64,000 bases of DNA, taken from NCBI GenBank assembly GCA_021810905.1, contig JAJZQH010000003.1:1897-65896 (forward strand), written 5' to 3'. The position numbers and the translations under genes are program-made. The notes beneath the pieces are model-generated. The model had not been told where the DNA came from, ran no database searches, and worked only from the letters and a program-made list of their open reading frames with translations. Shown one piece after another: positions 1 to 64,000 of this stretch (position 1 is its first letter; each line of letters opens with the position of its first letter). This DNA comes from a bacterium (GTDB lineage: Bacteria; UBA10199; 2-02-FULL-44-16; JAAZCA01).

Positions 1-19174: not shown

Positions 19175-21808
19175 CTACAGCAACTCTCTCAACACGGAAG
19201 CATATGGACCTTTCGCTATCTTTTCGAGGGCCGAATGCGAGAGCCGCCGGATCCTTTCTTTGCTCAAGCCGAGCATGCCTCCCACTTCCTCATGCGTATG
19301 ACCTGCGAGGTGGCATTGGAGCACTATGATTTTTTCCCTGTCGCTCAATCCCGATCCCTCAATCGCCATGTCGAGTTTCGTGATGGCATCGCTTCGAAGC
19401 GCGAGATGATCCGGCCCGACCTCTCCCAAATCGGTCACCCGGCCTTCCAACGTGAAATCACCATCTTCTTCGTCCAGCGGCGCAGAGAAGGAGACTTCCC
19501 GCCTTGCTGCCGCTCCCCGCTGTATCATCATTTTAAAGAGCGTCAACGAGAGCGAACGCTTGACATAGGTCTCAAAACTCGCGATCGAGGGATCATAGCG
19601 TTGCGCCAGCTTGTGGAGCTCAATCCTTCCTGCCTGGAGAAGCGCCCCAAAGCTCATGTTCGCCCCGCCAAACCTTGTCATCACGGAAGAAGCAATGCCC
19701 GCCATCAACGGCTCATAAAAAAAGATCAGGTGATCGAGTGCCTGCCGGTCGCCGGACTTGGCCATCCAGAGGAGAAGCATCTTCTCACGCTGATCCAGAA
19801 ATATTCCGCCGCCGCTCCTTCGCTTTGTCGTTATCGTCGAATAGACGTCCATCCCATAGTGCGAAAACGCCCAATCGATCATCCGCCCTTCACTTTCTGA
19901 ACCGCGCCACAGATTGCGGAGATAACCATAGAGGCCCATCAATCCCGAGTTCCTCTCTCCAACATGCGAGCGAAAATCTCCCTGCACGATGCCAGCTGCA
20001 TCCTTTGCGCCCGCTTCGCACATCATTCCAGCGAGATAAAAAGCAATGACCGAATCAGGCACGCGGCGCCAGCCCGAGAGCTTCCCGCCTCTCCGCTCAG
20101 CCAGACGAAGCTGCAGCGCAAATGGCATTTCTTCGGCTGCGGATACACCACAATAATCCAGGATTTTATCGACTACCACTCTCGAATCGTCAGGTGTCTT
20201 CCTCAGACTAAAATGCGTGTAGAGACCTTTCAGCGATTGACCGATCTCCGGGACGACCGTACTCTCCATCTCGCGACAGGAAACAAACCTAACGTGAGGC
20301 AGGCCATTGAGTTCCTGCACCCTCTCCATAAGGCGCAGAATCGTCGCGAGGGGAACCTTCTCCCACGGCCAATTCCTGTTATATCGCAAACAGAGGCACT
20401 GTTGTTCGTAGGAAAGATCTTCAAACCTCTCAACTCCGAGTTGATCGAGCATGAAATCCAGCGCAGAACCTCCGTAGCCTTCCGGAACCCTGAGCCAATA
20501 ATGTTCAAGCAAGCCTGAGAGCGTCGCGCCGAGCTCATCGAGCACGATCTCATTCAGTTTCTTACCTGGCATCGCCCTCAGATGCGGACATTTCAAACCG
20601 TTCTGCTCGGGTAAGAGTCCTCTGGCTATCTCCAGCAGTTTCACCTGCGTGGAAGCAGGCATTCTTTCCCATTTTATGAGTTCGCACTCTAGAAGACCCT
20701 TCAGCTGCACATCCCAGGGAAGGATCTCAAATGACGGAACGCCCACATCATCAAGCAGTGCATCGATTATTCTGCGGGCCTCTTTTCCCCGGTTGAGATA
20801 ATTATTATACAGTCCAATCAGTGTAGAACTGAGTTCTGGCATTTCGATGTCCCTGAAGTGGTCGAAAGTCAAAAACCTCGGATGCACAACGCCAGCCTCA
20901 TTCGCCAAGCGAAAAAGCAGATGTCGCTTAAGCTCCACGCTAATTTTATCCCAGTGGATACGCTGATAACGCAGCCCGATGAATCTCGCCTGTTCCGCCA
21001 GAGACAATTCCTCAAACCTCTGCACTCCTAAATGATCGAGCATGAAATCCACGATCCCGCCTGCACCGTGTTCGTCCGTCCACATCCGAGAATAATGTTT
21101 GTAAAGCCCTTGGCACTGCGCTTTCCATCCCGGCAACCTCATTTTGAAATGATCGAATCCCAGCAGGCGAGGATGTGGCAGGTTTTGAACCAGCGCCATC
21201 TGCTCGAGTATTCTGACCTGTGCACTGAGAGAGAGATGAGAGACATTCTTAAAGGGAGCGGAATCAACCCGCAACCGGTCGATCTCTGCCTGAATGCGCA
21301 ACTCCTCCATGGGATGATACGTGTATCGAAAGGAGCCGAGTCCGCGGGTCCCGAATTTCAGGCAGATATCAGCTATGGAGACGCTTGCCCCCTCGATCAG
21401 CGCGAGCGCCGATGCGACGAGCATCTTTGCGGGTTCGAAAGAGAGTATTCCCAGGATATGGGCGTCATGCGCGATAATGATCGCGTGAGAGGGAGAGTCA
21501 AAGCCGTGGAGTTTGAGCGCATCGCGCGTCATCGGGCTGCTCTCGTCGACAAAACGCATTGCTTGCCGATCGAGCGCCCTCCGGATCTCGGCCGGCGTCT
21601 GCCGGTGTGATCCATCTCGCTCCCCGTATTCATCCGCGGACGACGGCGTTGCAGAGTGCTCTTCGGTGTCAACGCCGCAGGATTCAAGCTCCTGGGATTC
21701 GGCGCAGGGCGGTATCTCGTCGAGGGCAGCTGTCTCTTCAGCAAGGACTAAGCTCCCCAACAGCTCCAGCTGCGAAGCGAGGTCTCCTGTAGATTGCAGC
21801 GCGGCCAT
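19175..21808 (-). CDS. Sigma-70-family protein with large N-terminal tandem-repeat domain
   Basis: The C-terminal part has sigma-70 region 2 (LIFFYEPLMAGIASSV...LLQAGRIELHKLAQRYDPSIASFETYVKRSLSLTLF) and region 4 HTH (LSDREKIIVLQCHLAGHTHEEVGGMLGLSKERIRRLSHSALEKI). The N-terminal ~600 aa hold 5 tandem repeats (recurring GLYxxY/FxxR ... D/FMLDxLGVxxFEELS ... LRYxR). An AAGGGGAGG RBS precedes the start. Confidence 0.7.
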   Translation of the reverse strand: MAALQSTGDLASQLELLGSLVLAEETAALDEIPPCAESQELESCGVDTEEHSATPSSADEYGERDGSHRQTPAEIRRALDRQAMRFVDESSPMTRDALKLHGFDSPSHAIIIAHDAHILGILSFEPAKMLVASALALIEGASVSIADICLKFGTRGLGSFRYTYHPMEELRIQAEIDRLRVDSAPFKNVSHLSLSAQVRILEQMALVQNLPHPRLLGFDHFKMRLPGWKAQCQGLYKHYSRMWTDEHGAGGIVDFMLDHLGVQRFEELSLAEQARFIGLRYQRIHWDKISVELKRHLLFRLANEAGVVHPRFLTFDHFRDIEMPELSSTLIGLYNNYLNRGKEARRIIDALLDDVGVPSFEILPWDVQLKGLLECELIKWERMPASTQVKLLEIARGLLPEQNGLKCPHLRAMPGKKLNEIVLDELGATLSGLLEHYWLRVPEGYGGSALDFMLDQLGVERFEDLSYEQQCLCLRYNRNWPWEKVPLATILRLMERVQELNGLPHVRFVSCREMESTVVPEIGQSLKGLYTHFSLRKTPDDSRVVVDKILDYCGVSAAEEMPFALQLRLAERRGGKLSGWRRVPDSVIAFYLAGMMCEAGAKDAAGIVQGDFRSHVGERNSGLMGLYGYLRNLWRGSESEGRMIDWAFSHYGMDVYSTITTKRRSGGGIFLDQREKMLLLWMAKSGDRQALDHLIFFYEPLMAGIASSVMTRFGGANMSFGALLQAGRIELHKLAQRYDPSIASFETYVKRSLSLTLFKMMIQRGAAARREVSFSAPLDEEDGDFTLEGRVTDLGEVGPDHLALRSDAITKLDMAIEGSGLSDREKIIVLQCHLAGHTHEEVGGMLGLSKERIRRLSHSALEKIAKGPYASVLRELL

Positions 21809-21876
21809 GCCTCCCCTTATACGACGCCGCGGAGATATTCAACTACCCATTAAAAATTTCCCGTGCGACCGGTAGG

Positions 21877-21894
21877 AATTTTTCACGGATTATC
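21877..21894 (-). promoter_or_regulatory. Conserved 18-nt AT-rich motif (copy 2) upstream of sigma-like gene
   Basis: Exact repeat of AATTTTTCACGGATTATC, 69-86 nt upstream of the 21808 start. It overlaps the stop of the upstream gene. Confidence 0.35.
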
Positions 21895-23021
21895 GGAGCG
21901 CCGTCGTCGGAAATCCTCGAGAAATTCCGCTAGAGGCATTTTGAATTCGCCTGATCCGCCGTTCGCCATCGAGTTCCGCCACATCAATCCAGCAAGGCGC
22001 TGCTGAACGCCCTCGTCCTCTATGACGAGCGCTTCCAGGAGCAGGTTGCGACCGCCTTGCGCGCAGTTCGAGAGAATGAATAAGAGCGGGGCATCATTGC
22101 GCATTTCAAGACGTTCCCGCATCTTTCGCAGATTTGCGAGCAGCGAATTGAAAACCTTCACCGCATTCTTGTTGCCGATGAAGACAATATCGCGGTTCAT
22201 CAAACCGCCCAATCCAGGGGTTTCGCCGGTTTTCAGCCAAAGCTCAAGAGAGCAGCGAAAGCCGTGCTCCCCATAGACCGTCGCAAATCCGGGTCGCAGC
22301 TCAAAGCCCGCGTACCTCATCATCTCGAAGAGCGCTACGTGGAACCCTGGTCTCCACGTATCGTCATCAAAGACGATGAGCATGGAACCGCCTTCCGAGA
22401 TCCGCCTTTCGCATCCGCACAGGAGCTCATGCATCCTGGTGAGGTACATACGATCGAATGTGTGCAGGGGATCCATCTCCCAGTCCATCGCCTCAGGGTG
22501 TACCCACGTCACCAGATCAAAGGTCTCAAGAGAGTCGCCATCATCCGCAAGGCCCTCAATAAATCCGGATTGCACCATCCCACATCCGTCTCCGGCACGG
22601 ACCTGATGAATCTTTCCCTCAGGATCGTCCCCAAGAGCGCACTGAAACTCTTTGAGATTGATCCTGGCGCCCTCCAATTTCCAACTCAAGACATCAAATC
22701 CGATAGTCTTCACGAGACCCGGAAGCGCCAGTCTCATCCCCAAATTCTCGTACCATTTCCCCGCGCCGACCGAAAGTACGGTGCGCGCCTCACACTTCTT
22801 TCCGACTTCCTGATAGAGGAGTATTTGCGCGGTATCGTAATACAATCTTGGGACGAGTTCGTCGGCGCCTCCGCCATTATAGAAATGTTGATAGAGCCTC
22901 AGCAGATCATACCGCTGCGCAGCGACAAGCTGTTCGACCGAGAAGTGATCTCTGCTTGCAGACAGTGCCCGCGGCACTGAGTCCCTCAACTCGATATTTT
23001 TTTGAATCCATTGCGGGAGTT
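21883..23021 (-). CDS. Class I SAM-dependent methyltransferase-like protein (5' end uncertain; ORF runs through a MITE copy up to 23403)
   Basis: Glycine-rich motif I VLSVGAGKW and a methyltransferase-fold-like core. Residues about 90-130 of the predicted ORF are encoded by the repeat element at 23022..23151. Confidence 0.5.
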
Positions 23022-23151
23022 CAATGAGATGGTTCCCCGCAGCTTGCTGCGGGGTTTCCGCCACCATCTCCCTTGAGGGGAGAGGGAAGGGTGAGGGTGA
23101 TCGTCGATGTTGCCGGTGATACCCCGCGGCTTGCCGCGGGGAGCATTCATT
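23022..23151 (-). mobile_element. MITE/REP-like palindromic element, copy A (reverse orientation)
   Basis: Reverse complement of the ~125-150-bp element found at 46752, 52424 and 55828. Shares the terminal hairpins (CCCCGCGGCAAGCCGCGGGG, CCCCGCAGCAAGCTGCGGGG), the central hairpin (CCCTCTCCCCTCAAGGGAGAGGG) and the imperfect TIRs (TAATGAATG...CTCATTGA) with the other three copies. Confidence 0.7.
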
Positions 23152-23472
23152 TTCCGGAGCCGACTGTTCGCGATCGCGCGTGACTGGCAGTCGCGGAGTA
23201 ACCGGCCCAGGCGCGCCACGATATTGATCGCCAACCGCCACATATTCCGACGCCACGTCATTCAGGCATATACCCTGACGGGAATCGGGCAGCGGTATAA
23301 TATCATCGTCGCAGACCACGAACACTTCCTCTGCACCGGATTCCTCTGCAGGCAGCCCGTCTGCCGCGGCCATTACATCGAGATTTAACGGTTTTACGGT
23401 CATATATCTCCTGCCCTGACGACATGGACGTTATCGCAGAATTCCTGAAAAAGTTGCTCGATATTCGCACCC

Positions 23473-23630
23473 AAATCCGACACTTGAATTATCACTCAAA
23501 TCCTCCCTCCCTTGATGGGAGGGAGTTTGAGGGAGGGTGACCATGAAGACTTTCGTCACCCAAGGAATGAGTACCACCCTCTCCCTAACCCTCTCCCATC
23601 AAGGGAGAGGGAATTTTTTGTGTCGGATTT
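23473..23630. mobile_element. Second TIR-bounded palindromic element (single copy in window)
   Basis: 11-bp perfect terminal inverted repeats AAATCCGACAC / GTGTCGGATTT. Internal hairpins CCTCCCTCCCTTGATGGGAGGGAG and CCCTCTCCCATCAAGGGAGAGGG; the latter is nearly identical to the central hairpin of the 4-copy element. Confidence 0.55.
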
Positions 23631-23695
23631 CAGCGCAAAAAAACCCGCAACTTCTTCCCGGCTGCAGCCGATACACGCCGTAATCGAGGAATTCA

Positions 23696-25210
23696 ATGAG
23701 CACTACATTCACTCCAGGTATCGGCGGTTTTCCCGGCGTGATTTCGCCGCAGGAAGGCGTGGATAGCGTCATCCTAACCTCTACGGGCGATTATGACTTC
23801 GCCTGCGAACGCCCGGCGGAGGATGCTGCCGGCGGAAATCTCGGACTCATCGCCATCGACCACGCGCTCGAAGATGCCGGATTTGATCCGGAAAAGATCA
23901 GCACCATCTATCGCGGGAAAAAACGCAGGCCTCATCTCGATACTGAACGTACGCGGATCGTGGAAGGAATGCGCGCATTGGGCGCCGGAGAAAAAGGCGC
24001 GGTCATAGGCATCTCCACCACGACCGACGAATATTTCAGATTTGCCCCGCTCGCAAAACTCCTCAGAATGGCGTTTCCGGACGCCACCCTCATCGCGGGC
24101 GGGGCGCACTTCGTGCGCGAGCGCATCGGCGGATTCGCGGACCCGGTAGAGACTGCGCTCATGATGGGGCTGGTTGACGCCGTTGTGGTGGGACACGCGC
24201 AGCCGTTCGTAGACCTGGTCGTCAAGCACGGAGGCAGAATCGAAGAGGTCGATGCGCCTGGCTTCTATCGGCTCGATCCTGTTTCAAAGCGCGTCACGGG
24301 TCGCGGCAAGGGGAAATTTCCCGACCTGAACAAACTCACTCTTCTCTACGATCCGGTGTCGATGGGCATCCGCACGATGCTCGCCGACGGCTGCAGAAAC
24401 GGCTGCAATTTCTGCACGGTGGCGGGCAGGCCGGTCGCGCTCTTCGATCCCGAGATCGTCGTCAGGGACTTAAGCGCCGCACTACTTGAGCATCAGGACT
24501 TTCGCATCTCGCTCTATGATTCCAATCCGCTCGAACCCGCGCTTCGGAATTTCTATCGCAGCGTCTTTCTGGCGCTTGATGAAACAAACCAGTCCCGAAA
24601 ATTCGCCTATATCGATCCTGCCACGCTGGCCCACGATTTTCTGGAATCTCTGAACACCATATCGTTCGGCACGATCTGGTCCTTCAACGCGGGCCGCGAC
24701 GCGGTAACCGAGAAGCAGGCACGCGCGATCGGCACGAGGTATAAAGGAAAATATAAGGACCAGCGGATGCTCGACGCGGAGAAGAAGGCGCTGATCGAAT
24801 TCATCGATGCCATGAAGATGCTGAAAAAGCTCTATCCCGAAGAGCCGCCGTTCGGCCTGATGCTCTCCTATATCGTGACGCCGTTTGAAACCAGGCAGTC
24901 GGCGATGGCGATGTACGAAGAGATGCGCGAGTTCCTGGCGCTGGCCGACAAATCGATCGTGTTCCGCTTCGCCGTGCATGCCCTCAGGCCCTATCCGGGA
25001 ACGACCCTCAGAAATAAATATTCGAGTGTCATCGACATGGAAGAATTCAATTTCCGCCTCGACCTGGGCGACAGGATCTCGCCGTGGAAGAAGGGCGCGG
25101 CCCCAGCCCTCGCCTTTCATCGTGCAGTGACGATGATTCCCCCGGTCAACGATCAGACAGACTACCTCAAGGCCTTCAAGCGCGCCATTAACACTCATCT
25201 TCCCCGGTGA
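23696..25210 (+). CDS. B12-binding-domain radical SAM protein (paralog 1)
   Basis: CX3CX2C motif DGCRNGCNFC with an N-terminal B12-binding-like domain (GISTTTDEY...IAGGAHFVRERIGGFADPVE). About 45-50% identical to 31766..33244. Confidence 0.8.
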   Translation: MSTTFTPGIGGFPGVISPQEGVDSVILTSTGDYDFACERPAEDAAGGNLGLIAIDHALEDAGFDPEKISTIYRGKKRRPHLDTERTRIVEGMRALGAGEKGAVIGISTTTDEYFRFAPLAKLLRMAFPDATLIAGGAHFVRERIGGFADPVETALMMGLVDAVVVGHAQPFVDLVVKHGGRIEEVDAPGFYRLDPVSKRVTGRGKGKFPDLNKLTLLYDPVSMGIRTMLADGCRNGCNFCTVAGRPVALFDPEIVVRDLSAALLEHQDFRISLYDSNPLEPALRNFYRSVFLALDETNQSRKFAYIDPATLAHDFLESLNTISFGTIWSFNAGRDAVTEKQARAIGTRYKGKYKDQRMLDAEKKALIEFIDAMKMLKKLYPEEPPFGLMLSYIVTPFETRQSAMAMYEEMREFLALADKSIVFRFAVHALRPYPGTTLRNKYSSVIDMEEFNFRLDLGDRISPWKKGAAPALAFHRAVTMIPPVNDQTDYLKAFKRAINTHLPR

Positions 25211-25408
25211 TCGGAAGATCGCTTTCTTCGATAAAGACGCACTCGCAGAGCTCCTTAAATAATTCGACTTGAATTCATTATCAGGGAGTCTAGAATCCGC
25301 CCCATTCATAACCTTTCCCGATTGTTCTCAGCTTAAACGGTTGAACTATGTATGGGCATTCAGGCGTCCAATTGTACGGGTACATGTGGCGAGAGGAGTT
25401 AACGAATC

Positions 25409-27145
25409 ATGCAGAATGCGGGCATATTCTTTGACGTCGCAGAGATCGCATCGTTTCTTGTCATCCTCACCTTACTTGTGAAGCCGCTGGGCGTCTACAT
25501 GGCGCGGGTCTTTGAGGGCGAGAAGGTCCTGCTGAGCCCCGTGATTTCCCCGATAGAGCGGCTCATCTGCCGCATCGCCGGCATCCGACGCGACGACGAG
25601 ATGGACTGGAAGCAATACGCGCTCTCCATGCTCGTCTTCAATGCATTGGGAATCGCCGTGTTACTTGCGATCCTTCTCCTGCAGGGGATGTTACCGCTGA
25701 ACCCGCAGCACCTCCCCGCGTTTTCCTGGGACCTTGCGATCAACACGGCCGTGAGCTTTGTCTCCAATACGAACTGGCAGGCCTACGGCGGCGAATCCGC
25801 CGCGAGTTACGCCACGCAGATGGCGGGCCTCACCGTGCAGAACTTCCTCTCCGCCTCAACCGGCATCGCGGTCGCAATCGCGCTCATCCGCGGGTTCGCG
25901 CGGAGATCGGCGCAGACGATCGGCAACTTCTGGCTCGATATCACAAGATGCGCGCTCTACGTCCTCCTTCCGCTGGCATTCGTATTTTCTATATTTCTCG
26001 TATCGCAAGGCGTGATCCAGAACTTCAGTCAGCCCGTGAAGGCGTCGCTCGTGGAGCAGTATCACTCATCGGAGGAAAAGGTAGTTTCCGAACAGATCAT
26101 CCCGATGGGACCCGTGGCGTCTCAGGAAGCGATCAAGATGCTTGGCACAAACGGCGGCGGTTACTTCAACGCCAACTCCGCGCACCCGTTCGAGAATCCC
26201 ACCCCGCTGACGAATTTTTTTGAAATCCTCATGATGGCGCTCATCGCCGCATCCCTCACCGCTACGTTCGGATACATGGTGGGCGACTCAAAGCAGGGCT
26301 GGGCCATCTATACTGCGATGATGATCATCTTCATCGCCGCGATCGGCATACTCTACTGGGCCGAGGCGAGCGGCAATCCCATACTGCACGGTCTTGGCGC
26401 CTACGGACCGTCGATGGAGGGAAAAGAGGTGCGCATGGGCCTCGGAGGCACAACCCTCTTCAGCGCGACGACCACCGCGGAATCTTGCGGCGCTGTAAAC
26501 GCCATGCACGATTCGCTCACGCCCGTCGGCGGCATGGTCTCGATGACGCTCATGCTCCTGGGAGAGGTGGTGCTGGGCGGCGTCGGCTCCGGCCTCTATA
26601 CCATGCTCGCATTTGCGATCACCGCGGTATTCATAGCAGGTCTCATGATCGGCAGGACGCCGGAGTATCTGGGCAAGAAGATCGAGGTCTTTGAGATCTG
26701 GTCGTCCATGACCACGATCCTCTCCGCGGGAATAGTTGTACTCGTCACCGTGGCTATTGCGCTGAGCACCGAGGCAGGGCTCTCCTCTATCATGAATCCC
26801 GGCGCGCACGGGCTCTCCGAAATCCTCTATGCTTACGCGTCGGCTGCGAATAACAACGGGAGCGCATTCGCCGGGCTCAACGCCAACACAGTCTTCTACA
26901 ATCTGACGACCGCCGCGGCTATGCTCGTGGGGAGGTTCGTACCGGCGGTTGCGGTGCTTGCGCTGTCCGGGTCGCTCGTGAAGAAGAAATACATCCCTCC
27001 GAGCGCCGGCACGCTGCCCACGCACCAGACGGCCTTCGTACTCTGGCTCGTGATCGTGGTGATGATCGTGGGCGCGCTCACGTACTTTCCCGCGTTGTCG
27101 CTGGGTCCGATCATCGAACATATAATAATGAATGGAGTCCGGTGA
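25409..27145 (+). CDS. kdpA: Potassium-transporting ATPase subunit KdpA
   Basis: Full-length KdpA-like membrane protein starting [20 protein letters not shown]. Confidence 0.9.
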
Positions 27146-27146
27146 C

Positions 27147-29213
27147 ATGGATATTATTCAGAAAAAATCCCATAAATTTTTTCAAAAGGCGCTCCTCTGG
27201 TCCGCGTTCCTCGATTCGCTCAGGAAGCTCTCGCCCAGGCACCTATTGAGAAATCCGGTCATGCTCGCGGTGGAGCTTGGCAGCGTCGTCACGACCGTGA
27301 ATTTCGTCGTCGGATTTTTTTCCAGACCTGCCGATCCGGCATGGTTCACCGGCCTAGTCTCCGTCTGGCTCTGGCTCACGGTCCTGTTTTCGACTTTCGC
27401 GGAATCGCTCGCCGAGGGCAGAGGCAAGGCCCAGGCCGACTCGCTGCGAAAGACGCGTACGGAGGTAATGGCCAAGAAGTTGAAAAGACCGGAACCCGGC
27501 GCCGAATATTCCCTCGTTCCTTCGGACAAACTCATGAAGGGCGACTTCGTCCTCGTAGAGGCGAACGACCCGATTCCCAGCGACGGCGAAGTGATCGAAG
27601 GCGCCGCGCTCGTGGACGAGTCGGCCGTCACCGGGGAATCGGCGCCGGTCGTGCGCGAATCGGGCGGGGACCGGAGCGCCGTCACAGGCGGCACCAAGGT
27701 CATCTCCAACCACATCATCGTGCGCATAACGGTGGACCCCGGTGAGACGTTCCTCGACAGGATGATATGCATGGTCGAGGGCGCGAAAAGGCGCAAGACG
27801 CCGAACGAAGTCGCGCTCGAAGCGCTCCTCCTCGCAATCACCGTGGTCTTTCTGCTCGTCGTGGTGAATCTCAATCCGCTCTCCGCGTACAGCGCGCACG
27901 TGGCCGGCCGCGGTAGCGCGGTCTCGCTCACGGTGCTCGTCGCGCTCTTCGTCTGTCTCGCGCCGACTACCATCGCTGCGCTGCTGCCGGCTATCGGCAT
28001 CGCCGGAATGGATCGCCTCTTTCAGCGCAACGTGATAGCGCTCTCAGGCAAGGCGATCGAGGCCGCGGGAGACGTGAACGTGCTTCTGCTCGACAAAACC
28101 GGCACGATCACGCTCGGCAACCGGCAGGCGGTGGAATTCACGCCGCTCGGCGAGCACACCGATCACGAAGTCGCGGAGGCGTCGCTCATGGCGTCTCTCA
28201 CGGACGAGACGCCCGAGGGCCGAAGCATCGTCGTGCTCGCAAAGCAGAAGTACAATCTGCGCATGCACGAGATGCCTGCTGGAGCCCGCTCCATCCCGTT
28301 CACCGCGCAGAATCGGATGAGCGGCATCGACGTCGACGGGCAGTCTTATCGCAAGGGTGCGCCCGACTCTATCGCAAAGAGCATCGCGAGTCAGGGAAAG
28401 TCCGTACCCGATGGGCTGGATCGCTGCCTCGCGGATATAGAGGGCACCGGTGGCACACCGCTGGTCGTGATGAAAAATGACGAAGTCATCGGCGTGATCC
28501 ACTTGAAGGACATCGTCAAGGGTGGAATCCAGGAGAGATTCGCGGCGCTGCGCAAGATGGGGATCATGACGACGATGATCACCGGCGACAGCTACCTCAC
28601 CGCAGCCACTATCGCTGCCGAGGCCGGCGTGGACGATTTCCAGGCGCAGGCTAAGCCGGAGCAGAAGCTGCACTGGATACGCGGCTATCAGGCCAACGGA
28701 TACATGGTCGCCATGACAGGCGACGGAACGAACGACGCGCCGGCGCTCGCGCAGGCGGACGTCGCCGTTGCGATGAACACGGGCACGCAGGCCGCACGCG
28801 AGGCCGCCAACATCATCGACCTCGATTCCAATCCCACCAAGCTCATGGATATCGTGGAGATCGGAAAGCAGCTGCTCATGACGAGGGGCTCGCTCACCAC
28901 GTTCAGCATCGCCAACGACATTGCAAAATACTTCGCCATCATCCCCGCGGCGCTCTTCACCATCTATCCGCAACTGGGCGTGCTTGGACTGATGCGCCTG
29001 GCTAACCCGCATACGGCGATACTCTCCGCGGTCATTTTCAACGCGATCGTTATACCGCTGCTCATACCGCTGGCGCTCAAGGGCGTGAAATACCGGCCGA
29101 TGCCCGCGGAGAAGCTTTTGATCTACAACCTGCTCGTCTTCGGTGCGGGCGGCATAATCGCGCCGTTCATAGGCATAAAGCTTATCGACATGGCGATATC
29201 GCTGTTCGTTTGA
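27147..29213 (+). CDS. kdpB: Potassium-transporting P-type ATPase subunit KdpB
   Basis: P-type ATPase motifs DKTGTIT and [12 protein letters not shown], KdpB-like N-terminus ([11 protein letters not shown]). Confidence 0.9.
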
Positions 29214-29214
29214 G

Positions 29215-29811
29215 GTGAATGAAATGCGAAGAATAAAAACCGCACTGATCCTCTTTGCGCTGCTGGCGATAATAACCGGCGGAATCTATCCGGCGATCGT
29301 TACGCTCGTCGCGCGAACGGCGTTTCCCGCTGCGGCACGCGGCAGCCTGATCTTTGATGCCGGCGGCAACGTGCTCGGTTCCTCGCTCATCGGTCAGCAA
29401 TTCTCGGATGCGAAATACTTCTGGCCGCGGCCATCGTCCACGGCGGATCATCCGTACAACGCGATGGCCTCCGGCGGCTCGCAGCTCGGGCCCACCAATC
29501 CCGAACTCGCCCGCGAAGTATCGGAGAGGATTGACGCGCTGAAGGCCGCCGGCGTCTCCGCGCCCTTTCCTTCGGATCTCGTGACTTCGTCCGCAAGCGG
29601 TCTCGATCCGCACATCTCGCCTGAAGCGGCGCTGGTACAGATACCCCGCGTAGCAAAGGCGCGCGGAATGAACGAAGATGATATTCGCTCGATCGTCTTT
29701 AGAATGATCGAGGATCGGGCGCTGGGATTTATCGGAGCGCCGCGCGTCAACGTGCTTCAGCTCAATATCAAGCTGGGCGACATGGAAGGCAAAGCTTATG
29801 GGAAACGATGA
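29215..29811 (+). CDS. kdpC: Potassium-transporting ATPase subunit KdpC
   Basis: Single-TM KdpC-like protein (GGIYPAIVTLVA...GQQFSDAKYFWPRPS). Confidence 0.85.
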   Translation: MNEMRRIKTALILFALLAIITGGIYPAIVTLVARTAFPAAARGSLIFDAGGNVLGSSLIGQQFSDAKYFWPRPSSTADHPYNAMASGGSQLGPTNPELAREVSERIDALKAAGVSAPFPSDLVTSSASGLDPHISPEAALVQIPRVAKARGMNEDDIRSIVFRMIEDRALGFIGAPRVNVLQLNIKLGDMEGKAYGKR

Positions 29812-31729
29812 AGAGAGAAGGCCTGAACCCGAATCGCTATTGGAGCTATCTCGCGAGGAAGAGGGAAAGGATCGCGGCAAGCTCACGATTTATTTCGGCG
29901 CCGCGCCCGGCGTGGGAAAGACCTACTCCATGCTCTCCGACGCCAGGTTGAAGAAGAGGGACGGCGTGGACGTGTTGGTCGGCTACTACGAAGCCCACGC
30001 GCGCCCCGAAACTGAGGCGCTGCTTGAAGGCCAGGAAATAATACCGCCGAGGAAGATTGAATATCGCGGCATGGCTCTCAAGGAGATGGACCTGGAGGCC
30101 ATACTCAAGCGCAAACCCGCGCTCGTGCTCGTGGACGAGCTCGCGCACACTAACGCGCCGGAGTCGCGGCACGTCAAGCGCTACCAGGACGTGGAGGAGC
30201 TTTTGGACGCGGGCATCGACGTCTATGCCACGCTCAACGTCCAACACCTGGAGAGTGTCAGCGACCTCATCTTCCAGATCGCGGGCATCCGCGTGCAGGA
30301 AAAAATTCCGGATACGATCTTTCAGTCCGCCGACGAGGTGAAGCTAGTCGATCTCCCCTACGAGGAGCTGCTCCAGCGGCTCAACGAAGGGAAGGTCTAC
30401 GTGAAAGGGATGGCCGAAGAGGCGCTCCGCCGCTTCTTCCAGCCGAGCAATCTCCTCGCGCTCAGACAGATGGCCATGCGCCTCTCGGCGGGACGCGTTG
30501 ACGAGCGCATGCGCATCTACATGCGCGCTCACGCGATCGCGGGGCCCTGGCCCATCTCCGAACGAATACTCGTGAGCGTCTATGCGAGCCCGTATGCGGA
30601 GCGGCTCGTGCGCTCCACGTTCAGGCTCGCATCCGAAATGAACGCGGAATGGGCGGCTATCTACGTGGAAGGCCCGGAGCACGCCCGCCTCTCGGACGAA
30701 GAAAAACGCTGGCTCGAAAACGCGATGGACATCGCGCGCAAGCTGGGCGCGCAGATCGTCTGGACAAAAGGCGACGATCCGGCCGACGAGATCTCCCGCT
30801 ACGCGCAGAACAACAACGTCACCAAGATCGTCATGGGAAAACCCGGGAGGCTCTGGTTCTTCCCCACCATCGTGCGCAAGATCATGTACCGCACCCGCAA
30901 CATCGACATCTTTCTCTTTGCGAGCGAAGGGAAGGACGAGGTCCGTCCGATTCGCGCGAAGCGGCGGCGCGGTTTCAAACTCCGCAATTATCTTTTGGGC
31001 CTTCTCTCCGTTGCTATCGTATCGGGCATCGGCTTTATGCTGAGGGATGTGATCGGTGAGATGAACATCCTCTTCATGATGCTGCTTCCGGTAATCTGGA
31101 CCGCCATCTACCTCGGGAGGGGCGCTTCGATCATAACGGCTCTGGCAAGCATTGTGGCGTTCGATTTCCTCTTCGTCCACCCCTACTACACCTTTACGGT
31201 CCACGAGATCGGAGACATGATTTCATTTTCAGTGTACCTGATCGTCGCCGTTGTCATCAGCAACCTCGCTTCCAAGCTGCGCTACAGGGTTGGTCTGCTC
31301 GCGCAGAGCGAATCGCGCAGCGTAGCGCTATGCGACGCGAGCAGACATCTCGTCACCGCGCGAAACGTGGATCAGGTACTCTCCCTTCTCATCAACCGCG
31401 TGAAGGCGATCCTTCCGTGCGAGGTCGCGATACTGCTTCCCAGCGGCGCACAGCTCTCGGTGGAGGCGGCGACGCCCGAATTCAAGATCGATCAGAAGGA
31501 GCTCTCCGTCGCAACGTGGGTATGGCTGAACGGCAAGAACGCGGGACAGGCCACCGAGACCCTGCCGCAAGCATGGGCCCACTACCTGCCGATGAGGACG
31601 TCCGACGGGATCAAGGGCGTGCTGGGCGTGCACCTCGACGATCCAAAGGAATTCCTGACGCCCGAGAACGACGCAGTGCTCGACGCGCTAGCGGGCCTCG
31701 GAGCGACGGCGATAGAGAGGATAGGGTAA
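29798..31729 (+). CDS. kdpD: KdpD sensor domain protein (KdpD N-terminal + Usp + TM + GAF-like), lacking histidine-kinase domains
   Basis: KdpD N-terminal domain (TIYFGAAPGVGKTYSML...VDELAHTN) plus a 4-TM region and a GAF-like C-terminus. The ORF ends at 31729 with no HisKA/HATPase_c, and no kdpE follows. Confidence 0.8.
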   Translation: MGNDEERRPEPESLLELSREEEGKDRGKLTIYFGAAPGVGKTYSMLSDARLKKRDGVDVLVGYYEAHARPETEALLEGQEIIPPRKIEYRGMALKEMDLEAILKRKPALVLVDELAHTNAPESRHVKRYQDVEELLDAGIDVYATLNVQHLESVSDLIFQIAGIRVQEKIPDTIFQSADEVKLVDLPYEELLQRLNEGKVYVKGMAEEALRRFFQPSNLLALRQMAMRLSAGRVDERMRIYMRAHAIAGPWPISERILVSVYASPYAERLVRSTFRLASEMNAEWAAIYVEGPEHARLSDEEKRWLENAMDIARKLGAQIVWTKGDDPADEISRYAQNNNVTKIVMGKPGRLWFFPTIVRKIMYRTRNIDIFLFASEGKDEVRPIRAKRRRGFKLRNYLLGLLSVAIVSGIGFMLRDVIGEMNILFMMLLPVIWTAIYLGRGASIITALASIVAFDFLFVHPYYTFTVHEIGDMISFSVYLIVAVVISNLASKLRYRVGLLAQSESRSVALCDASRHLVTARNVDQVLSLLINRVKAILPCEVAILLPSGAQLSVEAATPEFKIDQKELSVATWVWLNGKNAGQATETLPQAWAHYLPMRTSDGIKGVLGVHLDDPKEFLTPENDAVLDALAGLGATAIERIG

Positions 31730-31765
31730 TGAAGAGTGTCGTTTCCTGCTTTCCCCGTAGGTCCG

Positions 31766-33244
31766 TCATCGCGGCAGGTAGCGGAGGATCGCGTCCTCAA
31801 AGTGCGGCAGATAGTCGTCGAGCCTCATCGGCGCGTCGCGATGTGTGACCTCGCGCATGAACCTGAGCGAAGGGCAGGCGTCTCTCTTCCAGGGCGAGAT
31901 GCCGACGCCATCGTCGCGGTCAAAGTCAAAATCCTCCAAGTCGATCGCGTCCGCGAGCCGCGCGCGCAGCGCCGTTCCCGGATAGGGCATGAGCGCCTGC
32001 ACCGAGAGGCCCACCTCCATTTCCGGCGTCGAGAGATCGAGAAACTCCCGCATATCGTCCAGCATCGCCAACGCGGAATCGCGCGTCATAAAGGGCGTTG
32101 TGATATAGGAGAGCGTGAGTTTCCGGGGGACGGCGGCGCTCGCCTTCCGTCGGCGCAGAAGCATGGCTCCGATGAAATTGCGCAACGCGGTTTTCTCCTC
32201 GTCGAGCGTGTGCTGATCCTTGATCTTTCCAAGGTATTTCGTCCCGATCACCCGCGCGTCCTCTTCCAACACGGCGTCACGGCCGGCGTAGAAATACCAG
32301 CAGCCGTACCTCTCAGCTCTCTCGACGACGCGATAAAAATTCTTCAGGAGCGCCGACGGATCGAGATAGACCGCCTTGAGCGAGCGATCCTCGCCTTCAA
32401 TCCTGTCGAAAATTTCGCGATAGAAGTCGTCGAGGTGCGGTAAGAACGGATTGGAATCCGTGAGAGAGAACGTGTGCACGCCCTCCCGGAGCATGGCCCC
32501 GAGCCCACACGCCACGATGTCAACCGTCAGATTCGGAGGCCGTCTCCCCGTGATGAAGCAGAAGTCGCACCCGTTACGGCACTGATCTGCAAGCATCGTG
32601 ATCACCTCTCCTTCGCCCGCGTCACCGCTGGAGGGGAGCCTCCCGACGCGAGGATAGAACCCTGTGCCGCGGCCCACGACCTTGTGATATACAGGATCGA
32701 GCTGATAAAAGCCGGGTGTCGTGACATCCTCTCTCCTGCCCCGGTGCTTGACGACGAGATCCACGAATCCCTGTGCATGTCCGCACACTGCCGCATCGGC
32801 CAACCCCATGCCGAGCGCCGCCTCGACCGGATCCGCGAATCCGGCGATCCGTTCGCGCACGACGTGCGCTCCGCCGAGGACGATCTGGACGCCGGGAAAG
32901 GCCCGCCTGAGCAGCGGCGAAAGCACGGCAAGGACGTGGTAACGGCTCGATGTCGTGGAGATGCCCATGACCGCGCCCGACTCCGCGGCGCCCGCGCTCC
33001 GGAACGCATCGACGACGGCGCTGCTGCCGCCGGAGAGGTCATAGGGCCGGGATGCGTGGGGCTTCAGGATCACGGCGTCTTTGAACCCCTCAGTGATCAG
33101 GGCCTCTTTTATGGTTTCGAGCCCGAGGTGTTCGGAGGCGGCATCCGCGGGCCTCGCAGGGTCCAGCTCAAAATCGCCGGTCGAGGCGAGGATCACCGAA
33201 CTCACATCCGGCTGCGGCATGATGATGGCAGGGGCCATGGGCAT
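31766..33244 (-). CDS. B12-binding-domain radical SAM protein (paralog 2)
   Basis: CX3CX2C motif DQCRNGCDFC with the same N-terminal domain as paralog 1 (GGAHVVRERIAGFADPVEAALGMGLADAAVCGHAQGFVDLVVKH). Confidence 0.8.
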   Translation of the reverse strand: MPMAPAIIMPQPDVSSVILASTGDFELDPARPADAASEHLGLETIKEALITEGFKDAVILKPHASRPYDLSGGSSAVVDAFRSAGAAESGAVMGISTTSSRYHVLAVLSPLLRRAFPGVQIVLGGAHVVRERIAGFADPVEAALGMGLADAAVCGHAQGFVDLVVKHRGRREDVTTPGFYQLDPVYHKVVGRGTGFYPRVGRLPSSGDAGEGEVITMLADQCRNGCDFCFITGRRPPNLTVDIVACGLGAMLREGVHTFSLTDSNPFLPHLDDFYREIFDRIEGEDRSLKAVYLDPSALLKNFYRVVERAERYGCWYFYAGRDAVLEEDARVIGTKYLGKIKDQHTLDEEKTALRNFIGAMLLRRRKASAAVPRKLTLSYITTPFMTRDSALAMLDDMREFLDLSTPEMEVGLSVQALMPYPGTALRARLADAIDLEDFDFDRDDGVGISPWKRDACPSLRFMREVTHRDAPMRLDDYLPHFEDAILRYLPR

Positions 33245-33341
33245 ACGGCATTGTTATCGACCGAACCGCAAAATGGTTGCGATGTTTTTTAATGTCCTCT
33301 AGGAAAGATGCTTCTCGAAACCAGTCGAAGGAGAGACTCAC

Positions 33342-33770
33342 ATGACAAGCACATCTGGAAGGATCATCGCCGTCATCACCATCGCCCTCATCGGGCTCTG
33401 CATCTCGCTGGAGCTCTCTGCCAAGGCCCCGGCCGCGGCGGCAGCCGCGCCCAAGGCGCTCTCCATCAAACGCAACATGAAGATCGACGACTGCGCCGCG
33501 CGAGGCATAGTGCAGGATCAAATCCTCTTTATCTACTCTCACTCCTGCCCTTACTGCAAAGAGGCGCTGCCGATCGTCGAACGGGTCGTGAAGAATCACT
33601 CGCTTGAATCGCGATACGTGCCCGTCGACACCCTGACGGACGAGGGGCAGGACAAACTCGCCGGATGGGGCATAGAGGCCTCATACGTCCCGCTCTTGAT
33701 CAAGGATTGCCGCGCCTACGTAGGCTCAAGGGATGAAAAGGAATACGAGCGCATCCTCACGGGCAAATAG
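33342..33770 (+). CDS. Membrane-anchored thioredoxin/glutaredoxin-like protein (CPYC active site)
   Basis: N-terminal TM helix and SHSCPYCK redox motif. Confidence 0.6.
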   Translation: MTSTSGRIIAVITIALIGLCISLELSAKAPAAAAAAPKALSIKRNMKIDDCAARGIVQDQILFIYSHSCPYCKEALPIVERVVKNHSLESRYVPVDTLTDEGQDKLAGWGIEASYVPLLIKDCRAYVGSRDEKEYERILTGK

Positions 33771-33806
33771 CGTGAGGATGGTTCGTATTCAAAAGCTTGC
33801 AGTCCC

Positions 33807-35480
33807 TCACTGCACGTCGTCGATCGTCTGGATCGGGATCGGGGTGAATGATATCGGCGGCGATGTCAGTTTGTAATCGCTCAGGCAGCTCCAGACCTCC
33901 GGCCGATCGGGAAGTACGTTCGCCGGCGGCAATATATATGGGGAGTTCAGATTGAGAGCCGGTTCCTGTCCCTGCATCTTGACTATCGGCAGGTTCTTCT
34001 GAAGCAATAATTTATATGCCCAATTCGGAACGGAATTAATTTTTTTGGCTGCCGGCTCGAGTGCCACGTTCTGGTTCAGGAGTTGCACCCTCTCTAACAG
34101 TTTTAAAAGTAAATATTTGTGCGGCAGGCAGCCATAGTGAACGAGGTCACTGCCATCCACGAAGATGTCGTGAGGCTGAGGCACATAAACAGCGTAATTC
34201 TTAGCACCTGAATAGACCACGATTGCGGGAATATTGATGCTGCGCAACATATGCGCGAGGAAATGGCTGGACGTTGCGTCGTCTCCTGCTCGCATGGCGA
34301 AAACGAGCTCAAGAGGGGCGTTCAGCGCTCGATCATCCGGACTTGCATACTTATTACTCTGATCAGCGCTATAGTTGCCGCTCTTCTGCACTTGCGAGCA
34401 GTAACTCCTGCCAGGATTGAACTGCTTATATTCCGGCGATATACCCACATAATAGCCGGAATCGGTCATCGTAATATCACCGCCTTGCCCGTGAAGAGCT
34501 ACCTGCGGGTCCACCCATGTGACCTCTTTTTCGATGATGCCCCTTGCGGTCGCGATCACCGGATCTTGCTGATTCAACGCACTGAGCGTCACGGGGAATA
34601 TCTTGTAGGTGTTGAAACCAGCGCCGCGGCAGACCCAGGAACCTTCATCGCTGGTGAATTTCGTATACAGTAGATCAGGCAGTCCAATCACCTTCTTTGA
34701 AGGAATCTGCTTGTTCCACTGATATCCATCGGGGATATTGTTGAAGAAGAAATCGACGAGAGTTGGGTCCCACGTCTTGATAGACCATGGCAATATGACC
34801 GCAGCCTCGACCCAGAACGCGTGTACGATAGAGACGATCCGCTGCCTGCACATCATGTCCTCGGTTCCGCACTTGGCGTCCAATGCCGCGTCGAATGCCG
34901 CTTGTTTGTCACTCGCCTTGTCGAATGGGTTGTACGTGAGGAACAGATCGCGAACGAGATCCAGCGTGCCTTCGGAAGTCAGTTGGGCCTTGAGATTGCT
35001 GAGATTGGAATAAGCGATGATTTCATCAAATTTGCCGTTCATCCACGCATCGTGATCCGCGGCAACTGCCTCAGGTCTGATAAACGCATTCCCCTGATTT
35101 TGCTGGATGAACTGGGCATAACCAAGATTGATTTTGTTGAACGAATGTATTGACGGCGGAGTGACGTTCACCTGCTGATCCACGCAGTGGTTATTCGCAT
35201 CGCATACCTGAGGAGCCGTGCACGTTCCGCACGAGGCGATCGTGCCGCCGCATTCGTCGGGAATATTGTCGCCGCACGTATAGCCCAGGTCCGCGCAGGT
35301 CTTTGGCACGCAACTCTCTGTGGGCGCCGGAGTGGCTTCAGGCAGTTCGCTCACGGTCGGCTCGTTACCAGCGCCGGCAGGCGTTCCCTCCCCGCCGCCG
35401 CTGCAGCCGATCACACCGGCTACGACGAGCGCGATGCAGATGATGAGTGAACCAGCGTATATTGAATATAGTTTCTTCAT
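33807..35480 (-). CDS. Secreted lipoprotein, function unknown
   Basis: Lipobox VIGC and a Cys-rich N-terminal region. An AGGAGG RBS lies 7 nt upstream of the MKKLYS start (35480). Confidence 0.65.
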   Translation of the reverse strand: MKKLYSIYAGSLIICIALVVAGVIGCSGGGEGTPAGAGNEPTVSELPEATPAPTESCVPKTCADLGYTCGDNIPDECGGTIASCGTCTAPQVCDANNHCVDQQVNVTPPSIHSFNKINLGYAQFIQQNQGNAFIRPEAVAADHDAWMNGKFDEIIAYSNLSNLKAQLTSEGTLDLVRDLFLTYNPFDKASDKQAAFDAALDAKCGTEDMMCRQRIVSIVHAFWVEAAVILPWSIKTWDPTLVDFFFNNIPDGYQWNKQIPSKKVIGLPDLLYTKFTSDEGSWVCRGAGFNTYKIFPVTLSALNQQDPVIATARGIIEKEVTWVDPQVALHGQGGDITMTDSGYYVGISPEYKQFNPGRSYCSQVQKSGNYSADQSNKYASPDDRALNAPLELVFAMRAGDDATSSHFLAHMLRSINIPAIVVYSGAKNYAVYVPQPHDIFVDGSDLVHYGCLPHKYLLLKLLERVQLLNQNVALEPAAKKINSVPNWAYKLLLQKNLPIVKMQGQEPALNLNSPYILPPANVLPDRPEVWSCLSDYKLTSPPISFTPIPIQTIDDVQ

Positions 35481-35521
35481 GGCAATCCTCCTGGGCAAAA
35501 ACTTCACAATGCTTATAATAC

Positions 35522-35537
35522 AGCAAAGGACGTGCCA
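35522..35537 (-). promoter_or_regulatory. Candidate sigma-54 (-24/-12) promoter for lipoprotein 33807..35480
   Basis: The minus strand reads TGGCAC-GTCCT-TTGCT, an exact match to the consensus, about 45 nt upstream of the start codon. Confidence 0.5.
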
Positions 35538-35671
35538 TTGCGGCAGAAAAAAAAGACAACTGTAATATCAGCAGGTTGTAGAACTCTCGACCCTGGCGGG
35601 ATCACCATCAAATTGAGAATCAGGGCTGCCGGCATTGGATTTTTGACTGATAAATCGGACCGCTCTTCGCC

Positions 35672-37516
<1,845 letters not shown>

Positions 37517-37553
37517 GGATTAAAGTACGGGCAAACTTCGCTCTTCGTCTCCA

Positions 37554-39215
37554 TCACTTTGCGGATGCCACGGCATGGTTGACTATGGCCTGCGCCTCCT
37601 GCTGGATGCGGCGCAGGTGTTCCTCTCCGCGGAAGCTCTCGGCGTAGATCTTGTAGATATTTTCAGTGCCCGACGGACGAGCCGCGAACCACCCGCTCTC
37701 GGCTATCACCTTGAGCCCGCCTATCGGCGCATCGTTGCCCGGCGCGTTCGTGAGGATCTTCTCTATCTTCTCGCCAGCCAGTTCGCCGAGCTTCACCTCA
37801 CGCGGAGAAAGCTTCTTGAGCAGGGCCTTCTGCGCGGGCGTGGCGGGTGCGTCGATGCGGTCGTAGAGCGGTTCGCCGAACTCGCGCGTGAGCTCGCGAT
37901 AGAGCTCGCCGGGGTCGCGCCCCTCTTTCGCCGTCATCTCAGCAGCGAGCAGCGCGGGGATCATTCCGTCCTTGTCAGTGCTCCACGCCCCGCCGTCCAT
38001 TCTCAAAAACGACGCGCCGGCGCTCTCCTCGCCGCCGAAGCCGAGCGAGCCGCCCTGCAGCCCGTCCACGAACCACTTGAAGCCGACCGGAGTCTCGTAG
38101 AGTTTGCGGCCGACCTTTGCAGTCACGCGGTCGATCATGCTGCTCGACACCACGGTCTTGCCCACTGCGGCGTCCTTTCGCCAATTGGGTCTGTTCCTGA
38201 AGAGGTATGAGACCATCACCGCGAGGTATTGGTTCGGCTGCATGAGGCCCGCGCTGCGCGTGACTATGCCGTGCCTGTCGTGATCGGTGTCGCATGCGAA
38301 TGCGATGGCGAAGCGATCCTTGAGTCCGATGAGCCTCTGCATCGTATAGGGAGACGAGGGATCCATGCGGATCTTGCCGTCCCAGTCGACTGTCATGAAA
38401 CCGAACGTCGGGTCCACCACTTCGCTTACGACCGTGAGATCGATCTTGTATCGCTCCGCGATCTGCGCCCAGTAGTGCACGCCCGCGCCGCCAAGCGGGT
38501 CCACTCCCATCTTGATGCCTGCAGCGCGAATTGCCTCCATGTCGATTACGTTTGCGAGGTCATTAGTATATGCGTCTATGTAATCGTACCTGTGCGTGGT
38601 TGCCGCGTGAAGGGACTTCTCGAACGTAATTCTCTTCACTTCCGCAAGCCCGTTTCCAAGAATCTCGTTCGCCTTTGCCTCGATCCACCCGGTAATTGTC
38701 GGATCCGCTGGTCCACCATTCGGCGGATTGTACTTGAAGCCGCCATCAGAGGGAGGATTGTGCGATGGAGTGATCACAATGCCGTCCGCAAGTCCCGTAG
38801 TGCGGCCGCGGTTGTATGTCAGTATGGCGTGGGAGATGGCGGGCGTCGGCGTGTATTCGTCCTTGTCGGAGACCATCGTCTCCACGCCGTTTGCCGCCAG
38901 CACCTCCAGCGCGGTTGCAAACGCGGGCGCCGAGAGAGCGTGCGTATCGACTCCGATGTAGAGCGGGCCGCCGATGTCGTTTTTCCTGCGATACATGCAG
39001 ATCGCCTGCGTGACCGCGAGGATGTGAGACTCGTTGAAGGATCTCTCGAACGACGATCCGCGATGACCGGAGGTCCCGAACAAAACCCTCTGCGCCGCAA
39101 TCTGCGGGTCGGGCTTCTCGGTGTAATATGCAGTGATGAGCTTCGGGATATCCACGAGCATCGACTGCGAAACCGGTTTTCCTGCGAGAGGGCTGACGTT
39201 CATTTTTGGCTCCAT
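37554..39215 (-). CDS. pgm: Phosphoglucomutase (alpha-D-glucose phosphate-specific)
   Basis: Active-site loop TPSHNPPSDGGFKYN and the Pgm-like N-terminus LITAYYTEKPD. Confidence 0.85.
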   Translation of the reverse strand: MEPKMNVSPLAGKPVSQSMLVDIPKLITAYYTEKPDPQIAAQRVLFGTSGHRGSSFERSFNESHILAVTQAICMYRRKNDIGGPLYIGVDTHALSAPAFATALEVLAANGVETMVSDKDEYTPTPAISHAILTYNRGRTTGLADGIVITPSHNPPSDGGFKYNPPNGGPADPTITGWIEAKANEILGNGLAEVKRITFEKSLHAATTHRYDYIDAYTNDLANVIDMEAIRAAGIKMGVDPLGGAGVHYWAQIAERYKIDLTVVSEVVDPTFGFMTVDWDGKIRMDPSSPYTMQRLIGLKDRFAIAFACDTDHDRHGIVTRSAGLMQPNQYLAVMVSYLFRNRPNWRKDAAVGKTVVSSSMIDRVTAKVGRKLYETPVGFKWFVDGLQGGSLGFGGEESAGASFLRMDGGAWSTDKDGMIPALLAAEMTAKEGRDPGELYRELTREFGEPLYDRIDAPATPAQKALLKKLSPREVKLGELAGEKIEKILTNAPGNDAPIGGLKVIAESGWFAARPSGTENIYKIYAESFRGEEHLRRIQQEAQAIVNHAVASAK

Positions 39216-39286
39216 TATGTACGGGGACCTCTAAGAACCGTCCAGATGCAAGGCGCCCGACTGAGGCCGGCCGAGTCAGACAAGGC

Positions 39287-39313
39287 GGGAAAACTTCTGC
39301 CAGATGGCAGAAG
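39287..39313 (-). terminator. Rho-independent terminator after thaumatin-like gene
   Basis: Minus strand CTTCTGCCATCTGGCAGAAG (9-bp stem) followed by TTTTCCC. Confidence 0.5.
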
Positions 39314-39402
39314 GCAAACCGCCGCGTCAGTTATCAATCGCCCGCCGCAGGCCGTGCCGATGGAGGGCAACGCAGCAGATGGGCGGTTATTAGAGGTTCC
39401 CC

Positions 39403-40374
39403 TTAAGGACAGAAGGTCATGAGGAACTGCGTATTGCCGGCGCAATTGTGCAGCCCCACGACATCATCATATGAATACGCATACACGCCGCCGGTGCACA
39501 TGCTGTGTATGGCTGCCACGTATTTTGTCGCAGCCACGGGACCCGCGCGGCAGGCGCCCGGGTCGATTGGAGGAGTCGGGCAGCAGTACATCACGGCAGC
39601 GTCGCCCTGCTCGGAGAGGCCCTCGCCGTTGTATCCTGTGTTGTTGGGCCAGTTGAGTTTCTTGCACGGAGAATAGCACCCAAGCGCGGTGTCGGGACTT
39701 GCCGCGTCGAGGACCCTCAGATCCTCGTTGTTATACTCGGGATGCACATCTACCTGTCCCTGGCTTAAGTTCTCGTCGGTCGGGCAGCCGCTTAGATTGA
39801 GGTTTGTGCAGTCGATGGTATTGCAGGAAGAGCAATCCGCGTTGATGCAGGTTGAACCTCCTCCGCCGACGATGGTGACTTTGTAAGGCAAGGAATAACC
39901 GTCGACAGCGCTCGTGTCCCAAGAGGTGATCGGCGGGAGCTTCTGTGCCGGCGCAGAGGGATTCACCGCGCACTGCGTGGGATCGGCATTGGTGCAACCC
40001 CACGTGGCCTCAAATTTGGAATCAATGGGCGGGGCACAGCCTGCTGCCGGGCACGGGTCCGAGCTCTGACCCAACGAGCAGTTCTGGCTGTTGGCATCGC
40101 AACCTGTCTTGGGCCAGAAGCGCGTCGACGCAAGCCCTATATCAGGAATGTTGTAATCCACGTATCCGCCCTTGGCCAATTGAGTGACGGCGGCAGTTCC
40201 GGTGGGCATGTTCGATTGCTGGATCCAGATCGTATAAGAGCAGTTGTTGACGATTCGGAAGAGCGCGGTCTGCGTGGGAAGTCCGCCGCCGCCCCCGCCG
40301 CTGCCGCTTCCTCCTCCACAGCCGAAGCAGAACGCCAATGCGATTATAAGAGACAATGGGCGAAAAATTCTCAT
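39403..40374 (-). CDS. Thaumatin-like (PR-5 family) secreted protein
   Basis: Signal peptide with Gly-rich linker. Thaumatin-type start ALFRIVNNCSYTIW, the TGC...C...C pattern, many Cys, and a C-terminal ...FLMTFCP matching the thaumatin ...TFCP end. Confidence 0.65.
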   Translation of the reverse strand: MRIFRPLSLIIALAFCFGCGGGSGSGGGGGGLPTQTALFRIVNNCSYTIWIQQSNMPTGTAAVTQLAKGGYVDYNIPDIGLASTRFWPKTGCDANSQNCSLGQSSDPCPAAGCAPPIDSKFEATWGCTNADPTQCAVNPSAPAQKLPPITSWDTSAVDGYSLPYKVTIVGGGGSTCINADCSSCNTIDCTNLNLSGCPTDENLSQGQVDVHPEYNNEDLRVLDAASPDTALGCYSPCKKLNWPNNTGYNGEGLSEQGDAAVMYCCPTPPIDPGACRAGPVAATKYVAAIHSMCTGGVYAYSYDDVVGLHNCAGNTQFLMTFCP

Positions 40375-40481
40375 GGTAATATCCCCCTGAGCGGTTCGAC
40401 ACTGTAGAATATGATCGGGGACTATAGACTAATAATTATAGAAATCATCAGGAAAATGACTGGCGAAGTTACACAGGTTCT

Positions 40482-41147
40482 TCAACTCGGCTTGCTGTGG
40501 CGCACATCCCTCCCCTTTGCCGTGAATATCGCGAGTTCCGCGATATTGGTGGAGTGATCCGCCATTCGTTCGAGATAGCGGACGATCGAAGTCGCCGGAA
40601 ACAGCCGGTTCAGATTTTCAGGCTCCTTTTCTGCGCGCTCCAGCAATTCCTTCACGTAATACTCGGTGAGATCGTCCACCACGTCGTCGTTATTGAGCAC
40701 TCCCTCGGCCTTTGCCGCGTTGGAGTTGACGAACGCGTCGATGCTGTCCTTGAGCATCATCTGCACATTGTTCGACATCTGAGTGAGATCGATAGGTGAG
40801 TCCCCGTGCTTCACGATATCTATCACGCGGCTCGCCGTGTTGACGGCTAGGTCCCCCACGCGCTCCAGATCCGTCACTATCTTTAGGCCGCGTGTGATAA
40901 AGCGCAGGTCCCACGCCGCGGGCTGGTAGCGCGCAAGCAGCTCTATGCACTGTTCGTCGATGGATACCTCCAGCGCGTTGACCGCATGATCGCTCTCGAT
41001 TATCTGCTGCGCGAGGGCCGTATCGCGCGAGGCCAGGGCCTTCATGCAATCCGCAACCATCGCCTCAACTTTGGATCCCATGAGCAGGATCTGCTGCTTG
41101 AGCGCCTCGATTGCCTCGTCAAAGTGACGATCGATGTGGTGTTCCAT
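40482..41147 (-). CDS. phoU: Phosphate signalling complex protein PhoU
   Basis: PhoU two-repeat architecture (ALKQQILLMGSKVEAMV ... ). Confidence 0.9.
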   Translation of the reverse strand: MEHHIDRHFDEAIEALKQQILLMGSKVEAMVADCMKALASRDTALAQQIIESDHAVNALEVSIDEQCIELLARYQPAAWDLRFITRGLKIVTDLERVGDLAVNTASRVIDIVKHGDSPIDLTQMSNNVQMMLKDSIDAFVNSNAAKAEGVLNNDDVVDDLTEYYVKELLERAEKEPENLNRLFPATSIVRYLERMADHSTNIAELAIFTAKGRDVRHSKPS

Positions 41148-41155
41148 GATTCCTC

Positions 41156-41908
41156 CTATCCATAGCGTCCGGATATATAGTCTTCAGTGCGTTCGTCGCG
41201 CGGCGCGGTGAAGAGCTGCGTGGTCTTTCCGAATTCTATGAGTTCGCCGAGCAGCATAAAACCGCAGTCCTCGGAGACGCGCGCGGCCTGCTGCATGTTG
41301 TGCGTAACGATGACGATCGTGTATTCGCTCCTGAGGTCCTGCATCAGCTCTTCGATGTGCGCGGTGGCTATAGGGTCGAGCGCCGAGCACGGCTCGTCCA
41401 TGAGCAGGATCTCGGGCTTTGTGGCGAGCGCCCTCGCGATGCAGAGGCGCTGCTGCTGCTCGCCCGAGAGGGAGAGCGCGCCCGTCTTGAGCTTGTCCTT
41501 GAGATCCTCCCACAGCCCCACTCCCGTGAGGCATTTCTCGACTGTCTCCTCCACCTGCGACCTGTTGCCGATACCGTGGATTCTCATCCCGTAAGCGATG
41601 TTCTCGAAAATGTTCAGCGGAAACGGATTCGGGCGCTGGAAGACCATGCCTACGGTCCTGCGCAACTTGAGGATATCCTCATCGAGCAGCGGGCGACCCA
41701 GCACGCTCACGTCTCCCGTGATGCGCACGCCGGGGATGAGGTCGTTCATGCGGTTGAATACGCGAAGCAAAGTGGACTTGCCGCAACCCGAAGGTCCGAT
41801 GATCGAGGTGATGCGTTTGGGCGCAATGGAGACGGACACGGACTTCAGCGCATGGAAGTCGCCATAGAACAAGTTCAGGTCTGTGCAGGTTATGGAATCC
41901 ATCCTCAT
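41156..41908 (-). CDS. pstB: Phosphate ABC transporter ATP-binding protein PstB (copy 1)
   Basis: Walker [10 protein letters not shown], signature LSGEQQQR. PstB-like. Confidence 0.9.
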
Positions 41909-42669
41909 CCAAACTTTCCAGTTACGTAATCCTCGGTGCGTTTGTCGCCCGGGGCGGTGAAGATCTTATTTGTATCGTCTACCTCTATCAGTTTTCCCAT
42001 GAGCAGAAAGGCCGTGCGGTCGCCCACTCGCGCTGCCTGCTTCGTGTTATTCGTGACGAGGATCAGCGTGTGCCTCGCCTTGAGTTCCTTCATCGCCTCT
42101 TCCACCTTTGCGGTGGAGATCGGGTCGAGGCCAGAGCACGGCTCGTCGAACATTATCACTTCGGGGCCCACCGCGAGCGTGCGCGCGATGCAGAGCCTCT
42201 GCTGCTGCCCGCCGGAGAGCTTCACCGCCGAACTGTCGAGCCTGTCCTTGACCTCGTCCCAGAGATAGGAGGCTACGAGCGTCTGCTCCACGAGATCGTC
42301 GGATGCCGATTTTCGAAGCCTGCGCACGAGTCTGGGTCCGAAGAGGATATTGTCGCGTATGCTCATGGGAAGCGGTATCGGCATCGCATAGACCATTCCG
42401 ATGCGCCGCCGCAACTCCTGGACGTCCCTGATTGCAGCCACGTCCTGCCCGCCCAGAAGAACGCTCCCTTCCACCGTGGCGTTGGTGACGCGCTCTATCA
42501 TACGGTTGATCGCCATGAGCAGCGTCGACTTGCCTGAGTTGGCCGGACCGATAATAGAGAGGATTTCGTTCTCCGCGATGTTGAGGGTCACCCCTTGCAA
42601 GGCAACTGCATCGCCGAATCTCACGCTGAGATCCAAAATTTCTATCTTGTTCTTCATGCGCGCCGTCAT
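41905..42669 (-). CDS. pstB: Phosphate ABC transporter ATP-binding protein PstB (copy 2, tandem paralog)
   Basis: Walker [10 protein letters not shown], signature LSGGQQQR. Overlaps copy 1 by 4 nt. Confidence 0.85.
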
Positions 42670-43508
42670 GCCGCCCTCCGGCCGCGCATCAAGCGATGCA
42701 TCATCGTGTACGCCGTTATGTTGATGACGAGTATCGTGCAGATAAGGACGGCGGCCGTTGCGTACGCGTTGTCGTTCGATATCCCCTCACGCGCCAGGAT
42801 GTAAAAATGCACGGACATCGTGCGCGCGGAATCGAAGAGCGAGCGCGGCATCTGCACGGCGGAGCCCGCGGTGAATATGACGACTGCGGTCTCTTCTATC
42901 GAGCGGCCGATACCGAGGATTACGCCGGTGAGTACGCCTGGCAGCGCGTACGGAAGCACGGCGCGCGTCACTACCTGCCAGCGCGTAGCGCCGAGCGATG
43001 CGGCCACGTCGCGATAGTTGCGAGGCACCGCGCGCATTGCCTCTTCCGCCGTGCGGATGATGGTGGGCAGCACCATCGCGGCGAGCGAGAGGCCGCCGGA
43101 GATTATCGACCACCCGAAACCCAGCATAACCACGAATAGGATGAAGCCGAAGAGTCCGAATATTATCGATGGAACGCCCGCAAGGCAATTGATGCCGAAG
43201 CGGATCGTCTGCGTGACCTTGCCCTCCTGCGTGTATTCAGCGAGATAGATCGCTGAGGCGATGCCGAGCGGAGCCGCGATACCTATCGCCACGAACACCA
43301 TGAGGATCGTGCCCACGATGGCGGGCAGGATGCCGCCCGCGCGGCCCATATCCAGAATCGGCTCTGTGAGGAATGCCCACGTCACGTGCTTGAGGCCGCC
43401 TACCAGCACGAAGCCTATAACGAAGACGAGCGCCGCAACTGCCGACGCGCACGCGAGCGTGAGTGAAATCTTCGCGATCTTCTGCGTTATGGACGGCGGA
43501 ATGCGCAT
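42666..43508 (-). CDS. pstA: Phosphate ABC transporter permease PstA
   Basis: Permease with the EAA-like loop. Adjacent to pstC. Confidence 0.85.
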   Translation of the reverse strand: MRIPPSITQKIAKISLTLACASAVAALVFVIGFVLVGGLKHVTWAFLTEPILDMGRAGGILPAIVGTILMVFVAIGIAAPLGIASAIYLAEYTQEGKVTQTIRFGINCLAGVPSIIFGLFGFILFVVMLGFGWSIISGGLSLAAMVLPTIIRTAEEAMRAVPRNYRDVAASLGATRWQVVTRAVLPYALPGVLTGVILGIGRSIEETAVVIFTAGSAVQMPRSLFDSARTMSVHFYILAREGISNDNAYATAAVLICTILVINITAYTMMHRLMRGRRAA

Positions 43509-44390
43509 CTAGAATCGCCTCCTCGCCACGCGCAGCGCCACGGTGTTGAGCGCCATGATGAAGAAGAAGAGGACTATGCCCGTCGCGAAGAGCGCCTCGC
43601 GGTGATCGCCCACCGCGTAACCCATCTCGATGGCGATGTTGGCGGTGAGCGTTCGCACGGAATCGAGTATGGAATGCGGAATCTGCGTGGCGTTGCCGGA
43701 GATCATGATCACGGCCATGGTCTCGCCGACCGCGCGCCCCATGCCGAGGATCACGCCCGCGAGAATGCCGGAACGTGCTGCCGGAAGAATCACTCGCCAC
43801 GCGGTCTGCCACTCCGTCGCCCCGAGCGCGAGCGAGCCTTCCTTGTAGCTCCTGGGCACCGCATGGATCGCGTCGATCGATACGCCCACTATCGTGGGCA
43901 GGATCATGATGGCCAGCACGCAGGAAGCCGCGAGTATCGAAAGCCCCGGCCCACCCAGATGTACTCTAATGATAGGGGCCAGCCACATGACTCCGAGAAA
44001 TCCGTAAACCACCGAAGGGATGCCGGCGAGAAGCTCGATGGCGGGCTTGAGCACTGCGGCGAGCCTGGCCGGAGCAAACTCCGCGAGAAAGACCGCGCAT
44101 GCGACACCAAGCGGCACGCCGAGTATCAACGCCCCTGCGGTAACCCACAGCGATCCTATTATAAAAGGAAGTATGCCGAACTGCCCTTCGAGCGGAGACC
44201 ATATCCTGCCAAAGAGAAAATGGCCGAGCCCGCTCCTGATAATGATCGGCACGCCCTCCTTGAATATAAAGAGGGCAATGAGCGCCAGGATCGCAATCGA
44301 GGAGCACGCGGCGATAAAGAGCAGCTTTGAAATAAATCGATCCATAAGAAAGCTTGTGAGGCAAGCGACGGGATGGAGTATTCTCGGCAC
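43509..44390 (-). CDS. pstC: Phosphate ABC transporter permease PstC
   Basis: Permease domain. Operon position between pstS and pstA. Confidence 0.85.
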   Translation of the reverse strand: MPRILHPVACLTSFLMDRFISKLLFIAACSSIAILALIALFIFKEGVPIIIRSGLGHFLFGRIWSPLEGQFGILPFIIGSLWVTAGALILGVPLGVACAVFLAEFAPARLAAVLKPAIELLAGIPSVVYGFLGVMWLAPIIRVHLGGPGLSILAASCVLAIMILPTIVGVSIDAIHAVPRSYKEGSLALGATEWQTAWRVILPAARSGILAGVILGMGRAVGETMAVIMISGNATQIPHSILDSVRTLTANIAIEMGYAVGDHREALFATGIVLFFFIMALNTVALRVARRRF

Positions 44391-44510
44391 GCCTTCGTCG
44401 CCTCAGACGCCGGCTCCTCGTCTGCCCTCCGGACGCCGCGTTATTAGAGGCTTAGAAAGCGGCGTCCTCCGAGCGCCGAGAAAACTCCATCCCGTCGCTC
44501 GCCTCCAGAG

Positions 44511-45329
44511 TTATTTTGCTGCTATGAGTCCTTCCTTTTCGAGCGTCTTCTGCGCCTCGTCCGAGAGCATGTAATCGAGGAACGCCTTTGTCTGCGGAGA
44601 CGGTTCGCCCTTGGTGAGCAGGAAGATCGGCCGTGCGAGCGGGTACGATCCATTCTTCACGTTGGTGTCGTTTGCCGGAACTCCGTTATAGGTGAGCGCC
44701 TTGACCTTGTCGTTCACCAACCCGATGGAGACATAGCCGATCGCTGTCGGATCGGAGGCAACTGCCTGACGAACGGTGCCCGTTGAGTTTTGGAAGAGCG
44801 CTGAAGGCGCGAGCTTCGCGCCGACCAGCACCAGCTTGTCAAATGAGCGCCGCGTGCCGCTCCCCTCCTCGCGCGAGATCACGTGGATCGGCGAATCGCT
44901 GCCGCCCAGATCCTTCCAGTTTGCAACTTTGCCGGAGAATACGTCTCGCGCCTGATCGATGGTGAGCGCCTTGATGGAATTCACCGGGTTCACGACGATT
45001 GCTATGCCATCGCGGGCAACGACCGTTGATTTGAGCGCCGCTGCCTCAGGCGGGAGTTCGAGCAGATCCGCCATGCCGATCTGCGCCGCGCCCGAAAGCG
45101 CCGACTGTATGCCCACTGCGGAGCCGCCGCCTTGCACGTTGATCTGCACGTCCTTGTGCGTCTCGCCGTAGCGCTCCGCGAGCTTCTCGGCGAACGGCTG
45201 GAACGCGGTCGAACCGGCCAGGGTAATCGAATTTGCTGATGCGCGCGAGCATCCATTGCTTGCCAACGCGGCGAAGACGAAACCGCAACTCACAAATACA
45301 GCCAGGGCCTTCATTGATATCCTGTTCAT
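44511..45329 (-). CDS. pstS: Phosphate-binding protein PstS
   Basis: Signal peptide plus ITLAGSTAFQP...GGGSAVGI. A GGAGG RBS precedes the ATG at 45329. Confidence 0.85.
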   Translation of the reverse strand: MNRISMKALAVFVSCGFVFAALASNGCSRASANSITLAGSTAFQPFAEKLAERYGETHKDVQINVQGGGSAVGIQSALSGAAQIGMADLLELPPEAAALKSTVVARDGIAIVVNPVNSIKALTIDQARDVFSGKVANWKDLGGSDSPIHVISREEGSGTRRSFDKLVLVGAKLAPSALFQNSTGTVRQAVASDPTAIGYVSIGLVNDKVKALTYNGVPANDTNVKNGSYPLARPIFLLTKGEPSPQTKAFLDYMLSDEAQKTLEKEGLIAAK

Positions 45330-45395
45330 GTGATGCCTCCGTTTTGTTATCAAGCAATTGAGTAATGAACCAACATGAGTCACATGTTCGAAATT

Positions 45396-45413
45396 TGTTA
45401 AAAAAATGTTAAG
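45396..45413. promoter_or_regulatory. Candidate Pho box (direct repeat TGTTAA-N5-TGTTAA, 11-bp phase) upstream of pstS
   Basis: TGTTAAaaaaaTGTTAAg lies 67-85 nt upstream of the pstS start. It resembles the Pho-box TGTnA direct-repeat architecture. Confidence 0.35.
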
Positions 45414-45442
45414 GCGGCTTTATCGTCATAAAGCAAGGCATT

Positions 45443-46591
45443 TCATAGATATAACTGCAGCTGGACCCTCGCACGGTGGTCGATCTCTCCCTGAATGAAC
45501 CCCGGCGCTCCACCGGTCGTGACGATATTGGCTGGCCCGTTCACTCCGGCAGTTCCTCCAGCGCCTTTAACGAGTGCTCCGTTGATGAGGGCGCTGTAAT
45601 CCGCCTGAATTTTCAGATTGTGGCCGAAGAAGTAATAGTTGAAACATGCACCGGCTTCATAACCTTTAGTCACGCCTCCGGTGGGAACAACCCCCGCGAA
45701 TCTCCCCGCGACCTCAAAACGCTTTGGAATCAGAAAATAGCCGGCCTCGCCAAGGAAGCCGAACGTGTTTGTCTTTGCAGTGTGGTTCCTCAGGTAGTTG
45801 CCCTCACCATATAGGGAGAATCCCCGATACTGCAGGATGACATCGCTGGTCGTTGCTATTGTCGTGGCCTCGGGAACGGTTCCGCCGAGACGATTGTAGT
45901 TGCCGGCAATACCCACTGCCAGTTTAGGCGTCTCGGAAAAATCCAGATCGCTTATCGTGTAACCGGGCTCACCCAGGATGTTGAAGACAAGTCGGCCGCC
46001 CACAAGAAACATGAGATTGCGATTTGCAGCGTTAATATTGTTTCCGTCGTTAACCGCGAACACCGAATATTCCAGCCACCTGTCAACCGGCTTTCCGTGC
46101 ATCTCAATTCCCAGACCGCGGCCGAACGAGAAGGCCTCGTTGTTTACCGAGCGATCCACGAACTGCAGCTTCGTACTAGAAGTCAGCTCTTCCCTGTTAT
46201 AGGGCGCCTTAAACTGCCCGGCTTTCACTTGAATCCCATGACCGAAGTCATAATTGATGTATGCATCGCGCAGGTTCGGCCCGGTGTAAGCGACTCCAGG
46301 CGAAGCATTGGTCGTTCTGCCGCCCACCGCTTCAAACTGAACTTTGTAAGTAAGCTCTTTTGTGAAGGCATGCCCTGAAAAGATGAGCCGGCCGCGCCTG
46401 ATCTGAAACGAATTCGTCTTGCCGTGTCCTTCGATTGATACGAATTGATACTGCGGTTGCAGTTGGATTCCGAATTTCAATTCAAACTTTCCGTCGTCGG
46501 ATTCGAGCGTCAAGGGCTTATCGGCCCATGCCGCACGCCCTCCGCCGATGATGAACAGCACACCGATCAGCATTATGATAATCTTCCGCAT
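45443..46591 (-). CDS. Phosphate-selective porin (OprO/OprP family)
   Basis: Signal peptide and a beta-barrel ending in a C-terminal aromatic residue. Porin O/P-like N-terminus (FELKFGIQLQPQYQF) and Pho-locus context. Confidence 0.75.
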   Translation of the reverse strand: MRKIIIMLIGVLFIIGGGRAAWADKPLTLESDDGKFELKFGIQLQPQYQFVSIEGHGKTNSFQIRRGRLIFSGHAFTKELTYKVQFEAVGGRTTNASPGVAYTGPNLRDAYINYDFGHGIQVKAGQFKAPYNREELTSSTKLQFVDRSVNNEAFSFGRGLGIEMHGKPVDRWLEYSVFAVNDGNNINAANRNLMFLVGGRLVFNILGEPGYTISDLDFSETPKLAVGIAGNYNRLGGTVPEATTIATTSDVILQYRGFSLYGEGNYLRNHTAKTNTFGFLGEAGYFLIPKRFEVAGRFAGVVPTGGVTKGYEAGACFNYYFFGHNLKIQADYSALINGALVKGAGGTAGVNGPANIVTTGGAPGFIQGEIDHRARVQLQLYL

Positions 46592-46751
46592 CTAACGCTC
46601 CTTTCCTCACATTGAAAGTGCTCGTGATTGACGACGAGGATGACCTGCAGGACTGCGCCACGACCTGGACAATATAGATCAAATCGTTACGAACGCCTTG
46701 TTCGGAAATCGTTAGAAAATTGTTAATGCGTGAACTTGTAGCTCATCAAGA

Positions 46752-46901
46752 CAATGAATGCTCCCCGCGGCAAGCCGCGGGGTATCACCGGCAACATCTC
46801 CGATCACCCTCACCCCTGCCTACCGGCAGGCAGGCTTCCCTCTCCCCTCAAGGGAGAGTGGCGGAACCCCCGCAACAAGCTGCGGGGAATCATCTCATTG
46901 A
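46752..46901 (+). mobile_element. MITE/REP-like palindromic element, copy B (with 22-bp internal insertion CTGCCTACCGGCAGGCAGGCTT)
   Basis: Same termini and hairpins as the other three copies. Sits between the phoA stop and the porin promoter. Confidence 0.7.
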
Positions 46902-48059
46902 CTATCTTTCAAAGAGTGCGGTTGAAATGAGGCGATGTATATCGGTATTTTCGATCGTCCCTGACTTGAAGTGGTCCTTCATGCCAATCGCGAAGAGAGG
47001 GACGTCGACTGCGGTGTGCGCGGCCTCAAGTGAAGCGGGATCGTTCGGATCGAGGACGCGCGGATACGCAGAGTGCGGACCCGTCGCCCACGTGATGATC
47101 GGGTAAAGCCTTCCGTCTGCATCCTCGCCGGCATTTGCGAGGACGCTGCTGCCTGCCTTCGCATAGCCGTTTATCGCAAGTCCGCCGGTTTCGTGATCCG
47201 CCGTCACCAGTATCAGCGCCTTCTCCGGATCCGTCATCGAGGCACCGGCGCGGACAGCGGCGTCGAACTCGATGGTTTCTTCAAACGCGTCGTGCGCCCG
47301 GTTATCATGTTCTGCCTGGTCGATTCGACCGCCCTCGACCATGAGGAAAAATCCTTTTGGATTTTTTGAGAGCCGTTCGATGGCGATCTTCGTCATCTCG
47401 GGGAGCGAGGGCCCTGAATATCCGGACTGCTTTCTCTCGAGCACAAATGGGATATGGCTGTCCGCGAAGCAGCCGACAACCTTTTGATCGATCGGCGCCA
47501 TCTTTATATCCCGCAGATTGTATGCCAGCGTGAAGCCCTTCCTGGTCACTTCATCCTTTGAGAAATATTTACAGCCACCTCCCATTGTCACATCGATCTC
47601 CGAGTCCAGCAGCTGGCCCGCGATTTTTTGCTCCTCGTTGCGATCAGCAACGTGTGCATAAAAACCCGCCGGCGTTGCATGGGTGATGCGAGTAGTGGTG
47701 ACGAGACCCACGGAGAGCCCCATTTTTTTTGCCTCTTCGGCTATCGTTACGAGCCTGTGATTCAGATCGCACCTGGGTCCCAGACCTAGACAACCGTTAT
47801 CGGCCTTGCTTCCGGTAGCCATAGCTGTAATTGCAGCCGCTGAGTCGGTCACCATCTTGTTGTGAGATCCTGTGCGCACGTGAGCGATGAGCGGGAGCTC
47901 ATCAATGAAGAGACCGCCGCGCCGCTCATTCTTATAAAGCCGAGTTGCAGTGATATCCGCGACGCCCATCCCGTCTCCGATGAAGAGGATGACATCTCTC
48001 GCATGAGCGGTTTGCGAGATGAGGCATGCTGCCAGCGCTATTGCAATTTTGAATTTCAT
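46902..48059 (-). CDS. phoA: Alkaline phosphatase (PhoA family)
   Basis: Signal peptide plus DGMG...TDSAAAITAMATG and HETGG-type blocks of the alkaline phosphatase family. Confidence 0.8.
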   Translation of the reverse strand: MKFKIAIALAACLISQTAHARDVILFIGDGMGVADITATRLYKNERRGGLFIDELPLIAHVRTGSHNKMVTDSAAAITAMATGSKADNGCLGLGPRCDLNHRLVTIAEEAKKMGLSVGLVTTTRITHATPAGFYAHVADRNEEQKIAGQLLDSEIDVTMGGGCKYFSKDEVTRKGFTLAYNLRDIKMAPIDQKVVGCFADSHIPFVLERKQSGYSGPSLPEMTKIAIERLSKNPKGFFLMVEGGRIDQAEHDNRAHDAFEETIEFDAAVRAGASMTDPEKALILVTADHETGGLAINGYAKAGSSVLANAGEDADGRLYPIITWATGPHSAYPRVLDPNDPASLEAAHTAVDVPLFAIGMKDHFKSGTIENTDIHRLISTALFER

Positions 48060-48103
48060 GGTTGTCTCCTTATCCAGTTATTATGAAATAAATATTTTGA
48101 ACG

Positions 48104-48120
48104 TGTAAAAAATTTGTAAG
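48104..48120. promoter_or_regulatory. Candidate Pho box (TGTAAA-N5-TGTAAG) upstream of phoA
   Basis: TGTAAAaaattTGTAAG lies 45-61 nt upstream of the phoA start, with the same phase and orientation as the pstS site. Confidence 0.35.
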
Positions 48121-48161
48121 CGTTAACTCATTGTCGCTGCCCGATCTGGCTCAATGCCGAT

Positions 48162-50009
48162 TCATTTGGCCGCGCTCAACCCGCGCTCCATATCGGGCAG
48201 CATTTTCTTCATCCTGTTCGCCATGAAAAAGGCCTTAAAGAACATCCCCCAGCTGACCAATGAATTCGCAAACAGATTCCACTGCCTCACGATTCTCTCC
48301 GCAACGTTCAAGCCCTCCGTCTCCATCTCTTCGGCGGCCCTGGTATTCTTGGCTATGGCATGCCCGATCTTGATGCTCTCCCACAACTTGCCCATGAATC
48401 CCCTGGAGTCCTTTGACTCAGCCCTTTTTTTACGGGTCGATCTGATCGCCTGCCAAATTTGTCCCATGTTGCGGCCTGCCAGGAATCTCCTTATCGCAGG
48501 GCCTTCTTTCACCATATACTGCAGGAAGAGCAATCCGCCGTACGTTGAAGTGAACAACAGCGCGTGGGGTTCTGTGGCTGGATAGACTGAAACTGCAGTG
48601 CCGATGAGAGATGCGGCTGCGCCTATGCCCAGCGCGTTGACTATATGTTCGGTCGAAAGCTGTCTTGTCCTCTCCGCCACGGTCATTCTGTGCGTTTTTC
48701 CATTCTTCACTTCTACGGTCCCGTTCGGATCGAGACCGCGCAGCCCCCAGTGCTCTTTTAAGTTTCTGATCGTCTTGCCGGCAATCACTCCAAAGCCAAT
48801 GCTCGGAGGGAGCAATGCGAGGAGAAGACCGCCTATGACCAGCGTCTTTGGGACAACAAACGCGTAGTTGGCCCACCGATAAAGCGCCTCTGCGTTCGTG
48901 GATAAGGCGGCAGCGTTGTGTGCCGTCGGCTGAAGTTTTTCCATGGCATCGCTTACATAGGCAGAGTTCTCACGCAGAAAGGAGAAGCGTTCGGGCGCAA
49001 ACAGTGCGGCCCCGAGTATGGCGCTCGAGGCGATGGCCACGGCAAACTTCGGCACACGGGCAATCGCGTTGCCGAGCGAAAAGAGCGCGGCGTTGACGTC
49101 AGGGGTGTTGATCTGTCTGTCCTCTCCCTTTTCCACGGCTGACACGTATTTCTGTTGCTCTGCCTCGAGCATGGATAACCCGCTCTTCGCCTTTGCCCAC
49201 CATCCCAGGATCGACAGCGCAAATGCCCCATTTACCGCAATCGTTCCCGCAATATAACCCGCTTCCCACATGGTTGTGCCCCTGCCGAACAATTGCGCTG
49301 CGCCTATAGCCAGAAGCGTCGCACCTGAACAGACCTTGTCGGCCGTAAACGCCACGTTTCCGAGCAGGTCATAATAGTTTCGGAGATGGAGCTTCGTCCG
49401 CTCATCTTCGCTCAACCTTGTATCTCTGGCGAATGCAGCGGTCGCTGCAATATTGCCTCCGATAGCAAGCAGGTATCGTGCAAGCTTGCCTCCCATATAA
49501 ACATTCGAGTATCCGGCTGATTCGATGTCGATCTGAACCCTCTCAGAAGGGCTGAGGGCATGCCCCATGTGATCGCCGACGAGAAAACGCATCGGGATCG
49601 ACATGACATTTCCGGTATCCTGAGTATGGAGCGGTTCATCCGTGTAGGTGCCGGCCGCAACAAGCGCGCCGCTTATTGCCTCAGCCCTTGCATAATCGCC
49701 GACTGCCGCGGCGGCGCTGGGGACTCCCTGCGTCGACAATCTCCACAATGCCTTTCCGTCGATTCCGCCGTCATGCTGAGATCCTTCCGCAACTGTGGAT
49801 ACAGGGCCAGAGACACCCGACGGAGCAAAGGTTGATGACTGATTTGAAATCGCAGCAGCATCTACTGAGGAAGCGGCCGCAGGGGAAAGGCGGTCATCAA
49901 CGATATCGTCCGCAGTCAGCTCTTCCGTTTCATCAAAAAGAGGCTCCGCAGAAATTGCCGAGCCAAACTGCTCTGCTGAAGCCGTAAGGGAAGCCTGCAC
50001 GCTTACCAT
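48162..50009 (-). CDS. Large integral membrane protein of unknown function (615 aa) within Pho locus
   Basis: Multiple predicted TM segments in the C-terminal two-thirds. Divergent from phoB. Confidence 0.55.
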   Translation of the reverse strand: MVSVQASLTASAEQFGSAISAEPLFDETEELTADDIVDDRLSPAAASSVDAAAISNQSSTFAPSGVSGPVSTVAEGSQHDGGIDGKALWRLSTQGVPSAAAAVGDYARAEAISGALVAAGTYTDEPLHTQDTGNVMSIPMRFLVGDHMGHALSPSERVQIDIESAGYSNVYMGGKLARYLLAIGGNIAATAAFARDTRLSEDERTKLHLRNYYDLLGNVAFTADKVCSGATLLAIGAAQLFGRGTTMWEAGYIAGTIAVNGAFALSILGWWAKAKSGLSMLEAEQQKYVSAVEKGEDRQINTPDVNAALFSLGNAIARVPKFAVAIASSAILGAALFAPERFSFLRENSAYVSDAMEKLQPTAHNAAALSTNAEALYRWANYAFVVPKTLVIGGLLLALLPPSIGFGVIAGKTIRNLKEHWGLRGLDPNGTVEVKNGKTHRMTVAERTRQLSTEHIVNALGIGAAASLIGTAVSVYPATEPHALLFTSTYGGLLFLQYMVKEGPAIRRFLAGRNMGQIWQAIRSTRKKRAESKDSRGFMGKLWESIKIGHAIAKNTRAAEEMETEGLNVAERIVRQWNLFANSLVSWGMFFKAFFMANRMKKMLPDMERGLSAAK

Positions 50010-50153
50010 CGCTGCGTCCTTTCGAAAAACAAGTTGCGCTCGTGACCATGCTTTCTGTAATAATGCTCATGACCTCTCTCACCTGGCGCATTAAGCGCAG
50101 ACGTGCTTTAGGAAGTGATTCGCAATCTGTTAATTATTGGTTAGGAGCGCCGC

Positions 50154-50843
50154 ATGGCTAAACTGAAAGTGCTCGTGGTCGACGACGAGGAAGACCTGCA
50201 GGAACTGCTGCGCTACAATCTCGAAAAAGAGGGCTATTCCGTATCGTGCGTCTCATCGGGTGAAGAGGCTCTCGCCTCTGTCAGAAAAAGCGTGCCGGAC
50301 ATCATCGTTCTGGACCTCATGCTTCCGGGCATGGACGGCTTCGACGTCTGCAGGGCGCTGAAGAAAGAGCAGAAGAGTGCGCGCATTCCTATAGTGATGC
50401 TCACTGCAAAAGGTGAGGACACGGACATCGTAGCCGGGCTCGAACTGGGCGCTGACGACTACGTGACCAAGCCCTTCAGTCCCAGGGTTCTGATAGCGCG
50501 GCTGAGAATGGTGCTGCGCCGCAAGCGCAAGGACGATGCGCCGTCTGCTGCAGAAACGATTGAGATACGAAATCTGACGATAGACCCGCAGCGGCACAGG
50601 GTCTCCATCAAGGGCAGGTCCGTCGAGCTCACCGCGACTGAGTTCGCCCTGCTGCATCACCTGGCCGGCAAACCCGGCTGGGTCTTCACGCGCGGCCAGC
50701 TCATCGATTCGATCAAGGGGAGCGACTACGCCGTGACCGAACGCTCGATAGACGTACAGATCGCCGGCCTCAGAAAAAAACTCGGCGCGGCCGGAGAAAA
50801 TATCGAGACGGTGCACGGCGTCGGCTACAGGTTCAAGGAGTGA
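50154..50843 (+). CDS. phoB: OmpR/PhoB-family response regulator
   Basis: Receiver domain (DLMLPGMDGF) plus a winged-helix domain. The specific identity as phoB is inferred from Pho-locus context. Confidence 0.8.
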   Translation: MAKLKVLVVDDEEDLQELLRYNLEKEGYSVSCVSSGEEALASVRKSVPDIIVLDLMLPGMDGFDVCRALKKEQKSARIPIVMLTAKGEDTDIVAGLELGADDYVTKPFSPRVLIARLRMVLRRKRKDDAPSAAETIEIRNLTIDPQRHRVSIKGRSVELTATEFALLHHLAGKPGWVFTRGQLIDSIKGSDYAVTERSIDVQIAGLRKKLGAAGENIETVHGVGYRFKE

Positions 50844-50846
50844 GAG

Positions 50847-52274
50847 ATGTCGAGAAAGCGGCTCTTGTGGCAGCTCTATCCTTCGTATCTCGCGATCACG
50901 CTGCTGGCGCTCGTGGCGATCGCGATATACTCGTCCAATGCGTTCAAGCAGCTCTTCTACGAACAGACTCTCTCGGAGCTCACGCATTCGGCCAGGCTCG
51001 TCTCGCAGATCATACTTGGATCCAACGCATGGAGCGAGAAGACCATAGACGCAATATGCAAACAGGCGGCCCAGAACTCATCCAAGAGGATAACCGTAAT
51101 CCTTCCCGACGGCGTCGTCATCGGGGATTCAGAGGAAGATCCGGGTTTGATGGAAAATCACGCTGAGCGGCCAGAGGTGAGCGAGGCGCTCGAGGGCTCC
51201 GTGGGAATAGCCACGCGCCACAGCCGTACGCTGGGCAAGGACATGACCTACGCCGCGATACCGCTCTACAAAAACGACAAGGTGGCGGCAGTCGTGCGCA
51301 CGTCGATGCCAACGCGTTCGCTGTCGGAAGTTATGAGCTCTCTGTATGCGGGCATCGCACTCGAAGCCGTGCTCCTCGCCATCCTCGTTGCGGCGATGCT
51401 CCTCGTCATCTCCAGAAAAATAATCAAGCCGCTGGAGAAGATCCGGATCGGGGCACGCAAATTCCTTGAGGGAGATCTCTCATACCGTTTGAGGGTTCAC
51501 GGTTCCGATGAGGTAAAGGCGCTGGCGACGACGATGAACCAGATGGCGGCCGAGCTGCAGGAACGGATCGAGCGCCTCAAGCAGATGGAGAACACGCGCC
51601 GCGAATTCGTAGCCAACGTCTCTCACGAACTCAAGACGCCGATCACCTCCATCAAGGGGTTTGCGGAGACGCTGCGCGACGGTGCGCTGGACGACCCTTC
51701 GCGCGCGAAGCAGTTCCTGGAGATCATAGCTTCGCATGCCGAGAGGATATCCAATATCATCGAGGACCTTCTGCACCTCTCCCGGATCGAGCAGGTGCAT
51801 GAGGTGCAGCAGATACCGCTGGAGCGCAGCGCGATCAGGGAGATGCTCGAGTCCGCGATCCTCATGTGCGAGACCAAGGCTTCGGAGAAAAAAATTACGC
51901 TGGAGCTATCCTGCGACGCCGGGCTCACGGCCCTCATAAATCCTGCGCTGCTCGAGCAGGCGGTCGTGAACCTCATCGACAACGCGATCAAGTACAGCGC
52001 CGAAGGCGGAAAGGTTTTCATCGAAGCGAAGGACGACGCCTCGGGCATGCGCATCTCCGTGCGCGATTCGGGAGTCGGAATACCGCAGGAACACCTGTCG
52101 CGGATTTTCGAGCGATTCTATCGTGTGGACAAGGGTCGGAGCCGCAAGCTGGGCGGCACCGGCCTGGGGCTCGCGATCGTGAAGCACATCGTGGCTGTGC
52201 ACAACGGACACGTCTCCGTCGAAAGCACCGTGGGTCAAGGGAGCAAATTTACGATCCGCCTGCCGGCCGAATAA
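50847..52274 (+). CDS. phoR: Sensor histidine kinase (PhoR-like)
   Basis: TM regions, HAMP, HisKA (SHELKTP) and HATPase_c (GTGLGLAIV). Adjacent to the response regulator. Confidence 0.8.
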   Translation: MSRKRLLWQLYPSYLAITLLALVAIAIYSSNAFKQLFYEQTLSELTHSARLVSQIILGSNAWSEKTIDAICKQAAQNSSKRITVILPDGVVIGDSEEDPGLMENHAERPEVSEALEGSVGIATRHSRTLGKDMTYAAIPLYKNDKVAAVVRTSMPTRSLSEVMSSLYAGIALEAVLLAILVAAMLLVISRKIIKPLEKIRIGARKFLEGDLSYRLRVHGSDEVKALATTMNQMAAELQERIERLKQMENTRREFVANVSHELKTPITSIKGFAETLRDGALDDPSRAKQFLEIIASHAERISNIIEDLLHLSRIEQVHEVQQIPLERSAIREMLESAILMCETKASEKKITLELSCDAGLTALINPALLEQAVVNLIDNAIKYSAEGGKVFIEAKDDASGMRISVRDSGVGIPQEHLSRIFERFYRVDKGRSRKLGGTGLGLAIVKHIVAVHNGHVSVESTVGQGSKFTIRLPAE

Positions 52275-52423
52275 ACACTTTCGTCAGACGGCGAAGCCGG
52301 AAAACACTCATAATATCAGGATTGGACGGGAGCGATCCGGGGTCTGCGGTCTCCATATCAGGTGAATATTTTCGCTGGCTTTCGATACGAGAGATAGAAT
52401 ATAGACCTGCTTTCAAATGCCGC

Positions 52424-52545
52424 TAATGAATGCTCCCCGCGGCAAGCTGCGGGGTATCATCGGCAACATCTCCGATCACCCTCACCCTTCCCTCTCCCCT
52501 CAAGGGAGAGGGTGGTGGAAACCCCGCAGCAAGCTGCGGGGAATT
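52424..52545 (+). mobile_element. MITE/REP-like palindromic element, copy C
   Basis: TAATGAATGCTCCCCGCGGCAAGCTGCGGGG ... CCCTCTCCCCTCAAGGGAGAGGG ... CCCCGCAGCAAGCTGCGGGGAATTATCTCATTGA. Confidence 0.7.
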
Positions 52546-52618
52546 ATCTCATTGATGCATCAACCGTTGATGCATTGAGGCATTTAACCACCAAGCTGCA
52601 GATAGATGGAGGTGTACT

Positions 52619-53983
52619 ATGAAAAGGGTCATATGCTTGCCGATAGTGCTTCTCGCCTTTGTCCTCGTTTCATGTGTCAGCACTTCAAGCGGCACCAGCA
52701 GCGACAGCGGCACCACCAGCGGAACCTCGTCCACGACGATTCCCGCCAAGGCAGCAGTACTGCACAGCACGCCTCCATTCGGCGGGATCATGGTGGCCGA
52801 CAGTGGAGAGGTGATCCTCCCATTGGTCAGCTCCGACGGCAAGACGATCACCGGCGCCATCTGGAACAGCGAGACCGGCGGCACAGTCACGGTCTATCTC
52901 GATCCTTTGACCCACCTGCCCACCAAGACCATCCTTGGAGATTTCATCTTCCTCTTCTCCAACTGGAACGCGAACGCAGGAACCGTGGACATCGCTGAGA
53001 TCTACGGGCCAGGCAACTTCGTACAGTTGTTCAGGGGTGTGAGCGTCTCCTCGCTCGCGATCGCTAACGCCAATCTGAGTTCCAAAGACATGGCCTCCAA
53101 GTCGACGTGTTTCCCGGCCTGCGACTCCGACGCCAAGAATCTCGCGGAGCTCCTCAAGTTCGCGGGGCTGGGCATATCTGTCGGCGCATGCGGCGTGGCG
53201 ACGACCGTCTCGCTTGGAGCGATGGCGCTCCCGTGCGCCGGCGTTCTCGTGAGCACGGCCATCGCCGTTGTGGATACTGATACGTGGCTGCAGAATCTCG
53301 ACGATGCGGAGAGCATTCTTTCGGTGATCGACGCAGCGCAGTGCGCAACGCTCGATGTGGAGAGCTGCATCAGCACGATCCTCGGAGGTCTGAGCGCCCT
53401 CTTCGACAACGCGAGCAAGGTCGAGACCGCATATGCAGATTTTGAAACGAACGCAGATGCGGCGCTGGCAGATCCTGCCCAGCCGAGCGGCGTCATGCCC
53501 GGAAGTGGAGCTTTGCCGATAGCGGCGACAGGCACCTATGAATGCGATCCGAACGGCTCCATGCTCTATGAACCCTGCCTCACGGGCGGGACGAAGACAT
53601 GCCAGGCCGACTTCACCTATTCCGAATGTCCGAATGCGCCTTCCAGCAGCAGCTCAGGCAGCACCGGAGGAAGTGGAGGTTCCGGCGGAAGCGGCGGCAG
53701 TGGTGGAAGCGGAGGCAGCGGTGGAGGCAGCGGCGGGGCGTGTTCCTACAGCTACGATATTCCCAGCATGAAGTGCCCTGGCGAAACCTGCGTTACGTTT
53801 GCGGCTTGTTGCTCCTCATGTTCCATCAGCTCCTGCGTATCTACTTCTGACGAGCACTGCAACGGGGCGTCCTATTATTACAAGGTGTCAGGCGACCCAA
53901 CGCATTACTCGACCAGCTCGGCGTGTCAGTTGGCAGCTAACTGTGTTTACCAGTGTTTTGGCCAGACGGCCACGTGCAACTGA
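52619..53983 (+). CDS. Secreted lipoprotein with Gly/Ser-rich linker and Cys-rich C-terminus (paralog B of 16386..17618)
   Basis: Lipobox LVSC. It carries the same 50-aa conserved block as paralog A. A (GGS)n linker precedes a Cys-rich C-terminal module. Confidence 0.75.
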   Translation: MKRVICLPIVLLAFVLVSCVSTSSGTSSDSGTTSGTSSTTIPAKAAVLHSTPPFGGIMVADSGEVILPLVSSDGKTITGAIWNSETGGTVTVYLDPLTHLPTKTILGDFIFLFSNWNANAGTVDIAEIYGPGNFVQLFRGVSVSSLAIANANLSSKDMASKSTCFPACDSDAKNLAELLKFAGLGISVGACGVATTVSLGAMALPCAGVLVSTAIAVVDTDTWLQNLDDAESILSVIDAAQCATLDVESCISTILGGLSALFDNASKVETAYADFETNADAALADPAQPSGVMPGSGALPIAATGTYECDPNGSMLYEPCLTGGTKTCQADFTYSECPNAPSSSSSGSTGGSGGSGGSGGSGGSGGSGGGSGGACSYSYDIPSMKCPGETCVTFAACCSSCSISSCVSTSDEHCNGASYYYKVSGDPTHYSTSSACQLAANCVYQCFGQTATCN

Positions 53984-54002
53984 CCCACCAGGAAATGATT
54001 TG

Positions 54003-54035
54003 AAAAAGGCCACCCTCTGTCCGGGTGGCCTTTTT
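54003..54035. terminator. Bidirectional rho-independent terminator
   Basis: AAAAAGGCCACCCtctgtccGGGTGGCCTTTTT between convergent genes. Confidence 0.6.
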
Positions 54036-54059
54036 GCGAATGCAAAGAAATCGATTGTT

Positions 54060-54260
54060 TCACTTGTCGGTAATTGACCAGGTTCCGGACGCGGGCTTGT
54101 GCTTGCCGCAGTGCGGGCATTCGTCCGCGCCGTTCCAGAATGGCTTTCCGCAGTAGGGGCACGGCTTGCGCGCGGCCTTGCAATGAGGGCAGCTCGCTGC
54201 AAGGGGATCCAGAAGTTCTCCGCAGAGGTCGCATGAAATCATGGGATCAGCGATCTTCAT
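54060..54260 (-). CDS. Small zinc-ribbon protein (two CxxC pairs x2)
   Basis: CDLCGELL...CPHCK...CPYCGKPF...CPHCGK: four CxxC motifs in 67 aa. Confidence 0.5.
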   Translation of the reverse strand: MKIADPMISCDLCGELLDPLAASCPHCKAARKPCPYCGKPFWNGADECPHCGKHKPASGTWSITDK

Positions 54261-54300
54261 ATGCCCTCCGGATGGAATATTCAGAATATCGTATCGCATT

Positions 54301-55677
54301 TTATCGCTCCGAAACCATGGGCAAAGCCAGCGCGTTCGCGCCGCTCACCAGGTCTTCATAAGAATCGTCGTCCTGTGTCACACGATCTTCCTCTTCTGGG
54401 AACGAAGACTGACCGGTCCCCGCATCGAAGAGGAGATTTTTTTCATCTTCTCCACCCGCATTTCTCACATCCACTACAGAGTGGCCTGCGTGAAATTTCA
54501 CCTGTTCCACACCTGAATCGAGAGCTGCGATCACGCGCCTGGTTACGCTGTGCAATCTGGCCGGGTCATCGTCCATAATGCGGATGTGCATCGAGCCGAG
54601 AATCGCGAAATTGAGGACAGCGATCGGCGTGAAGAATGGAGCCGCGCCTCCGAAGACGCGATCTGCGTGACGCTGCAGATCGTGATGGCGCGCCTCTTTG
54701 CTCCGGGCGGCAATCAGATACGAATTTTCCATATCGAGCAGCCCCGCCATGCCGTTAAAACCTGTGAACCACGGTTTATCGTAAAGAGATTGAAAGAGCC
54801 GCTGCGGCAGCAGCTCATCAACGGGAAAGATATTGAACGTTTCACTGCGCGCCGCTTCATCCGCCATGAGCATGTAGCCCGCGGCAGCCCGATCGTCAGC
54901 TGCGATCCCCTCCTGGAATTCCAGCTCCGTTCGATCATCGGCAATACCGATTCGAGGCGCTGCGACGCCGAACGCATCGAGAACCGAGTGAACCGCGCGC
55001 GACCATTCGGCTTGAGATAACTCGCCCATCGAGTGCGCGCGCATGAGCTCCATCCTGATCTTCGAATCGCCTGCGGCGCTGGAGATCGTGAGCGGCAGTA
55101 GCAGCGGCCTCTGCACAGGAAAAGCCAGATTCACCGCCTCCATGATATGCTCGTGTCTCACTGCGCCATCAGCAGCCATGAGCAGGATATTATTTCCATA
55201 GTCGAACAGTGCGGTGCGCACTGCAGGCCCGCCAGCTTTCCCGCGCAGAATTTCCGCGAGCTCATGCACCCTCTCACCAGCGTTCCTCAACACGCGCACG
55301 TAGTTGTCGCGGAAAAAAACGTACCTGGAAAGCGCTGCGTATCCGGCAAATACCGATTCCAGACTCATCTCCGCGTTACGATCGCGCAAAAGATATCCGC
55401 GCGCGTCTTCTCGGAACCTGCGCACGGTTGAAATGAGCGCTCCATACTCCCGCGCCTTTGGATCCGCGCTCCTGGAAAGCACGGCATGAAAACGAACGCC
55501 CAACGCCGCGTACGTTTGAAACCGCCTCGGATCTTCCACGGCGCTCAAGAGCACAGCGCGGCTCTGTCCGACCAGAGTCGGATCGTCCTCGACGATGGAC
55601 CTCGCCAGCCCCCTGCCGTGCTCCGTCCTGAGGATGGAAAAATCGTAGCCTGATACCGCGCCGCTGGAATCGTACAT
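54301..55677 (-). CDS. Hypothetical protein (458 aa)
   Basis: Long ORF with coding-like composition. No family recognised. Confidence 0.55.
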   Translation of the reverse strand: MYDSSGAVSGYDFSILRTEHGRGLARSIVEDDPTLVGQSRAVLLSAVEDPRRFQTYAALGVRFHAVLSRSADPKAREYGALISTVRRFREDARGYLLRDRNAEMSLESVFAGYAALSRYVFFRDNYVRVLRNAGERVHELAEILRGKAGGPAVRTALFDYGNNILLMAADGAVRHEHIMEAVNLAFPVQRPLLLPLTISSAAGDSKIRMELMRAHSMGELSQAEWSRAVHSVLDAFGVAAPRIGIADDRTELEFQEGIAADDRAAAGYMLMADEAARSETFNIFPVDELLPQRLFQSLYDKPWFTGFNGMAGLLDMENSYLIAARSKEARHHDLQRHADRVFGGAAPFFTPIAVLNFAILGSMHIRIMDDDPARLHSVTRRVIAALDSGVEQVKFHAGHSVVDVRNAGGEDEKNLLFDAGTGQSSFPEEEDRVTQDDDSYEDLVSGANALALPMVSER

Positions 55678-55827
55678 TCAGATCACCTGTTCGAAAGCCC
55701 TCAGGAAGGCGTATAACGTCAACCCTTACCTCAGAGATAGCAATTTAATAATTTGAATATACACTGTTTTTTGAGATGCTCCAAGTCGCAAATGAATTGA
55801 TGGGCAGAAATAATGCTATCTGTGCGC

Positions 55828-55959
55828 TAATGAATGCTCCCCGCGGCAAGCCGCGGGGTATCACCGGCAACATCGACGATCACCCTCACCCTTCCCTCTC
55901 CCCTCAAGGGAGAGGGTGGCGGAAACCCCGCAGCAAGCTGCGGGGAATCATCTCATTGA
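55828..55959 (+). mobile_element. MITE/REP-like palindromic element, copy D
   Basis: Near-identical to copy C. Lies in the intergenic region downstream of the RND efflux operon. Confidence 0.7.
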
Positions 55960-56002
55960 TGGGCCATCTTGACACACGCGGCAGGATGTTTGCTCGAGAA
56001 GA

Positions 56003-59000
56003 TCAGCCTCTGAATTCCCTCTTCTTCCAGAGGAGATAAATTGCGGGGTACACCAGGAGTTCCATCGCGAATGACGTGACGAGTCCGCCTACCATCGGAG
56101 CTGCGATGCGCTTCATCATGTCCGCGCCCGTGCCGATGGACCACATGATCGGGATGAGTCCCATGAATGCGGCCATGACAGTCATCATCTTCGGCCGGAT
56201 TCTTTTCACAGCGCCGTGCACGATCGATTCCTTGAGATCTGAGATATCCTTGAGCATCCCGTTCTTGCGCGCGTCCTCGTGCGCGATGTCGAGATACAGG
56301 AGCATGAAAATGCCGGTCTCCGCATCGAGACCCATGAGCGCGATGAGCCCCACCCATACCGCGATCGACATGTGATAACCCAGGATGTACAGGAGCCAGA
56401 TCGCGCCGATCGCGGAGAACGGAACCGCGAGGAGCACGATCGCGGCCTTGATGCCGGACTTCGTGTTCAGGTAGAGCAGCACGATGATGATGAAGAGCGC
56501 GAGCGGCAACACCACCTTGAGCTTCTCGCGCACGTGCAGCATGTTCTCGTATTGTCCGCTCCACGCGAGCGCGTAACCTGACGGCAGCTCAAGGTTCGCA
56601 TTCACCGCTTTTTTTGCGTCAGATACAAAGCTGCCCACGTCGCGTCCGGCCAGATCTACGTACACATAGCCCGACAGCATTCCGTTCTCGTTTCGAAGCA
56701 TGCTCGGGCCCTGCACCAGGCGAATATCGGCCAGCGCAGCGATGGGCACCTGCGCGCCGTCGGGCGCCGCGACCAGCACGCGCGAGAGCGCGCTCATGTC
56801 GTCGCGAAGTTCCCTGCTGTAGCGCACGTTGATCGGATAGCGCTCTCGCCCTTCCACCGTCGTCGAGACGTTCTCTCCTCCGATGGCCGAGAGGATCGTC
56901 TCTTCCGCGTCGGCAACCGAAATTCCAAGCCGCGCGAGTTCATCACGCTTGAGGTCGAAATCCAGGAAGTATCCGCCTGCGGCGCGCTCCGCGAATACGC
57001 TCCTCGTACCCGGCACGCCCTTGAGTATAGTTTCAAGGCGGCTGCCGATCTTCTCGATTTCCTTTGTATCGTTTCCGAGGATCTTGATTCCTATCGGCGT
57101 GCGTATGCCGGTGGAGAGCATGTCGATGCGCGCCCTGATCGGCATGGTCCACGCGTTGGAGACGCCCGGGAACTGCATGGCCTTGTCCATCTCTGCAACG
57201 AGTTCGTCCCAGCTCAACCTGTCGTTCCAGATATGCCTCAATGGAGCCTTCATTATATCCGGCATCCATGAGTACCATCGTTTTTTTCCACGCCACTCAT
57301 CCATCGGTTTGAGCACGACCGTCGTCTCCATCATCGAAAACGGCGCAGGATCCGTGGAAGTCTCGGCGCGGCCCGCCTTGCCGAAGACCCGCTCTACTTC
57401 TGGAAACGATTTCAATATGCGGTCCTGCTGCTGAAGGAGATTCTGCGCCTCAGTCACCGATATGCCCGGCAGCGTCGTGGGCATGTAGAGGATAGTGCCC
57501 TCGTTCAAAGGCGGCATGAATTCGCTGCCCATCATGACGAACGGCGGGATCGCGGTAAGGAGTAAAACCCCCGCGATCACGATGGTCCTCTTCGGATGTT
57601 TTAATACGAGCCTGCATGCGGGTTCGTAAACTCGGAAGAGCCTCTTGCTCACCGGATGTTTTTCCTCGGCGTAATAGCTGCCGACGAAGACGCGGTTGTA
57701 GATCCAGGAGAGCCAGGCGGGCTTGAAGTTGCGAAAATCCATGCGCGTGAAGAGCATGCGCATCACCGGATCGAGCGTCACCGCGAGGAGCGCGGCGATC
57801 GCCATGGCGAACGTCTTCGAATACGCCAGGGGCTTGAAGAGCCGCCCTTCCTGATCCACGAGCGTGAAGATCGGCAGAAATGCGACTGCGATGACCAGCA
57901 GCGAAAAGAACACGGAGGGCCCGACCTGCTTGAGCGCGTCGAGGCGCACCTGATGGAAGTCTCCCTTGCGGCCGCCGTCCTTCCATTGCTGCAGCTTCTT
58001 GTAGGCGTTCTCCACCTCCACGATCGCGCCGTCCACGAGCACGCCGATGGATATGGCGATTCCCGCGAGCGACATGATGTTCGCGGTGAGCCCCATGAAG
58101 TAGAAGGGTATGAACGCGAGGAGCACCGACAATGGGATCGTGAATATCGGCACAACGGCCGAGGGGATATGCCAGAGAAAGATCAGGATCACTATCGATA
58201 CGATGATCATTTCCTCTATCAGCGTGTCGGTGAGCGTGGAGATCGAACGCAGTATGAGATCCGATCTGTCATATGTGGTGACGAGCGTAACGCCTTTGGG
58301 TAAAGACGGTTCGATCTCCTTGAGCTTCTCCTTCACGCGATCGATCACTCGAAGCGCGTTTTCTCCCTGCCGCATGATCACGATGCCGCCCACCGCGTCG
58401 CCTCTTCCGTCGAGGTCTGCCACGCCGCGCCTGATATCCGGCCCAAGCTCCACGTTGCCGATCTGCCCGATGGTAACCGGCGTGCCGGCTATCGGGTCGG
58501 CGCCGACCGCTATATTCCGGATATCCTCCACGCTCTTTGCGTACCCGCGGCCTCGCACCATGTATTCGCGTCCGGAAAATTCCACGAGGCGGCCGCCGAC
58601 GTCGTTGTTGTTGCGCCTGATCGCCTCCACGACCTGTCCGATCGGGATCTTGTAGGCCGCGAGTTTATTGGGATCCACGCCCACCTGATACTGGCGCACG
58701 AACCCGCCGACGGTCGCAACCTCCGCGACCCCGGGGACCGACTGGAGATAATAACGCAGATACCAGTCCTGATAGCTGCGCAGCCCAGCGAGATCGTTCT
58801 GTCCGGATTCATCCACCAGCGCATACTGAAAAACCCATCCCAGGCTCGTTGCGTCTGGACCGAGTTCCGTGGTCACTCCCTCGGGCAGTCGCGGAGTGAT
58901 CTTGCTCAGATATTCGAGCGCGCGGCTTCGCGCCCAGTATATGTCCGTCCCGTCCTCGAAGATGATGTAGACGTAGGAGAAACCGAAGTCGGAGAAACCG

Positions 59001-59245
59001 CGTATCGCGCGCACCTTCGGCGTGCCGAGCATTGCGGTGACGATCGGATAAGTGACCTGATCTTCGATGATGTCTGGGCTTCGATCCCACCGCGAATAGA
59101 TGATGACCTGCGTATCTGAGAGATCCGGGATCGCATCGAGCGGCACGTTCTTGAGACACCATACCGCGGCAGCTATGGCAGCCGCGGCAAGCATCAGCAC
59201 GACGACCTTGTTCTTCGTCGACGCCTCTATGATGCGTTCAATCAT
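56003..59245 (-). CDS. Heavy-metal efflux RND transporter (CusA/CzcA family)
   Basis: 1080 aa with 12 TM helices. HME-RND N-terminus (PLDAIPDLSDTQVIIYSRWDRSPDIIEDQVTYPI). Confidence 0.9.
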   Translation of the reverse strand: MIERIIEASTKNKVVVLMLAAAAIAAAVWCLKNVPLDAIPDLSDTQVIIYSRWDRSPDIIEDQVTYPIVTAMLGTPKVRAIRGFSDFGFSYVYIIFEDGTDIYWARSRALEYLSKITPRLPEGVTTELGPDATSLGWVFQYALVDESGQNDLAGLRSYQDWYLRYYLQSVPGVAEVATVGGFVRQYQVGVDPNKLAAYKIPIGQVVEAIRRNNNDVGGRLVEFSGREYMVRGRGYAKSVEDIRNIAVGADPIAGTPVTIGQIGNVELGPDIRRGVADLDGRGDAVGGIVIMRQGENALRVIDRVKEKLKEIEPSLPKGVTLVTTYDRSDLILRSISTLTDTLIEEMIIVSIVILIFLWHIPSAVVPIFTIPLSVLLAFIPFYFMGLTANIMSLAGIAISIGVLVDGAIVEVENAYKKLQQWKDGGRKGDFHQVRLDALKQVGPSVFFSLLVIAVAFLPIFTLVDQEGRLFKPLAYSKTFAMAIAALLAVTLDPVMRMLFTRMDFRNFKPAWLSWIYNRVFVGSYYAEEKHPVSKRLFRVYEPACRLVLKHPKRTIVIAGVLLLTAIPPFVMMGSEFMPPLNEGTILYMPTTLPGISVTEAQNLLQQQDRILKSFPEVERVFGKAGRAETSTDPAPFSMMETTVVLKPMDEWRGKKRWYSWMPDIMKAPLRHIWNDRLSWDELVAEMDKAMQFPGVSNAWTMPIRARIDMLSTGIRTPIGIKILGNDTKEIEKIGSRLETILKGVPGTRSVFAERAAGGYFLDFDLKRDELARLGISVADAEETILSAIGGENVSTTVEGRERYPINVRYSRELRDDMSALSRVLVAAPDGAQVPIAALADIRLVQGPSMLRNENGMLSGYVYVDLAGRDVGSFVSDAKKAVNANLELPSGYALAWSGQYENMLHVREKLKVVLPLALFIIIVLLYLNTKSGIKAAIVLLAVPFSAIGAIWLLYILGYHMSIAVWVGLIALMGLDAETGIFMLLYLDIAHEDARKNGMLKDISDLKESIVHGAVKRIRPKMMTVMAAFMGLIPIMWSIGTGADMMKRIAAPMVGGLVTSFAMELLVYPAIYLLWKKREFRG

Positions 59246-60368
59246 GCTTGTGTCCGCCCGTCGTTGCGCCAGCGGCCGCGGATAGCTTTGATTCCGAATC
59301 TATGAGAAACAGCGCCGAGGTGGCGACTGTCTCTCCATCTTTCAGTCCTGACTTCACGACAAAGCTCTCCTTGAGTTCCGGACCCAACTGCACGTCGCGC
59401 GGCACAAAATGCAGCCCCTCGTGCACGACGAAGACCAGTTTTCTTGTCCCGGAATCGATGACCGCTGATTTGGGCACGAGCAACTGCTGACCCAGGTCGT
59501 CATTCAGAAAAGCGGTGACGAACATGTTGGGCTTGAGCATCGCATTCGAATTATCGATTTCGATCCTCGCGCGAACCGTGCGAGTCGCGGGATCCAGCAC
59601 CGGATCGATCGCGCGGATTGTGCCGGTTCCGACGGGCTTGCCGTCCGGCAGCTCTATCGCCGCGCTCTGCCCTGCCTTGACATACGGCAGTTCGCGTTCG
59701 TAGATCGACGCGTAGATCCACGCCTTCTTTCCAGGCAGCACGAGGTTTTCGTCCGGCTTGCCGCGCGCGGAAAGAGCGCCGATCGCATCCGCGCTCATGC
59801 CCATGAGCGCGAGCCTGCGTTTTGCGGCCTGCACGAGGTCTTTGTCGCCGAGACGGCGCGCCTCGATGAGCTCGCGCTGGGCAACTTCCAGATCCGGATC
59901 AAACGCCACGCGGCCCACCGCGCGGATCGCGGCCACTGCAGGGCCCGTGACAACAGGCTCCGTCTTCACTCCGATGAGCTGCTGCCGCGCGCTGTCGATC
60001 ATCACGGTAGCGCGCGCATCCCCGCCCTTTTCAGGGTGAGGCGCCTGCTCCGGCATCTGCATGCCGGGCATCTGCATCGACGTCGGACCACCCGCCCCCG
60101 CGCCCTGCGGGGATTCCTGCTTCGGTTTCTCTTTCACGGGAACGAGGTCCATGCCGCAGATCGGGCACTTGCCCGGCCTGTCGGATATGTATGAGGGATG
60201 CATGGGACAAGTATAAAGTTGCTTCGCCTCCTGCCCTCCGCCTGCGCCGCCGTGACCGTGGCAGGAAGACATGCAGAGAGCAGCAGAGCCGGCCGCCGCG
60301 GCCATGAATGCGATGACTGCAACCGCCGTGACGAAACCTCGCAATGGCGAAGCGTTTGTATTGTTCAT
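59238..60368 (-). CDS. Efflux RND periplasmic adaptor (CusB/CzcB-like) with N-terminal CxxC metal-binding segment
   Basis: CPMHPSYISDRPGKCPICGMDL followed by a membrane-fusion-protein beta-barrel/lipoyl fold. Overlaps cusA-like. Confidence 0.85.
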   Translation of the reverse strand: MNNTNASPLRGFVTAVAVIAFMAAAAGSAALCMSSCHGHGGAGGGQEAKQLYTCPMHPSYISDRPGKCPICGMDLVPVKEKPKQESPQGAGAGGPTSMQMPGMQMPEQAPHPEKGGDARATVMIDSARQQLIGVKTEPVVTGPAVAAIRAVGRVAFDPDLEVAQRELIEARRLGDKDLVQAAKRRLALMGMSADAIGALSARGKPDENLVLPGKKAWIYASIYERELPYVKAGQSAAIELPDGKPVGTGTIRAIDPVLDPATRTVRARIEIDNSNAMLKPNMFVTAFLNDDLGQQLLVPKSAVIDSGTRKLVFVVHEGLHFVPRDVQLGPELKESFVVKSGLKDGETVATSALFLIDSESKLSAAAGATTGGHKHD

Positions 60369-61657
60369 TTTTCATCCTCCTTCAGAGGCGCGCCGACCGC
60401 GCGTTCGAGGTCGGCAAACGCCTGGGCCGCATCCACTCTAGCCCTTACGTACATGAGCTGCGCGTTGGAGAGGCTGCGGATCGCGTCGACGACGCCCAGA
60501 AAATCGCCGTTGCCGGACGCGTACGCCTCGCGCGAAGAGGCGAGCAACACCCGCGCGCGCGGCAGCACGGTGGCGCCGTAGATCCTCGCCGTCTTCTGCG
60601 CTGCGTTGATGCGCGCATACGCGATCTTCACGTCCGATTCAGCCTTTAACACCGCCGAATCCTTGAGCGACTGCGCGCGTTCCAGCATCGCCTTTGATTC
60701 CTTCACTCCAAATCGCTGTTTGGAGAACGACCATAGAGGCACGGTGATGCCGGCTCGGCCATACCATGCATTCAGCACGCCGGCCGGATTGTCCATGTAA
60801 CCGAGCCGCAGCGTGAGGTCAGGGCCGTACTGGGATTTGGCGAAAGAGAGCTTCGCCCGCTGGGAAAGTATCTCGCTATCCGCTTCAGCGACCTCGGGCC
60901 TCTGCTCCCTCGCCTTTGCGACGAGCTTCTCCACGCCCGCCACATCAGGCGGAGGTGGAGGCTCCGCGAGCTTCACTGAAGGATCGAGAGGTTTTGCCAT
61001 GAGCTTCGAGAGCTCCGCGATAGCGGCGAGGCGATCCTGTTCGATGATCGCGATCTTTCCTTCGATGTCGCCCAGCTCCACGGATGCGCGGACTGGCTCC
61101 GAGACAGGGCCCTTCAAATTTGCATAGGATTCTTCAGCCGAGCCCTTGCCCTGATGGAAGATCGCAAAGGCCTCGTGCTCGATCCTCTCCTCCTCGGAGA
61201 GGCGCCACAGATCCAGGTATGCGCGCTTTACCTGGCGCACGAGTTCCTGCGCCGCGGTCTCCTTGCGCGAGAACGCCGCGTCGGCCGCGCGCTTCTCAGC
61301 CTTGTAGCCGTAGACGAGCTTGGCTGGGAACGGGATCTGTTGCTCACCCATGTACTGTATGGTGCCCTGGGTCACGTCCGCCGTGTTGATCGGCACGCCG
61401 ATGAAATCGACCATGAACTCCGGGTCAGGCGGGCTCGCAGCCTGCGGCGGGCGCGCGCGCGCGGCATCCAGCTCATGCCCCGCGGAGGCGAGGTCCGGAT
61501 TCTCCGCAAGCGCCGCGGCGATAGCGCTGTCCATCGTGAGCGTCTCATCGACGCGGGCCGCACCGCCAGAGGCGGCAGCAAAAGCGAGCGCCATCAACAC
61601 GGCCACGGCTGATGAAACGAGTCTCATCGACAAAAGAGCCTTTCGCGAGGGTGACAA
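60365..61657 (-). CDS. TolC-family outer membrane efflux protein
   Basis: Signal peptide and a two-repeat OEP architecture. First gene of the tolC-adaptor-RND operon. Confidence 0.85.
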   Translation of the reverse strand: MSPSRKALLSMRLVSSAVAVLMALAFAAASGGAARVDETLTMDSAIAAALAENPDLASAGHELDAARARPPQAASPPDPEFMVDFIGVPINTADVTQGTIQYMGEQQIPFPAKLVYGYKAEKRAADAAFSRKETAAQELVRQVKRAYLDLWRLSEEERIEHEAFAIFHQGKGSAEESYANLKGPVSEPVRASVELGDIEGKIAIIEQDRLAAIAELSKLMAKPLDPSVKLAEPPPPPDVAGVEKLVAKAREQRPEVAEADSEILSQRAKLSFAKSQYGPDLTLRLGYMDNPAGVLNAWYGRAGITVPLWSFSKQRFGVKESKAMLERAQSLKDSAVLKAESDVKIAYARINAAQKTARIYGATVLPRARVLLASSREAYASGNGDFLGVVDAIRSLSNAQLMYVRARVDAAQAFADLERAVGAPLKEDEK

Positions 61658-61833
61658 TAAGTGAATTTATAATTTTTTTTGACCGAAATGTCATTATCGA
61701 ACAATTAAACAGCCCCAATCCCGCAAGACTCGTTCCATCGCTCCTTACGAGGCTACGGCAATAGATTGTAGCTGGTGAATGGTGCTGCGAAACGCAGCAG
61801 CGGTGCATGTGCTTGAGCGTACTCTCATATTCG

Positions 61834-62420
61834 TCACCAGAATTCTGGCTTATGAAACGGGCCGTGACGGTCCTCCAAGTTTGGTGAAAACTGAGAGACC
61901 TGAAGAACGCCTTGTCTGATCTTTTTATAAAACGTCGCATACGCGAGAAGTGTTCGGCTCGGGTGTCTATGAGGATTCAGTACGCCGACTCGTTTTCCGA
62001 GCTCCTTTGTCGTGATCCTTATGACCTCGGCAAGATCGGAATCGTTTGAGACGATGACAGCCGTATCGAATCTGTCCTTGTACGCATCGTTGAGCATGTG
62101 AACGGCAAGATTTACATCCGAACCTTTTTCCTCGGTTCGGATGACGCGGACGTATTTCGTTTTACCGCACTCCTTTTCCGCCAGCGGCATCATAACGGGA
62201 TGCGAAAGAAAGTGACCCAATATGATGGAAAGTTGAACCCGTCGATATAGACGCTTGTCCTGCACGGGGATTTGATAAAGCAAAGGCCGCTTGGAGCGGC
62301 CTCGCGCCCTGCGCCGAAGCGACAGGGGTGGTATCTGAAATTATGATAGCCTTGAGTCCTTCCATTGTCCATGCGGAATTTCTTTTGCATCGAATCTCTC
62401 TCGGCTGTCTGTCGATTCAA
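61834..62420 (-). pseudogene. NYN/LabA-like (PIN-fold) domain protein, apparently frameshifted
   Basis: The N-terminal NYN segment ...SVYIDGFNF... is in one frame (62190..62420). The remaining domain (GSDVNLAVHMLNDAYKDRFDTAVIVSNDSDLAEVI) is in another frame (61834..62283). Confidence 0.5.
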
Positions 62421-62855
62421 TTAACAGCAAGGCGCGTGCCAGATACGCGCTGATTGCAACTCCTTGAAAGTCAGCTGATTTATTTTTCGATATTCGGATC
62501 GACTGCAGTGAAACGCAGCAGCACTGCACGAAAACTGGGCAGTTGATCAAACTGGTCGCAATTTGCGACCGGTAGGTTCCCCGCCCTATACAAGCCCCCC
62601 CCCCGCTTGCCTATGGAGTCATTTTTATCCATATTTTTCAATCATATAGCCCGGATTTTCCCTTGTCGCGCTCCTTATAATTATGCTACTTTACCGCAAC
62701 TTGTTCATCCTATCATTATAATGGGGGCACGCAGCATCATTCTCCCCCTTTATAAGGGGGAGTTAGAGGGGGTAGATCCGAGTGAATACAGGGTGCACAG
62801 CGGTGCTCCTCGCGCGAAGCTGGGTGCGGCGGACTCCGTGCTCCGGCAAGTTGCT

Positions 62856-63061
62856 GCGGAAACGATTTCAGCTCTTCCCTCGTCGCTGGCGCACTTCGCT
62901 CGCTACTCGTCGCCAAAAAGCCGTTGGCGTCATTCGCGACTTGGAGATCCTCCTCTGTCGGCTTCCAAGTCGCGACGCCAATCGGCTTTTTAGCTCCTCA
63001 TACGCTCGTCTCGTAAACGCGCCTTTTACGCTCCTCCGGGAAGAGCTGAAATCGTCCCCGC
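62856..63061. repeat. ~205-bp imperfect nested palindrome at GC/AT compositional boundary
   Basis: Outer arms GCGGAAACGATTTCAGCTCTTCCC / GGGAAGAGCTGAAATCGTCCCCGC. Inner arms CGCCAAAAAGCCGTTGGCGTC..GCGACTTGG / CCAAGTCGCGACGCCAATCGGCTTTTTAGC. Centre near 62958. Confidence 0.5.
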
Positions 63062-63179
63062 AGCACATGAACTTCGCACACGGGCCGCACGAACGTAGCG
63101 TTCCGAGTAGAGGCACGCGGCGTGTTGTGCAAGGTTGTTCGCCTTGTAGGTATAAAGAAAGACTTGCCTTGGAGGCAAT

Positions 63180-63572
63180 ATGTCTGAATGGCAACAACAA
63201 TTAATCGCAGACACATTTCAAAATTATCAAAATATGCTAATGCAAATATCACTCTTGCTTGTAACTGGCGGTGTCATCTTACTTTTGACTAAAGAATATA
63301 CAAAAAACTGGAAAATTTTAGGCGTCCTTGGAGTTGCGGTTGCCGTCTTCGGTATCGTCATCAATCATCATATTTATTCACTAATAATTGAGAGGTTAAA
63401 GGTCATCGCGGATAACAAAGGCAGCATTCTATTAGAAACACAACCAAACCAATGTCTGAGCCTTGGCGGCTGGTACGTTTTTCAAATTATTTGTAATAGC
63501 ATTGCCGCAATTATTTTATTCATCATTTTGTTAACGGCAAAGATTGATAGAATCGCCGCCCAAAAGAGGTAA
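63180..63572 (+). CDS. Hypothetical small membrane protein in AT-rich segment
   Basis: 130-aa ORF with 3 predicted TM helices. AT-rich codon usage unlike the rest of the window. Confidence 0.45.
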   Translation: MSEWQQQLIADTFQNYQNMLMQISLLLVTGGVILLLTKEYTKNWKILGVLGVAVAVFGIVINHHIYSLIIERLKVIADNKGSILLETQPNQCLSLGGWYVFQIICNSIAAIILFIILLTAKIDRIAAQKR

Positions 63573-63575
63573 GTA

Positions 63576-64000
63576 TGGTCAGCCGGATTATTTATATCTG
63601 TGCATTCATTTCATTGGTGGCGCTTACTCTCCAAGCTAGTGAGAAGAATTTTTCAAGTAATTCATTTTTATCTGGAGGCTGGACGCAGCTAGACGGTGCC
63701 AGGGTTGGATTTGATGACATCGTTTCGTTAAAAGACATGCAATTCATTCATTCTGACCGAGAGAGTGTCTCATTGGCGAGTACAAATGCAGGCGCGAAAA
63801 TGAAAAAAGTTGAGATAAAAAATAATTTTGACGGAATATTGACATTCTTCAATTTTTTTATACCTGATGATAGCAAAACGGTGAGAATCTTATTTAGCGA
63901 TACTTGGCCCCTCGCAGATATTTATGTGGATGACCACGGCCCTTTTGGAGGTACTAGTAAAAGCGGTATTGGTTTTATTCACGAGCAGTTTGAGTTAGGA
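63576..64000 (+). CDS. Hypothetical secreted protein, 3'-partial (runs off window), AT-rich
   Basis: ATG at 63576 with signal-peptide-like MVSRIIYICAFISLVALTLQASE. Translated by hand: open to the window end. Not in the ORF track because it has no stop. Confidence 0.4.

Follow-up and report, generated by a model that had tools for sequence, protein, structure and literature searches.

The gene occupies positions 19175..21808 on the minus strand of the window, that is, the 64,000-nucleotide stretch of DNA that was analysed, and encodes an 877-residue protein of the sigma-70 family with an N-terminal arm of repeats. The reading frame opens with an ATG, directly 5' of which lies a Shine-Dalgarno-like sequence, AAGGGGAGG (21810..21818, minus strand; read off the sequence), and it closes with the stop codon at 19175-19177. 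Residues 9-20 align with the N-termini of homologues. An identical 877-residue protein is encoded in two assemblies that are independent of each other, one from NCBI (GCA_027327785.1) and the other a Logan contig, so it is no assembly chimera. The original prediction, of a sigma-70-family protein extended at its N-terminus by a large, structured stretch of repeats, is borne out by the open reading frame, by the presence of sigma2 and sigma4 and by the repeats, and the gene very probably encodes a true sigma factor whose repeat module is new. All segments of the gene given below are on the minus strand.

The C-terminal 206 residues (aa 672-877) constitute the sigma-70-family domain, which can be divided into three parts: sigma2, spanning regions 1.2-2.4 (aa 672-764; 19517..19795), an acidic linker of low model confidence, matched in the alignment by the region-3.2 segment of relatives (aa 765-804; 19397..19516), and sigma4 (aa 805-877; 19178..19396), which carries the 4.2 helix SKERIRRL and the tail GPYASVLRELL. 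Both regions 1.2-2.4 of sigma2 and the 4.2 helix-turn-helix of sigma4 were found in the protein. As in group 1 and 2 sigma factors, regions 1.2-2.4 are collinear with M. tuberculosis SigA, region 4.2 of the family is of the type (R/K)ERIR(Q/R) and the tail GPYAxxLRELL aligns to HPSRSQVLRDY. The sigma3.0-3.1 domain of relatives, which is approximately 51 residues long, is deleted between aa 771 and 772, and the two-domain layout of sigma2 and sigma4 is ECF-like. About four such losses are placed within the family by a tree.

For relatives in which region 3 is retained, the best-scoring models are RpoD_Cterm and RpoS, and the sigma domain therefore probably belongs to the RpoD/RpoS-like branch rather than to the ECF branch; judged by its sequence, the C-terminal 206-residue region is a diverged RpoD/RpoS-type module. 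The two-domain layout looks secondarily derived, since these relatives match RpoD and RpoS, since region 1.2 and an RpoD-type C-terminal tail are both present in the 877-residue protein, and since TIGR02937 is a superfamily-level model. With region 1.2 and the RpoD-type tail present, and region 3 carried by relatives, the sigma domain appears not to be of ECF descent. The gene product is predicted to act as a true alternative sigma factor, a member of the sigma-70 family with a putative function on core RNA polymerase.

Could the protein instead be the housekeeping (primary) sigma factor of its lineage, in which a lineage-specific N-terminus has taken the place of region 1.1 and of the non-conserved region? 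The best scores of the region-3-keeping relatives on RpoD/RpoS-type models would agree with this, as would the primary-sigma-like character of the C-terminal tail and of the 4.2 helix (RERIRQ in the family consensus). However, RpoD_Cterm scores are 21.6 bits for the protein and 124 bits for its best relative, P0008, against an equivalog cutoff of 354 bits, and the region-2.3 aromatic pair is not conserved, the position aligned to WW of M. tuberculosis SigA being non-aromatic. Unlike RpoD/SigA and RpoS, the protein is far below the equivalog cutoffs, has neither region 1.1 nor sigma3.0-3.1 and bears an unrelated arm of ~670 residues before region 1.2. Sigma3 was lost repeatedly, one genome has two tandem paralogues, and the family is extremely rare and patchy, all of which make a primary sigma factor very unlikely.

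The arm begins with an acidic leader (aa 1-75; 21584..21808; net charge -15, pI 4.1), which is variable between homologues and missing from short forms; AlphaFold predicts aa 27-69 to be disordered. This is immediately followed by a conserved helical N-domain that belongs to no known family (aa 76-158; 21335..21583) and is restricted to long forms (8 of 12), and then by a family-specific helix motif, the N-motif FRYTYHPxEExRIQAEIDRLRV (aa 159-188; 21245..21334). The N-motif is common to nearly all sigma fusions, the one-repeat form included, and is missing from the helicase fusions described below. A profile of the N-domain has no significant match among PDB sequences, and Pfam at E<=10 yields no match for aa 1-189, region 1.1 included. 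That aa 76-188 form a sixth, cryptic repeat was considered and rejected (Smith-Waterman z ~0; hhalign probability 0.2%). Tandem repeats are thus present as proposed, but they cover ~480 residues and not the ~600 first estimated, because aa 76-188 are non-repeat.

Four units of the array were delimited by self-comparison and profile: R1 (aa 189-290; 20939..21244), R2 (aa 291-384; 20657..20938), R3 (aa 385-486; 20351..20656) and R4 (aa 487-584; 20057..20350). These units, of ~97 residues each, are strongly similar to one another (Smith-Waterman z 12.6-18.5, 200 shuffles), and a profile made from them finds them at i-E 1e-30 to 5e-33. The fifth unit that had been predicted, R5 (aa 585-671; 19796..20056), is degenerate: its Smith-Waterman z of 5-6.5 is seen only against R1 and R2, and the profile match (i-E 0.003) is limited to aa 613-657. 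A profile built without R5 recovers it at the equivalent place in most homologues, and it is conserved as a separate unit across the family. The motifs first read from the sequence recur as described, GL(Y/L)xx(Y/F) at residues 234, 332, 432 and 528 and (V/I/L)DxxLDxxGV at 253, 348, 450 and 546.

Structure prediction renders the repeat unit as a compact, mostly helical module. The repeats are modelled confidently within the full-length model (pLDDT 85-94), as is R3 alone (pLDDT 94.2, pTM 0.83). The ~97-residue repeat matches no described family or solved structure. Here, Pfam at E<=10 gave no match when every repeat, the N-terminus and the leader were searched separately, the repeat profile had no significant match among PDB sequences, and the fold had none among solved chains (one chain per 40% identity cluster). 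Neither the unit nor the array matched TPR, HEAT/ARM, PPR, TALE, mTERF, Sel1 or similar repeats by profile or fold, and PHROGs and PADLOC searches returned sigma-type matches or none. Conservation speaks for selection on the arm: many residues are invariant within each repeat, and the sigma fusion is found in 11 homologues at 34-52% identity. In addition, each position in the array carries its own conserved signature, which indicates that the array is old and that each unit is specialised.

The rarity claimed for this architecture holds: sigma fusions form 12 clusters among 5.8 billion proteins and number ~21 among 1.84 billion cluster representatives, all from uncultured MAGs. Their repeat count ranges from one to five, and no transmembrane segments were found in them. 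Among ECF sigma factors, N-terminal extensions are themselves described as occurring less often than C-terminal extensions and as mostly shorter (PMC7826278). In the literature on MzaA, on Margulisbacteria sigma factors and on N-terminal repeat extensions, the family is not described. The joining of such an arm to a sigma factor is an unusual, so far undescribed way to build one.

The ~97-residue module is also found alone, in giant proteins with signal-peptide-like N-termini and N-terminal to SF1 helicases of related uncultured bacteria. The Saganbacteria helicases, such as P0022 (NQU17408.1), resemble the sigma fusions in carrying four to five ~97-residue modules at the N-terminus (profile E 2e-53 to 7e-21). 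They differ in that the effector is an AAA_11/AAA_12 helicase rather than a sigma factor, and in that they have neither the N-motif nor the signatures PHxR and R3 Cys. The portability of the module, which extends to helicases, repeat-only proteins and giant proteins, suggests that it serves binding or scaffolding in general and is not strictly DNA-specific.

Region 1.1 of primary sigma factors is a single acidic domain of ~90 residues that lies N-terminal to region 1.2. From what is established for sigma70, the arm is like region 1.1 in its position before region 1.2 and in its acidic leader; it differs in having ~670 residues, five repeat units and a fold with no match among solved structures (40% identity clusters). 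The arm stands where primary sigma factors have region 1.1, and it is proposed to serve as a regulatory and partner-binding platform controlling the access of sigma2 and sigma4 to core RNA polymerase or to promoters. It would thereby do in cis the job of the separate anti-sigma factor or regulatory extension of other alternative sigma factors. That the repeats are a built-in regulatory or protein-binding module is plausible. The whole is best explained, with a probability of roughly 45%, by an alternative sigma factor whose own arm regulates it or binds a partner; the mechanism itself, cis-regulation or partner binding by the arm, is put forward somewhat more tentatively.

Precedents come from ECF sigma factors. 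In ECF41, ECF42, ECF57 and ECF238, fused extensions are known to stand in for anti-sigma factors (PMC8999054). The groups compared are ECF41 (SnoaL), ECF42 (TPR), ECF57 (WD40) and ECF238 (CorE), together with BldN and SigC, which have N-terminal extensions; regulation of activity by the extra domain is known or predicted in such groups (PMC8999054, PMC7826278). The 877-residue protein is similar in its sigma2-linker-sigma4 order, in a covalently attached extra domain and in having no adjoining anti-sigma gene. It differs in that its extension is N-terminal, far longer and built from a module that has no counterpart among known families or folds. No anti-sigma gene or domain was found near the gene, nor any HxxxCxxC motif or anti-sigma Pfam domain (ZAS or RskA type) within the protein. 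The lack of an anti-sigma gene nearby, together with the ECF41/42/57/238 precedent of fused extensions (PMC8999054), speaks for an arm that regulates. Against it, one to five repeats are more typical of avidity or of binding to an extended ligand than of a fixed autoinhibitory dock, and the full-length AlphaFold model has a pTM of only 0.52. The sharing of the module with helicases also fits nucleic-acid targeting.

If the array does target nucleic acids, it would bind a DNA or RNA sequence or structure, adding upstream promoter contacts or tethering the sigma factor to particular loci, and SF1 helicases would likewise be led to their substrates by this module. Both identifiable partners, sigma factors and Upf1/Dna2-like SF1 helicases (AAA_11/AAA_12), act on nucleic acids. 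The number of repeats is variable, most repeats of the short Margulisiibacteria-type forms are basic (pI 8-10), and the Arg and His of PHxR are invariant, each of which is consistent with such binding. This role is considered unlikely, although it is the strongest of the alternatives.

A second alternative is that the repeats associate like with like, bringing sigma factors, helicase fusions and repeat-only proteins into one complex or to one site in the cell. The three kinds of protein occur in the same lineages (Saganbacteria, for example), the two tandem sigma paralogues of one genome would be compatible with such association, and the module is found in many architectures. The genes are unlinked, however: the repeat-only P0016 and the helicase fusion P0022 lie among housekeeping genes with no sigma gene near, which makes a scaffold of this kind improbable. 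The idea that repeat-only proteins are adjoining partners found no support.

Within the regulatory arm that is favoured here, R3 stands out by its own signature, C407-P-H409 ... Q470-C471-x-C473. The Cys triad is invariant in the 12 core members (12/12) and persists in most sigma fusions that are more distant, and its conserved CxC recalls CorE (ECF238). As the conserved Cys and His residues of Cys-Pro-His ... Cys-x-Cys replace positions that are hydrophobic in the other repeats, R3 is a candidate site for metal or redox sensing, through which the arm might receive a signal. The CxC lies inside a predicted helix, a non-ideal geometry for chelating one metal ion, and that R3 acts as a metal or redox sensor is a doubtful proposal drawn from residue conservation. 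Similarly doubtful is the combined account, in which a portable family with a new fold forms a hitherto unknown class of one-component sigma regulators, the arm senses a signal, with a Cys3His metal or redox centre in R3, or docks onto a shared target of the transcription/DNA machinery, the module recruits helicases to that target and precise loss of sigma3, repeated independently, has turned a three-domain RpoD-like sigma factor into an ECF-like one of two domains.

A role in defence was also considered, in which the protein would be a sigma factor like MzaA of the MZA anti-phage system and the arm would sense infection. MzaA is a sigma-70-family protein that likewise has a long N-terminal extension, its sigma-70-family domain being C-terminal (positions ~474-714 of 726 in the model). 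Similarity between the sigma domains can be detected in the region-3-keeping relatives, which match the sigma part of MzaA (NCBIfam 70-89 bits; PADLOC 47.7 bits), and the helicase fusions have helicase cores like that of Mokosh MkoA. These MzaA matches are limited to the sigma domain and far under the 800-bit cutoff (the relatives' scores are ~10-fold under it), and the N-terminal regions do not match. Neither the protein nor any of its neighbours has a PADLOC match, no Mza partner genes lie beside the gene, and the contexts are housekeeping and unconserved. Defence is thus the least probable of the readings weighed.

Few bacterial regulators have been studied as thoroughly as sigma factors, for which only a small number of accessory domains is known. 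The present family adds an extensive N-terminal arm whose building block is an undescribed module without a neighbour among solved structures, and evidence that this module can be carried by SF1 helicases as well as by a transcription initiation factor. Sigma3 also appears to have been lost in a natural series within the family, which is relevant to how sigma factors with two domains (ECF-like) can evolve from those with three. Should the arm turn out to sense or to target, signals would be wired directly into promoter selection by a new route, in uncultured phyla that are little known, and it might also find use in synthetic biology as a compact orthogonal part.

Five co-oriented genes, the sigma gene among them, end at a terminator-like hairpin at 15874-15902. 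A dedicated regulon had been suggested from this arrangement and is unsupported, since gene neighbourhoods are not conserved: the surroundings of six homologues were compared, and all five neighbours were searched by tblastn against 14 loci, with no homologues of the neighbours found within 6-10 kb of other family members. The upstream gene, which had been called methyltransferase-like, has no match in Pfam, NCBIfam, PADLOC or PDB sequences; its 5' part holds a dispersed repeat element. A scan for sigma-70-type promoters and terminators gave results not above shuffled expectation. In four loci TGAAATT occurs upstream, at -33 to -36; in the window GGAAATTTTT lies at -52. As a shared upstream motif this is a lead only, being a post hoc choice in AT-rich intergenic DNA, and other copies of the pattern in the window do not mark the starts of co-oriented genes. 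A repeat search of the whole window recovered no recurrent 18-nt promoter-like motif of the kind that had been named, which may differ from what was searched for; the short elements that do recur in the window are palindromic hairpins of a dispersed REP/MITE-like element.

The ORF at 19175..21808 (-) codes for an 877-aa protein in which a bona fide sigma-70-family module is preceded by an N-terminal arm that is conserved, structured and highly unusual. The open frame had originally been taken as genuine and this is borne out: the identical protein is present in two assemblies (NCBI MAG contig DAHVYM010000026.1 of GCA_027327785.1 and an independent Logan assembly), a Shine-Dalgarno-like AAGGGGAGG lies immediately 5' of the ATG, and the N-termini of homologues can be aligned from residues 9–20 onward, so that translation and assembly artefacts are both ruled out.

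The sigma module comprises ~206 aa (672–877), and the regions 2 and 4 that the original prediction had placed in the C-terminal part were confirmed. Pfam Sigma70_r4 matches aa 820–864 (E 8.6e-13, above the gathering score) and NCBIfam TIGR02937 matches aa 690–866 (56.6 bits vs a cutoff of 42.9). Pfam region 2 is below threshold but is supported by the colinear alignment of aa ~680–777 with regions 1.2–2.4 of Mycobacterium tuberculosis SigA. The likeness to SigA extends to the tail, where GPYASVLRELL is aligned with HPSRSQVLRDY, and the region 4.2 helix has the sequence SKERIRRL, for a family consensus of RERIRQ. In family members with an additional ~51 aa, regions 2, 3 and 4 are all matched and the top-scoring models are RpoD_Cterm, RpoD and RpoS, at scores far under the equivalog cutoffs. 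Because of these models, the tail and the 4.2 helix, the module belongs, judged by its sequence, to the RpoD/RpoS-like branch, from which it has strongly diverged, and is probably not a classical ECF. That the protein itself serves as a primary sigma is very unlikely.

Sigma3.0–3.1 is absent from the window protein, leaving a clean 51-residue gap at aa 771/772 (~nt 19493–19495; columns ~825–875 in the alignment of 12 family members), and the acidic segment aligned with region 3.2 is retained. The same ~51 aa are cleanly missing in 7 of the 12 members. In a neighbour-joining tree, a distance tree of 12 sequences only, these are scattered among members that bear region 3, which would imply approximately four independent losses. 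Sigma3 loss in the family looks recurrent, and the comparison also implies that the ECF-like, two-domain layout may be derived from an RpoD-like ancestor. One MAG labelled Bdellovibrio sp. (GCA_020723205.1) carries two paralogous repeat-sigma genes in tandem (locus L003, 7293–10004 and 10001–12769, a 4-nt overlap), one encoding a protein without region 3 (P0007) and the other a protein with it (P0002).

The arm begins with an acidic leader (aa 1–75, net −15), which is poorly conserved and predicted to be mostly disordered. This is followed by a conserved, helical domain restricted to long forms (aa 76–158), which has no match in Pfam or the PDB and was rejected as a cryptic repeat by comparison with the repeats, and by the motif FRYTYHPxEExRIQAEIDRLRV (aa 159–188). 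R1 (aa 189–290), R2 (aa 291–384), R3 (aa 385–486; window 20351–20656 (-)) and R4 (aa 487–584) are strong repeats, with pairwise Smith-Waterman z of 12.6–18.5 against shuffles and profile i-E of 1e-30 to 5e-33. R5 (aa 585–671) is a degenerate copy, matched weakly (i-E 0.003) by a profile built without it, and is found at the equivalent place in most homologues. The initial description of five tandem repeats over ~600 aa was essentially correct as to the motif, but the array spans ~480 aa and its fifth copy is degenerate. The consensus is xxTxxxLLExLxxxxxxPHxRxL...IPEIGxxLxGLYxxY...VDxMLDxLGVxxFExLPxxxQ...WxRVP, with invariant H, R, Q and W, and each repeat position is conserved across the family as its own orthologous unit. 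At the DNA level, R3 and R1 share a 43-nt stretch that is 86% identical (window 20418–20460 vs 21009–21051, 591 nt apart) and encodes the DFMLDxLGVxRFE core; it could have been kept alike by strong purifying selection, or alternate repeats may have undergone gene conversion.

No Pfam family was matched by any repeat up to E≤10, and a 38-sequence repeat profile found nothing significant among PDB sequences. AlphaFold2 gives the repeats a pLDDT of 85–94 within the full-length model, and R3 modelled alone reaches 94.2 with a pTM of 0.83. The predicted unit is compact and mostly helical: a long N-terminal helix, a turn at PHxR, a small beta-hairpin at IPEIG and three more helices. Structure matches of the full-length model were to sigma and HTH domains only, with no alpha-solenoid among them. 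On the available evidence, the repeat is an undescribed domain without a solved structural neighbour; no description of the family was found in the searchable literature, Pfam, NCBIfam, PHROGs or PADLOC. A sigma-70-family factor is a known kind of protein; here, its repeat domain family is new and the fold is probably new as well.

R3 has a signature of its own, C407-P-H409 plus Q470-C471-x-C473, which does not vary among the 12 aligned members; most sigma fusions at a greater distance also have it, and a few have the CxC alone. At these positions, R1, R2 and R4 have mostly hydrophobic residues (L/V; A/L; F/G/L), and cysteines are scarce elsewhere. These features suggest a candidate metal or redox centre of the Cys3His type, buried and specific to R3; with the CxC located in a predicted helix, it is a hypothesis only.

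The arm is placed where primary sigmas have region 1.1, which in sigma70 gates DNA binding. In several ECF groups, the role of an anti-sigma factor is known to have passed to a fused extension (PMC8999054), N-terminal extensions being less frequent and generally shorter (PMC7826278). By this precedent, and with no anti-sigma gene adjacent to the window sigma gene, the arm would do an anti-sigma-type job in cis. Given, in addition, the repeat-by-repeat conservation and the possible sensor site in R3, we favour, tentatively (probability about 0.4), an arm that would be a cis-acting regulatory or partner-binding platform.

Full-length searches of 5.8 billion proteins returned only 11 homologues (34–52% identity), most sharing the fusion at 82–100% query coverage, against 65% for P0012, which has three repeats. 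When 1.84 billion cluster representatives were searched exhaustively with the profile, 54 repeat-bearing proteins were found. Among those examined, ~21 are sigma fusions with three to five repeats each; in six, the repeats are joined to Upf1/Dna2-like SF1 helicase cores (AAA_11/AAA_12), and at least one of these six proteins comes from Saganbacteria; the others are repeat-only or have partner domains of no known kind. Nearly all sigma fusions carry the aa 159–188 motif, and no helicase fusion does. A 402-aa Saganbacteria relative (L013 5980..7188 (+)) combines this motif with just one repeat and an intact sigma2-3-4, which suggests that one N-terminal module was duplicated to give the array. 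The repeat core (IPxIG-GLYxxY-DxMLDxLG) is also found in giant proteins of 2,000–6,500 aa, with Elusimicrobia and an unclassified bacterium as named sources. Several start with a signal-peptide-like sequence (P0034, from an unclassified MAG, P0037 and P0057), so the module also occurs outside cytoplasmic, DNA-handling proteins. These apparently secreted proteins, the mixed charge of the repeats and the absence from them of a DNA-binding fold make it doubtful that the repeats are a nucleic-acid-targeting array, the main rival reading, to which the sharing between sigma factors and SF1 helicases and the variable repeat number would point. A scaffold joining like with like is unlikely. Family members are labelled Margulisiibacteriota, WOR-1 or Saganbacteria MAGs, and also Bdellovibrio sp., Proteobacteria or bacterium; the window ABC-F protein has its closest MAG matches at 73–81% identity, followed by MAGs labelled Deltaproteobacteria at 55–60%. 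From these labels and relatives, family members appear to come from at least two deep uncultured lineages, and as the hosts are uncultured, immediate testability is limited.

The sigma gene is co-oriented with a 506-aa ORF upstream (21883..23403 (-)) and, downstream, with genes for a 454-aa protein that weakly matches ATP-grasp (glutathione-synthase-like), a Cys-rich, 410-aa lipoprotein (16386..17618 (-)) and an FKBP, ending at a terminator-like hairpin (15874–15902). The proposed dedicated regulon is unsupported, since no neighbour recurs near another family member: six annotated contexts are wholly different and tblastn against 14 loci gave no match. Nor did Pfam, NCBIfam, PADLOC or PDB sequences bear out a methyltransferase-like upstream ORF. 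PADLOC detected no defence proteins, and a role like that of MzaA, the sigma-70-family protein of the MZA anti-phage system, was judged the least probable reading.

In four Margulisiibacteria-type loci (L005, L011, L012 and L013), (C/A)TGAAATT precedes the sigma gene at an almost constant distance, −33 to −36 relative to the start codon; in the window, GGAAATTTTT is found at −52 (21852–21861, -). Such an element, in 5/9 loci (P~2.5e-6 vs the locus-wide background, for a pattern picked post hoc in AT-rich intergenic DNA), may be a shared promoter element. A REP/MITE-like dispersed element of ~131–137 nt, with hairpins CCCCGCxGCAAGCxGCGGGG and CCCTCTCCCCTCAAGGGAGAGGG, has four copies (window 23021–23151, 46750–46901, 52421–52557 and 55825–55961) and related palindromes at 23498–23539 / 23575–23616. 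Three copies are intergenic and one sits within the 5' part (aa ~85–128) of the 506-aa ORF, so that either the start assigned to this ORF is probably wrong or the element is read in frame as protein. The lipoprotein gene has a diverged paralogue on the opposite strand (52619..53983 (+)), to which it is complementary at 78% over 237 nt and at 70% over 138 nt (window 16862–17300 vs 52916–53333). Divergent from the sigma cluster, a 504-aa gene (23696..25210 (+)) has a weak B12-binding-domain match and shares several 30–80-nt stretches of 71–81% identity with the ORF 31766..33244 (-) (window 24507–25008 vs 31968–32469); a clearer B12-binding/radical-SAM protein is encoded at 5879..7294 (-), and the three resemble members of a small family of paralogues on the flanks of the kdp operon.
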